In this document: positions 1 to 64,000 of the stretch, piece by piece
Numbering within the stretch: position 1 is the stretch's first letter
Layout: each line of letters starts with the position of its first letter
Assembly: GCF_000497125.1 (NCBI RefSeq)
Contig: NC_090597.1
Coordinates: 569,797 to 633,796, forward strand
DNA: 64,000 bases
Source: Spironucleus salmonicida
Taxonomy: Eukaryota
Reading direction: 5' to 3'
Translations under genes and position numbers: made by a program
The notes under the pieces: model-generated
Seen by the model: only the letters and a program-made list of their open reading frames with translations
Databases searched by the model: none
What the model was told of the DNA's origin: nothing

Positions 1-170
1 GCCAGAGTGAGGTAGAGCTGCACCAGCTCCGACAGCGGGAGGAGGATGTGGTACAGCAGGTGCTGCGGCTGGAAGCTGAGCAGGAGGTTCTTCAAGGGGA
101 TGTGCAAGGCCTCTACGCCCGCCTGGAAGGAGTACCCGGTATTGGCTACTGAGGACCGCGACGAGGGCAT
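1..170 (-). CDS. 5' part of a hypothetical protein running off the left edge (MPSSRSSVANTGYSFQAGVEALHIPLKNLLLSFQPQHLL...)
   Basis: ATG at 170 preceded by an A-rich tract on the minus strand; GC3-rich open frame to position 1; no recognisable motif. Confidence 0.5.
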   Translation of the reverse strand, partial: MPSSRSSVANTGYSFQAGVEALHIPLKNLLLSFQPQHLLYHILLPLSELVQLYLTL

Positions 171-904
171 TTTCCTTTTCTGATACCAGTGTATATATAT
201 GATTTGGGCACTAATCAAAATGGGAAATAAACTACGGACAGCCGCGTAACAATATGGTAAGGCAGACATCTGAAATCAGTGTGATATTAGGAATATTTAT
301 TTATATAGAGTTTGCATTACAGAAATTTATAATACAGATTAGTCAATGATATGTTCTAAAGCTGGGAGCCAGTCGTTCTATGAACGCGTTATATGGTGAA
401 TTTAGTGGATTATTCAAATACCTGAACTCAATATAGTCTATGCCTACAAATGTAGAGTAGTAGGTACGTTCATTCATCTTATGTTATTGAAATTAGTTTC
501 TTTTAATAAATAATCCTATATTATATATTATATTATGTCTCAAAAATATATATAGGGTAATATAATTAATGATTTTGAAAATATACCCGCATTTCTGGTA
601 AATGATCATTTCAAGATATAGTAATACCCAATTGGCGGTACGCTACTATCTTTAAATTGATTTTCTGCTGTCACTGATTCTGCCAGTATAAAGTTTGAAA
701 TACTGAAAAGATACAATATGATTTTTACAGTCTATAAATTATAGCTTTTAGCATATATCCTAGCGATTACTATAAATATTTCTATCTCATTGTATTAATT
801 TATATTAATTTCACATTCAAACATTAATATATAAGGAATTAAAAAAAATAATACAACTAAGTATAGATTTAAAAATCAACTAAACATCTAAGCCATCATA
901 TAAT

Positions 905-933
905 GTACTATTTTACTTCTCCCACTCCATCAA
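905..933 (+). promoter_or_regulatory. C/T-rich tract immediately upstream of the ATG (core-promoter-like)
   Basis: TTTTACTTCTCCCACTCCATCAA-ATG; similar tracts precede ATGs at 5022, 12573, 16321, 17558 and 36144. Confidence 0.55.
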
Positions 934-2154
934 ATGGATAAGGATAAAACTGAAGCTAAACCTAAAGTAGTCCATGAACATATTCTAACGCGAATTGCTT
1001 TCATAATAATCGGAACAATGAATAATTTTGGTTATGTGGTTGGTATTTCAGCTGCATTAGACCTAGTAGGAAAATCGTTTCCTAAGGGAATCTTATTATT
1101 TTGCGATATATTCCCTGCATTCTTCATTTCGTGCATCTATCCTATGATACATTAGTATTTAAATATTAAGTATATTGCCCCCATACTGTCTATTATCGGT
1201 AGCATAGGATATATTCTAGCAGGGTTATCAACTACATTTGGAACGTGGGCGGGCCTAGTGGGAGTCATATTCTTCTCAATTTAGTCATCTGGCGAAGGAC
1301 CTTTCCTAGCATACTCAGGTAGCTTCCTACCTGACTGCTCGGCCATGTACTGTGTGGGAACTGGCCTAGCTGGTCTTTTGGGATCGGGATTTTATGCGTT
1401 GCTCACTTCCGTGCTGCATATCAGGTTCGAGATAATTCTGTACTCGTTTGCTTTCCTACCATTGGTTCTAAACCTTGCACTTTGGATGACTACTCTCAAA
1501 CCCTGCATAAAGGCGCAGCTGGACAATGAGGAGGTTGAATCAGGCGCTGTTACTAACAATACATCAATATCCTCTGCGGTCGCGCTGGATGATAACACTG
1601 CTGAGGTAGAGGCTCTAGAAGACCATTCCGTAAAATCGAAGCTTCAAACGGTGGCCCGAAACTGGATGGCATATCTCTCGCTGCTGCTCATTTTCATTTG
1701 CCAGTACTCGATAACGGCCGGAATCAACCCCACAATGATCTTCCACGGGGACGAGAAGATCTACTACAAGTTCGCCGCGTTCTTCCTGCAAGGGGGCGTG
1801 CTGATCGCCCGCTCCACTACCACGCTCTTCTCGGTGCCCTACTGGACCCTCCCGCTGTTCTCGCTCTCGGGGTGGGGGCTGTTTGTGCTGTTCGCGCTCC
1901 AATCGGTATACCGCTTTATCTACTCCATATGGGTGATGCTCATTTTCGTCCCTTTCATCGGGATTTGCTCTGGCTTCTGCTACTCAAACACGATTTGGTG
2001 GATGCAGAAGCGCAACCCCCTCAAGGGGGAGCGGAGCTTCGCACTCAGCTTCTCCGGCATGGTGACCAACTTCGGCATCTGCATCGCGACCGCAGTGGGG
2101 ATCGGAATGGAGCTCCTGCTCAAGGCGCAGCACCCGGCGGACTGGGCTGAGTGA
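934..2154 (+). CDS. CLN3: CLN3/battenin (Btn1) family lysosomal/vacuolar membrane protein, 406 aa
   Basis: ORFs 934-1155 and 1345-2154 share a frame and join when TAG=Gln. Family-like motifs: GTMNNFGYVVGISAALDLVG, GILLFCDIFP, GEGPFLAY, GTGLAGLLGS, QGGVLIARST. Multiple TM segments; ends GAG TGA. Confidence 0.85.
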
Positions 2155-3579
2155 ATCTTTTGTGGGCAAGACCGCTAGCGCCATCCAGGCCAAGACCCAT
2201 GGGCAGGCAGCCGTAGCAGGGCAGGGATTCAGGGGAGAGGCATCTGCGGAGCGGGTGCGCGCTGCTCGCCACTTCTCGCGAAGGGCCGCGGTACTGGGCG
2301 CCCGTATACCACGCCCGCCGGATCCCGCATGCCGGCTTCCCGGGGGCGTTGCCGCAGCACCAAATTGCCCGGATACTGCAGCTGCGAACACAAATACTAA
2401 CCCACAGGAGCGGGCCTGCCCCAGAAGCCCCAGCCGCGCGAGCAGCCCTCGCTGTCGTCCATGGCGTAGATACCTCGCGCTGCCAGACTGCATGTGGATA
2501 GGAATTTCGATATCAGAGCATGCGCGGCGGCCCGATGCACGCCATTGTGGGTGGTGGCTACCGCATTTTACCAGCAAGGGCTTGGCTCGCCCCAAGATGC
2601 ACGGTTCGCTGCGGTGTGTGGAGCTACCCAGCCAGGCCGCTTGCGGGGAAGGGCGCTATGTAAGAACTCCTGCCGGCGGGCGGGCGGCACTGAAGCATGT
2701 CATACCCCGCTTCCGCTGCTCCGGCCACCAACGCCGTACTCACGTCCCGGCAGAGGCTGCGTCGGTAGAGTCCGGTACGCGCCACTCATGTTTCCAAGTT
2801 TATAGCGGAGGTCGGACACTCGCCGCGGATGAAGCACAACCCTTCCGGCAGCGGCCATATGGCACAGGATCTCCAGCCGTGGCGTGGAGACGGATCTCGG
2901 CCGAGTGGGGGCCAGGGAGGATGGCCAACCGAGTGGAGGGTAAATTTCCACCAGCCTCAAGCGGGGCGGGGGACTGCCGTCAGTGACGACTTGCAAGTAT
3001 CAGCATACTCCACGCCGCCGCAAAGTCAGGCAGGCAGGCCGGCCGGACGAGAAGCAGCGGTGCGCACAGCCCAGAGACGGCTAGAGGATAGGTACCTGTG
3101 GCGCCATGGGCATCGCTACCAGGGCAGTGCAGGGCGGCACCAGCCCATCACTCTTAGAAAACCCGACTCCATCTTCAGGCAATTGCGATTATGCGAATAA
3201 TATAATGCTATACTCCCCTTATCTTCGCACGAAAATGCCCCTGGTCTACCAGAGCAAGGTGGTGCAGCGGACTGCACCGCTGCAGTCCGGTGCTAGCGGG
3301 CCGGCTGCGGCGCCGTTCCGCGCAGAACCTAGCCGGGGCGGGAGAGCTTGCCTCTGCAACTTCCCCTTTCCGAGATATACGCCCCTGGCCAGCGGCCATA
3401 CTCGGGCGCTCGCTGCCGGAAAGGCGCAGAGCCCACGGCGGTGGAGCCTCCTGCAGAGCCGGGTGCCCCTCTGCGCAGGCTGGCGCCAGAGGTGCTGTGG
3501 CCAGCCGGCTCCTCGGGAGGCACTCCGAGGAATCTACGGCGAGTGCAGCCCTTCGCCGCTCGTGCCAACCCAACTCCTC

Positions 3580-3861
3580 TCACTCGGCGCCCATGATCCG
3601 GAGCAGCTCGCTCAGCAGCGCCCCCTTCCTGCAGGGCTGCCGCTTCTCTGCGGCACCGTCCACCACGAAGCCGCGCATGTCGTCGCAGCGGTTGGGCTTG
3701 TTGTCCTGCTGCCGCTTCAGGTAGTAGTACTTGAACTTCACCTGCGCCTGCGACAGCGCCGGGAAGTACGCGCCCTGGATGTCCCGCCACTGCAGCCCGT
3801 GGGCCTGCACCGCGTACATGAGCGTCGCCTTCTCGCTGGCCTCCCATTTGTGGTTCCGCAT
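3580..3861 (-). CDS. small single-repeat Myb/SANT-like DNA-binding protein, 93 aa (GC-rich paralog)
   Basis: KWEASEKATLMYAVQAHGLQWRDIQGAYFPALSQAQVKFKYYYL has Myb W-x18-W spacing; paralog at 35283-35558. Confidence 0.8.
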   Translation of the reverse strand: MRNHKWEASEKATLMYAVQAHGLQWRDIQGAYFPALSQAQVKFKYYYLKRQQDNKPNRCDDMRGFVVDGAAEKRQPCRKGALLSELLRIMGAE

Positions 3862-4491
3862 TTTCAGGAGATTAAACTTGGCAGTTTTATTAATATAAAT
3901 AGAAATATTTGAGTGATTTGTTGTTGTTTATAATTTATTTGGACTCTATTGAATCAAGTATTATAACATTTATTTGAAATATATGAATATAAATCATAAA
4001 TTATTCGATACGTATAAAATTTTATGGCAAAATCTGAAAATATAATCTCATTATGTAATATTTTATCATACAATAGTTTCGTATAATATATAAAACATAT
4101 TCACATAGAAAAAATTACTTTTTAATATATGAAATATGCAGGAAAATTTTGTTATTAGAAATAATAATTGCACAAAATTATATCATATATTTGTAAATAA
4201 TTTATTTTTAGTTTACCAAATTCATTCAATTTGGCTAGAAAAAATGATTAATTAATGTATGAGTAAATTGGCAAATTATCTTAGTAAAGTTTCATTTTTA
4301 TTATATACTTGCAGTTAGGTAGTAGATTGTTATGATAGAAGGCCATTTTGTAAATCAAGCTCATTAAAAACACAATAGTATGTAATATTTTAAAAATAAA
4401 AATTAAAAAAATATGACTAAATAAACATGTTATATAAAAATATTTGTAAAATAAATGTTAAAGTATACAAATGAATATAAAATCTCAATCA

Positions 4492-5022
4492 TCATGATCT
4501 ATTAGGGCAAGTAACATCTTTGAAGCTTAAAATCAAACCAATAATAAGACCATACAGAGCTAAGGCTTCACCAAAAACTAGAATCAAAAGCATTACAACA
4601 AATAATTTGCTGTTCCTTGCAGAAGCACGAGCACCAGCATTTCCAGCAATACCAATAGCTATACCGGCTGATAAAGCGGCTACACCAGTACAAATACCAG
4701 CAGCCAAATGGGCAAAGGAAATAAACAGAGGCACCTGAGTAGAATTTTAATATTTACCAATAGAAGTATTGATAACAATGGCTATGATAAGACCATAGAT
4801 ACCAAGAACACCTGCCATGATAACTGGGAGAGTATTTTTCATAGCCTGTGCAGGCTTCATTACACCCGCAGCAACGACACCCTTACCAGCCTTAGCTGTA
4901 CCAAAGGCAGATCCTAATCCGGAGAACGAAACGCCAATAGCCATGCCAAGATATGAGTAGAATGAAGATGTATAGGGACATGCCTCAATTATGCGTTTAG
5001 GGTCATAAGCTAAATTAGACAT
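4492..5022 (-). CDS. ATP6V0C: V-type H+-ATPase 16-kDa proteolipid subunit c, 176 aa
   Basis: ORFs 4747-5022 and 4492-4734 join through one TAA=Gln. Motifs [43 protein letters not shown] (proton-binding Glu). Confidence 0.95.
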
Positions 5023-5210
5023 TTTTTGGATTTGATAGAAAGTGGAAGGTTAATACCTAATTATAAATATTATATCATAAGTAGATCATTATTATACTAG
5101 TCACTATGATTTCATGCTGTACGCCACAGCGTACCCATCCCACAACAGATGCCAACGTTCAGCTGGTCTGCGATACTTCAGCATGCACAATAGCTGAAGC
5201 TGAGGATGAA

Positions 5211-6926
5211 CCGTGCCTGCCGATCTGAGTGAAGCGCTCCGTCACTTCTTCTTGCTGTGCCTGGCGCGCCGGACGGTCTTCACGACCTGCACGATGCCCA
5301 TCACGGTCATGACCACGCATGCCGCGATGAAGGCGCCGCCGACCAGGAAGGTGGCGAGGTGCTGGCCGGTGTAGTCGAAGTTGCTGGTGCGGCGCGTGAC
5401 GACGATGAGCCCCGACGGCATGAAGAAGTAGGCGGGGTCCTCGCTGTCGAACATCACGTTCACGTACACGTTGCCCTTGCTCTCGGCGAGCATCTGCTTG
5501 TTGGCGTAGCAGTAGCCGCGCTGTGTCGGTGCCAGGGCGTCGCAGTCGATGCAGTACTGGTCGTTCCGGCGGGAGAGCTGGATGGACTGCTGCACGTAGA
5601 ACTTCGGCAGGGAGAAGTTCTCGTCGGTCTCCAGGTTCATGAACTGGAAGGTGAGCATCGTCTGCACGACGGCGTCCTCGGGCAGCACCGAGCCGCAGAC
5701 GTCCAGGTTGCCGCCCGTGATGAGCTGCACGCACAGCTGGCTGCCGCCGCGCTGCATGACGGCGGACTTCCAGCAGGATGGGACCTCGTAGAGGCGCACC
5801 TCCTCGCCGAAGACGAAGGCGTTGCCGTTGTAGAAGAGCGTGTCGTACACGAAGGCCGCCTGCGTCTGCGTCGCCCGCTGGTGGAAGCGCGCGCACGCCT
5901 CCTGCTCGGCCATCGAGCCCTGCGTGCAGGTGAAGCGGCGCACCTTGGTGTGGGCCTCGTAGCTTCTCGAGACGACGGTGGTCTGCAGGCTCAGCACCTC
6001 GCCGTCCAGGACGCCCGTGAGCCGCAGCACGTACGAGGTGAAGGTCTGCTTGTTGTAGAGGTCGAGCAGCTTCGTGTCGAAGTCGGGGTGGTTCTCGACG
6101 CGGGTGAGGAAGGCGCCGTCCCAGAGCCCCAGCACGACGTAGTTGGGGTGGTAGAAGGAAAGATCTGCGCCGAGGCTGCTGAGGTCCAGACCGCGCAGGC
6201 TGACGGTCCCCACCGTGTGCGTGAAGGTGACCGCGAGGACGCCCTGCTGCGCCACGAACGAGATCGTCGCCGTCGGGAGCGCCTCCTGCCGGAAGCCCTG
6301 CAGCACCACCTCGTCCACGGTGATGGTGAACACCTTGGCAGTTTTAGTAGCGTACGAGCTCGCGAAGTCCGCATGCTTCATGGCGATCACGGTGCCCATG
6401 AGGTTCAGGTTCACCTGCGTGAGCTCGTTCAGCACCAGCGTGGTGTCTGTGGCATCCTTTATCGTCTCGATCTGCTGCGAGCACAGCCCCGTCGGGGTCA
6501 CGGTGAGGTTCAGCGACGTCGCGTTCACCTCCAGCGTGGAGTCCACCGCGTAGCACTGGTCCAGCGCGGACTTCTGCTCGTCGAACACGAAGATGTGCGT
6601 CTGCGTGATCTCGGAGTAGGAGAACAGCGTCAGCACCGCGAAGGTCTCCGTGTCGAAGGTGGCCGCCAGCGTGAACACGATCTCGGTGGTGTTCGCGTAC
6701 GAGAAGTCCGTTAGCACCCTGGAGAGGATGGGGACCTTGTCGTTCTTCAGCATCAGCTGCGCCTCGATGCCGCGGGGGAGCGCGAAGCACGCCGGGTCGA
6801 GCGTCGGGCGCAGCGCCACCGTGATCTGGTTGATGTTGCGGTTGTAGGTCATCGCGGTGTCGTCCGTGTAGCAGTTCTCGCGCACGGTCTGGTACGCGTT
6901 GAACGTCTGGTTTATGTTCACCGCCA
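5211..6926. repeat. left arm of a ~1.7 kb near-perfect inverted duplication
   Basis: Reverse complement of 12586-14301 (matching coordinates sum to 19512 at both ends); about 6 substitutions seen within the CDS. Confidence 0.95.
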
Positions 6927-6942
6927 ACGCTAGCAGAACCAT
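5242..6942 (-). CDS. single-pass membrane protein of unknown function, 566 aa (copy 1)
   Basis: Long GC3-rich ORF with a short hydrophobic N-terminus, C-terminal TM (LATFLVGGAFIAACVVMTVMGIVQVV) and basic tail; near-identical copy at 12573-14270. Confidence 0.85.
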   Translation of the reverse strand: MVLLALAVNINQTFNAYQTVRENCYTDDTAMTYNRNINQITVALRPTLDPACFALPRGIEAQLMLKNDKVPILSRVLTDFSYANTTEIVFTLAATFDTETFAVLTLFSYSEITQTHIFVFDEQKSALDQCYAVDSTLEVNATSLNLTVTPTGLCSQQIETIKDATDTTLVLNELTQVNLNLMGTVIAMKHADFASSYATKTAKVFTITVDEVVLQGFRQEALPTATISFVAQQGVLAVTFTHTVGTVSLRGLDLSSLGADLSFYHPNYVVLGLWDGAFLTRVENHPDFDTKLLDLYNKQTFTSYVLRLTGVLDGEVLSLQTTVVSRSYEAHTKVRRFTCTQGSMAEQEACARFHQRATQTQAAFVYDTLFYNGNAFVFGEEVRLYEVPSCWKSAVMQRGGSQLCVQLITGGNLDVCGSVLPEDAVVQTMLTFQFMNLETDENFSLPKFYVQQSIQLSRRNDQYCIDCDALAPTQRGYCYANKQMLAESKGNVYVNVMFDSEDPAYFFMPSGLIVVTRRTSNFDYTGQHLATFLVGGAFIAACVVMTVMGIVQVVKTVRRARHSKKK

Positions 6943-7035
6943 TTGGAATGGATAGTATATTTTTTACTATTTTATTATAGTATAACTGAAACCATTATTA
7001 AAACTAAAAACAAAAATAGACTTGTTAAAATAGCT

Positions 7036-10000
7036 TCACTTAACGAAAACAACAGCGAACAGACATACGACCAAAAATCCACATGCTACTTTTAACGTCA
7101 CTAGCTGCTCTTAAACTTTTTCGCTAGACAATCTGAGCTCAGAATTCTCATTTTCTAACTCGTCCCTTTTCAAAATAAGCTCTAAGTTTGCATTCTTCAG
7201 CAGCTAGCTTTTACCTTCTAAATTTCGTTAGTGCATAGACGCATGCAATGAGGAATGGAAAACTGAATTTGAATTGATATTGGTGTTTTAATCCTCACCA
7301 ATTGACATTTAAAGTTATGAGTTTTACTCTTTCAACTGCAAAAGTTGATTTTTAAGATATCTAATTTCGTCTAAAAGTGACGAATTTACTGCCTAGTAGT
7401 CATTTTGAACCTGCTAATCCTTCAAATCGTAAATTTATTTCGATTATTCTGCCGCCAAAACTTCTAGCCTAGCAACATTTTGACACTTTCTCTCAAGTTA
7501 TAAAATATATTCTGTAAGTTGTAAAATTTTACTTTCAAAAATTTCTATTTATTCATTTTGAATTTGAATTTTTGCTCCTTGATTTTATTTAATTTCAAGC
7601 AAATCTTGATTTTACAAATTCAAATCTTCCAAATCTCTGTTCAATTGAAGTTCTCTCTCTGCATGCAATTTAATGAAATTTTGAACATGCTAAAGTTATC
7701 TTTGTTGTTCTTCCAGGAACATTTAAAGGCGCGAGTCTGTTTGTGATGCAATAAGCGTTTGGGAATGCATTATTGACTATGCGAGCTGTTCATTAATTTA
7801 GTCGAATTCTAGCATTCTGTCATTGTTTGCAGTTGAAAGAGTCAGTATTTCATTAGATTCGTCGAGTGTTTCTGGTTAGAAATTATCAGGTTCTTGGATT
7901 TAATTTATCCCCTCAAGGTCAAACTCAGCAAGAGTTTCGATGTCATTTTGGTAGTCTTTTATGGGCTAGTTACTTGAGTTCTGCTCGGGTACGTGATCCT
8001 CGGACTTCTGCTCGGGTACGTCAACTTCGGACTTCTGCTCGGGTACGTCAACATCGGACTTCTGCTCGGACTTCTGCTCTGGTACGTCAACTTCGGACTT
8101 CTGCTCGGGTACGTGATCCTCGGACTTCTGCTCGGGTACGTCAACTTCGGACTTCTGCTCGGACTTCTGCTCGGGTACGTCAACTTCGGACTTCTGCTCG
8201 GGTACGTCAACATCGGGCTTCTGCTCGGACTTCTGCTCTGGTACGTCAACTTCGGACTTCTGCTCGGACTTCTGCTCGGGTACGTCAACTTCGGACTTCT
8301 GCTCGGACTTCTGCTCTGGTACGTCAACTTCGGACTTCTGCTCGGGTACGTCAACATCGGGCTTCTGCTCGGACTTCTGCTCTGGTACGTCAACTTCGGA
8401 CTTCTGCTCGGGTACGTGATCCTCGGACTTCTGCTCGGGTACGTCAACTTCGGACTTCTGCTCGGACTTCTGCTCGGGTACGTCAACTTCGGACTTCTGC
8501 TCGGACTTCTGCTCTGGTACGTCAACTTCGGACTTCTGCTCGGGTACGTGATCCTCGGACTTCTGCTCGGGTACGTCAACTTCGGGCTTCTGCTCTGGTA
8601 CGTGATCCTCGGACTTCTGCTCGGGTACGTCAACTTCGGACTTCTGCTCGGGTACGTCAACATCGGACTTCTGCTCGGGTACGTGATCCTCGGACTTCTG
8701 CTCGGGTACGTCAACATCGGGCTTCTGCTCGGACTTCTGCTCGGGTACGTCAACTTCGGACTTCTGCTCGGGTACGTGATCCTCGGACTTCTGCTCGGGT
8801 ACGTCAACTTCGGACTTCTGCTCGGACTTCTGCTCGGGTACGTCAACTTCGGACTTCTGCTCGGGTACGTGATCCTCGGACTTCTGCTCGGGTACGTCAA
8901 CATCGGACTTCTGCTCGGGTACGTCAACATCGGACTTCTGCTCGGGTACTTCCTCCTCGGACTTCTGCTCTGGTACGTCAACATCGGACTTCTGCTCCGG
9001 TACGTCATCCTCGGACTTCTGCTCTGGTACGTCAACTTCGGACTTCTGCTCTGGTACTTCCTCCTCGGACTTCTGCTCTGGTACGTCATCCTCGGACTTC
9101 TGCTCGGGTACGTCATCCTCGGACTTCTGCTCGGACTTCTGCTCGGGTACGTCAACTTCGGACTTCTGCTCGGGTACGTCAACTTCGGACTTCTGCTCGG
9201 GTACGTGATCCTCGGACTTCTGCTCTGGTACGTCAACTTCGGACTTCTGCTCGGACTTCTGCTCGGGTACGTCAACTTCGGACTTCTGCTCGGGTACGTG
9301 ATCCTCGGACTTCTGCTCTGGTACGTCAACTTCGGACTTCTGCTCGGACTTCTGCTCTGGTACGTCAACTTCGGACTTCTGCTCTGGTACGTCAACTTCG
9401 GACTTCTGCTCGGGTACGTGATCCTCGGACTTCTGCTCGGGTACGTCAACATCGGACTTCTGCTCCGGTACGTCATCCTCGGACTTCTGCTCTGGTACGT
9501 CAACTTCGGACTTCTGCTCTGGTACTTCCTCCTCGGACTTCTGCTCTGGTACGTCATCCTCGGACTTCTGCTCGGGTACGTCATCCTCGGACTTCTGCTC
9601 TGGTACGTCAACATCGGACTTCTGCTCTGGTACGTCATCCTCGGACTTCTGCTCGGACTTCTGCTCGGGTACGTGATCCTCGGACTTCTGCTCGGGTACG
9701 TGATCCTCGGACTTCTGCTCGGGTACGTCATCCTCGGACTTCTGCTCGGGTACGTCAACTTCGGACTTCTGCTCGGGTACGTGATCCTCGGACTTCTGCT
9801 CTGGTACGTCAACTTCGGACTTCTGCTCGGGTACGTGATCCTCGGACTTCTGCTCTGGTACGTCAACTTCGGACTTCTGCTCGGGTACGTCAACATCGGA
9901 CTTCTGCTCGGGTACGTCATCCTCGGACTTCTGCTCCGGTACGTCAACTTCGGACTTCTGCTCTGGTACGTCATCCTCGGACTTCTGCTCTGGTACGTCA

Positions 10001-10515
10001 TCCTCGGACTTCTGCTCGGATACTTGCTCCTCATCATGATTTTCATTAATAATATCTTCTTAATAATATTAGTCTTAATTTAAGACTTGATTTGAATCTT
10101 AAATTATGTTAGCCTAGACATCAGTATTTATGAAATTTTCTATCTCTAATTTTTACATTTTAGTATCAATAAGATCGCTAAGATCGTTAGTATTATGAGA
10201 CTATTATAGTCGTTTAGAATGTTAGGCAATGTCATCTGAGTCAATTGTTTCATCATTAGGGTCTTTTTAAAGAGGAGATCCAAAATCTATAAAATTAAGA
10301 TTGTTACTTTAATTTATTTCTTCTCCCATCTAATTTTCTGAACCAAGTTGAACATTTACTGTAGTATCATCAGAGTTTTCAGCCGGAGTTTGTTCAATAG
10401 GTTCAGTAGTGATATCGTCTGTTAATACAACTTACTATTTTATATCTTCTGCTGGCTATTCCTCGTTAATTTAACTAACGGTATAATCCTAATCGTCACT
10501 TCCAAAGTCTGACAT
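7036..10515 (-). CDS. 1159-aa acidic tandem-repeat, coiled-coil, C-terminally anchored protein (golgin-like architecture)
   Basis: Absent from the ORF track. With TAR=Gln one frame runs from ATG 10515 (MSDFGSDDQDY...) through (EQKSEDDVP/EQKSEVDVP/EQKSEDHVP)n and a Q/E/L-rich heptad region to TLKVACGFLVVCLFAVVFVK-TGA; 3480 nt. Confidence 0.85.
7979..10020. repeat. coding minisatellite: 27-bp units interspersed with 12-bp subunits (GGACTTCTGCTC)
   Basis: Units such as GGACTTCTGCTCGGGTACGTCAACTTC with variants ...GTGATCCTC, ...GTCATCCTC, ...GTCAACATC; all unit lengths are multiples of 3. Confidence 0.97.
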
Positions 10516-10646
10516 TTTAGTTGGTATTAATATTATTATAATATATGCATAAATATTTTATTTATATTAAAATTTACATTATATGTTTATAAATTATATA
10601 ATAAAATTAATATCAAAATTTAATAATCGATTAATTTACATCACTT

Positions 10647-12212
10647 TCAGATAAACTCAAACCAATTATTATGCTAACTCGCCATTAGTTAAGCTATACT
10701 TCCTTCCAAATACTCAGTTTACTAACTTTCAATCATTTTAGCATTAAAATCTCGTTTATTAGTTTACTTTTTTAATCTTAACTAAACAGCAGGTTGATCA
10801 TCTATCAAAAGCTTGCTAGTAATTATTTAATTCGGCTCATAATAGTCAAATTTTCGTGCTTTGAAAGAATGGGCCTTCTATCCTTACACATATTTTTATT
10901 TATGCTGTTAAATATCATTGAAAATGCTATTCTTCAATTCTTTCACTTTTTACTCATTAAATGTATGATTTGACGTCCTAGATAAGTTGAGTTTGTTTTC
11001 AATTTATTGTATTCTCGAATTAATCATTTTTTATTTTGGGGATATTTGATATGGTTTCATAATTTAATCTAAAACAATTGAGTGCTTCATAGATGAAATA
11101 CTCTTTTAAGTTTGTATATTTGGTTACTACTATATGGTAAAAGGTATAACTTTTGTATTGTTTGGATTATTTAAAGTAGTAAATTCTTCTTAGCAAAGTT
11201 TTTTCGTAAAACTTTAATCTCCTTAATTTTGAGTATTTAACCTTATAGATTCATTAAAATGTTTCTTCTAAGTTTAGTTAAAAGATGTTTACCTGACCCC
11301 AATTATATCTTATTATGAACTTATAGTGGCAAACGAATTTGTCCTATTACCTCTTCTTGCCTGAGTAAAAGGCAAAGCCTTGCATTTGCTAGGATTATGA
11401 AGATTTGTAAATTCGTCCTAGCATAATTTTCTAGTAAGCTAATGCTCTAGGGAAGGGTCTGGATTCTAATTTATTGTACCGCTAAAGTACTTTTTAGTTT
11501 CATTAAACTACTTCGTAGAAACGCTCTCACGGATAGCCTGCTGGTCGCCTCCACCGTAGCTGACATTCCTATTAACAGAATAATCAAAAGTATTAGCTAT
11601 CATTTTGCTTTACTGCGAAACTCCATTTTCTTGCTTTTGCAAAACCTGCTGACCCGAACGCTTAGGCGCTTAAACCCCCAAAACTTCGCCCGGCCGCATC
11701 TCTTATTTTGCGCTAATAATAAACTTATTCGCCGCTTCCTTATCGCCCTGATTCTCTATAAAACTGGCATTTTCGATGTAAATAAGCTCATCGGTGTTAG
11801 ACAGAGTATCCCGCGACAGCTCTGGCGAATTTATCTTCAAATTGAGCCGTTCGACGATGTCCTTCTGCTTTTTGTATGTGTTCTTTAGATCAGCCGTCAG
11901 CATCAGCGAGTCTGGGCTTTTAGCGTCGGAAAGCGAGCCGAATACGGCGTTTTCCGGGAAATTCTGCCCACGCTTCGGAAGCATTATCGCGTCGAAATCC
12001 GCGGTATTATTATGGTTGAAACTCTCAATTCGGCGCGGCGCGGTGAGCGCGTGCGTGCCCTGCAGGATGAGCAGATCGGAGAACTTGTCCTCCTTCGGCG
12101 GGTCGAGGCGCAGGTTTTTGGCGACCGACTCCTTCCTGACGTAGGTCGCGTGCTGGCTCTGCTTGTGCACAACTTTGAACGAGTAGGGAATATCAGCCAC
12201 TTTGAACGACAT
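10647..12212 (-). CDS. hypothetical protein, 521 aa, with an internal ~45-aa duplication
   Basis: ORF 11703-12212 continues through TAA/TAG to ...HNNWFEFI-TGA at 10647; no other in-frame TGA found by manual reading. Confidence 0.75.
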
Positions 12213-12572
12213 TTTAAAATTTAGAATTTGGTGCGAATGTGTATATTAGAGTATAATAATAATAATATATAATTGTTTTATTCTACTTGACGAGTAATAA
12301 ATGTAAAATAGTAAGGATTTTGCATGTTTTTAGTGATTTTTGGCGTCAGATTTGGGTAGGTAGCGCAGGTTTGTTAGCGGCGTGGAAGACTTCAGATGGC
12401 AGGAATTGGTGTTTTAGGCGAAATTTGGGGCAGAATGCAGCGATTTCGTTCAAATTTGGGGAGCTCAGATTTGAAATGGGATTAATTTTATATAATGTAT
12501 AATAATAATAATCTTTCCAAATTTGTAAATATTAATATAAATAATATATTATTATATACATTTTCACTCCAA

Positions 12573-14270
12573 ATGCTGTTTCTGCTGGCGGTGAACATAA
12601 ACCAGACGTTCAACGCGTACCAGACCGTGCGCGAGAACTGCTACACGGACGACACCGCGATGACCTACAACCGCAACATCAACCAGATCACGGTGGCGCT
12701 GCGCCCGACGCTCAACCCGGCGTGCTTCGCGCTCCCCCGCGGCATCGAGGCGCAGCTGATGCTGAAGAACGACAAGGTCCCCATCCTCTCCAGGGTGCTA
12801 ACGGACTTCTCGTACGCGAACACCACCGAGATCGTGTTCACGCTGGCGGCCACCTTCGACACGGAGACCTTCGCGGTGCTGACGCTGTTCTCCTACTCCG
12901 AGATCACGCAGACGCACATCTTCGTGTTCGACGAGCAGAAGTCCGCGCTGGACCAGTGCTACGCGGTGGACTCCACGCTGGAGGTGAACGCGACGTCGCT
13001 GAACCTCACCGTGACCCCGACGGGGCTGTGCTCGCAGCAGATCGAGACGATAAAGGATGCCACAGACACCACGCTGGTGCTGAACGATCTCACGCAGGTG
13101 AACCTGAACCTCATGGGCACCGTGATCGCCATGAAGCATGCGGACTTCGCGAGCTCGTACGCTACTAAAACTGCCAAGGTGTTCACCATCACCGTGGACG
13201 AGGCGGTGCTGCAGGGCTTCCGGCAGGAGGCGCTCCCGACGGCGACGATCTCGTTCGTGGCGCAGCAGGGCGTCCTCGCGGTCACCTTCACGCACACGGT
13301 GGGGACCGTCAGCCTGCGCGGTCTGGACCTCAGCAGCCTCGGCGCAGATCTTTCCTTCTACCACCCCAACTACGTCGTGCTGGGGCTCTGGGACGGCGCC
13401 TTCCTCACCCGCGTCGAGAACCACCCCGACTTCGACACGAAGCTGCTCGACCTCTACAACAAGCAGACCTTCACCTCGTACGTGCTGCGGCTCACGGGCG
13501 TCCTGGACGGCGAGGTGCTGAGCCTGCAGACCACCGTCGTCTCGAGAAGCTACGAGGCCCACACCAAGGTGCGCCGCTTCACCTGCACGCAGGGCTCGAT
13601 GGCCGAGCAGGAGGCGTGCGCGCGCTTCCACCAGCGGGCGACGCAGACGCAGGCGGCCTTCGTGTACGACACGCTCTTCTACAACGGCAACGCCTTCGTC
13701 TTCGGCGAGGAGGTGCGCCTCTACGAGGTCCCATCCTGCTGGAAGTCCGCCGTCATGCAGCGCGGCGGCAGCCAGCTGTGCGTGCAGCTCATCACGGGCG
13801 GCAACCTGGACGTCTGCGGCTCGGTGCTGCCCGAGGACGCCGTCGTGCAGACGATGCTCACCTTCCAGTTCATGAACCTGGAGACCGACGAGAACTTCTC
13901 CCTGCCGAAGTTCTACGTGCAGCAGTCCATCCAACTCTCCCGCCGGAACGACCAGTACTGCATCGACTGCGACGCCCTGGCACCGACACAGCGCGGCTAC
14001 TGCTACGCCAACAAGCAGATGCTCGCCGAGAGCAAGGGCAACGTGTACGCGAACGTGATGTTCGACAGCGAGGACCCCGCCTACTTCTTCATGCCGTCGG
14101 GGCTCGTCGTCGTCACGCGCCGCACCAGCAACTTCGACTACACCGGCCAGCACCTCGCCACCTTCCTGGTCGGCGGCGCCTTCATCGCGGCATGCGTGGT
14201 CATGACCGTGATGGGCATCGTGCAGGTCGTGAAGACCGTCCGGCGCGCCAGGCACAGCAAGAAGAAGTGA
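12573..14270 (+). CDS. single-pass membrane protein of unknown function, 565 aa (copy 2)
   Basis: Start taken at ATG 12573 (MLFLLAVNINQ), after TTTTCACTCCAA and matching copy 1; 5 aa differences from copy 1 beyond the N-terminus. Confidence 0.85.
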   Translation: MLFLLAVNINQTFNAYQTVRENCYTDDTAMTYNRNINQITVALRPTLNPACFALPRGIEAQLMLKNDKVPILSRVLTDFSYANTTEIVFTLAATFDTETFAVLTLFSYSEITQTHIFVFDEQKSALDQCYAVDSTLEVNATSLNLTVTPTGLCSQQIETIKDATDTTLVLNDLTQVNLNLMGTVIAMKHADFASSYATKTAKVFTITVDEAVLQGFRQEALPTATISFVAQQGVLAVTFTHTVGTVSLRGLDLSSLGADLSFYHPNYVVLGLWDGAFLTRVENHPDFDTKLLDLYNKQTFTSYVLRLTGVLDGEVLSLQTTVVSRSYEAHTKVRRFTCTQGSMAEQEACARFHQRATQTQAAFVYDTLFYNGNAFVFGEEVRLYEVPSCWKSAVMQRGGSQLCVQLITGGNLDVCGSVLPEDAVVQTMLTFQFMNLETDENFSLPKFYVQQSIQLSRRNDQYCIDCDALAPTQRGYCYANKQMLAESKGNVYANVMFDSEDPAYFFMPSGLVVVTRRTSNFDYTGQHLATFLVGGAFIAACVVMTVMGIVQVVKTVRRARHSKKK

Positions 14271-14301
14271 CGGAGCGCTTCACTCAGGTCGACATGCACG
14301 G
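12586..14301. repeat. right arm of the inverted duplication
   Basis: Reverse complement of 5211-6926. Confidence 0.95.
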
Positions 14302-15088
14302 GACATGTTGCGACATTCAAAATCTAGGTTCTGAATACCGTGAAAGGACCGCCCTCGCTGTACCTAGCACGAGCAGGAATGACTTTATTCGTATGATTCT
14401 TCTTTACTATGAGTTTGCCTTTCATGACTGTGACCGACGAAGACAAACTCCTTATTTTCTAAGCCAGCAACTTTAATTATCAAGCATTATCATAAACGAG
14501 AAATTGAGTTTTAACAAGATAGTTTTTATTAAAAATCCCAAAATTAAGTATTCCAATGCACTAATTTTCGGAAAATAAGCACGCCGATAAGAATACTTTT
14601 CCCGTATTTCTAACAACTTCCAGTACTCAACTCACTCAACTCACAATCTTCAACTGTAATTTCCTCACCGCTCCATAAAATAACTGATATAACAACTGAT
14701 ATAAACATAAAAACTGATATAATGCAAACTACCATATTACAAAGCTCACTTTACCCCCCTTTCAGCTTTCTATTCTGTCCCTTCCCAGCCCTTTAAAACG
14801 CAATCCCTCGCCGGTTCGCGCTGCAAAACTTTACGTCCTTCGCCGCCATCGCGAAACCTAAAGTACAGTCTCAAGATTTTTTATAGTTGGTGTCAAAACG
14901 GAGCAATTTTGCCCCATTTGGCCCCCAAACGCCTCGAAATTCGCGCAAAAATGGCGGCTCCAGGCGTTGAGGATCGCGTGCAGATTTTAATGTGAAGAGT
15001 CGGGCGCGCGGATAGCGGCTTTCTTGGGATGCAGCTCGAGGTTATGAGGAAAAGCTGCAGACGGAGCGAGCTGACAATACAAAATAAA

Positions 15089-16321
15089 TCATTAAATCCC
15101 GTGGAAATCTCTTACGACGGTAGGGGCCTTCACAGACATCTTGCGGACTAGGAACACAACGAGCACTACAATTACAGCTAACAGGATGGCAATTGCTATT
15201 GAGCAGCCAATAACAGCAGAGTTTGAGGCCTTAACAAGAGAAAGCTAGCACTGGTCATCATTGCAAACATAACCTTACTCACAAGGCTTGTTATTTGAGC
15301 CGCAAACACACAAAGAACCGTCTTTGTAGATGCTCAAGCCTTCAACACATTAGAGGCATAAGTTTGGCTGTGAAGGGTTGCAAGTATTGCAACCAAAAAT
15401 AGTCAAGCATGAAAAATTTGCAACACACTAGAGTTTGGTTGGAGATATAGTGTAGCCAGTATCACACGCATAACAAAGGCGACCATCGCTCCTATAACAG
15501 CTTCTGCAAGACGAAATCATCACGGGATACGTAAGACAAGCATTTTTCTAAGCACAAATATGAGTGTAAGGGGTACATTAATATCCTGATTAACAGGGAA
15601 GATTGCTACCAAGAGCACATTCACAAACAGTTTTCGCTATATTTAAAATAAGTCCATCAGAGCACTTAGCACATTTGGTGTTGTCGGTCTCGTCACAAGC
15701 ATTACAAGAGGTAAGTGTAGAACAAGTTGAAGTAGATTGGCACGCCCCAGCTTTGGTAAGGTAGAAACCTGAGGCACATGCATAGCAATTTTAGTGATTG
15801 TTATAATCACAGATTTTACAATTATTTATTGTTGACAAACAAGAATTATTAGTCTGGCAAGTCCTGGTTAAAGCTGAGCAGGTTGAACCACTAGGACATT
15901 CAGCTCTACTTTCAGCCACACATTCACAGATCATGCCATCAGATGATGGGTTAAGGTTAGATTAACAAATTCCACATTATGCAGGAGTAATATCACTGCA
16001 AGCTTTACATTTTCTGATTCTTTGACAAGGCTTAAGGCTGATGCAGGCTTTTTCAGTTAAAGAAGGATAATATCCTTCAGCACACTTATAACATTCTGAG
16101 TGGTTGAAATATTTGCATGCAATACAATGAAGAGTACTGAGACATTCGTTAAGTGGTACGCACTTTTTAATCTCTGTTGCACAGCTTTAATTTAAAGGAC
16201 AAACAGTACCAGTGTTATGTTCGCATTCACATTAATTAGTCGTGGTGTTAAGATTTAAGAAGAAAGCACATTTAGTGCATTTATTATCTGCACTGTATTC
16301 TAAACAGTTGGCGATGGACAT
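15089..16321 (-). CDS. cysteine-rich membrane protein (CXXC-rich, VSP/CRMP-like), 410 aa
   Basis: MSIANCLEYSADNKCTKC..., many CXXC, TM AVIGCSIAIAILLAVIVVLVVFLV then RKMSVKAPTVVRDFHGIQ-TGA; 1233 nt with TAR=Gln. Confidence 0.85.
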
Positions 16322-17557
16322 TATAGAAGAAAGGGAAAAAATAATAATACATAAACTTATATTAAAAAACGATTTAGGTGTTCATTTTTGAAACTTCTCC
16401 GGCAAAACCGGAGATTGACCTAATAATGAATTATATTATGTAGCTCTACTTTTATCAGTAAAATTATAAATTATCTGAAATTACATTGTAAATAATGAAT
16501 ATTAAATGATATTCATATTACTAAAATAAATTTGTGGTTCAACAAAGAATTATTAATATTTTATATATTAAATTAATAAACGATAAGATTATTCGCTGAA
16601 GATAAATATCGTTCAATAATTTTAATAAATCCAGTTACCATTTCTATTGTATTTATTGTAGTATAATTATTTATTAATATTCATAATATATAATTTTATT
16701 ACCTATGATAACTATTTATTTAATTAATATTATACACTGTGTATTGATATAAACTAAGCGATGAAAGAATGCATCTTATAACATTCTATTAATATGATGA
16801 CTAAAATAACGATTTACAGAACTGCTCACTTCGTTAGAGACTATAATCCTACACTTTTATTTGATACCAATATAATATCACAGTTGATCTTATTTTAATC
16901 TTTAGTCTATTTTATATTCTGATAGCAGGTATTTTAAAGTAATTATTAACATAATTAAACTAATAGTCAACCTAACTCTATCCTTAAAATACTTCACTAA
17001 AATTTAATAATAAACATAGCATAACAATTAGTCAAAACTATTTATAATCATAGCATATAATCTAAATACAGCTCACTAATCAATTTAAATAATATCTTCC
17101 GAGTACTAATTTCAATCTAGCTCAGAGAAATAGTAATTATTATAATTTCATATCGATCTTATTTTATATCACTATTTTTAATTTATAACAGTATCTATTT
17201 CTAGAGCAAACATTACTATAGAAAACATACATTTTAATAAATTACAATAAATTGATCCAGAATTTAAAATTATAATCAAACTATAATAATATCATCAACT
17301 TTATATAACCACATATTGCAGTACCTATTTTGCGCTTTGCAATTGCCAACTCACTTTGATACGATTTTCCTCCTTAATTTTCACAAAATAATATTATATA
17401 TTTAAATATAAAGTTTGTTAGATTTTTTATGACGTATAGTATAAAATTATTTGTATATTATATAATATTTGAACCTTTATCGCTCCATATGAAATCTAAA
17501 ATAAACACTATTATATAGTTTTACTTATAGAAACTTCCTTTCCAACTTTCCTCAAAT

Positions 17558-18493
17558 ATGTCAATCTCAGACAAATACACCTTAACCGACAAGGTCCTCG
17601 GCAAAGGCTCGTTCGGCGAGTGCATACTCGGAATCGACAAGGAGACGAACAAGGAAGTCGCAATCAAGATCATCAAGCAGCAGGGCGCCAACATGCAGAT
17701 GCTCGTCCGCGAGATTTCGGTTTTGAAGCGCTGCGACCACGAAAACATCATCAAATTCTTCGGATTTTTTGAGGAAAACGGCAACATCTACCTCGTCACG
17801 GAGCTCGCAAAAGGCGGCGAGCTCTTCGACCATATTGTCCGCAGAAGAAACTACAGCGAGCTAGACAGCAAAGCGCTCGTCAGGCAGATCCTGAGCGCGC
17901 TCTGCTACCTGCACAGCAACAACGTCGCCCACCTCGACCTCAAGCCCGAGAACCTGCTCCTCAAGGAGGTCCCGGAAAACTACGACGAGAAGCACTACAT
18001 GCCGCTCATCAAACTGGCCGATTTTGGCACCTGCCAGATGTTCGGCAACGAGGAGAGCCTCCAGAAGGTCCTCTGCGGCACGCCAGGCTACGTAGCGCCC
18101 GAGGTCCTGCTCTAGAAGAAGTTCACCGTCCAGCCGGACATGTACTCAGTCGGCGTCATCACGTACGTGCTGCTCGCTGGGCAGCTCCCGTTCGATGACA
18201 GGGACATTAAGAAGATGATCAGGAAGCAGATAAAGGGCGACTGGCATTTCACGAAGATTTTCGACGAAATTTCGCCTGACGCGAGGGATTTCATCAGCAA
18301 ATTGATGGATTTGGACCACACGAAGAGGCCCACCGCCTTCGAGGCCATAAAGCACCCCTGGATCGTCACGGAGGTCAACACCGTGCAGCTCACGCAGAGC
18401 AAGACGGAGATGAGGAAATATCTCGCGAAATTGAGGTTGAGGGCCGGCTTTGCGACCGTAGCCGCCGCAGCCAGATTTGCGCAGATGGAGTGA
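17558..18493 (+). CDS. Ser/Thr kinase, CAMK group (CaMKI-like), 311 aa
   Basis: GKGSFG, VAIK, GGELFD, HLDLKPEN, DFG and GTPGYVAPE motifs; two ORFs joined by TAG=Gln at 18113; basic amphipathic tail (MRKYLAKLRLRAGFATV) resembling a CaM-binding segment. Confidence 0.93.
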
Positions 18494-18684
18494 GCGGGTT
18501 TGAGATGCGGAAAATGATTTTTTCTGTAAATTTCGATTTTGGAGTGGGAAATCGGTGTTTTTGTTGAGATGGTGCCAATTCGTCATGTTGGATCAGATGC
18601 TAATCGCGCGTGGATTTAATTGCGGTGTAAAGTGGGCGGGTGTGTTAATTTGGTGGGAAAAGTGTTAATAGTCAAATGCAAATA

Positions 18685-18790
18685 ATATAGTTATTATTAT
18701 TATATTATATAATTATTATAATATTATAATATAATTATTTTATATTTATATAATTATTATATTATAATATAATAATTATATAGTTATAAA
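18685..18790. repeat. AT low-complexity tract (ATTAT/TATAA-like units)
   Basis: Almost pure A/T imperfect short-period repeat downstream of the kinase gene. Confidence 0.7.
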
Positions 18791-19373
18791 ATGTAGAAAC
18801 TGAAAATGCTTTACCTTAGTTTATTATTCCTATTGTTGAGGATCAGTTTTCTAAAAGCAATGGAGTGTATTATTTTTGCATTCGTTAGATTTTAACTAGC
18901 TGTGTGAAATTAATTACTTGAGCAATATAAGAATAATAGTACCACAGTAAATGCACTAAAATTGTAAAGGATATATGAGATGCTGGAAAGAAAGGCAGAA
19001 TTTCATATAAAATATAGTATATAGAAATAGTAACATAATTTTTTGAGTATATAATAGCGAAGAGCAGGATTGTAGAATTTAGTTTACTTACACTTATTAA
19101 ACAGAAAACTAGCAAAGAAACGTTACTGAAATCCATAAGACTATAATAAATATTTGTAGCATTAGTTAAGAAGTAATATTAGTTATAAATTATAGAATTT
19201 AGCAAACTTTTTAATATATAAAAATAATATATAGACATTTTTTCGGAACCATTGCAATACTTTCATATCTTATAATTATAATTAATTAGTCTGGATTATA
19301 AATAAAAATTAATGAATAGTATTAGAACCTTAAATAATTATTGTATGGAAATGATTTCTTTGTTATTACTAAA

Positions 19374-20749
19374 ATGACAAAAATTAATCTCGATGATGCC
19401 ACTAAGCAGTTGCAATACACGATTTTAGAAGATACTGATGCATCAGTAAAATAAAAATATAGCACAAATACATTAGCATGGTGGATATTTTTACTTTTTG
19501 GAATAACATTTTTAATTTCGTTTAATTGTTTAATTATACCTGTAGATTATTGGATCATTGAGTTCTATAAGTCCTTAGTTACATGAATATCGCTAGTTTA
19601 TAACTTCTTTAATGCTATTACATCTATAATAATGATGAAATATTGAGTTACCCTCACAGTAAAGTTTACACTCATCTTATGTTGGTCAATTTAGTTACTC
19701 GTTATGCTATCAATTCCATTGGTTGCAGTAATAACTATTCACTAAAAATGCGAGTAACGACAATTCTCATATTGTCTGAATTCTCTGGAGCTTTTACTGT
19801 TGTTTATTTTCCAACTATTCTTGGTCTAGCAGCATCATTAAATGTTAAATATATAATTTCTGTTAATAGTGGGTCTGCACTCGCTGGTTTAATAGCATAG
19901 ATAGTAAAAATTTTACAAAACCAATAATAACATTTAACATTAAAGATCTTAATTATGTTTTTACCTTTTCTATATCACAATCTTATATTATGTTATACGA
20001 TTATTTTTATAATAGGATCATATATTGGATATTTTTTGTTAACAAAAATTTGTACAATAAAATAAATTGATTTTGATGCAAAAGAACGAAAAAAATTTCC
20101 TATACCATATTATCAATAATAAATTTCTTAAAAACTAGGAAAATACATTTATTGCTGCTGCAAAAAATTTATGGATGCCTGGATTATCATTATTTTTAAT
20201 CTTTTTTGTTACATTAACTTTATTCCCTCCAGTTACTATTTAAATCCTATGTTATTATATGTTTAAAATAAACGAATCAGGAAAATATGGCAATTGGTAG
20301 TCGATTCTTATGTTTTTATGGTTGGTGATTGGATTGGAAGATAGATACCATCATGGAATTGGTTTATAGATATTTGGAACTTAAAATCCTTATTGGTCGC
20401 ATCAATTCTTAGACTTTTATTTATTGGCTTATTTATAATATAAATAGTTCCATATTACCATTGTCCAGAGTGCTCTAGTAGCCCTGCATTAAAGGATGAA
20501 ACACCTGATAGCATCCTTTTAGTTCATAATGACTTATTTGCGTAGATAATTATTATGTTATTTGCGGTTTCAAATGGCTGGTTCATGTGTGCAATACTAT
20601 GTAAATATAAAACAATAATGAAACCTATAACAAACCGTAGTCATGCTGTTAATTTTATGACATTATGCCTTAATATTTGAATACTAGTATGTAGTATTTT
20701 CGAAGTATTTTTGACTATTATTATTGATAAAATTAAAAATAATTTCTGA
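19374..20749 (+). pseudogene. equilibrative nucleoside transporter (ENT/SLC29) pseudogene
   Basis: ENT-like motifs LGLAASLNVKYIISVNSGSALAGLI, IFFVTLTLFPPV, FMVGDWIGR, LFAVSNGW; in-frame TGA at 19584, 19644 and 20678 plus frameshifts (first near 19740). Confidence 0.8.
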
Positions 20750-21882
20750 CACTGCTATGCTTGCTGATAGGGTGTTAATGAACGTTTACATTTAATAAAA
20801 ATATAATATACAAACATCCTATATTTTAATTTTACAATATTTAGTATTTAAAAGGTAAATTAAATATAGCATAAAATATTAAATAATCTTATTTTTTGCA
20901 TATTTAGACTTAAGTATGACAAATAAATTAAAATTATAAATTATGCATTATACTATTTAGTAGTATATATATTAAAAAATTAATATAAAATTATTCAAAA
21001 TTAACTACCTTATTAATATATTTCTTAGCAATTTGTATCAGAAAAATTACATTTTCAGCTTAATAATATTTGATACCGTTAAGTTGATCGCTATACACAA
21101 TTAATATTATTACGGTCAATATGAACAATAATTTAACATGTATTAATGAATGGTAACAAGAGAATATAATTTTATTAATTATGTTTATAAAAGATATACA
21201 ATAACTTTGTATTATGATAGGTCCTTGAATAATTTGGCGTATACCTGAAATACAGTAAAAAGACGTCTTACTATATCATAAATAAATAATAAATTAGTCG
21301 AAAAGTAATGTAAAATATAAATTTATATTAAAATGTATATAGTTTTGAGTATAATATAGAATACAATCCATAAAATATTAGTTAATAAAATTATAAATAT
21401 TGTAGTACAAAAAGTACTATTGATAATTACGTAAAATGCTAAAGATTAGAAAAATGTTATTGATTTTATCGAGTAAATATAAGGTTCTAAAGAGTACTGA
21501 CAAAATTTTTGTCTGTTTGCTGATTAAGCAATAACTTGGAATGTTCTTATTACTAATTTATTTTTAATAAATATATAAGATCATTTGTGTTTATCCTGCA
21601 AACCTTATACGTTTTTTTTAATTTTAAAGAAATGGTTTTAGTTAATAATTGCATCCTCATTATATATATCTGAAATTCTTAGTTAAATATAAGTGATGAT
21701 TAATATGTTGATAAAATTCTAATGACGTAGTCTTTAAGACTACTAGAATACATAATACCAATATAATATTAAATTAAGATGAAATCTTCTCAATACAAGA
21801 CTAGTTATCAAAGAGATAATATTGTGGAAATTAAATAATTATATATATAAAATGTGAATTAGAATGATAACACCTAAATTTT

Positions 21883-22665
21883 TCATTAATTCTCACCATT
21901 AGAAGGCAATTACTCCTACGTCAACACACGTTCTGAAAGCAATCTCTTGCCAATTTGATTTAATCTATACCTTACCTGAATATCTGTTCGCCCATTAACA
22001 AGTTGGGCTATATCTTTCCAATTTCTAGTTTAACAGGTTTTTACTGCTTAGATTAACATTTAGTCTTCTTATACACTCCATCTACCTTTTTAAATTTCTG
22101 GATTCAGAACTCTAATCCAATGCTATGAAACTTAATCAGCTGTTCTTAAAGGAGTATTTGTGGCTTATGATAACATAATAGCGACTTACTTCCAAGATAA
22201 ATCTGTATATTACTATTTTATTACACATAACTGATCATCCTCCATTTCGTTCCATTTATAATTTTTCCTACGTAATGTATTAGTATTCTCCAATTATGAA
22301 TTAGAAAGATTAGATTACGATGACTCATTAATATTTATACTTAATCTAGTACTAGTTCTCGCTCCATCTTGCTACTTTTATGTATTTTAAGAATGTGAAA
22401 AAGAATTTACAAAATCCGGATTAGGTACTGGAAAGAAGTCAGTATTTATAGGAATAAACTGTCGTTACGAACTATTCTTTTCATAAAGGGGAATTAGTCG
22501 ATGCATCTGTTATGGAGGATTCTCATCTGAAGATATAGACGTGTTAATCATGACTTAAGGAATAGAATTCTGCTTATTTTTTTAATTAATATCTCCAAAA
22601 TTAGCGTCCCAAGGCATAAATTCCGTCTCCTATGAGTGCGAATCGCTTAATGAACAATTTGTCAT
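21883..22665 (-). CDS. R2R3-type Myb transcription factor, 260 aa
   Basis: Absent from the ORF track. C-terminal KWNEMEDDQL...SWKQVA...RTADQVSQHWIRVLNPEIQKGRWSVQEDQMLIQAV...NWKDIAQLVNGRTDIQVRYRL; low-complexity N-terminal half. Confidence 0.9.
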
Positions 22666-23696
22666 TCTTTCTCAATACTATTGATTAATATATAGTATTT
22701 AATAATATTTACTATATAGTTATTTTGTAGTTTTAGTCCATATTATAATATCTATGAAATATACCACTCTATGGATAAAGTGATGAAGGATAAATTAAAG
22801 TTAAACGATATCCAAATTTAGTATGATGAACTAAAATGTATAGCTTTAAAATATACCATAGAAATGAAGTTTATTATAATAGAATCTCATTACTTAGAAT
22901 GAATATATTAAATATTATAGTTTAACTTAAAAAATAAAAGTATTATAATCATACGCAATAAATTCATTACTTTCACTAAGAATTAAAATAGTAATATTTT
23001 ACACTACATATTTTGTAAAAAAACGAATAACAAGCATTATGTAAAAAATAGAGAATTATTAAAAAGTTACAATTTTAAGATTTACTCTAATAATATCATT
23101 TAATCACATATATTGTGAATTTAAAATCAACTATTTTCAATAAAAATAGTCTGATATGTATTATATTAGGTTGGTCTCGAATTATTTTTTCATTCTATGT
23201 AATGTATAGAGAAATTTTAATTTATTATATTTCTATATATAAGATCTATTTATTCTTAAAAATATAAAATTCTATCAGTAAAAATAATTTGTACACATTG
23301 ATATTAATGATAAGAAATACAACTATTATGTAAAATTGTTTTTAACATATTATGTTAGTAATTTAATGATAATTTATAGATTTATAATTATTACATAATG
23401 GGGTTATATTTTTAATTGCACGATATTTTATTATTTATTATTTAATTTATACATACGTAAAAATAAAATATATTATCAAGAATATTCTGAGACTAGGGAC
23501 TGTAAGTTATTTAAATGAATACTAACTAAATTTTCCATGTTATAGGCAAATAAATATTATTTTATTATAAAATATAGTAGCAAAGAATATATGTAGTTTA
23601 GTCAATTACTTAGGATAATACTATTACTAGTAGTAAATAATCAAAAAAAAATTAAATATTAACAGATTAATGATAATCTTAGTAAATATAATCAAT

Positions 23697-25247
23697 TCAT
23701 ATTTGGTTGACAATAACTTCATCTTTAATAGCATATTATTCAGATTTAGATTTTTTGATAAACCAAAATACTCCTCCAGAAATAAGTCCTAAGATAATTA
23801 ACACTGTTATTACTATACCTGTGATAGCCGCTCCAGATAAAGCTTAGTTTGACGATTCTTCAGCAGTAAAAAAGCAGTGACTACCAATTTAAGTGGCGCC
23901 CTTCACGCATTCTTAACACTAATTTTGTTTGAGCTGATATCCTTAGAGACAAGTGTCGCAGCTATTAACATCGGAACTGCAAGTTAAACAATTTTTAGCC
24001 CTATTACATTTACACTCAGTAATCTAATTGCTGCCACCACAAAGAGAAGGAGAGCCTTATAAGCAAACTTATCCAATAGTTAATGCAATAATACAATTAG
24101 GTTAGCAGGTTTAGTATATTGACATTTCATATCCAGAGGTGCAGGAATCACAAGTATTTATGCTGTGCGAGCAACTACCACAACTTTCGTGACATTTTAA
24201 ACATAATTTATTAACCATAGTAAATCCAACTGCACAATCTGAACAAGTTCCTTATACTCCGATTTAATACCCAGTTACACATGTAGAACATTTCAAACCT
24301 TTGTTATTTTCACATGTAGAACAGTTCTAAGCATCTCCACATTAACATTAAATAGCCATACCGTTAGTGCATTTCTTACAAGTATTGTCTAATAAATATA
24401 ACCCGTTATCACATTTAATACACTATTCTTTTGCGATTCCGCAGTCTATGCATCCATCTGCGTTACATTTCTCGCAAATAACTTAGTCTCCCTTTATAGT
24501 CTTTTTGTATCCTATTTCACATTCATTACAGCTTGTGGCATTAACGTTCTGTTTTATATAGCCTTTCTAACAGGTATCACACGCCTTTTTTAGTAATCCT
24601 CGGCATGTAGCACAGTTCTATGCTAATTCACACTGACATTTGTTTTCCATATTAGCAACACATTCACCACATGTATTGTTTAATAGAAATAACCCGTTAT
24701 CACATTTAATACACTATTCTTTTTGGATTCCACAATCTACGCATCCATCTGCGTTACATTTCTCACAAATAACTTAGTCTCCCTTTAAAGTCTTTTTGTA
24801 TCCTATTTCACACCCATTGCATGTTGAATCTTATTCATTTAATTTTAAGTAACCTTTCAAACATATATTGCACACATCTTTTATATCCCCTCCACATGTG
24901 GCACAATTTTAAGCAGCACCACAAGTACATTATATGTTGTTTTTGGCATCACAGAGAATACATTTTTTATTTAGAAATTAATATCCATTAATGCACTTTT
25001 CGCAAGAAGAAGTATCAGCATTACATATAGAACATCCAAGAATGTGGCATTTAGAGCAATATCCTGAAGATAAGTACATTCCAGGAGGACATGATGCGCA
25101 ATCATAATTTGAAGAATCGCAGGTCGAACAAACTGCGTTATTTTTACATTAACATTTTTCAATTTAATTAATCTTGCATGGCTCGCAAGTTTTAGTCACT
25201 AGGTTGCAATAAGTGCCATTATAACATTATTATGGACAGCTGTTCAT
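23697..25247 (-). CDS. cysteine-rich membrane protein (CRMP), 516 aa
   Basis: MNSCPQQCYNGTYC..., CXXC repeats, ALSGAAITGIVITVLIILGLISGGVFWFIKKSK; internal duplication with 291-bp offset (~24400-24530 vs ~24690-24820). Confidence 0.85.
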
Positions 25248-26145
25248 TAATAAGGAAAGTAAAGTTTTAATTAATTATAATACAAATTTACCTTACTTTA
25301 GCAGTTTTTTCGGGTTTACTTAAAACACATATATAATTTATATACCATATAAGCACCTTTTAAAAACATAAACTCTAATTATAGCAAAAATATCACTAAT
25401 CCAGCAGTGGACGGTAAATAAATCTTATTTTCACAAATATTTATGTTGCACAACTTACGGAAATAAAAGGTATTTTTTTTAAATCTAAAGATTATACAAC
25501 AGCAATTATAGCTAACCCACACTTAATTACCCTAGCGAGTAAATTAATGAATATTTTATACTACCCCGAAATGAATAATTATTATATTATAATATCAATA
25601 TTATGAATAAAATACTATGCAGCAAACCCGCTGTAGAAAACTTTCCTGCAGGCCAGGCGTAAATTCGCCTTCCTATTTTTCATTTTCCTGCATTTACAGC
25701 CGCCAGCTAGCAGCATTTTAATTCTTTGACGTCCCACACTTCAAATTTCCCCCGCCCAAGCAGCGCAACATGTACCAGTCTCATAGCCTTCGTAGCATGA
25801 TGCATTAACCATACTGAGCTACTGCTGCAGCTAAATTTTTGTTAGTTATCCGATTCGCTTTATTTCCCCTATTTGTTGCCATGATTCCCCATTTCCAGAC
25901 CCACACCCACCCGCAACTGCTGATCGCCTTTCCAGCATCATGCTGCATGCCGCATGCTTGCGAATGTGCAACTGTCCAAATGCAGCTCTTCAAATCTACT
26001 TAATAATACCATGTACATTCGTTAGATTACTGTTTAAATCAAATTACTACTTACATTAAATTACTGTTTAAATTCAATTAAATATAATATAATTATAATT
26101 AACTCCCCTCCCCTCCTAATTTAACCGCTCCCGCTCCTAATCGCC

Positions 26146-28275
26146 TCACTCAAACGCCCCGCCGTCCAAACCGTCACCATCGCCCTCCCCGTAATTCTCT
26201 CCTTCGCCCTCCTCCATCAAGTCGTACATAACCCGGCAAAAACGGTCCCATGCGCACTTCTCGGGCGCGCTCGCCACGTACTTGATGCTGTAGGGGTCCT
26301 TGACCTCAAATTGCGCCAATTTCTGGAAATTGACCATCGCGTTGAAGAAGTTGCCCGCCAGACACGATTTCTTTATCGCCTGGAGCGAGAGTTTCTGCGC
26401 ACCCCGCCGCGACGCCGAAACGTGATTCGCAGCGTCCATGAGCTGGCAGAACATGTCCTCAGCCGCCTTGACCTCCCTAAAGTGCGATTTCGAGTAGAAA
26501 ACCATCTCGTCGTAAAACGCCCTGAAATCGCTAAAATTGATGTAGCCGTCGCCATCCAAATCGCACAGCGCGAAGAAGTACTCAATCGCGTAATTCTGGT
26601 CCTTGTCCTCCTCGCAGAGCACGAACTTCACGAAGGCCTCAAAATCGTATTTCCGGCCCTCCGGGAACGCCCTGTCGATCAGAAGCGACGAGTAGACGTT
26701 GCCGCACTTGCAATTTGAATTCTAATTCGCGCAGACGCATTTGAAGCCAAACGGACAGGTGAGGCCCCCGTAGCGGCGCATGTCGGCGTTGCTTATCGCG
26801 TTGTCGTGGTCGCTGTCGACCTGCCAGAACTGGCAATAAATGACGTAAAAGTGCTCGTAGGAGAAGAATTTGAGCATTTTGTTGACGTCAGAAACGCGCG
26901 AAAGACGCCAGAATTCGACGTGCAGCGCCGCACGCTGAAAATCGCTCAGAACGAGTCCCCCGAGGCGCTGGTTATCGCTTTGGAAAACCGCGCGGATCGC
27001 GACCGTTTCGCTGTAAATGAGCTGGAAATCGGGCGTCGCACGCAAAAATTCGAGTCCCGGGTGAAATTTACAAAAGGAGTGGAAAATCAATTCGAAATTC
27101 AATTTTTCAACTTTCGTCGAACCCGGAATGGAACTCAGGGGTGATTCGTTTTTCAAATGATTGAAGTTTCGAATGCAGTTGAAAACGCGCTCAGAAGTCG
27201 GTTTTTCGGCGATGAAGTCGCTGTAAAATTGCAGAATTTGCGCCCCCAAAATTTTGCGTTTTTAGGAGTGGAAATTCTCGTTTTCAGCGCCGATTCGGAG
27301 CGATTTCGCAGTTTCTTCAAATGATATAAACTGCTCGACGCCGGAAAGGAAATTCGGGTGCAGGTGCTTGTAGCGCGTCCGGATGAGCGGGAAAAGCGAG
27401 AAAGCGAAGTAGCAGGGAACGCTGAAAATCGCCTCGCAAATCATGAAAAATGCAGGGCAGAGGACTTGCGAATTCGCGAAATTTAGGCCGAAAGTTGCGC
27501 GCAAAATGTCGTTCGTAGCGTTCTGGGAGTCGATTTGGGACTTGTTAACGAGCGAATAAATGTCGCCCCACTGATTCTGGAGCGGGACGCTGAAAGCGTT
27601 CGAAATAGCGCTTTTCTGGTCGATTATGAAGGCGTAGAGCGCCGGATTCATCGCCTGGATCGCTGCGGGGTCCAGGCAGTCGCTGAACGTGATTCCGGTG
27701 GGGAAAATTTAGAAAATGAGGTCCAGGAGCTCGCGCTCGCGCAGCGTGCGTTTTAGGCAGTTTTCGCACGATATGAGGGCTTTACGGCCGCAAAAAGTCG
27801 GATCGAAGCAGAAGCGCTTCGTGAGCGGCAGGATCTCCTCCACCTGCGACGACGAGACGTCCTGCAGCGGGTTTTCCAGGTGCAGCGGGTTGTCTAGGGA
27901 GTCGATTTCGGGCAGGTAGTTCTGCAGCATAAGCGAGGGCGAGCGGGGCGCTGGGGACGTCAGAATTCGGTGGGGGTCCTGCTGGGTCGGGTTTTGGGGC
28001 GTCGGGGAGCACTGGGGATTCGGGGACGCAAAACGCTCCTGCGGTAGCGGCTGCTGGACGCCGTCTATCACCTGCTCCAGCGCTTCAGAGATTTGGAGCT
28101 GGTAGAACGGCGACGAGGCTGCGGGCGAGGCCAGGGCGCGCGTGAGCGTTTGCGAGACGTGTTCTGACGCGTTTTGGGCCTCTATCATTGCAGTCTGCAG
28201 GATCAGCTGCGGCGAGGGTGCGTTTAACGGGGTGCATTTTGGGGACGCTTTGGGCTTCCGTGTGGGGGTGTGCAT
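26146..28275 (-). CDS. PP2A regulatory subunit B'' (PR72/PPP2R3 family, EF-hand), 709 aa
   Basis: Four same-frame ORF pieces joined by TAR. Signatures FHPGLEFL, FSYEHFYVIYCQFWQVDSDHD, IEYFFALCDLDGDGYI, LAGNFFNAMVN, AWDRFC. Confidence 0.92.
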
Positions 28276-28597
28276 TTAGTGGATTTTGGAGCGAAATCCG
28301 AACTCAGGACGGAAAAATATATTAATTATATATATTAAATAATGTGATTTATTAATTTTTTGGTATTTTAATATACAAAAAGGAAGGTGATAAATTTTGA
28401 ATGGTAAACCGAAAAAACTGAAATTTAGGAAAAGGGGGAGTGGGGGAAAATACTAAAGATGTTGGTGGGTTTGCTAATTCGAGTTTAACGGTCGAAATAA
28501 TGACTAAAATTGATTTATTCAAGTGGTATGTAGAGCGGATTGGTAGGATTTGAAAGTTTTGAGCAACTATAGAAGTTTACAAAATTGTAGGAAAATA

Positions 28598-29383
28598 ATG
28601 TATTTTTTGCATTATACTAGTTATAATAGTAATAAAATTCACAGGATTCACAAAGATATTTATGTTTAGATAAAGTTCGTTTCAAAATATAGCGATAGAA
28701 ATACGGTGTTTGTTGAGAATAGTTGGGAATTTTACCAATATGGAGATAACACGGGCCGAATTAGATTTTATTAAATTTATATAGAATAAACTTTTACAGG
28801 TAGTTCTGTATTATTAATCCATATTCAATAAATATCACAATTAAAAAATACTTTGTATTTGATATAATAACGATATTTACCTTGTTCCCCACTGCACAAA
28901 AAGCTGATCACGCAGTCCAAATTTTCCAACAGAGGCAAGTTCCAGTAGCTAACTGTTAACGACCAGCAGTATTCTCTGACCGTCCATAAAATCTTCAAGC
29001 CGAGAAAATTTTTGCTGCGGCGTAACGACTATGTTGTGTCTAATCAGAGCCTCTACCAGGTGTAGTCTGACATAACTATGCCTACACTGACACCTGGATT
29101 TTCCTACAAGAAGCTCAATCAGCAAAAAGTATCTGTTGTAAAGTTTGAGTAGCCTGGAACTAGCCTGTTCTTCCCGTCTGCACTTCCCGAGCTGATCAGA
29201 ATAGGCGACATCGCACACTTTACGGACATCTTCGAACCCGTGGGAGCCGACGTCGAGCAGGCAGGGGTGCTCCTATCCATGCATGCCGTTTAGCTGCTTC
29301 AGAGCGGTGTGAACGAGAACCTTGTAGTGCCTAAAGCCCTCAAAGTAGAGAAGGAAAATATAGTTGGAAAGCTTGCACTTTGA
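28598..29383 (+). CDS. hypothetical ORF, ~261 aa, in frame with the downstream gene and closed by a single TGA
   Basis: Open frame (TAR=Gln) with coding-like codon usage over about 28870-29380; start uncertain. Confidence 0.4.
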
Positions 29384-29446
29384 TTTGCTGTTTCCCAGTT
29401 ATCTCCGGGGAACGTACTCCCGGCCTGTAGCTAGCCAGATAGCTAA

Positions 29447-32400
29447 ATGGGTGACCTCAAAAAAGCTATAATTGATCTCGACTATCCTCGCATTAAAGTT
29501 CTAATTTCAAATATAAAAACTTTCAATTCCCTGGAGTTGCAGTAATTACAAGAGCAGAACTGGATACTCGACGCTTTCAAGGATAACATGGTCGGCAAGT
29601 ACGAAAGCTACTGCAAGGAGGCCATGGATATCTGCCTCAGCTTCGAGAAAGACAGCATGTTTGAGCAGCTCAAATATACGCAAATTGCTTTAAAGTTTAA
29701 GGAAAGCCAACCCAATTCGCTGCCATTCAGAAGCATGCTCAATTTGAGCCTGGACGATCATCGCTAGCTGGTCTAGGTAGATATTAGGGTTCCTGAAATT
29801 TTCAACCAGTTTTGCGTAAAGTTAAGCTTTTAGTCGCGCAAGATAAGCTGTTCGGCGCCTTCCCCGCAAAAAGATCTCCAGATGCTCCAGAATGCCTATC
29901 AGACCAAAAACCAAAATTTCGTTAAGCAGGCGCTTGCAAAGATTAGCATCATGAACGTCCAAATGCGCGAGTTGGTAAAGTGCTTTTAGAGCTCCAATCT
30001 GCAGGAGAAAGACATAAAGGCCGTTTTCACTTCGAGCTCGCTATTGTCTTAATTCTGCGCTTCGATAACCCCTTTAGAGGTGGGAGCGTTCTTCGGTTCT
30101 CGCGGGATCGTCGATAAGCTCTAAGATATTGAGCTAGACGCTAAGTAGCTGGATAATGTACGCCAGCGCATAGCATTTAGCGCAGCATGCAATCTTAAGG
30201 ATGACGTCGACCTCTTCAAGTTCTACTTAGAACGAGTGGATTACAAGCAGATAAACTACTAAGAGCTAGCAACCACCAGCTTCATCGCGTTGAACAAAAA
30301 AGTATACGCCTACCTGATACAAAAGCACAAAGTTAACCTGAGCTTCACACCAGAGCAGCGCTCTATGCTCACCGCGCATCACGTTGATTTGTTGCTCCAA
30401 ATGGGCTATTGCACCGCAACTGCGCTGTCTGGCATGCTGGACATTCTCCCAGAGGCCAAAGTTTTCGAAATTCTGCAAATCGCCATTCTGGACGGAAATT
30501 ACAAACTGTACGAAAACGACCTTTTGACTCAGCTCCTAATCCGCGGAAACACACGGTCCAGCGACCTGATACTCACCTCAGGCTACTCTTTCCAAAATTC
30601 CAATTTTGATTATTCTGCCATGCGATTTTTCAGCGACCAGATAGTGCACAGACTGACTTAAATAATCCAAAAGTAAGTTTCGTAAAATGTTTAAGCATGT
30701 TAAGTTGGTTTTGTTGACTAGCTCGTATGCGGCCTGGTGCAGGAAGGTAGACTCGAACTCCTCAAAGCTGTTTTCGACACATTCTTCGCTAATTTGCACC
30801 TCGAAAGTCAGCTCAACGTTGTGGATCTAGTAAATGCCTGGCTAACACTAAACAAGAAGGACGACTTAACTTTCCAAGTGCTCATAGACTCGCTAAAATC
30901 GATTTCCGACGCCCTCAAAATCAGTCTTATCACCGACGCCACGGCCTCCAAAATTTTGCTAAAATTCGCAAAAATCTCACAGTAGCTGCCAACAGAAATA
31001 CAGCAGACCCTGCTGACTCTCTCAAGCGGTCCATACGCGATCCTTAACGGACTGTGTCCTTCAGATTACACGCATTTGCTTTTTGCGCGCACAATTTGCG
31101 AAAGCATCACTGTGTTTGATTGCGAAATAGCGCCATTTTTGTGTTCTATTGCTAGAAACATGGGCGACCAAAACTCGCCCTGCCACAACTAGTGTTAGCA
31201 AGATATAAGGAAAACGTAAGGCCAGATACTCGATTTGCTGTTCAAGGATGCAAAAATTTTTGGCGTGCAAGTCAAAGGAGATATGTTCTTATCGGATGTT
31301 TTGGCGGAAAACGCATACAAATTTACAGTTTCCTAGATTGACATTCTAATCGCTAACTATCGTCCAAGACATAGCGAAAGAGCTGTTTGCGCTCCTTTGC
31401 CAGAAAATCAGCTCGCAAAGCTGCAATCTGACATAGAGGAGTTTTATTTAGCGAAATCCCCTCAAATTCAGCTTTAAAGCACCTCATCTAGCACCGTAAG
31501 TAAGACTTTTACCGTCCGCGCGAATTTCTATCTGCTGGAAAAAGTTGTAAAAAGCTCTGCTGAGTTGCAGCTGACAAGCAGCGACATCTTTTCCATTTTC
31601 AATTCTATACAGCTATCGTAGCCATCCGAAGCCGTGAAACTCGCAAATACTCTTCTGCAGCTCAAATTTACGAGCTACTCAGTCGCCGTTCAGGGCTTTG
31701 CGCGTAATTCTTCTCAGCTACTCATTGCTCTAATTCAGCACCTGAAGACCATGTTGAAGACGAAGTTTTACGACCTCATGATGGAGAATTCGCACACCGA
31801 TTACTTATTTTTTATAGTTGCAAATTAGCTGCAGCGCGACGACGTGGTCATATTCCTGCAGTTGTTTTCTGACGCCCAACTGAGCATTCTAAAGGCGTTG
31901 AAGTCAAAAGGCGGCAAAATTTTGTTCGAGGAGCTGCTGCAGCGCTCTCCCAGCCCCGTTTACGAGCTTTTCTTGGAGGGGGCCATCAATAAAAATCTGG
32001 ACACCTGCGCGCATATTGTGCTCAGAGATGGGAGAGATAGGAGAGAAGTGGAGCAGACAGCGAGTTCGAGATAATAGAATGTACATTAAATGCCATAAAG
32101 TACTCAAATCAGCTAGAAGTAGGTCCTGGAGGCCGTGCAAAAGCACACCGCATTAGCCCCCGCAATGCTGCTGCTCAACGCGCAGGGGCTCTCGCCAGTT
32201 CATTATATCACCTCCCTTCCAGCGTTCGAATTTTTAGTCTAACAGGGCGTGGACCTGAAGCTTATCGACGCCGGGACGTCGCTTTTCGCGCTGATGGAGC
32301 ATTTGGACTTCGAGGTCGTTTGGTTTCTGGCCGATCAGGGCGCTGAGGTAAGTCGAGTTTCCGCTCCTCTCCCTTCCACCCCTTCCTTTTCCGCTCCACC

Positions 32401-34354
32401 CCTTTCTCGCTTTTTAACTACCTTCAATTTGACGCAAATAACGCAACTTTGCGACTCAAACCTCATCACTACGCTCCAGCTAACGCAGGAAATCCTGCGA
32501 ATTAACAGCCGCCGAGAAATGGCAAAATTCAAGAATTTCCTCTGCAGAGAATTCATCTTTTAAGACTTTTAGACCGCGAAATTGTTCGCGATCTCGCTCG
32601 TAAACGACTGGTTTTTCGAAACGGATTTGGTGAAATTGAGCGAATTTGCGATCAAATTCGGCCTTTTTCAGCATAAAAATTTGTTTGAAGATCTTAAATA
32701 AATCGTTGAGTTTAACCCTCGGATGGTGACCGTTTGCGAGCGTGCTAATTATATACTTTGCGACGAGGACAAATTGAAGCTTATTCAGTTAATTAACATT
32801 TACGGAAATGATCGGTACGGTTTGGATAAGTTTGTGTGTAAATTCACGTATTTTCATGCTATTTAGAGGGTTTGTATTGCGCTTCTAGGAAATTAACACA
32901 AATGCGTTGGAGAGCAGATTGAGGTGCTTTAAGCGGCTTTAGGGTACTATAATGACAATATGAAGGCGTTATAATACGTTATTAACGCGTTTTCGTTCAC
33001 TACGATTTTGCAGTGTTTTGAGGTAATTTCAACGTTTTTCAAGGAGTAGGTTACGGATTAAATGCTGGTTTCGGCTTAAATCGACGGGATGAACGTTTTA
33101 GAGTATGTCGAAAATCGTCTTATCATAAAAACTGGGACTTAGCAGTTTGGAGAATTTGTGGAGCGGCTTAGGTCGCTTATGAAGTGTAAAAATGCTGAAA
33201 AATTAGTTATTAGGTAACCGAAAGTGCAGAAACTCGAAACTCCGGCGTTTTTTTCAGAGGTTTCTCCTACTATTGTAAAAGCAGCAAATCCGGTGCAGTT
33301 TTAGAACAACTTTTCTCACTGTCAGGGGTTAGTTGTCTATAACTAAGTGCCGCTTTCTCTTGTCTTTATTCGTCAAATTTCTCAAAGCAAGGTTTAGTAT
33401 CACCAGTATAGGCTAGAATATGGCTCCGTTAGTTAATTTAAGTTGAGCACATATCATGATAATCTATAGATAAGAGATTCTTTAGATTTAAGCGAGCTAT
33501 AGTAGTTTTAAAGGAAAAAGAGATATTAGTAGCAGTTTAGCGACATTGATAGCGCATATAAAGAATTTTCGAGGCTGATTAAAAATAAATTCTCAGCTGA
33601 GATTGTCAATCAGCGTCTGGTTTGTAGGGATATCAATATCGCATCCGTCGTCCTTTTCAGTTAAGATGTGGTCAATTTGGAAGATTTTTAAAATTTAATA
33701 ACAAGCTGCAAGAACGTCTTGAACTCGAGCCCGGCGTCTAGTTTGACGGAACTTTTAAATTATGCTATGAACGAAAAACTAGATTGCAGGAATATTGTTG
33801 CCTTTAATGACAGCGCAGATTTTACTAATATGTCTCCCCAAGAGCTCCAGTAACATTTCCTCAGCACCTACTAGATCTACTACCCATTAAATCATATAAA
33901 AGATAACTAATAAGTTGTTTTAAACTATCGTGAGCTCCTACTTTAGCAGCTAAACGTTAATCTTTAGTTCGCCAATTTCTTTATAGCGCGCAAACTGCTT
34001 GATATTGCGGCTCTAGTAAATTTGCTTGGATATGAGCTCAGCGCGAGCTTCCTCTTCTAGAGCAATGTGCCAGTACGCTTGATTTTAAAGGCACCGCTTA
34101 TTGAGAAATGCGAAGTAAACTAACCATGCGAGCTGATTTCTGGTAACAATTCTCACAGAACGTACCACACGAATTTCGTTGTGCAGGGCACGTTCTTTTG
34201 GCTCGAGAGCATGAACAGCAAGAGCCTGCGTGCGGAGCCGTATAGCGATTACAAGTACGTGTACAGCAACAACGAGATCCAGCTGCAGTGGCTGGACGCG
34301 TCCGGGTACGGCAAGAACGAGGTAAGCTGCCTTGTGATGTTGAAATCAGAGTGA
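29447..34354 (+). CDS. large hypothetical protein, 1635 aa, with ankyrin-like segments and a possible degenerate WGR/PARP-like C-terminus
   Basis: Five ORF-track fragments share this frame; reads to GAG TGA at 34354. Ankyrin-like NAQGLSPVHY...FEFLVQQGVDL...EVVWFLADQGAEV near 32170-32350. Confidence 0.75.
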
Positions 34355-35282
34355 TATAACGGCGTCTGGGAAAGGATGATGTGGTATGGTATGGTATATT
34401 ATATTATGTTATGTAATATTATGTATAATAATATAATATTAAGTATAGTAGTATAATATTATATATAGTAATATTATGCGCAGTGCAGTGCAGCGATTTG
34501 TATTTTTTGTAGATGCCAAAATCTGCTTTTTGCGGCAGTTGGAACACAAAATTTTCAGACAAAAAAGTGCGAAATTGGTGGTAATTTGAGCGCCTGAAGC
34601 GGTGCAGAATTACAGGGCGAATCGGGAATTTAAGGGTCAGATGCGGATTTCGATACATCTCGCTGCAACTGAGTAGTAATTTACCAGGCGAAGCGGATGT
34701 GGACGGTCGAAAGTTGGGGAAATAGGAAGGGGGAAATATATTATTTAGTGTATAATAATGATATTAATGTAAATTTCAGTTTTTACATATTTGGTTGTAG
34801 TTAAAAATAGTGGATGGGGATCGTAGCTGATGGTAGTATTGGGGTAAAGTGGATGTGAGTTGGGTTAATAGGGAGGGGGAATATGTGTATTATTGTGAAG
34901 GGGTATTGTGGTTTTGATAAGAGAGAAATGTAAGTAAGGGTTTTTGAGAAACTTAGATGGGGGCTTGTTTTGGAATAATATGAAGGATATGTTAATAATA
35001 AGGTAGTGTGGAGTAAAATTAGTGTGAAAAAATTCATGTAATAAATATTTAGAAATTTCATGTTTCTTTCAGAGGGTAAATTCAATTAGTAATAGATGAA
35101 ATAATTAGTATAAGTTTGTAAACTCATAATAAAATCATGCAGATAACTTGTTGGGGATAGTTTTATTTGATTTGTATTAAAAATTAGTTAATGATTTTAT
35201 AGATACTACTGTAAAAATATGCTGATAGTATGTAAGTAAAGATAACAAGTAAAATGTTTTTATTTTTGATAAACAACAATAA

Positions 35283-35558
35283 TCATTAATTACCAAATAT
35301 TTGAATAATTTCGTTCAATAAATGATGTCTTGATTTCCTTTTTAGAGTATCGTCATTGACTATGAATTCTTTTATATCGTCGCAAATATCTTGTTTCTTC
35401 TCAGCTTTTTTTTAAAGATAGTAAAATTTGAATTTAATTTAATTAACAGTCAACTATGGAAAATAAATTTATTATATGTTATTCCATTATTTACCTTAAG
35501 CTTTGACAAGATTACAAAGAGTGACCTCCTCTACATCAGTCCAATGATAGTTTACCAT
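35283..35558 (-). CDS. small single-repeat Myb/SANT-like protein, 91 aa (AT-rich paralog of 3580-3861)
   Basis: Absent from the ORF track. MVNYHWTDVEEVTLCNLVKAQGKQWNNIQQIYFPQLTVNQIKFKFYYL...CDDIKEFIV...LLNEIIQIFGNQ-TGA aligns end to end with the 3.6 kb gene. Confidence 0.85.
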
Positions 35559-36143
35559 TATTAAATTTCAGTGAGAGTAATAACTATTAATATTTCTTAA
35601 TAACATGAATATGTTAAAATTAATAATTTTAATGTTTAAAAACTATAATACAAATACTCAGCAAGTTAATATATCAAAATGCGAAAATGCACTACTATAA
35701 TTATAATAATGTTTTTAAAGTAGTACATTTGAGTTAGAGTAACTAGAATATTCATTATATTTGGATATTGATAAGATAGAATATATTTGGAATAATAAAA
35801 CTAAAACACTATCCCATTAAAAACTTAATTAATAAGTATAGTATATAAATTTGAATAATATTATGTATTTAAATAGTTAATTAAATAATATTTGTTTTTT
35901 TAAGTTTTCATTTTTATACTATTATATGTATGTAATAAATCTTTATTATGTGCTCAATTTAGTTTTTAATATACTATAAAAACATATGATTACAAAAAAC
36001 ATGAAGTAAGTAACTTATGCTAACTAATGTAATATATTATATAAACACATATAGGCAATTATTGGATCTTTAAAAATTACATTCGTTTATAACTGCATTA
36101 AATTTACTATTGAAGTTTTAAAATATCTTCCCATTCCTCATAA

Positions 36144-37493
36144 ATGGTTTCATTCGGTATTCTATTTGCAATCCAGTCGCTTACCGCTGAGACGCTCGGC
36201 TTCACCATTGCAAACTTCTCTTCTGATATAATCAAACTTTACTATATGGCTATTGGAACTTCTAATGATTTTAAAACTGCTGATGGTGATGTCCAAACTT
36301 TACTACCATATCTATCTATCGCCTCCCTTGTAGGTTTCCTCCTCGCTTCTCTCACCTTCGCTCCTATTGTCAGCTGGTTAGGCTACAAGAAGACCGGCTT
36401 AGTCGGTGCTGCCGGATCTGTCATCTTCAATGTTCTCCTCTGCATCCCTTTCAATGTATACTACTGGATGGTTATGAGGCTTTTTGCCGGCTTCTTCGTC
36501 GTATTATTTTAACAACCCAGCATCATCATCGTCGGTGAGCACGCTGAGTCCAGCAAGAGAGGTCTCCTTGGTGTCATGTTCCAATTCAACGTCACCCTTG
36601 GGATCTTGGTTGCCTCCTTAGTCTTACTTGCCATCCGTACTTATCAAGATACCTATAACGCATGGTGGGTCAACTTTGTTGTCACCTTCATATGGCCTCT
36701 CATGGGCTTTGTTTTACTTTTCTTTGTACCTGATGTCAAACCAAGAGAGGAGAAGGAAATCTCACCAATGCTCTTGTTCAAGGAGAAAAAGTACTTCAAG
36801 GTCCTCATCCTCTCTGTCATGCTCGGTCTCAACCAACAATGCACCGGTATCAACGCCGTTATCGTATACGCCACTGAGACCTTCAAAGACACCTTCAAAG
36901 ACTCAACTGGTGCTAAAACACATCCATTGTCCTCCGTCTTCGGCTCCATCATCATCAACGGTGTCAACTTTGTGGCAACCCTCGGCGCCCTCGCCTTCAT
37001 CGAGAAGCTCGGCCGCAAGATCCTCCTCTTCGGCGGTGTCGGCATCTGCTTCGTTGCCCAGGTCGCCCTCATGATCAACTATATCCTCGCGAAATCCAAT
37101 ACTGCCCTTCTCATCACAGCCTCCATCTTCTTCATCATCGGGTTCGAAATTGGTCCCGGACCTATCTTCTTCGTCTTCGCCTCCGAGCTATTCCCCGTTG
37201 AAGCCAAGTCTCTTCTGTCTTCAATCCTGCTCAGCTTCAACTATATCCCCAACATCTTTGTCGTCGTTCTCTTCCCAATTCTTACCAACGCTGCCGCATG
37301 GTCTCCCTTCGTTACCTATTTGATAGTTATGGGACTAACAACTGCTGTATTGCTCTTTACCACTCCTGAGACGAAGGGCAAGACCCAGGAAGAAATCCAG
37401 ATGATCCTTACCGGCTCTGCACCAGCTGCGAGCAGCGAAGCCGAGAAGGGCTCCGAGGTGCGGTTCGGCTCTGGTGCTATGACTGCTGAGTGA
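36144..37493 (+). CDS. MFS sugar (hexose) porter, 449 aa
   Basis: Joined by TAA=Gln at 36510. Motifs KRGLLGVMFQ, QQCTGINAVIVYA, EKLGRK, GFEIGPGPI, SELFP, PETKGKT. Confidence 0.93.
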
Positions 37494-37639
37494 AGAATCT
37501 ATGAACTTTTAATTTATTCTAATGAACAAATTGAAATAAGTATATTATATGTATTAAATTAATATATCATTTTCTAATATATAAAAAGCTAAGATAACTA
37601 ATCTCCTGAAAAACTATATATTTCCTTTACTTTAAATTT

Positions 37640-38687
37640 ACTCCTATAAACTAACAGGTTAGCTTACATTTTTAAGCTAACTTTTCGATTTTTTGATACA
37701 CCAAAACACACCTCCCCAGATACCTCCGATTATCACTATAATAGCAATGACTATTCCAGCAACTGCGCCTCCACACAAACTACTATTTTAATCCATCTTA
37801 TACACCCAAACTGCAGAACTAACCTATCTTTTCTGCGCCTTATACGCAGGTCTCACACTCACCTTTTACTATCTCACAACCTCTCAAGCAGTTTAACACT
37901 CGCTATTATCAGAATTACATGTTAAGCAATTTACTTTTCCAGCACATTAAGAAGCTGCAATTTGAGTTTCTGCGCTACAAGGTTTTGAAGCTCCATCCTC
38001 GCAAACCTAACCTGAAATTATCACTTAATCGCAAATAGGTTAGCAAGTTTAGTGAGTAGTAGGCTAGTGCGAATTAGCGCAAATTTCACGCGTCTTAGCA
38101 TCTTTTTGGTAGGTCTTGCAAGTTGTGTCGCATTTTTAGCAGTCATTTTCAGACATAAAGTGGCCTGGTAAGCACTCTGAATAAATGCAAATGTTAGTAA
38201 TTTTGAACCAGGCCAGGCAGGTGCCGCATTGTGGTGGGTTTGGAGAGCTGTAGGTAGCACAATTGATGGATGTAGAATACTAGCATTTTTCAGTTGTATT
38301 TTTTGTACAGGTCGTACATTTGCCGTTTTTTAAGAAGTAGTCATGCGAACATATTTTACACACCTCTTTGTCCCCAGCACAATTAGCACAGTTTGCAGTA
38401 CAGGGCTCGCAGGTGGTTCCAGAAAGAATATTTCCAGGTTTGCACTCGCTGCACTCAGTGGAACTATTAGCACATTTCGTGCATTTAACGTCACATTCTG
38501 TGCAGGTATTTGCGTTGAAAAACTTACCGTCAGCGCAAGTTAGGCAGGAATTTGTAGTAGCTGCAGAGCAGGTGGCGCAAGATTCATCACATACCGTAAA
38601 TGCAGTTTCAGCTTCAGGGACATTAGCAGGGCAGAAGAATCAAGTGTTGCAAGTGGTCTTGTCGGCAGAAGTACATTTGTTATCCAT
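37640..38687 (-). pseudogene. CRMP pseudogene, tandem paralog of 39491-40495
   Basis: Starts MDNKCTSADKTTCNT then TGA at 38640 where the paralog has Gly; frameshifts near 38210, 37895 and 37785; residual GGAVAGIVIAI...GGVFWCIKKSK. 3' limit approximate. Confidence 0.85.
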
Positions 38688-39490
38688 TTTGATATAAATT
38701 GAATAGTTAACTTTATATGTATAATACGTATGGATAGGGAATATGAGTTGCTGTTTCTTTCTATTTTTACATTATAACTAATTATAGGGTTATATGAATA
38801 TATTTTAAATTGAAAAATCAGATATTAACAAAAATCTACTTTACTTATAGTACTCCTAACAATGGGCACTAAAAACAAATTTTATGTTTTTTCTCTTTGC
38901 TATTAATAATCGGTGTCTAATTTAGATTCGTGTAACAACTTTGCCAGTTTTGCAAATAGATAATTGCTCAATCTGATAATATACATATATAATTAGTAAC
39001 TTCAAATTTTATAATACTAATACTAATATTGAATATTTTAAGTATATAACAATACAACGAAAAATGGATAAATCACGATACCTAATTGTAAATAGTATTA
39101 GATTTACCACCATTTGCACAGAATCTATGCTTCTGCCCTAAAGTATCAAATCTATAATTTAGGATATTTCCAGTACTTGCTACCAATGTATCCCTAGCGC
39201 ACTATCATTATCTCACTAGATTTCACTATCATCCATTCATAGAAACTGGATAAATTGCAAATTGCAGTTTTTATTATTTTACGTTATGATACGTTATACT
39301 GAAGAATACATTACGCTACAATTAAGATTTTGGGATTCAAAATTTTTAATATATGCTGAACTTATTTATTGTAGTAATACTAAATAATTATATATACAAA
39401 GTATCAAATATAATATTACTTAACAAGTTACTATTATAAACAAGTAGTTTGAAAATTTCAGATTACAATCAATTATATATTAAATAATTT

Positions 39491-40495
39491 TCACTTCTTT
39501 CCTTTCTTGATGAAATAATAAGCTAGGCCGCCACCGACGGCTCCCACCACCACCAGCACAGCAATCACAATTCCCGCAGTTGCACCGCCTGAGAGGTTCC
39601 CAGACTACTTTCTCGGTACGAAGCAAAAGTCTCCAATTTTTACAACCCCATCTTAGCAATTTTTACATTCATTGCTTTCAAATTTGTATCCAGGGAGACA
39701 GGAGCCGCACTTAGTATTAATACTGTTACAGGTGAAACAGTTTGTATTATTGTTACACTCACACTCAGTTATCTGTGATTCTCCTCCACAGGCTGTAGCA
39801 GTGGTACCAACGCATGCTTATCCATCTGCTAAATCTGGGCTGCAATCTGCCTGACAGGTTTAGTGGATGGTCATCTGATTACCCATCTTACATGTATCGC
39901 ACAAATCAACGCCCTATGAGCACGTAGCACAAGTATCGCTGCATTTTGTGCAAACTGAGTTGGCCATCATATAGCCATCGATGCAGGCATTGCATACATC
40001 CCCCGTTTTCTTATAGCCAGTAATACAAACATCGCATTTGGACGTATCACCAGAATTACAGGTGGCGCAGTTGAGAGCCACACCACACTCGCATTCTTCT
40101 GTTGTATTTGCAGCGCAAGTACTACATTTACCGTCTTTTAAGAAGAAATTGTTTTTGCAGATCTTACAAATTGCTTTGTCTCCAGCGCAGTTCTCACAAT
40201 TTACTGGGCAGGCCTCGCAGGTGGTTCCAGAAAGCATATGTCCTGATTTACACTCGCTGCACTCAGTGGCACTATTAGCACATTTAGTACATTTATCATC
40301 GCAGGCTGTGCAGGAATTAGAGCTGAAAAACTTACCGTCGGCGCAGGTCAGGCAGTCAACTGAAGTACCTGCTGAGCAGGTTGCACAAGATCCATCACAT
40401 GCTACACAATCAGTACTATCTGTCATAACGTTAGAAGGACAGAAGTACCCAGGTTTGCAAGTAGTTGTATCGGTAGAAGTACATTTGTTATCCAT
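39491..40495 (-). CDS. cysteine-rich membrane protein (CRMP), 334 aa
   Basis: ORF 39914-40495 continues through TAG to [38 protein letters not shown]. Confidence 0.9.
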
Positions 40496-41272
40496 TTTAA
40501 AATAAATGGAATAGTTATTCTTATATGTATATCGGATATGAATAAGTAATATCAGTTTTTGTTTCTTCGTATCTTTAAATAGTAAGTAGTATTACCTTCC
40601 ATTAAACATATATTTCATGCGTACTTCTTTATAAGTTAGTAATAACCTACTTTATTTATACTATTATCAATATAAATAAAAAACAATCTTATGTTTTATC
40701 TTCTATTTATTATTATTATTTTATGACTAACATGAATTTGAATGTAACTTTTATACTTTTTCAAATTAACAATGAATATATTTCGATAACGACATATATA
40801 TACCTAAGAATCTTTAAATTATTATTTTAATATTATACACTAAATTGCTTAAGTATATTTCTAAACATAAACAAAAATACTTAATTTTGATGGTGAGAAA
40901 ATTAACAACTACTTGTCAAGATTGCTTTCGATCAAACCTAAGAAATAAAATCTATAATTTTGCATGTTTCGTTATTCCATCTCAATTAAGCATTAGCGTA
41001 GTATCGTATTTCAAAAACATCACAATATCATATTTGATAGAAGCTGCAATTCATGCAATTTTTATCAATTCACATGACTTACTCTTTTAAGCAGAAAAAG
41101 CTTTTGCAATATCGCTTAAATGCTACCAAAGCAAAATTTGAGAATTCAATATCGCTACATATTTTATTATCACAATATAAGTTATTAATATTATCAAACG
41201 TTTGATATTAAAATTTCTATTCTGTCAATTTAATTCTGTAATTTTCATATTATAAATGTATATTATTCAACC

Positions 41273-43100
41273 TCACTTCTTTCCTTTATTAATAAAGTCA
41301 TAGGCAATGGCACCACACCTATAATAACTCCAGCTAACATGCGACTGACAGACTTATACTCGAGCTTATTAACGTTTAATAACAGGTATAGTCAACTTTT
41401 TAACTACCTACTGCACAATCTTTGTGAAAATCTTCTTTCAAGGGATAGCCAGTATGGCAAATTACGAATTTATTAGTAAATTTCCCAGTGAATTTTTCAT
41501 CTATAAAAATACAATTACGATTATCTATGAAACCCGTGCATGCGCTAAATTATCTATTCTACATTTATAAAGTATTGTTGGGCATGCTGTATTCTGATAA
41601 TGGAATATCCTGGTAGGTAGAAAACCTATTATCAATAGGACCTTATATAGTTAGTTTTATAATGAGCTGTTACAATAAATACTAATTTTTCCACTTATAT
41701 GTGTAAACATTCATGATCTGTTCGATATATCCAGTGCAGGTCTGACCTGTATTAATATCATGCGTAGTTTTGTGCACTGTTTTAAGTTAGTAGATATCTC
41801 ATAGGAAGCATGAAACAAATATAAGTATTCCCAGATTCCTTTATCTCGCAAAATTCGATCTCTTTGCAAAGATTCTCAGCATCGCACGTATTAGCGTTAT
41901 TAGATAGGACATATAGGCGTCACTAGTACGTTTAAATGCGGTAAAGCATGTGCTTCTAGCTGATATTTTATAGACAGCGATGCAGGTACCGCATGTACCT
42001 GACTTAGCGGTATCGCAAGTTGCGCAGTTAGCTGCCCCAGAGCATTCGAACTGCGCGGTAGCGTTCTTTTCGCACGACTAGCAGGCCCCGTTGATGCTGA
42101 AATAGCCGTCCTTGCATAGGCTGCACACGTTCTTGTCTCCAGCGCAATCAGCGCAGCCTTCAGAGCACGCGCCGCATGTGCTGCCATCTAAAGCAAAGCC
42201 AGGAGTGCCGCTTTTGCAGTTGGTTACTGTACCCTCACAGCTCGTATAGTTCTCTTAGTAGGTTTTGTAGGTGCCTATGCAGATTTGGTTGGTAGCGCAG
42301 ACGGCATCGTCAGTGTTGCACTCCAACTCGCATTTCCCGCCAAAGAGCTTGTAGCCAGTCTTACACGTACTGCAGCTATTCTTATCAACAGAACAGACCT
42401 TGCAATTAGCGCCCTAACAGGCCTTGCCCACCTCTACTGATGTGCACTTTATTCACCTATCCAAGCAAGCGGCACAAATACGCTTACCCATAACTTTAGA
42501 CCTGAAAAATCCACCCAGGTACTCAATGCACGCAGGAACTCCCTTAGGGTCAAAATTCCCGACGCAGCTTTTGTATTTATCTGCATTTTCCCTATGTGAC
42601 ACAATTTATCCATGCACTCTGACCTGTTATCGCGGCATACCTCGCATTTCCCACCATTACTAACTAAGTTATTTATGCACGTTACACACATTTTTATGTC
42701 CATTGAACAGGTCTGGCAGTTCTCTACTTAGCACACTTATCGCCATTCTTGACGCAATTAATCGCATAGCGCGTCCACGAACCGCTCCTATCGCCTACAT
42801 AAGCAAACATGCACTTTCCGCATTTGATATTTACTTCTTCGAGGTTTGCGCTGCTGCGAACTACAGAATTTGCACGAAATTTCATCGCCATTTGCGCAGT
42901 GCTGGTAGTATTTTTTTGCCATTTTAAGACCTGATAGAAAGGCATTTGTGGATTTAATGTTTAGAAAATTGGATAATTATGCAGCTGCGTACAGCAATAT
43001 GTGCAATTATGCTTATCAGGATGAAGAGTTGGAAATGATGCGTTCACTAATTGCGCTGATGAGGTTATTGCAATAAGAGCTTGTATTTTGCGAGTGTGGG
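41273..43100 (-). pseudogene. degenerate CRMP pseudogene
   Basis: Recognisable pieces such as CSEGCADCAGDKNVCSLCKDGYF and SGAANCATCD, and a KGKK-TGA end at 41273 like the neighbour; multiple frameshifts and lost Cys. 5' limit approximate. Confidence 0.75.
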
Positions 43101-43431
43101 GTAAGATAATAGTCTGTCGGTTAGGCAGGTAGTATGAATTTCGCTGGTAGTTAAATCGGTCGTGTTGAGTGTTTATGGTGGAGTTTTCTGGTATTTTAGT
43201 AGGGTGAAAGTCGCAAAGCTATAAATTGTAAGTAAGTGGAGGTAGTAATGAGGGGAAGTGAGAGGTTGGAGGTAAATATTTATTAGTTTAGTGTCTAGTT
43301 GGTGAGGATTTCAGAAATTGGGCGTTTTGCGTTCTGGGGGTAAGAGATTTAAATGCGCGCTTACAGGATAGGGAAATACAAATTCCGTTTGAAACGGTAA
43401 AGATATATATTAAAATGCAGTATAGTATAAT

Positions 43432-44976
43432 TCATTATTTAGTTTACCCATACATTGCAGCTGATTCAACAATTTAGTACTATATGTTTTACTTATTAGT
43501 TGTCGCATCATCATTCTTTTAAACGAAATTAGATTTTTTCTTCATTAAAACAGCATAGACTACTCCACCAATAATAACACCAACTAGAGATACTATGCCA
43601 ACAGCAATTCCGATTATAGAGCCGCTGCTCATCTTATTTATTAATGGCAGACAGGCTCCGTCTACAAGAGATGCTTTATTTTTGCATTAGGTGCAGGAAA
43701 TTTCGCTATCACAGGCCAGGCAATAATCTGGGCATTATTGACATCTATTACCTATAATTTATGACTGGCAGAAAGATCCTGATGCACAACGGAACATTTC
43801 ATTACAGAAATCCTAGACACACTTTCTATCCGAATTAAAGCGTGCGTGACCAAAGCATTCAGTGCAGGTGTCTTTGTCAGAGCAAACCTTGCATAAATCA
43901 GGGCACTAAATGCATACATTCCCAGAGTCCAGTTTCTCGCACTGCTGGCCGTCAGGACAGCCCCTTATACTCGTGCATTAATCCTTTACACACTAATCAT
44001 CATTGGTGAATCTATATCCATCCAAACAAGCATCACATGTATCAGCTGCCGAGCATTGCTAGCAATTTTGAGAACATTTTAGGCAGCGATTATCCTATTT
44101 CAAGTAGCCAGTTGAGCATCTAGTGCAAACCTCTAAGTTCTTGCAGCTATCGCACCCTTCCATACAGTTAACGCAAGTTGAACCAATATTATTAGCATCA
44201 CAGAACTAGTTAGGTCTGCAGGGGTTTTTAGAGTTGCATTCGCTCGGAACGCACTCCCCGCCAACCAGATCGTGGTGGTCCTTACAGAGGCCACATACAT
44301 CCTTCGACGAACATGCGCGGCAGTTGGCCTTACAGAACGTGCACGTATTAGCCATCTTATCAAGTAAATAGCTATCTTTGCAAATTTAGCATTCTTAGTA
44401 GCTGGAGCATTTTTTGCAGTTTACCGGGCAAGGCTGACATACATCATCTATTGCTCTGTAACCCTCTATACACTCAAAGCATTTATCATCTTCACAGTTT
44501 ATACAGTTTTCTGGGCATTTCTGGCACACTTTATTTATAAAATTATAGTCAGGTAAGCATCGGCTACAGGACCATTTACTAGTGCATTGACCGCAACCTG
44601 GTGAACAGGGATAACAATTATGGTATCTATCTTTAAAAAATCCAGGGTTGCAATCTTTGCATACCCACTATCCACTGCAGATATTGCAGTCCTGCACGCA
44701 TTTAACACACTAACCGTCTTTAACTATGTATCCTGGGATACAGTTGGAGCATCTTTGGCTGCCACAATTTTCGCAGTTAGCTGTGCACGGCTTGCACGCA
44801 TTATTCTCTAAGTAGTACCCAGATCGGCATGCTTAACATTTGCCCCGTGAAGACGCCTAGCACCTCTTGCAGTTGAATATTTCGCATGCTTGACAAATTT
44901 ATGGCTTTAATTTATCAGTGGTTGGGCAAACAGTGCCTTCTGGGCAGGTTTTTGTAGGGCAGATGTACGAGTCCAT
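43432..44976 (-). CDS. cysteine-rich membrane protein (furin/EGF-like CXXC repeats), 514 aa
   Basis: Read fully in frame from MDSYICPTKTCPEG to MSSGSIIGIAVGIVSLVGVIIGGVVYAVLMKKK...GQTKQ-TGA; 1545 nt. Confidence 0.9.
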
Positions 44977-45599
44977 TTAATAAATCCTAGAAACGGCATA
45001 TATATTTATATATACGAATTAATATAAATGATATTATTTGCTTACTTATGTTTACTTATAATCACTAGTATTGTGCGAAAGTAAAAATGATAGCTTTTAA
45101 AGTTTATATATTTATATCTAAATAGTAGTATTTCATTTTTTTTCTTTTATTGATTATATAATATTTATATGAATATAAAAATAAAACTAGATTCTCAAGA
45201 TATTAAATTACAATAAAAAGTTTCATGTAATGAAATTTTTACGCATACCATAAATTATTATTTTATATTAAAAAATATATTAAATAGATCATATTTAAAT
45301 TATATTGAAATTATTTATCAATATAGATTGTATTGGACCTATATATTATCAACATACATCTTCAGTTACAAATCATTGTTTCTATACATTTACCATATAC
45401 CATAATTTCGCATATTTTATTTTCAAATTTAGTTTCCGCTGTATACTTTTTTAAATAGTAAAGGCGTTTCAGCTGATTAGATATAAACTTGTATCAATGT
45501 ATATAACACTAAAACTGATAAAATAGCAGCAAAAGCTACAACTGTTCCACCCGCAGTGGAAGGCCTGGGATTTCAGCGCGAATACTTGAATCATCATGT

Positions 45600-46270
45600 G
45601 CTAAATTAGATGGATGCGTAGAGAAGTGCAGTGAATGAAATATAGGTCATTTGGGCAGTAGAAGCGTTTTTGAGGTGTGCCTGTGGGAGCTATGATAGAA
45701 AAGTATTTAAATATGTTAGAGAGACTTTTTCCTGAAATATGGAGATATTTGTGTCGCAGGATACAGGAAGATAGCGAATTTGTGCGGTGTATGTACAGAT
45801 TGGTATAGGTAATTAACTAAATTTGGAGAAAATTAGGTCGAAAGTGGAAATTCTGAGCATATAGTGTTGAGTTGTGCTATGCTAGCCTCGCTGCACACCA
45901 GATGATAATTAGCTAAGATGTTAACATCTTGTGACACATCATTAGCAGAGGGCGGAGCATGCATTGGGACTGCTGCCGCTGCCTGCAGAATTGAACCCAA
46001 AACAACTGTTTGCATGCGCATAGCCTCTGCTAACCGTCATACCTGAGCCAAAGATAAGACTAAATGCAGTTCTTGCCTCCCTGGGTACAAATTATAAACG
46101 GGTAAATGCAAAAATATGTGAAGATTGTTCTATCTAGTCAGCACCCTGATGTTTTGCACCAATAGAGATGTATGACAGCATCCCTGGAGGCGTGGTAGCC
46201 AGAATTATGCTTATGGGCACCTTCGGGACAGTCTTACTTTATATTCCGTCAAGAAGGCAGGAACCGATAG
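45600..46270 (+). pseudogene. CRMP fragment
   Basis: SCDTSLAEGGACIGTAAAAC...KDKTKCSSCLPGYKLQTGKCKN matches the membrane-proximal module of 39491-40495; TGA-interrupted; limits approximate. Confidence 0.6.
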
Positions 46271-46669
46271 CTGTCCTAATATTAACTTAGCAATATAGTT
46301 TAAATATAATATATTTGGCAAGAAAACATACTATATGCTACTGTAATCATGTGTAGGTGGGGGTTTTCAATCTTAAAAATAGCTATAATTCCCCATACTT
46401 AGGCTCACTATAGTAATCGAAAATATTGCTAATATAATTTTTGAGCATAGCACTGGTTTTAGTAAACTAGCGGTCGATGGCGATTCTTTATTAAAATTTA
46501 TTTAAGTATTATATATTATTGTATATACTAAATTTTGAATAAAAATGAGGATCCTAAAAGTCCAATTACAGCTACACTGAAAAGTCGGATTAATATATGA
46601 TACTAGGGTATAACACAGTATATGGTACTTCTTGTTTCATGAATCAAATTAAAATAAAATATAATGGAT

Positions 46670-48420
46670 TAATATCGCCATATTACAGGTCATGGGTACA
46701 AGATGTTGCTATCACTACTGGGATAGCTGAGAACCTTGCTTTTTTTCTTAAAATAGATAACCTGGCCGATAGTCGCACAGCTGCTATCGATTACTATTTG
46801 ACCAATAGTCCCCGAAATTGGTTTGACGGCATGCTTCTTTACAGCTCAGAGTACTACATGAAGCTATTTTGATATAGATAATAACATTATGATATCAGTA
46901 GCATGGGTAATCAGACAGAAGGAAGCCTCTCATGCACTGGATTGAGGCCCTCCCATCACGGAGCAAGCAGGTGTGAAGATTACCACATGCGCACAAAGAG
47001 GATATACCATCGGTACCACACTTGATATGCCTTCCACCATGATAGAATTCACCTTCCTTGAGCTCCTGACTGCAGTTGCAACATATTTTCCGTCCTTCTT
47101 CGCACATTAAAAAAGCACAGCACGCAGCCTACTAACCTGGTATGCATTTCATCTAACTTTTCAGCTCATAGTTAGTACAGCTCTTCTGCACCCACAGGCA
47201 AAATTGAAATCATTCATAATTTATATCTTGTATGTGCCCGTTTTAAGGAATAAACCATTTTCGCATTTATTCCATTTCCTCATATCATTTGATCAGGGTT
47301 AATAATTATATATGTTGTATCTATCATATTACTCCTTATTTTGGATGATTCAACATACATATCGTTCATTATCCGGTGATACTGTATCATTTTAGCATCT
47401 ATCGCTATTTTCAACTTCACAAAGTGTGAAATTTTAAGAAAACTAATATTAGTAGGTATCTCAATTACCTAACTAAAATGGTCTCCAAGAGGTTCCTGAG
47501 TGAATAAAATTGTATATCCAACTGGTACACACATCATCGGAGATGAATCCTCTTTGCAGAGCAGATAGTAATCCTTGGAATAATTTTAAACGTAATTAGC
47601 TTGAAATAATAGCGTGGGAGGCAGGCTGTACAGGTTATCTGTATGTTGATACTATGTTATTGGTGTCAGTATGAATGTCATTTAATATTTACTGATTTGC
47701 AAATTAGCAGTATCTAGAGTTATAGCAATTGCAATCGTATTATTCTTGGATTTTACTTTTTAGACAAATCTCATATGATCCCATATACTCATATTAGCAT
47801 TATTAGCATACTCCGCATTATTAATCTGGGTTAATATATTACTAAAGGCTTATATAATAGTGAAAACATTATTGTAGGAATATAAGTATTCTCTATTATA
47901 TTAACTTTCACAATCAATTTATGATAGTAGTTACCTGAACATATTGCACGCTCTTAACTGCATTCAGCACAATCTTTTTATTCTAAATCTTATGCTAGCG
48001 CTATGTTATGGTATAAATAGCTCTAAGTACAATTAAGAGAGGACTTATTTAGGATTATTGGCGCATATGTCATTTTATTGTAGCTAATTTTTATATAAGA
48101 CAAGAAAAACATAATACTTAACTAGAAGTTTCTATATCTAAGATTAGTCTTGATATTCTAATCAATTTACTGGTACATATCAAATTGAAGTCTAGTTTTT
48201 ATCTAGATGCATGTATTAAGTCGCATATTCTAATTCTTCGTGAAATGCATTTTTCTAGTATATACCTTACTACTATTAGTTTTAGCTATCATACATGACT
48301 ATGCTCTATCTATTTTAGATAGTCGATAATTAACATACCTTGATGAATCTCGTCAATGCTTACCTTGTAGCAACAGGTCTAACATCTCCAGATAATATTT
48401 ACTTACAGTTATCAAAAATG
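46670..48420 (-). pseudogene. highly decayed CRMP
   Basis: CSQELKEGEFYHGGRHIKCGTDGISSLCACG (ORF 46895-47107) matches the membrane-proximal module, followed by an eroded TM/basic tail GQVIYFKKKSK; limits approximate. Confidence 0.55.
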
Positions 48421-48889
48421 ACAAAACTCACTATTATAATATTTAACACAACATTGACTATTACTAGTACTCCGCTTTATCTAAAGACTATTATTCTCAA
48501 TTTATCGTAAGTTTATTATTTGATCTGGGTGTATGCCGTCAATATAGTGTAGTATAATTTCCCGCATATAATTGTAATATTACGTTAAACCACATTATGA
48601 AATTGCAAAGTTTAGGATCTAGTTAAATATTTATAAAACTAAAATTAGCAGCATTCATATAATTATAAATCTGATTAGCAATATATTCTGAAATCTAAAT
48701 TTAGTATTAGAAAGCTCGTTGTTAATTGTAATTAATATATTCCTCACGAATTGTTGTTTTTATTGTTTTAAATATAATAATATCGATCAGTCCCCAAATA
48801 ATATACAAGGCTACAATAGTAGGTATTATTTCTAGATATATTTTAGTGGAATCGTTATAAGTTAACTATACATTTTTATAATTGAACCG

Positions 48890-49330
48890 TTGATATTGGT
48901 TACTGTCAGTTGATTGTTTTTTCTTGACGATGAACATATAAACAACAAAACTTCCAATTAGACCAATATTGCCTATTATTCTGATAACTGCACCAATAAT
49001 ATACCCAAGCATCATATGGTGATATGTGAATGCTAAATCCCATTAGTAGGGGAATTATCATGTTTACATTTAGAAATAACCTTGCAAAACTAAGTCACCA
49101 TCACAAAAGAGTAAAAGATCATTTGTGGGTTTCCAAAAACACATAACAATTTTATAATTCGTGTTACGACCCATGAAATAACTAAGCCTTTCGGACACTG
49201 ATAAATGCTGTCTTACTCTTTTTGGATGGTTACTTACTACTCTATCTTGTAATATTCTTTGTTAATATTTTGCATATTATATTTTATCGTCTACAAGTTA
49301 AATGTGCTACGATTCAGGCTAAAATTAACC
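48890..49330 (-). pseudogene. remnant of a CRMP-like TM and tail
   Basis: GYIIGAVIRIIGNIGLIGSFVVYMFIVKKKQ near 48915-49010; upstream frame broken. Confidence 0.4.
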
Positions 49331-50834
49331 ATATTTTATTTTATACCATTATACTATTTTATGTTTTAAATTTTAAATTTATTTTATTTGTTATTTAAGG
49401 AAATAAGTATTATGGAAACTAGGATTATCTTTTATTAAAGATATATGGTTAACTATCAGTTATCGTACTTTCATTTTAATAATTATATTTTTGTTATATT
49501 GTTTTGGCTCTTATTCAATTTATTTGTATAGCTTTTATCGTATGTCACGCGTTTCTAAATATTATAGGTTCATCATTGGTATGAAAAATGAATCAAACAC
49601 ATAAAACTCAATATTGAATTTAAAACTTGATACCCTTGAATTGTTTTTCATGTTGCAGGCCATTTAAACACCATCCTATAGGCGTTCATATTTATCACGA
49701 CCCGCTGTCGCATAAAGGCACTTTTAAATGCACTTTTTGAGTATAAGAAAGCAGCATTATAAAATAATTTTAAAATTATTCAAAATCTAAATTACTGTAG
49801 CAGCAAAAGTCGCAAATGAAAAATGAAAAGTGATGGGGTAGATTTTGGGTTTGTTAAAATAAATTGTTCATAATTGGTTTTTGAAACTGGGATCGATTAT
49901 CGCCTTTTTGCTTCTCTCTGTGTCGTTTTCTACTATGCTGTTGGACGGTTTCAGCTATTAATTAAAAGTTATAACTATTTGTTAATTATTATTATACAAT
50001 ATGTTAAATAATAATTATGAAAATCGTAAAATTGAATATGAGTATTTAGATGTATTATGTAATTATTTTGTGTGATCTGTACAAGATTATTTATGATAAG
50101 TTATTTTCTTATGGCGACTAATGCTGAAAATTCAATGTAAAGCCAAAGCCTAGTTTATTTGTATAAAATTTATTGGAATAAGCAAATTACATCAAAGTTT
50201 AACTCAAATCAGCGAGAAATAAATTTTGTGTACATTTAACTTCTGATAATATGTAAAATTTATATCTTCAGCAATTTATTTTTATTAATGTATATAATAT
50301 AGTTATTTATAAATTGTTGGAAAATTGCATCTTTTAACCCATTCTATTGAGCATTGTTATTGAATGTGAGTAAAACTATAACCAAGCACCATAAAGTATC
50401 CAATCAACATATATTCAATTAGTTTATTATTTAAAATACACCTAAATATATTATAATAAATAAACTAAGTATAACTAATTGTTAAATTATTGTATGTATA
50501 TAATAATTACAAAACTGAACGACAAATTATATTTTCTAAAGTTAACATTACTTATATTTGTAAATTAACAATTAATTAAATAAAAACTCTGTTAACCTGA
50601 AATAGATTATTACATAGATGTAGGATGCTTTATAAAGTTTCAGTAATAATTAAGTATTTGTAAATGTAACAATTTATATTAATATAATCTATGTTTGCAT
50701 GAGTATATCAAATTCGTGTTTTAATAATTAAGTACTACTACTATAAATTAATATAATTGTTTTTCAAAAACTAAAACCCTTACCATCATTTACATCAACT
50801 TTAATATAATATTCCGAAGATCTATTTTCAGAAA

Positions 50835-52574
50835 ATGACAGACACGGGTACATGCTCAAATGCCGTCTTCAACTGCAAGGCTGGAAACTACTGCCCTACA
50901 AATAGTTCAACTGTCGTAAATTGTCTGTCATGCTCTGAAGATATGATATATGGCTAAAGTTGTTACTGCGAAGACAGCAAACCCATATACAACTGCCAAG
51001 AATGTGCGGGCAATCGCTGCTCTAAATGCCTGTCTTAGACATTTTTATAAAATGATAGATGCCTAGACTGTCCTCCTTACTGCGATACCTGTGCAGACAC
51101 AAATTCTTGCATTACGTGCACCGAAGGTTACGAAAAGAATCCATAGACCGGTATTTGTGAATTATTCTGTAAAAGTGAAGATGAATGTCTGAGCATCGGA
51201 GAAGAGTTTGGGGAACCTGCTACATCAATGGCTTAAACTTGCATTCCAAATTGCTTAGTATGCTTTACAACCACAACTTGCGAGTTCTGCAATCCTAGTG
51301 GGTTTATCAGTACACTAACAGGGCAATGCACTAGCAAATGCGTAAATATTTAAAACGGAAATTACTGTGACAACGGTACTGCAAAGCCTTGCGATGAAAA
51401 TCTGACAACAGAATGCAAATGTGGCCGTGCGGACTTTTGTGCTTCTTGTAATCAAGCTGGTACCTAGTGTAAAAAGTGTTTGCCGCATATGAAATTTAAC
51501 AAAACTGGCGAATGTGACGGTTGTGAGGACGGATTTGCTCTCGAAATCAGCTAGTGCATACCCTGCACAGACGAAAACTGCAATGTTTGCCCATCTAAAA
51601 AAAATATCTGTACAGCGTGCAAAAATAACTTTATGGTGTAAAACGGCAAATGCGAAAAGCAATGCACCACCATTGCCAACTGCACAGCCAGCCAAATTTG
51701 TGACAAAATCTGCAAAACCTGCACAGGCAACTGTGCCACGTGCAAGGACGCCGTCGACACCTGTATGACCTGCAAATCTGGATTTATCTTGGAAAACTAA
51801 AAATGTGCAGCCTGTCCCAGCGACTGCGCGAACTGCGACGGCGATAAAAATGATTGTAAAATTTGTAAAGAAGGCTTTTTCGCCAAAGATAAAATCTGCA
51901 ATACTTGTGATGGAAACACGACCGAAAAGTGCAAGTGCGGGAATGCAGCAAATTGTGCTACCTGCGATTCTTCTGAGATAGGAAAGTGCGGAAACTGCAT
52001 CACTGACTATAAAAAGGCTGACGACGGTACCTGTTCCGCCTGCGCCGACGGCTATTTGATGGTCGAAATGGCCTGCAAGAAATGTTAGTAAACGTGTGCC
52101 ACGTGCTCCTAAAGCATCGTAAAGTGTACCAGCTGCATCGATTCGCACACCATGAGCATCAATTAGACGTGCGAGAAAAATTGCACGGGTGAACTTGAGG
52201 ATGGAAATGTGTGCACGGCAGAAGTGATTGTGGAGTGCGGTGGAAATGATCAGATAACTGCATGTAAATGTAAAGATGCTGCAAACTGCCTCAAATGTCA
52301 TAGTTCGGATAATAAAAAATGTGAATCCTGTATGACAGGCTACAAATTTGTGAATTAACAGTGCGACAGCTGCATAGACGGGTACACTGCTGTTGGAAAG
52401 TTGTGCTTCCCATAGGACGATACGCTCAGTACCAACCTTTCTGGCGGAGCCGTTGCAGGCATTGTTATCGCAGTTCTGATCGTGGTTGGAGGAGTTGCTG
52501 GTGGCGCTTTCTGGTACATGAAGAAGTCCAAAGTTAATTAGGAAATAGAGAAGTAGAATTTTAGCAGGTAGTGA
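50835..52574 (+). CDS. cysteine-rich membrane protein (CRMP), 579 aa
   Basis: MTDTGTCSNAVFNCKAGNYCPT..., CXXC repeats, [33 protein letters not shown]...RQ-TGA; 1740 nt. Confidence 0.9.
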
Positions 52575-55188
52575 TAATTTACTTGGTATCAGGGTTTATG
52601 GCCAGTAAGGTGGAGATTCGAGTGGAAAGTATTCTATCGTTTCAATACGAGGGAGCATCATCTATGGTAAATTGAACTCTCCATTAATTCTTTCAGCAAA
52701 GGTAACATCTTCTACATTAAATTAATCATAGTCAATTACTTATTCATTGACTAAAGCATTTGAGTCTAATTAATTAATTTTAGTAATTATATCATACAAC
52801 TATCTATTTCTTTCCTATGAGATGATTCATTAAGCCCTATCGTTTACATTGTTGATCATCTCATTGTACTTTTATGTTTTAGTTTTTAATAATTTAATCT
52901 ATTAGTTTTTATATACAGATGAGATTTATTTTTCTAGTATTAGTGGTATTTATTTATTGTTCTACTTTATTTAATCTTTTAAAATAGATATATGTTTGTA
53001 ATCTTTTTAATATTTATTCTCTTAACCTATTTTAATTTTATCTGATTGTTATTACGATCTGATCTTTCTAATCTTACTAATATCTTGTTTCAATAGTTTA
53101 GTTTAAGAATCATTTAAATCATCCTTTGATATTTCAAATAGCTTATTTTTCAATAACTTAATATGATGAAGCTATAACTTATATTGTTATTATTTTTAGT
53201 AGTACTCTTAAAGAGATATCTCTCTTGAAGTATTGTTATATAACTTGCTACAATTTTTGTAGAATACATTTGATGTTTAATTATACAAGCGTTGTGTGGT
53301 TGTGTTCTATTTTACATAAACATAAAAAATGGTTTTCAAAATTACTATTTTATGTATTTACTTTCTTGAATGTGACATCTTAATTATGCGCTATAAAGAA
53401 TGAAGTCAAATTTGATCTTGAGAAGTTATCCCATGTTGTTGAGCTTGTTGACATCTTACTCTATGAGCTTATCTGATTAAAAACACATCTAGTTTGTCTC
53501 ATAGGATGCTTAATTCGAATTCTGACCTAACGCTACCCGGCCCTCCTACAATCTCTAGAACGATCGCTTTCCACCCTGACCGGTTGAAATGTTATTTTGT
53601 TAAGTTATTCTGTTTCTATTTTATAATTTAATCTCTATGTTTGTTGATCATTTATTAGTCAAATTTGCCTTTGATCGTATTCATATAATGGAGTAGTAAA
53701 TAATACATTCTAAAAGTATGGTTCAGTCGGCTTCGGTTAAAAAACGGCAAGTCATGGTTATGATCACAACAAGGTCATAAAAAATTACTTTGACGGTTTT
53801 AAACTAGAGACTACGGGTTCATGCTGTTAGTACTAGTTACTTAATTCTATAATAATAAATTATTGAAAAATTAAATCTTAATAATAGAAACTAGCTTATT
53901 AAAATGAATATAATAATATTTGATGCACGATTATTATATATTACTTAAATTATATATTATAATATATTTTAGTTATGTAATTTATTAATTAAATCTGAAA
54001 TTAAATGGTTTATGATAATGTTTTAATTATTTATTAACCAAGACAAACTATTTTTACAATTATCTAAATTAAAAATAATAGTAATTTCCATTTCCTTAAA
54101 AGGATATTTATTGTAGTGATTTAGCGTGGAATAAATATTGTTGAATGAGGATTATAATAACTAATATTTGTAACGTATTGATATAAATTTTAAATTGTAA
54201 GTTATCAAGATAGTTGCTGTTATGATTTACAAATATTAATATATTAACATTAAAACAGATGAATGTTTGAAATAAATGTTACTGTTTGATAATATTTAAT
54301 GATAATATATATTTGGTATAAGTAATCTCACATAATATATATTCGCTTTAAATATTATAACAAATCTACCATTCATCGAATAAGCTTTGACTGCAAAGCA
54401 TATGCTTAAATTTTAAGTATATGCTTGTAATACTTATATATTTTATTAACATTTATCATCATATAAAATGATTGATTACAAATAAAAATTATTTCAAATA
54501 TAATGAAATCTACGCTTCTAATGAAATTCATATTTGATTATAAACATCTTAAATTATAGTTAAAACCTAAACAGCATACATACCTCGATTCAATAGAGAA
54601 CTAAATTGTAAATTTAAAAAACTTTACATTATTAAATTTAAATATTAAAATATATCTGTATACACATAATAATCGTATGATATCTTGATTCTATTATCGG
54701 TTTAGGTATAAATATTGCTTTTAATAATAAATATTGTTATTATATTTTATATATATTTATATAAAATAACTTATTATTAAAAATCTCTATAGAGAAATAA
54801 TAATATAATAAACATAATAAATAAATAAAAATATAAAATAATAGTTATATTTATATATTTAATACATAATATTATTACATAATATTGATAACAACTCATG
54901 ATTAATAATAAATTAAAAAATAAAATATATGACGAGCATTATTGTAATAAAATATATTTATTACTTATAATTTTACGTATTATTTGACTTTTAAAAAATA
55001 TAAAAATTAACAGTATATGAAGTTATCATCGATATAAATCAAGAACTACTTTTTACTGTTTTTATGATTTTATATTATTAATTTTAGAGTAGTTAATCCA
55101 AGTTAACCGTCTATCATAAAAAGCGAAACTATTTAATCCTAATTATTTATGAATTAAAGCACTTATCGTAAAATTCCATTAACTAAAA

Positions 55189-57039
55189 ATGTCCGGAACC
55201 TGTACTGATAGCTAAAATAGTTGCACATCTGGATATTATTGCCCAACAGGAACTACTACTTCTGAAAAAGTCTGCATTAAGTGCACTGACGGTTGCCTTA
55301 CTTGCTCAGGTACCACCTTAGAAGACACTGTGTGCGCCACTTGCGCAGAAGGTCAGTTTGTTGATGGAAAAAAATGTTCATCATGTGACTCCAAATGTAA
55401 AGTCTGTATCACTACTGCAACCACCTGTTCTGTCTGCCAAAACGATAACTTTTTAGAGAATAATACATGCAAAACATGTACTGCCAATCAGTTGAAGCCC
55501 TGCGTGTGCACAGCCGCCGTTAATTGCACCACCTGCGCCAGCGATAAGACGAAGTGTGCCACCTGCAACGGAAACTACAACCCAGCTGCTGACACGCCCT
55601 GCTCGACCTGTAAAACCGGCTTTTTTGAGAGCACCACCGCTCCAAAAACCTGTACAGCATGCCCTGCCACCTGCCTCACCTGCACTTCTGCCACCGAATG
55701 CCAGACCTGCGCCAATGGCTACGTTTTGGCCGGTTCCACTTGCGCTCCTTGCGAAATTGCTCAGATGAAGCCCTGTGTATGCACAGTCGCCGCTAACTGC
55801 GCCACCTGCGCCACCGACAACACTAAATGCGCCACCTGCAACGGAAACTACAACCCAGCTGCTGACATACCCTGCTCGACCTGCAAGCCAACATTTTTCG
55901 AGGATACGACGACGAACCCAAAAACCTGCTAAGCATGCTCAGCTAACTGCATAACCTGCTCGTCTGGCACCATCTGCAGTGCTTGCGATTCTGGCTTCGT
56001 CGTTGATGCTAACAAGTGCGAGAAGTGCACAGACTTGAACTGCACAACCTGCTTGAATGGAAAGGACGTCTGCACCACCTGTGAAGCTGGATTTACTGTT
56101 ACAGACAGTAAATGCGTCAAAAACTGCTCAGAAGATTCCGAATGCGCCTCTTCTGAAATTTGTCAAACGATCTGCAAAACCTGCACTAATAACTGCGCTA
56201 CCTGCGAGAATATGCTTAACGAGTGCAAAAGCTGCCTTCCAGGCTTCATTTTGGAAGGAACTGCATGCGCGTAATGCGGCGATAACTGCGCCAATTGTGA
56301 CGGGAATAAAATAGTCTGCCGGTTATGCAAGCCAAACTTTTTCCTCAAGGATGGTGCTTGTACGACCTGCGTCGATAACACCATAGAACAGTGCGAGTGC
56401 AATGAAGCCGTAAACTGCGCAACCTGTGAGACCGCGGACACGAAAAAATGCGAAAATTGCCTCACTGGGTACAAGAAGTCAGATTCAGGCTCTTGTGACG
56501 AGTGCTCGGAAGGCTTTTTCATGAGCTAAAAGTTGTGCTCCAAATGCAACGAAGTATGCAAGAGCTGCTCAGGTGACGGGGAAAGGTGCGATACTTGTAC
56601 TACTGGGTATACGATGAGCATAAACCAAATATGCGAAAAAGACTGTACGGATGCTGTTACTAATGGCAACGTTTGCGTTGGGGAGTAAGTAGTGGCGTGT
56701 GGGAGTGATAGTTAGACCGTCGCATGCAAATGCGAAAGTGCGCTAAATTGCTTCAAATGCAACGGGACTGATAGCACAAAATGTGAGTCCTGTATGCCAG
56801 GATACAAGCTTGCGGAAGATGTCTGCACTGGGTGCACTGAGGGAGCTGAAGTTGTTGGTGCGTTCTGCTTTATCTCTGGTAATAAGTCTAAAAATAACCT
56901 TTCTGGTGGAGCTATTGCCGGCATTGTAATTGCAGTTTTAATTGTTGCTGGTGCGATAGGCGGCGGGGTATTCTGGTTTATGAGGCAGAAAAAGAAGGCA
57001 TCGGTGTGTGTTGAAGGGTCTGCTGGAATACAGGAATGA
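55189..57039 (+). CDS. cysteine-rich membrane protein (CRMP), 616 aa
   Basis: ORFs at 55330, 56035 and 56794 share a frame from ATG 55189; [34 protein letters not shown]; internal duplication with 273-bp offset. Confidence 0.92.
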
Positions 57040-57499
57040 GATATTTAATTAGTAGCGTTTAAAATGGAAGAAGGTTGGTCCTACTGGTACTAAAATTAAT
57101 TAGATTAGAATTATTTACCTGTGGCCATGCAATTTGTGAATGGCCCCGCTGCAGATGGGAGACTTCCCATCAAAAGGCACAAGAAATTGATTCATAGCAG
57201 GGGATGTTAAGTAGAAAATTGTTTACTATATTGTGAACATTATCAGCTTAGGCGTGTTAAAAAATTGGTTTTAAAGTTAAAACATTGTTGTACATTTCTC
57301 TCAAATAGATTTTAAATTTTTATTTAATCTTTAAATAAACATAGCATCGCTGTAATCACACTTACTCTACCATAAATTTAATAATATTTCTTAATTACAT
57401 AATTAAATAAATATCATCCTTAACTGGATATAGATTTACATAACTAAAATTTCGTTAATAAATTTAGAAGAATCTTTATATTATATCTTGTTAAATACA

Positions 57500-59130
57500 A
57501 TGAACAAGCTATTCTAAATTAACATTATATTCTATCTAACAACAGTAAATATAAACTCTCAATCGAAGATATATACAAACTCTATTCCATCTTAAAGTTG
57601 AGTCGGTGCAACCAGAAATACGGATAATGCAGCATACAGCAAGTACTAATAAAGATATGCTCTTATTTTTGCAAGCAACAGCGTCATCTGACTAACCCGC
57701 TTTATTCGCAGCTTGTCTCGCCATTTATTTTAAAACTATATATTGGATACTATATGTAAAATAATAGCATTTTTAGAATAGAAGCGTTTTAAAATTCTTA
57801 ATACTAGGATATTGTCCATATCTACTAGACACTAGTATGACATAGTAGAGTACTGTATACAGGTAGGTAAAAGATAATAGTCAAATTTTTATGCCAGCTG
57901 GTGTGTACTTAGTATAGCAGTTAAGCTTTATCGTGTTGCCTGTAATGATTTAGCTCACGATATCCAGTGACATTTTACTTATTCATAGTATAGAGTATAA
58001 ATTTCGAAGAACAAAACATGCAAATACTGCAAAAATAGGTATGAACGGTCCTTAAGCCCCCTAGGCTATATGACAACTTTCTTGGTTCTAACAATAACCA
58101 TCATTAGCAAAAGATGGTTGAATGCGAATATTTCCATCACAAGTTATCACCTTGCGGGGGCATCTAGCTCACAAAAAATAAAAACTAACCTGCCAAGCCT
58201 AAAACGCTGGAAAACATTCCAAGAAAAACTTCACAGTTCGCCATATGCCCACAAAAACACTCCACACAAAACACCATTTCAACACTGATAACAAAAACAC
58301 AACTGCTCATCTCTCGGTCCCCATTTTCACGGAACGCCCTTCACGGCTATTTACCTGCCAATTAAATATACTTACCCCATCTACACCTAAAAGCACATCC
58401 AGCGATGCCTTATCGATGCCATTGCCACCTGAAGCATATCCCATTAACTACATTTGCAGAGTCATGCGCAATTTCTTACCGCGTTCCGAGGTCTGGTCGC
58501 ACTGACTGAAGCAAAGCTGATAACCAGGAAAATTATCAAAACGCCCAATCAGTATCATATACATAACACCTGCAAAACCTCCACCCTGCGGTATCATGTC
58601 AAAAACCTGAAGTGAAATCATTGAAACGTACGCAGACGAAATACCAGCGGTCAAATGCTGTCCACGTCGCATTAGAAGCTGCCGGAACCGACGGCAACCA
58701 AAATGACACCAATGGAACCAAATTTTAATCTGCAAAAACACAAATTCGGATAATCCTGCAACTATTGCTTATTCGAGATACTCTTGCATATACTGTGGTA
58801 CAGTCAGTATTGGATCACTTTTCAGCGAATTCCACGCCAAGCTATTTATTTTGTCAGTATAGCTATATTTATATCTGTTCAGGTAGGCCATACAGCTGGT
58901 GCGACAAATATAGGATAGTTATGGAACTTCGTTAATATGTGGTCTCAGTGAAATAGCATATTTTTGGATGGGTGTGGTGGGATTCTTGTGTGGAAGAAGT
59001 GGATGCAGCAAAAATATTATTATGTTGGTGCAAATAATCGCAGTAGCGGCTCTATAAGTTTGCTAACTTCTTCCAATTGATGAAAGAATGCACATATTAG
59101 AGATGGTGGTGGACTAGTAATGACAGAATG
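57500..59130 (+). pseudogene. highly degenerate coding-like region, possibly a decayed Cys-rich membrane protein
   Basis: Raised GC, fragments such as HNTCKT and SCNYC, and a hydrophobic/basic stretch (GCGGILVWKKW) near 58970-59010; no continuous frame. Confidence 0.3.
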
Positions 59131-60538
59131 GAAGCTATATGCTAATTTTATATACTTATTATTTCATATTCGTTTAATACCCCAGTATGAATTAAATTAG
59201 TCCTAAACTATCATGTGTAGTGCGTAATTAGTATTAGAATATCTGCAAATATTCTGCTTTGCGTTAGACATAGACTGAAAACGTGTTAGCAAGATGGAGG
59301 ATTATCCCAAGCGGTTACATGCGCATCCCATAGACTAATATAGCTAGAAGATGCAGTAAATATTATCATCACTTGATGGTGGTATATGGCTCCTACTAAT
59401 TTTCATCAAAATTTAATAATAATCTCGTCATACAACATATTGGTATATAGTATACCAGGTATCAAAGAATAATATTTTAAAATATTTTAGTGCTAATATA
59501 CAGTCTAAAATGGGATTACAGTATCATCCAGTCACACAAAGGGTTCCACAGAAGAATAAACTGTAACTCCTTCGGGTGGAGCTATTAAAGAGTGGATAAT
59601 AAATGCAATTAACTGATAAGATATAGCCTATTTTGGAACGGATAGTTTAAAAATCAATGGTAAATATCAAGTATTTTACCAAAATTATGACTATTGGTAC
59701 ACATCTTAATAGTTAATCGTAAGGAATGAAGATCCAACGAAAGTACTATGTATCCACCAACCGAAGCATTTAACATAACTAACATTACAAAAACTTGTCG
59801 TTTACCATTAAAGAGTAGATAAATTATATACGAAATATGTTGCGTGATGAGAATAAAATAAAAATAAAATTATATAAATCTACATAAATACAAATTAATA
59901 ATTAGAATATCTGTATAATATTGTTACAAAGTGCTTAGTTTTCGCTACGGTATGGATTTTATAAAAGTAAAATATTTAGAGGCAAATGGCCATACTGCAG
60001 TAAAAACTTACTGGTTTAAAGCCCTAAAAATACTCTAAACCTAACATCGCGTGAATAAGTTGGCTAGAACCATTTTAACCACTATGAAATGGTAAAACTG
60101 AATATAAGGATATCTTATTCCCTTTTACACCTAATAATCGCATTTATTTACTATTTTATCAGAATTTTAAACCTCAGAATTTTACCACTCAGCCCCAAGT
60201 AATATTTTTACTACAAGACCATTTAACATTTAACGACTCATGAACCCTTTTAGGGCTGTTACAACAATTTTTCAAATTAAAGCCTGCAAAATACCATTTT
60301 CACCCTCCATACTAACTCTCAAGCAGCACAATTGAGGCCACATTCTCACCGATTCCTCAAGAGTTTCTACCCTACCCTAAACTAAATTTTGCATGACAAT
60401 ATCATGTGAATACTGCAATCGTGCGTTCCACATTAGCAGTTCTGCGTATTTCCTGGCAACCAGCGCTCAAACGGTCAAAGAATCATGCAATTGTTGAAAC
60501 AGCTCAGTTAAGGCTTTTTGATTGCGCAAAAACGTATT

Positions 60539-60781
60539 TCATGCTTTTGTGCAGGAACGAGATATGTTTTTTGCGGGTTTTTATGGTTATTATGGTTATA
60601 CTTTTTTAGTCTCTTGCAATGTTTCTGGTTATGGTAAATATTTTGTAAATCTGTTTGTCATGTATAATACCTTTCCTAATTTATCTTTAGTTTGATCTTT
60701 TAGACCTAATGTATTAATAACTAGATGTCTTCCGTCTGTTGAGATATCTGCTCCTTTGTTAATTTAATCTGCAATGTTCAT
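60539..60781 (-). CDS. small ORF downstream of PolB, 80 aa (MNIADQINKGADISTDGRHLVINTLG...)
   Basis: ATG after a T-run/TATTAAA tract; open to TGA at 60539; no homology recognised. Confidence 0.35.
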
Positions 60782-61588
60782 TTTAATAATTAAAAAAAAT
60801 TGATTTTTCGTAAGTCACTTAAATCTTGCTTATAACATTTAACATGTGGTCAATGAAGTTTATTAAATCGGGTTGTTCCTTTATTTGTTAATGTGAATCT
60901 GCAACTGATTCTAATATTGGTTTTTTAACGATTTGCTCTCTTTTGAGTTGTTATTAACTTTCAAATTTTTAAAGAATTAATATTTAAATTATTTTTAACT
61001 ATTTTATAATTCTGTTAGTGTATCAATACTTTGGATTTTTGATTATTAAATTACCTATTTATTTTCATTCTTATCTCAAACATTTTTGTTTATGTTTCTT
61101 TTAATTACATATATTACTTAATTAATATTTCTTATTTTTATACGTATGGTTATATTTCTCTTTATTATGTTTTATTTCATCTATACATTCATAATTCTTC
61201 TTTAATTTCCTTATTTTTATATTTGTGTTATCTGAATTAACTGAATTATTTTATTTATTTTTTGTATCAATTGAATTAATTGAATTCGATGCCATTCAAT
61301 TTTATTAATACAAAAAAATACTTTGATAATTTCTCATAACAGAATAGTTTTAGTACTAAACGCCCTAGTGTTGATCTCTTCCGATGAATCATATATTCTT
61401 TCATTAATACTAATAAATCTTATGCGTTTAAGTTATCTCTCGCCACGATATCTGCTATATATTTTAAATCTGCTCTCAAGATCTTATGCTCATCGTTATA
61501 GAATTATATATTATTTTTTATATTACTTAACCAAAAGTTAACTTTCCCATTTTACTATATTAAATAAATATAACTCTGGAAATATCAA

Positions 61589-64000
61589 TCATTCTTTTAC
61601 ATATCCAAATGATAATGTAGCTATTTCATTCAGTGTTGAATTAAAATCAATACATCGTTTCTATGAGTCCATCTTGATCGATTTATATGTTGTGTTTGTA
61701 TATATGCTACAATCCTTCTAATCTCTTATGAAGTTTATTTCTTGCTTTACTTTTACTTATACCGTCTGATCGTTGGGTATTATGGATTACTATTTTTATC
61801 TATATTGATCTTATCAAATAACACGTGCATGTATACTTCAAATAAATGCTTTTATGATTGATCTTCCAATGTCATGATTCCTTACTTGTCAACTGTGATA
61901 CCCTTTGATGTATGAGCACATCTGATTCCGTCTTTATACGAATATACTTATTCCCCTAGGCATACCCATAACTCTGGGTCCAGCTTCTTTTCGTATTTGC
62001 AAGAGTACGTATTCTTGAATGTGACAGATATCAAATTTGGATACATTCCTCTATCCAGTATACAATAGATTGAATCTGTATCTCCATATAAAACCAATTC
62101 TTTCAATTCATCGTTTATATGTCTCATTAATGTGTATAACAGTGTTCTTTATACGGATGTTATCGCTCCTGCGAATGATGCGTTTGATTAAGACCTTTAT
62201 GTTTGTTGCAACTGTTCTTCATAATTAAATGTATTCTTAAATATATTTTATCCCACCAGTTAAACTGTGCAATCCTTGTGTAGCTCCTTATGGCACTGTT
62301 CAAATATGAACTCTCCTTAATGAAATTATGTTGTGGGTCTTACCACGTTTTGACCTGTTTTACTATATATTGCATTTAATAACAGCTTATAGAACGATTT
62401 ACCTCCAGGGTTTAACTTTATTGATCTATAATCCTACTATCCTTTCTGTTTTATATATGCTATGCCATTATCATACTTATAATCAAACTTACAATCATTT
62501 GCTAATTGCTTTAGTACAGTTTCATCCTTATAACCATCTTGATCTGAGTGCAATGTCTTGTTGAACATCTATGAATTAATGTAATTATTTCCATCATATT
62601 TCTTATCATTAAAACTTGTTATTTAGTACGTATGTATCTTGCATCTATCCCTGAACGTATAACCTTCGTATAAAGCATTTATCAATTCAATCTCATGCCA
62701 AAACCCATAAAGATATCTTTATTCGAGGTTGTGCTTACATTTATAATGATTGTTAACATTTAAACATTGCTATTCTGCACATGTTCTACATAAAGGAAAT
62801 ATCAACTTGTTACAAATATGACATCCTAACACTGGGAACTTTAAATCCCTTGGTGGTAACATCTAACATTTGATTTATATTACTCGTTACTTCTTATCAC
62901 ATCCAGCTAAGTAGTATTGAAGTCTTTACTCTGCTGTAATCTTCCTTGGTATGCTCCTAACGTATTCAATTAAGTTATCAATATAGGCTTAATCAAGTTT
63001 AAACTTATGTTTTGCTATATCTTTTGAATCAATATTTTTAGTATATGTTGAGCTTTCTGCCTGTGTTCCAACAATTAAATCTCTTAAAGGTAAGTTTCCA
63101 AATACCATGCCTGAAGGGTAAAGCGATGTGAAGCCAATTCCGTACAGCTTTTCGTTTGGTCTATCTATTTCTCTACAATGAGTGTAGCATTCAGTTCTTA
63201 CTCCTGCTAATATCGATCTATTGCTTATGTTGTATTATGGAGGCATCTCTATCTTGATATCATTGTCTTATTCAAATTTAATAAACTCAACGTCTGTTAC
63301 ATGAAATATGTCCTCAAATGCTCCTTCATTCATTCTATCTTTTAAGCGTAAATCTTTTGTTTGATGTTGCCTCTTCCGTTCTTTCATTACTTTATAATAC
63401 TTATATGTTTGTCTTAATTCCTTAAACCTATGGTAGAACACTCCATTCAATTCTAAGCCAAACTTCTTAGTTATGCGATCTATTATACCATGGGATACTA
63501 TATCGATATTGTATTTTGTATCTAAGATCCTTTGATTTATAGTACCTTTGTTATCTTGGTAAAGTTGGTTCCTAAAAGTTTATTTAGCATTTCACTATTA
63601 TTCAAAGTTAGATATGATACGCGATACTCGTATTTCGATTTGTTATGTATTAGATCTTAATAACCTATTTATATCTTTATATTGCAGTGGTGTGTGAATA
63701 GGTTCATTGGCATTGCTGATGCTGTTAAATAGTTGAGGATGTTGACACCCTATTCCTTTAGTGATACTTCTACCCATTTCACAAGAGCTTTGCTTAAAAT
63801 GAGCTATCTTGAATACAATAATTAATATACTAATCAATGAAGTCTAAGTGATCATAGTCGTTAGCATATTAATTGAACTCATCCAAGCTTAACTTATCAA
63901 AATATTTGTGCTATAGAATGCCTTCTTTTACTAATTCACTTATTGATTTAAGACTCCCTCCGTTTTAAATATACAAATCAAATATCTCTTTTGTTAAGAA
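61589..64000 (-). pseudogene. protein-primed family B DNA polymerase (Polinton/Maverick type), 5'-truncated by the window edge, frameshifted
   Basis: With TAR=Gln: ExoIII YCIQD (~63810), GVNILNYLTAS, ELNGVFYH, AGVRTE, motif A GIGFTSLYPS (63135), KCQMLPPRDLKFPVL...KLIFPLCRTCAE (62790), motif B KLLLNAIYSKTGQ (~62380), motif C LYGDTDSIY (62071-62088), KGIT, C-terminal KR...TLSFGY. Frameshifts near 63800, 63550 and 61770. Confidence 0.92.

What the first reader, a model, noticed from the sequence alone, without database searches (positions are those of the whole stretch)
61589..64000. Endogenous Polinton/Maverick-type protein-primed DNA polymerase written in the host's TAR=Gln code
Seen: the minus strand encodes ordered PolB motifs (YCIQD, AGVRTE, FTSLYP, KLLLNAIYSKTGQ, YGDTDS, KGIT, TLSFGY) and the LPP...PVL...KLIFPLCRTCAE...C-x-H...GFW..IEL..A...GY block. 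Established: that Cys block is characteristic of protein-primed PolBs of Polintons/Mavericks and adintoviruses, not cellular Pol alpha/delta/epsilon. The frame contains many in-frame TAA/TAG and ends GAA-TGA like host genes. Inference: a self-synthesising transposon or DNA virus lineage adapted to the diplomonad code and replicated in this host for a long time. It is almost invisible to standard-code ORF calling. I cannot confirm from the sequence whether it is already described.
Basis: partly seen in the sequence, partly recalled or inferred. Interest (0 to 1): 0.9.

Follow-up and report, generated by a model that had tools for sequence, protein, structure and literature searches.

The report
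Decayed Polinton-type DNA polymerase gene, diplomonad
The end of this window holds a broken, inactive copy of a virus-like transposon's protein-primed DNA polymerase gene, written in the host's TAA/TAG=glutamine code; it is a real genomic fossil, but of a kind already reported in related protists.

Summary
The minus strand of 61589-64000 encodes about 800 codons of a family-B polymerase, from Exo III to the C-terminus, with every listed motif at the stated place. The main frame has 635 codons, 28 TAA/TAG and no TGA. The other five frames have 10-25 TGA, and 0 of 5000 shuffles are TGA-free.

The closest proteins are Spironucleus salmonicida entries (97%, 79%, 55% identity). The family profile and an AlphaFold model both hit phi29 polymerase first, so it is the protein-primed class.

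It is not an intact gene. It runs through three frames. Motif A has Gly for the catalytic Asp, motif B and KxY are altered, and every S. salmonicida protein found is a fragment.

It belongs to a diplomonad-only clade with Hexamita inflata and two environmental sequences. One of these is a 404-codon stretch, open only under TAR=Gln, with intact motifs.

No integrase, capsid or terminal repeats were found in the window, so "Polinton" rests on the polymerase alone. The same code adaptation is published for Streblomastix (PMC10120064). Verdict: a new member of a known kind, of modest interest.

The parts
63806..64000 (-). Upstream piece of the polymerase relic, in the frame that starts at 64000. 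It holds the Exo III region ...LDFIDQYINYCIQD (YCxxD at 63820-63806). The gene's N-terminus (Exo I, Exo II) would lie beyond the window end.
   Evidence: translation and coordinates. P0129 residues 3-59 align to 63979-63809 in frame -1, 56% identity; aligned YC..DV in relatives.
63540..63803 (-). Second piece, in a different frame: LILSKALVKW..GVNILNYLTASAMPMNLF..MLNKLLGTNFTKITKVL. Frameshifts relative to the contiguous copy P0129 lie at about 63806 and about 63538.
   Evidence: P0129 residues 62-158 align to 63803-63522 in frame -3. P0001 1-17 and P0002 1-58 in frame -3, then frame -2; contigs 63322-63709 (0 differences, 0 gaps) and 63680-64000 (0 gaps) carry the same frame structure.
61633..63537 (-). 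Main frame of the relic: 635 codons, 28 TAR and no TGA. It runs from the VSR-like remnant to beyond the KGIT motif and is closed by TGA at 61632-61630.
   Evidence: 97% identity to P0001 (V6LEG1) and E 2e-17 to 6e-7 to PF03175-bearing proteins.
63271..63459 (-). Degenerate VSR-like endonuclease insert: GLELNGVFYHRF ... FHVTDVEFIKFE. Relatives have (F/L)E(F/L)xGC(F/Y)(W/Y)HGC ... WE(H/C)(E/D)F.
   Evidence: family profile positions 531-610 hit Vsr endonucleases 1odg, 1vsr, 1cw0 at E 6e-5 to 9e-5; motif table; a source names P0042 and P0146 'very short patch repair protein'.
63112..63144 (-). Pol motif A, YGIGFTSLYPS, with Gly in place of the catalytic Asp of DxxSLYP.
   Evidence: Asp is kept in P0003, P0129, P0282, L005 and all animal relatives shown. 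Gly is found in the window, P0001, P0002 and P0127.
62659..62862 (-). Cys block between motifs A and B: MLPPRDLKFPVLG..KLIFPLCRTCAEQQC..C.H..YLYGFWHEIELINALYEGY. It includes a diplomonad-specific QxC(L/K)(N/D)(V/M)xN extension.
   Evidence: P246, P247, L250, P253, L255, C268, C271, C285, W298, E302, G310, Y311 are at least 90% conserved in 63 sequences; it is the best-matching part of the profile (positions 235-420)..
62350..62388 (-). Pol motif B, KLLLNAIYSKTGQ. The consensus is Kx3NSxYGKxGQ; here Ser->Ala and Gly->Ser.
   Evidence: P0003 has TLLLNSTYGKTGQ; L005 has KLMMNSIYGKTGQ.
62071..62088 (-). Pol motif C, YGDTDS, intact.
61936..61959 (-). KxY region, LGEQVYSY. The conserved Lys of GPKxY is replaced by Gln, encoded by TAA.
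61589..61687 (-). C-terminal piece in yet another frame: YKSIKMDSQKRCIDFNSTLNEIATLSFGYVKE-TGA. It carries the conserved terminal T-L-x-(F/Y)-G-Y, and a frameshift lies at about 61690-61730.
   Evidence: relatives end ..TLPYGY or TLPFGY; contig 61325-61815 has 0 gaps.
63592..63594 (-). In-frame TGA that interrupts the upstream continuation of the main frame.

Best explanation
[quoted passage not shown] It is of the type carried by Polinton/Maverick virus-like transposons and sits in a chromosome of Spironucleus salmonicida or a very close relative.

In a live element such a polymerase copies the excised linear element, starting from a terminal protein. Here it is a fossil:
- it runs through three reading frames;
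- the catalytic Asp of motif A is Gly;
- motif B, the KxY lysine and the VSR-like nuclease insert are degraded.

The gene belongs to a lineage found so far only in hexamitine diplomonads (S. salmonicida, Hexamita inflata and two environmental sequences). That lineage evolved under the host code, so TAA/TAG are ordinary Gln codons in it.

Copies that are 79-97% identical share the inactivating Gly. They therefore multiplied after the polymerase was already dead, either by host segmental duplication or by mobilisation in trans (inferred).

Shown: homology, pPolB class, decay, code use, diplomonad clade, multi-copy state. Inferred: that the source element was a Polinton with integrase and capsid genes.
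For: Identity: P0001 (V6LEG1, S. salmonicida) is 97% identical, P0002 79% and P0003 55%. PF03175-bearing proteins match at E 2e-17 to 6e-7.

Class:
- A profile of 63 relatives hits phi29 polymerase at E 1.4e-12, against E >= 4e-4 for cellular PolBs.
- The AlphaFold model of P0001 (pLDDT 67.6) gives phi29 as the only 2 Foldseek hits at E <= 1e-3.
- 34 of 39 aligned relatives match PF03175.

Architecture shared with Polinton polymerases:
- VSR-like insert (source names).
- Cys block.
- PMC10748475 (passages read) describes a VSR insert in integrase-linked Polinton pPolB2 of molluscs and a marine nematode.

Decay:
- Three frames.
- Asp->Gly and other motif losses.
- P0002 and P0003 tails are out of frame.
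- The longest S. salmonicida protein found is 668 aa, against 1000-1650 aa for full-length relatives.
- Short-read contigs match the frameshift sites without gaps.

Code:
- 0 TGA in 635 codons.
- TAR-Gln is conserved in P0003 at 6 of 13 sites, against 5 of 10 for CAR-Gln.
- The TAR share of Gln codons is 0.60, within the host-gene range of 0.07-0.73.
- L005 has 404 codons, 23 TAR and 0 TGA, and 1 of 5000 shuffles is TGA-free.

Clade: 6 diplomonad rows are monophyletic with SH-aLRT 100.

Host context: CLN3, an EF-hand protein, a sugar transporter and cysteine-rich VSP-like genes lie in the same window.
Against: - No other Polinton gene and no inverted repeat was found in the window.
- Pfam does not hit the window protein or any of the 5 S. 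salmonicida proteins directly.
- The tree has no reference Polinton, virophage, adenovirus or plasmid polymerases, and it warns of long branches meeting.
- The read runs may be the data the assembly was made from, so they are not independent proof of the frameshifts.
- The same contigs read CGA, not TGA, at 61632-61630, so at least one stop differs between the window and the reads.
- Small contigs of two runs guessed to be RNA touch the gene, so silence is not shown.
Confidence: 0.8

Rival explanations
1. The polymerase comes from another kind of pPolB-bearing entity, such as a Polinton-like virus without integrase, an adintovirus-like virus or a linear plasmid, whose DNA was captured by the chromosome. 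It would not come from an integrase-bearing Polinton/Maverick.
For: No integrase, capsid, ATPase, protease or TIR was found in 41-64 kb. The IMG/VR relative L001 has no recognisable Polinton neighbours by Pfam. pPolB genes are known to be exchanged between element types (PMC4642659, passage read).
Against: The VSR-insert architecture and the mollusc-type relatives match what PMC10748475 reports for integrase-linked Polintons. The multi-copy chromosomal state on at least three chromosome-size contigs fits an integrating element. L001-L003 lack both the VSR and the Cys block, so they are poor guides to context.
Confidence: 0.13
2. The gene is intact or nearly so, and active or domesticated. The frameshifts and stops would be assembly errors in an AT-rich repeat.
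For: Reads give CGA for the TGA at 61632-61630. P0001, P0002 and P0127 read through the site at about 63538. The 404-codon fragment of the environmental relative L005 is open, with motifs A and B intact. Small contigs of runs guessed to be RNA overlap 61877-62041 and 62450-62604.
Against: The Asp->Gly change in motif A and the motif B and KxY changes are substitutions, not indels. Motif A Gly is shared by the window, P0001, P0002 and P0127; the motif B and KxY changes by the window and P0001. Contigs match the window without gaps across all three frameshift sites. Every annotated copy is a fragment.
Confidence: 0.05
3. It is a recent transfer or contamination from an animal, for example the fish host, whose genomes carry similar polymerases.
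For: The nearest non-diplomonad relatives are from animal genomes: molluscs, Cotesia, Ischnura, Xenopus.
Against: Identity to them is only 21-31%. The diplomonad sequences form their own clade on a long stem, outside all 45 other ingroup rows (those named are animal; most are unnamed database proteins). The frame is open only under TAR=Gln, with host-like Gln codon use. Host genes lie on the same stretch.
Confidence: 0.02

Closest known systems
Polinton/Maverick pPolB2 with a VSR nuclease insertion (marine molluscs and the marine nematode Trissonchulus latispiculum; Mol Biol Evol 2023, PMC10748475, passages read)
   Same: It is a protein-primed PolB with a VSR-like domain. The nearest named non-diplomonad relatives include many molluscs.
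   Different: The window copy is decayed. The diplomonad clade sits outside all sampled animal sequences. It uses TAR=Gln, and linkage to an integrase is not shown. I could not place it against that paper's sequences, because supplements are closed.
Maverick-type endogenous viral elements of Streblomastix strix that use TAA/TAG=Gln (PNAS 2023, PMC10120064, passages read)
   Same: It is a virus-like element in a metamonad that follows the host's TAR=Gln code, which that paper reads as a sign of long association.
   Different: That report rests on capsid genes in an oxymonad. Here it is a polymerase relic in a diplomonad, and no capsid gene was found.
Trichomonas vaginalis and Tritrichomonas foetus Polintons (388 and 259 pPolB2 copies; PMC10748475)
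   Same: Metamonad hosts, with a multi-copy pPolB.
   Different: Those hosts use the standard code and carry hundreds of long copies. S. salmonicida shows only a handful of fragments. Their relationship to this clade was not tested.
Phage phi29 DNA polymerase (PDB 1xhx, 2pzs)
   Same: It is the best solved relative both by profile (E 1.4e-12) and by fold (E 1e-5); the two share Exo and Pol motifs.
   Different: phi29 has no VSR insert and no Cys block. Identity is about 12%.
Tlr elements of Tetrahymena thermophila (Biol Direct 2014, PMC4028283, abstract seen in the listing)
   Same: They are Polinton-related elements resident in a host that, from my own knowledge, also reads TAR as Gln.
   Different: Tlr is a separate family. 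Per the title of PMC5499653 (listing only), it carries a helicase fused to an inactivated polymerase rather than this pPolB.

Membership tests
[quoted passage not shown] | Significant sequence match to the family | tested here: inconclusive
   Pfam finds 0 families for the window protein and for all 5 S. salmonicida proteins. However, phmmer links the window protein to PF03175-bearing proteins at E 2e-17 to 6e-7, and 34 of 39 aligned relatives match PF03175.
[quoted passage not shown] | The closest solved structure is a protein-primed polymerase, not a cellular PolB | tested here: met
   phi29 scores E 1.4e-12 by profile, with the next polymerase at 4.4e-4. phi29 gives the only 2 fold hits at E <= 1e-3. 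Both tests used P0001, 97% identical, as proxy.
[quoted passage not shown] | Exo I, II, III and Pol A, B, C motifs, in order and with catalytic residues | tested here: not met
   Exo III, A, B and C are present in order. Exo I and II lie beyond the window. Motif A Asp is Gly, motif B NSxYG is NAIYS, and the KxY Lys is Gln. This marks a dead member, homologous but not catalytically intact.
[quoted passage not shown] | TPR1 and TPR2 insertions used for protein priming | not tested
   The Cys block lies between motifs A and B, where, from recall, phi29 has TPR1. No structural superposition was made.
Polinton/Maverick element | Retrovirus-like (rve) integrase linked to the pPolB | tested here: inconclusive
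   None appears among 20 table-6 ORFs at 41-61.6 kb. The side beyond 64000 is out of reach, because no genome is held.
Polinton/Maverick element | Double jelly-roll major capsid protein, penton protein, packaging ATPase, adenain-like protease | tested here: inconclusive
   No Pfam hit was found. One sub-threshold Vp24_capsid match (E 0.007, 16 bits against a cut-off of 27) is taken as chance. Pfam covers these proteins poorly.
Polinton/Maverick element | Terminal inverted repeats and a 6-bp target-site duplication | tested here: inconclusive
   There are 0 inverted-repeat pairs in 57000-64000. The other end would lie outside the window.
VSR-bearing subgroup of Polinton pPolB2 (PMC10748475) | VSR endonuclease domain inside the polymerase | tested here: met
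   The family profile hits three Vsr structures at E 6e-5 to 9e-5. The window keeps a degraded version, LELNGVFYHRF. 34 of 53 aligned rows carry the G..[FWY]HG signature.
VSR-bearing subgroup of Polinton pPolB2 (PMC10748475) | Tree placement inside pPolB2 with the mollusc and marine-nematode sequences | not testable with these tools
   The paper's reference sequences are in supplements, which are closed. My tree has only database relatives.

The most novel reading that the evidence does not exclude
Hexamitine diplomonads may carry their own old lineage of VSR-bearing Polinton-type viruses or transposons that reads TAA/TAG as Gln. The lineage may still be alive in free-living Hexamita-like hosts: the environmental contig L005 is open, with intact motifs A and B. 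S. salmonicida would keep only fossils that were later copied by the host.

If so, the VSR insert is not a recent mollusc-nematode novelty but an old and widespread trait. Surveys that presumably use the standard code and long-ORF filters would then systematically miss such elements in hosts with variant codes.
Probability: 0.35. Interest if true: 0.5.

Novelty: new member of a known kind. Interest (0 to 1): 0.33.

Why it matters
- It gives a name and a history to a set of 'hypothetical' and 'DNA-directed DNA polymerase' entries in the S. salmonicida proteome. They are fossils of a virus-like element, not replication genes of the parasite.
- It adds diplomonads to the hosts of VSR-bearing Polinton-type polymerases.
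- It gives a second metamonad case of such an element following a TAR=Gln host code, which is a useful marker of long residence.
- It warns that surveys using the standard code with long-ORF filters will miss these elements.
- It does not change the picture of Polinton biology.

Tried and rejected
Direct searches with nothing found:
- Pfam on the window protein: 0 families at E <= 1.
- phmmer against PDB: 0 hits.

Tools not available:
- No whole genome is held for this window, so nothing beyond 64000 and no other copies' DNA could be read.
I did not use the atlas further.

Collection scans:
- Scans of viral contigs with the diplomonad alignments found no relative.
- The scan with the mixed alignment gave L001-L004. 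L001's five neighbouring ORFs had no informative Pfam hit, so this gave no Polinton context.
- The metagenome scan failed three times for machine reasons. One alignment was too diverse. The scan that ran gave only the 1214-nt contig L005.

Window context:
- Twenty ORFs at 41-61.6 kb gave only VSP-like cysteine-rich proteins and no Polinton gene.
- There are no inverted repeats in 57-64 kb, no copy of 57-64 kb elsewhere in the window, and no tRNA genes.

Expression:
- No RNA holder was listed.
- Two runs guessed to be RNA gave only 155-165-nt contigs at depth about 4 inside the gene.
- I draw no conclusion on expression.

Tree:
- The first tree run did not finish.
- The finished tree used LG+G4 with a quick search on 440 columns.
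- Left out of the tree: the window's own translation (P0001 stands in), the fragments P0127-P0130 and P0133, and the spider protein P0131 (internal repeats).
- P0002 and P0003 were cut to their in-frame parts (430 and 407 residues).

Readings considered and rejected: cellular PolB, recent transfer from an animal, and an intact gene (see rivals).

Literature:
- Spironucleus+Polinton and Spironucleus+Maverick each found 1 unrelated paper.
- diplomonad+Polinton found 2 unrelated papers.
- Spironucleus+protein-primed found 0.
- The S. salmonicida chromosome-scale paper has no occurrence of transpos*, polymerase or virus.
- Supplementary tables of PMC10748475 and PMC10120064 may list diplomonad hits. 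I could not see them.
Full report
**What is there.** Under NCBI table 6, the minus strand of 61589-64000 encodes about 800 codons of a family-B DNA polymerase.
- Exo III, YCIQD, at 63820-63806.
- AGVRTE at 63207-63190.
- Motif A, FTSLYP, at 63132-63115.
- The Cys block, MLPPRDLKFPVLG ... KLIFPLCRTCAEQQC ... YLYGFWHEIELINALYEGY, at 62862-62659.
- Motif B at 62388-62350.
- Motif C, YGDTDS, at 62088-62071.
- KGIT at 61905-61894.
- TLSFGY at 61618-61601, followed by GAA-TGA (TGA at 61591-61589).

The main frame (63537-61633) has 635 codons with 23 TAA, 5 TAG and no TGA. The other five frames hold 10-25 TGA. The expected number is 13.2, and 0 of 5000 shuffles are free of in-frame TGA. This is not chance.

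**Whose it is.** The closest proteins are from Spironucleus salmonicida:
- V6LEG1, labelled 'DNA-directed DNA polymerase' (P0001, 668 aa, 97% identity).
- SS50377_25155 (P0002, 79%).
- SS50377_26223 (P0003, 55%).

An exhaustive profile search added four more S. salmonicida fragments of 141-296 aa, a 197-aa Hexamita inflata protein (E 3e-30) and a 127-aa unnamed one. P0002, P0003 and P0130 lie on three different contigs of 1.67-1.88 Mb. The window also carries ordinary host genes: CLN3, an EF-hand protein, an MFS sugar transporter and several cysteine-rich VSP-like membrane proteins. The nearest of these ends at 57036. Short-read contigs of the same organism cover all 30 bins of 57000-64000. 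They come as many small pieces at 90-99% likeness, with raised depth over 62600-64000, as expected of a repeated sequence.

**What class of polymerase.** Pfam does not hit the window protein or any of the five S. salmonicida proteins. phmmer links the window protein to PF03175-bearing proteins at E 2e-17 to 6e-7, and 34 of 39 aligned relatives match PF03175. A profile of 63 relatives hits phi29 polymerase at E 1.4e-12, while the best cellular or archaeal PolB reaches only 4.4e-4. An AlphaFold model of P0001 (pLDDT 67.6, pTM 0.68) gives phi29 as the only two Foldseek hits at E <= 1e-3. So it is the protein-primed class and not Pol alpha, delta, epsilon or zeta.

**Link to Polintons.**
- The same profile hits three Vsr endonuclease structures at E 6e-5 to 9e-5, between the exonuclease and polymerase parts. 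One source names two relatives 'very short patch repair protein'.
- A VSR insert in the polymerase is published for integrase-linked Polintons of marine molluscs and a marine nematode (PMC10748475, passages read).
- The named relatives here are molluscs, a nemertean, Cotesia, Ischnura, a beetle and Xenopus.
- The Cys block is at least 90% conserved across the 63 sequences.
- Both the block and the VSR are absent from the three IMG/VR polymerases L001-L003.

The element context could not be shown. No integrase, capsid, ATPase or protease gene was found among 20 ORFs at 41-61.6 kb, and no inverted repeats were found. The gene's 5' side lies beyond the window, and no genome is held.

**It is a fossil.**
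- *Frames.* A contiguous S. salmonicida copy (P0129) aligns to the window in three frames: residues 3-59 at 63979-63809, residues 62-158 at 63803-63522 and residues 151-292 at 63537-63100. The conserved C-terminal T-L-x-F-G-Y lies in yet another frame than the main one.
- *Read support for the breaks.* Contigs match the window across all three breaks without gaps. Those runs may be the assembly's own data.
- *Lost residues.* The catalytic Asp of motif A is Gly in the window, P0001, P0002 and P0127. It is kept in P0003, P0129, the two environmental sequences and the animal relatives shown in the motif table. Motif B reads NAIYS for NSxYG. The KxY lysine is Gln, encoded by TAA. The VSR signature DG.[FY][WY]HG reads NGVFYHR.
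- *Fragmentary copies.* The tails of P0002 and P0003 are out of frame. No S. salmonicida protein exceeds 668 aa, against 1000-1650 aa for full-length relatives.
- *Order of events.* Copies 79-97% identical share the inactivating Gly, so they were multiplied after inactivation (inference).
- *One discrepancy.* The contigs read CGA where the window has TGA at 61632-61630, as in P0001.

**Code and age.**
- TAR-encoded Gln is conserved in the 55%-identical copy at 6 of 13 alignable sites, against 5 of 10 for CAR-encoded Gln.
- A TAG sits at the Gln of CAEQQ, which animal relatives share.
- TAR makes up 28 of 47 Gln codons (0.60). Nine host genes of the window range from 0.07 to 0.73.
- A 1214-nt metagenome contig (L005, 25% GC) is open over all 404 codons only under TAR=Gln. 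It has 23 TAR and 0 TGA, against 4-20 TGA in the other frames, and 1 of 5000 shuffles is TGA-free. It keeps GGR, the motif A Asp and motif B NSxYG, with a TAR at the conserved final Gln of motif B.
- In a tree of 53 rows and 440 columns, the six diplomonad rows form one clade (SH-aLRT 100). These are three from S. salmonicida, one from Hexamita and two environmental.
- When rooted on two giant-virus-bin polymerases, that clade sits on a long stem outside all 45 other ingroup rows. The tool warns that long branches meet.

This fits a lineage long resident in hexamitine diplomonads. It argues against recent uptake from an animal.

**Novelty.**
- I found no paper that describes Polintons in Spironucleus.
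- Related facts are in print. Giardia intestinalis appears in a pPolB tree legend (PMC4642659). A PLV polymerase was noted to hit Hexamita proteins (PMC11296320).
- Supplements that might list diplomonads were closed.
- The finding is therefore a new member of a known kind: sound, useful for annotation and of modest interest.

Noticed in passing
window 43435-45132 (-), 50703-52571 (+), 55153-57036 (+), 15089-16321 (-): These are cysteine-rich membrane proteins; three of the four match Pfam VSP (E 1e-13 to 3e-5). 15089-16321 had no Pfam hit at E 0.001 and is called so from its translation only. The polymerase relic sits at the edge of this variable gene cluster.
   Followed up: partly
window 61630-61632: The short-read contigs laid here from two DNA runs read CGA (Arg) where the window has the stop TGA, as in database protein P0001. 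The contigs also differ from the window at many other sites of 61.6-64 kb. Either this is a different copy or isolate, or it is an assembly consensus effect.
   Followed up: partly
window 61272-61325: Short-read contigs break here. Their loose ends run on into unlike sequence on both sides, about 270-320 bp downstream of the polymerase stop. This may be the edge of the repeated unit or of the old element.
   Followed up: no
window 7036-10641 (-): A 1201-codon frame holds dozens of tandem acidic repeats (..SEDDVPEQK / SEVDVPEQK..) in a GC-rich stretch. It has no Pfam match.
   Followed up: no
whole window: G+C swings from 0.23 to 0.62 between 2-kb blocks. The share of TAR among Gln codons falls from about 0.7 in AT-rich genes to 0.07 in GC-rich genes.
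   Followed up: partly
L005:1-1212 (+): This environmental contig (25% GC) encodes an apparently intact stretch of the same polymerase lineage, readable only with TAA/TAG=Gln. It probably comes from a free-living Hexamita-like diplomonad.
   Followed up: partly
protein P0131 (Caerostris extrusa): This spider 'DNA-directed DNA polymerase' holds four tandem copies of the Cys-block segment. That inflated its score in the profile search. It is probably an assembly or annotation artefact.
   Followed up: no
window 59527-60237 (-): There is a sub-threshold Pfam match to Vp24_capsid (E 0.007, 16 bits against a cut-off of 27) in an AT-rich frame with 19 TAR. I take it as chance.
   Followed up: no
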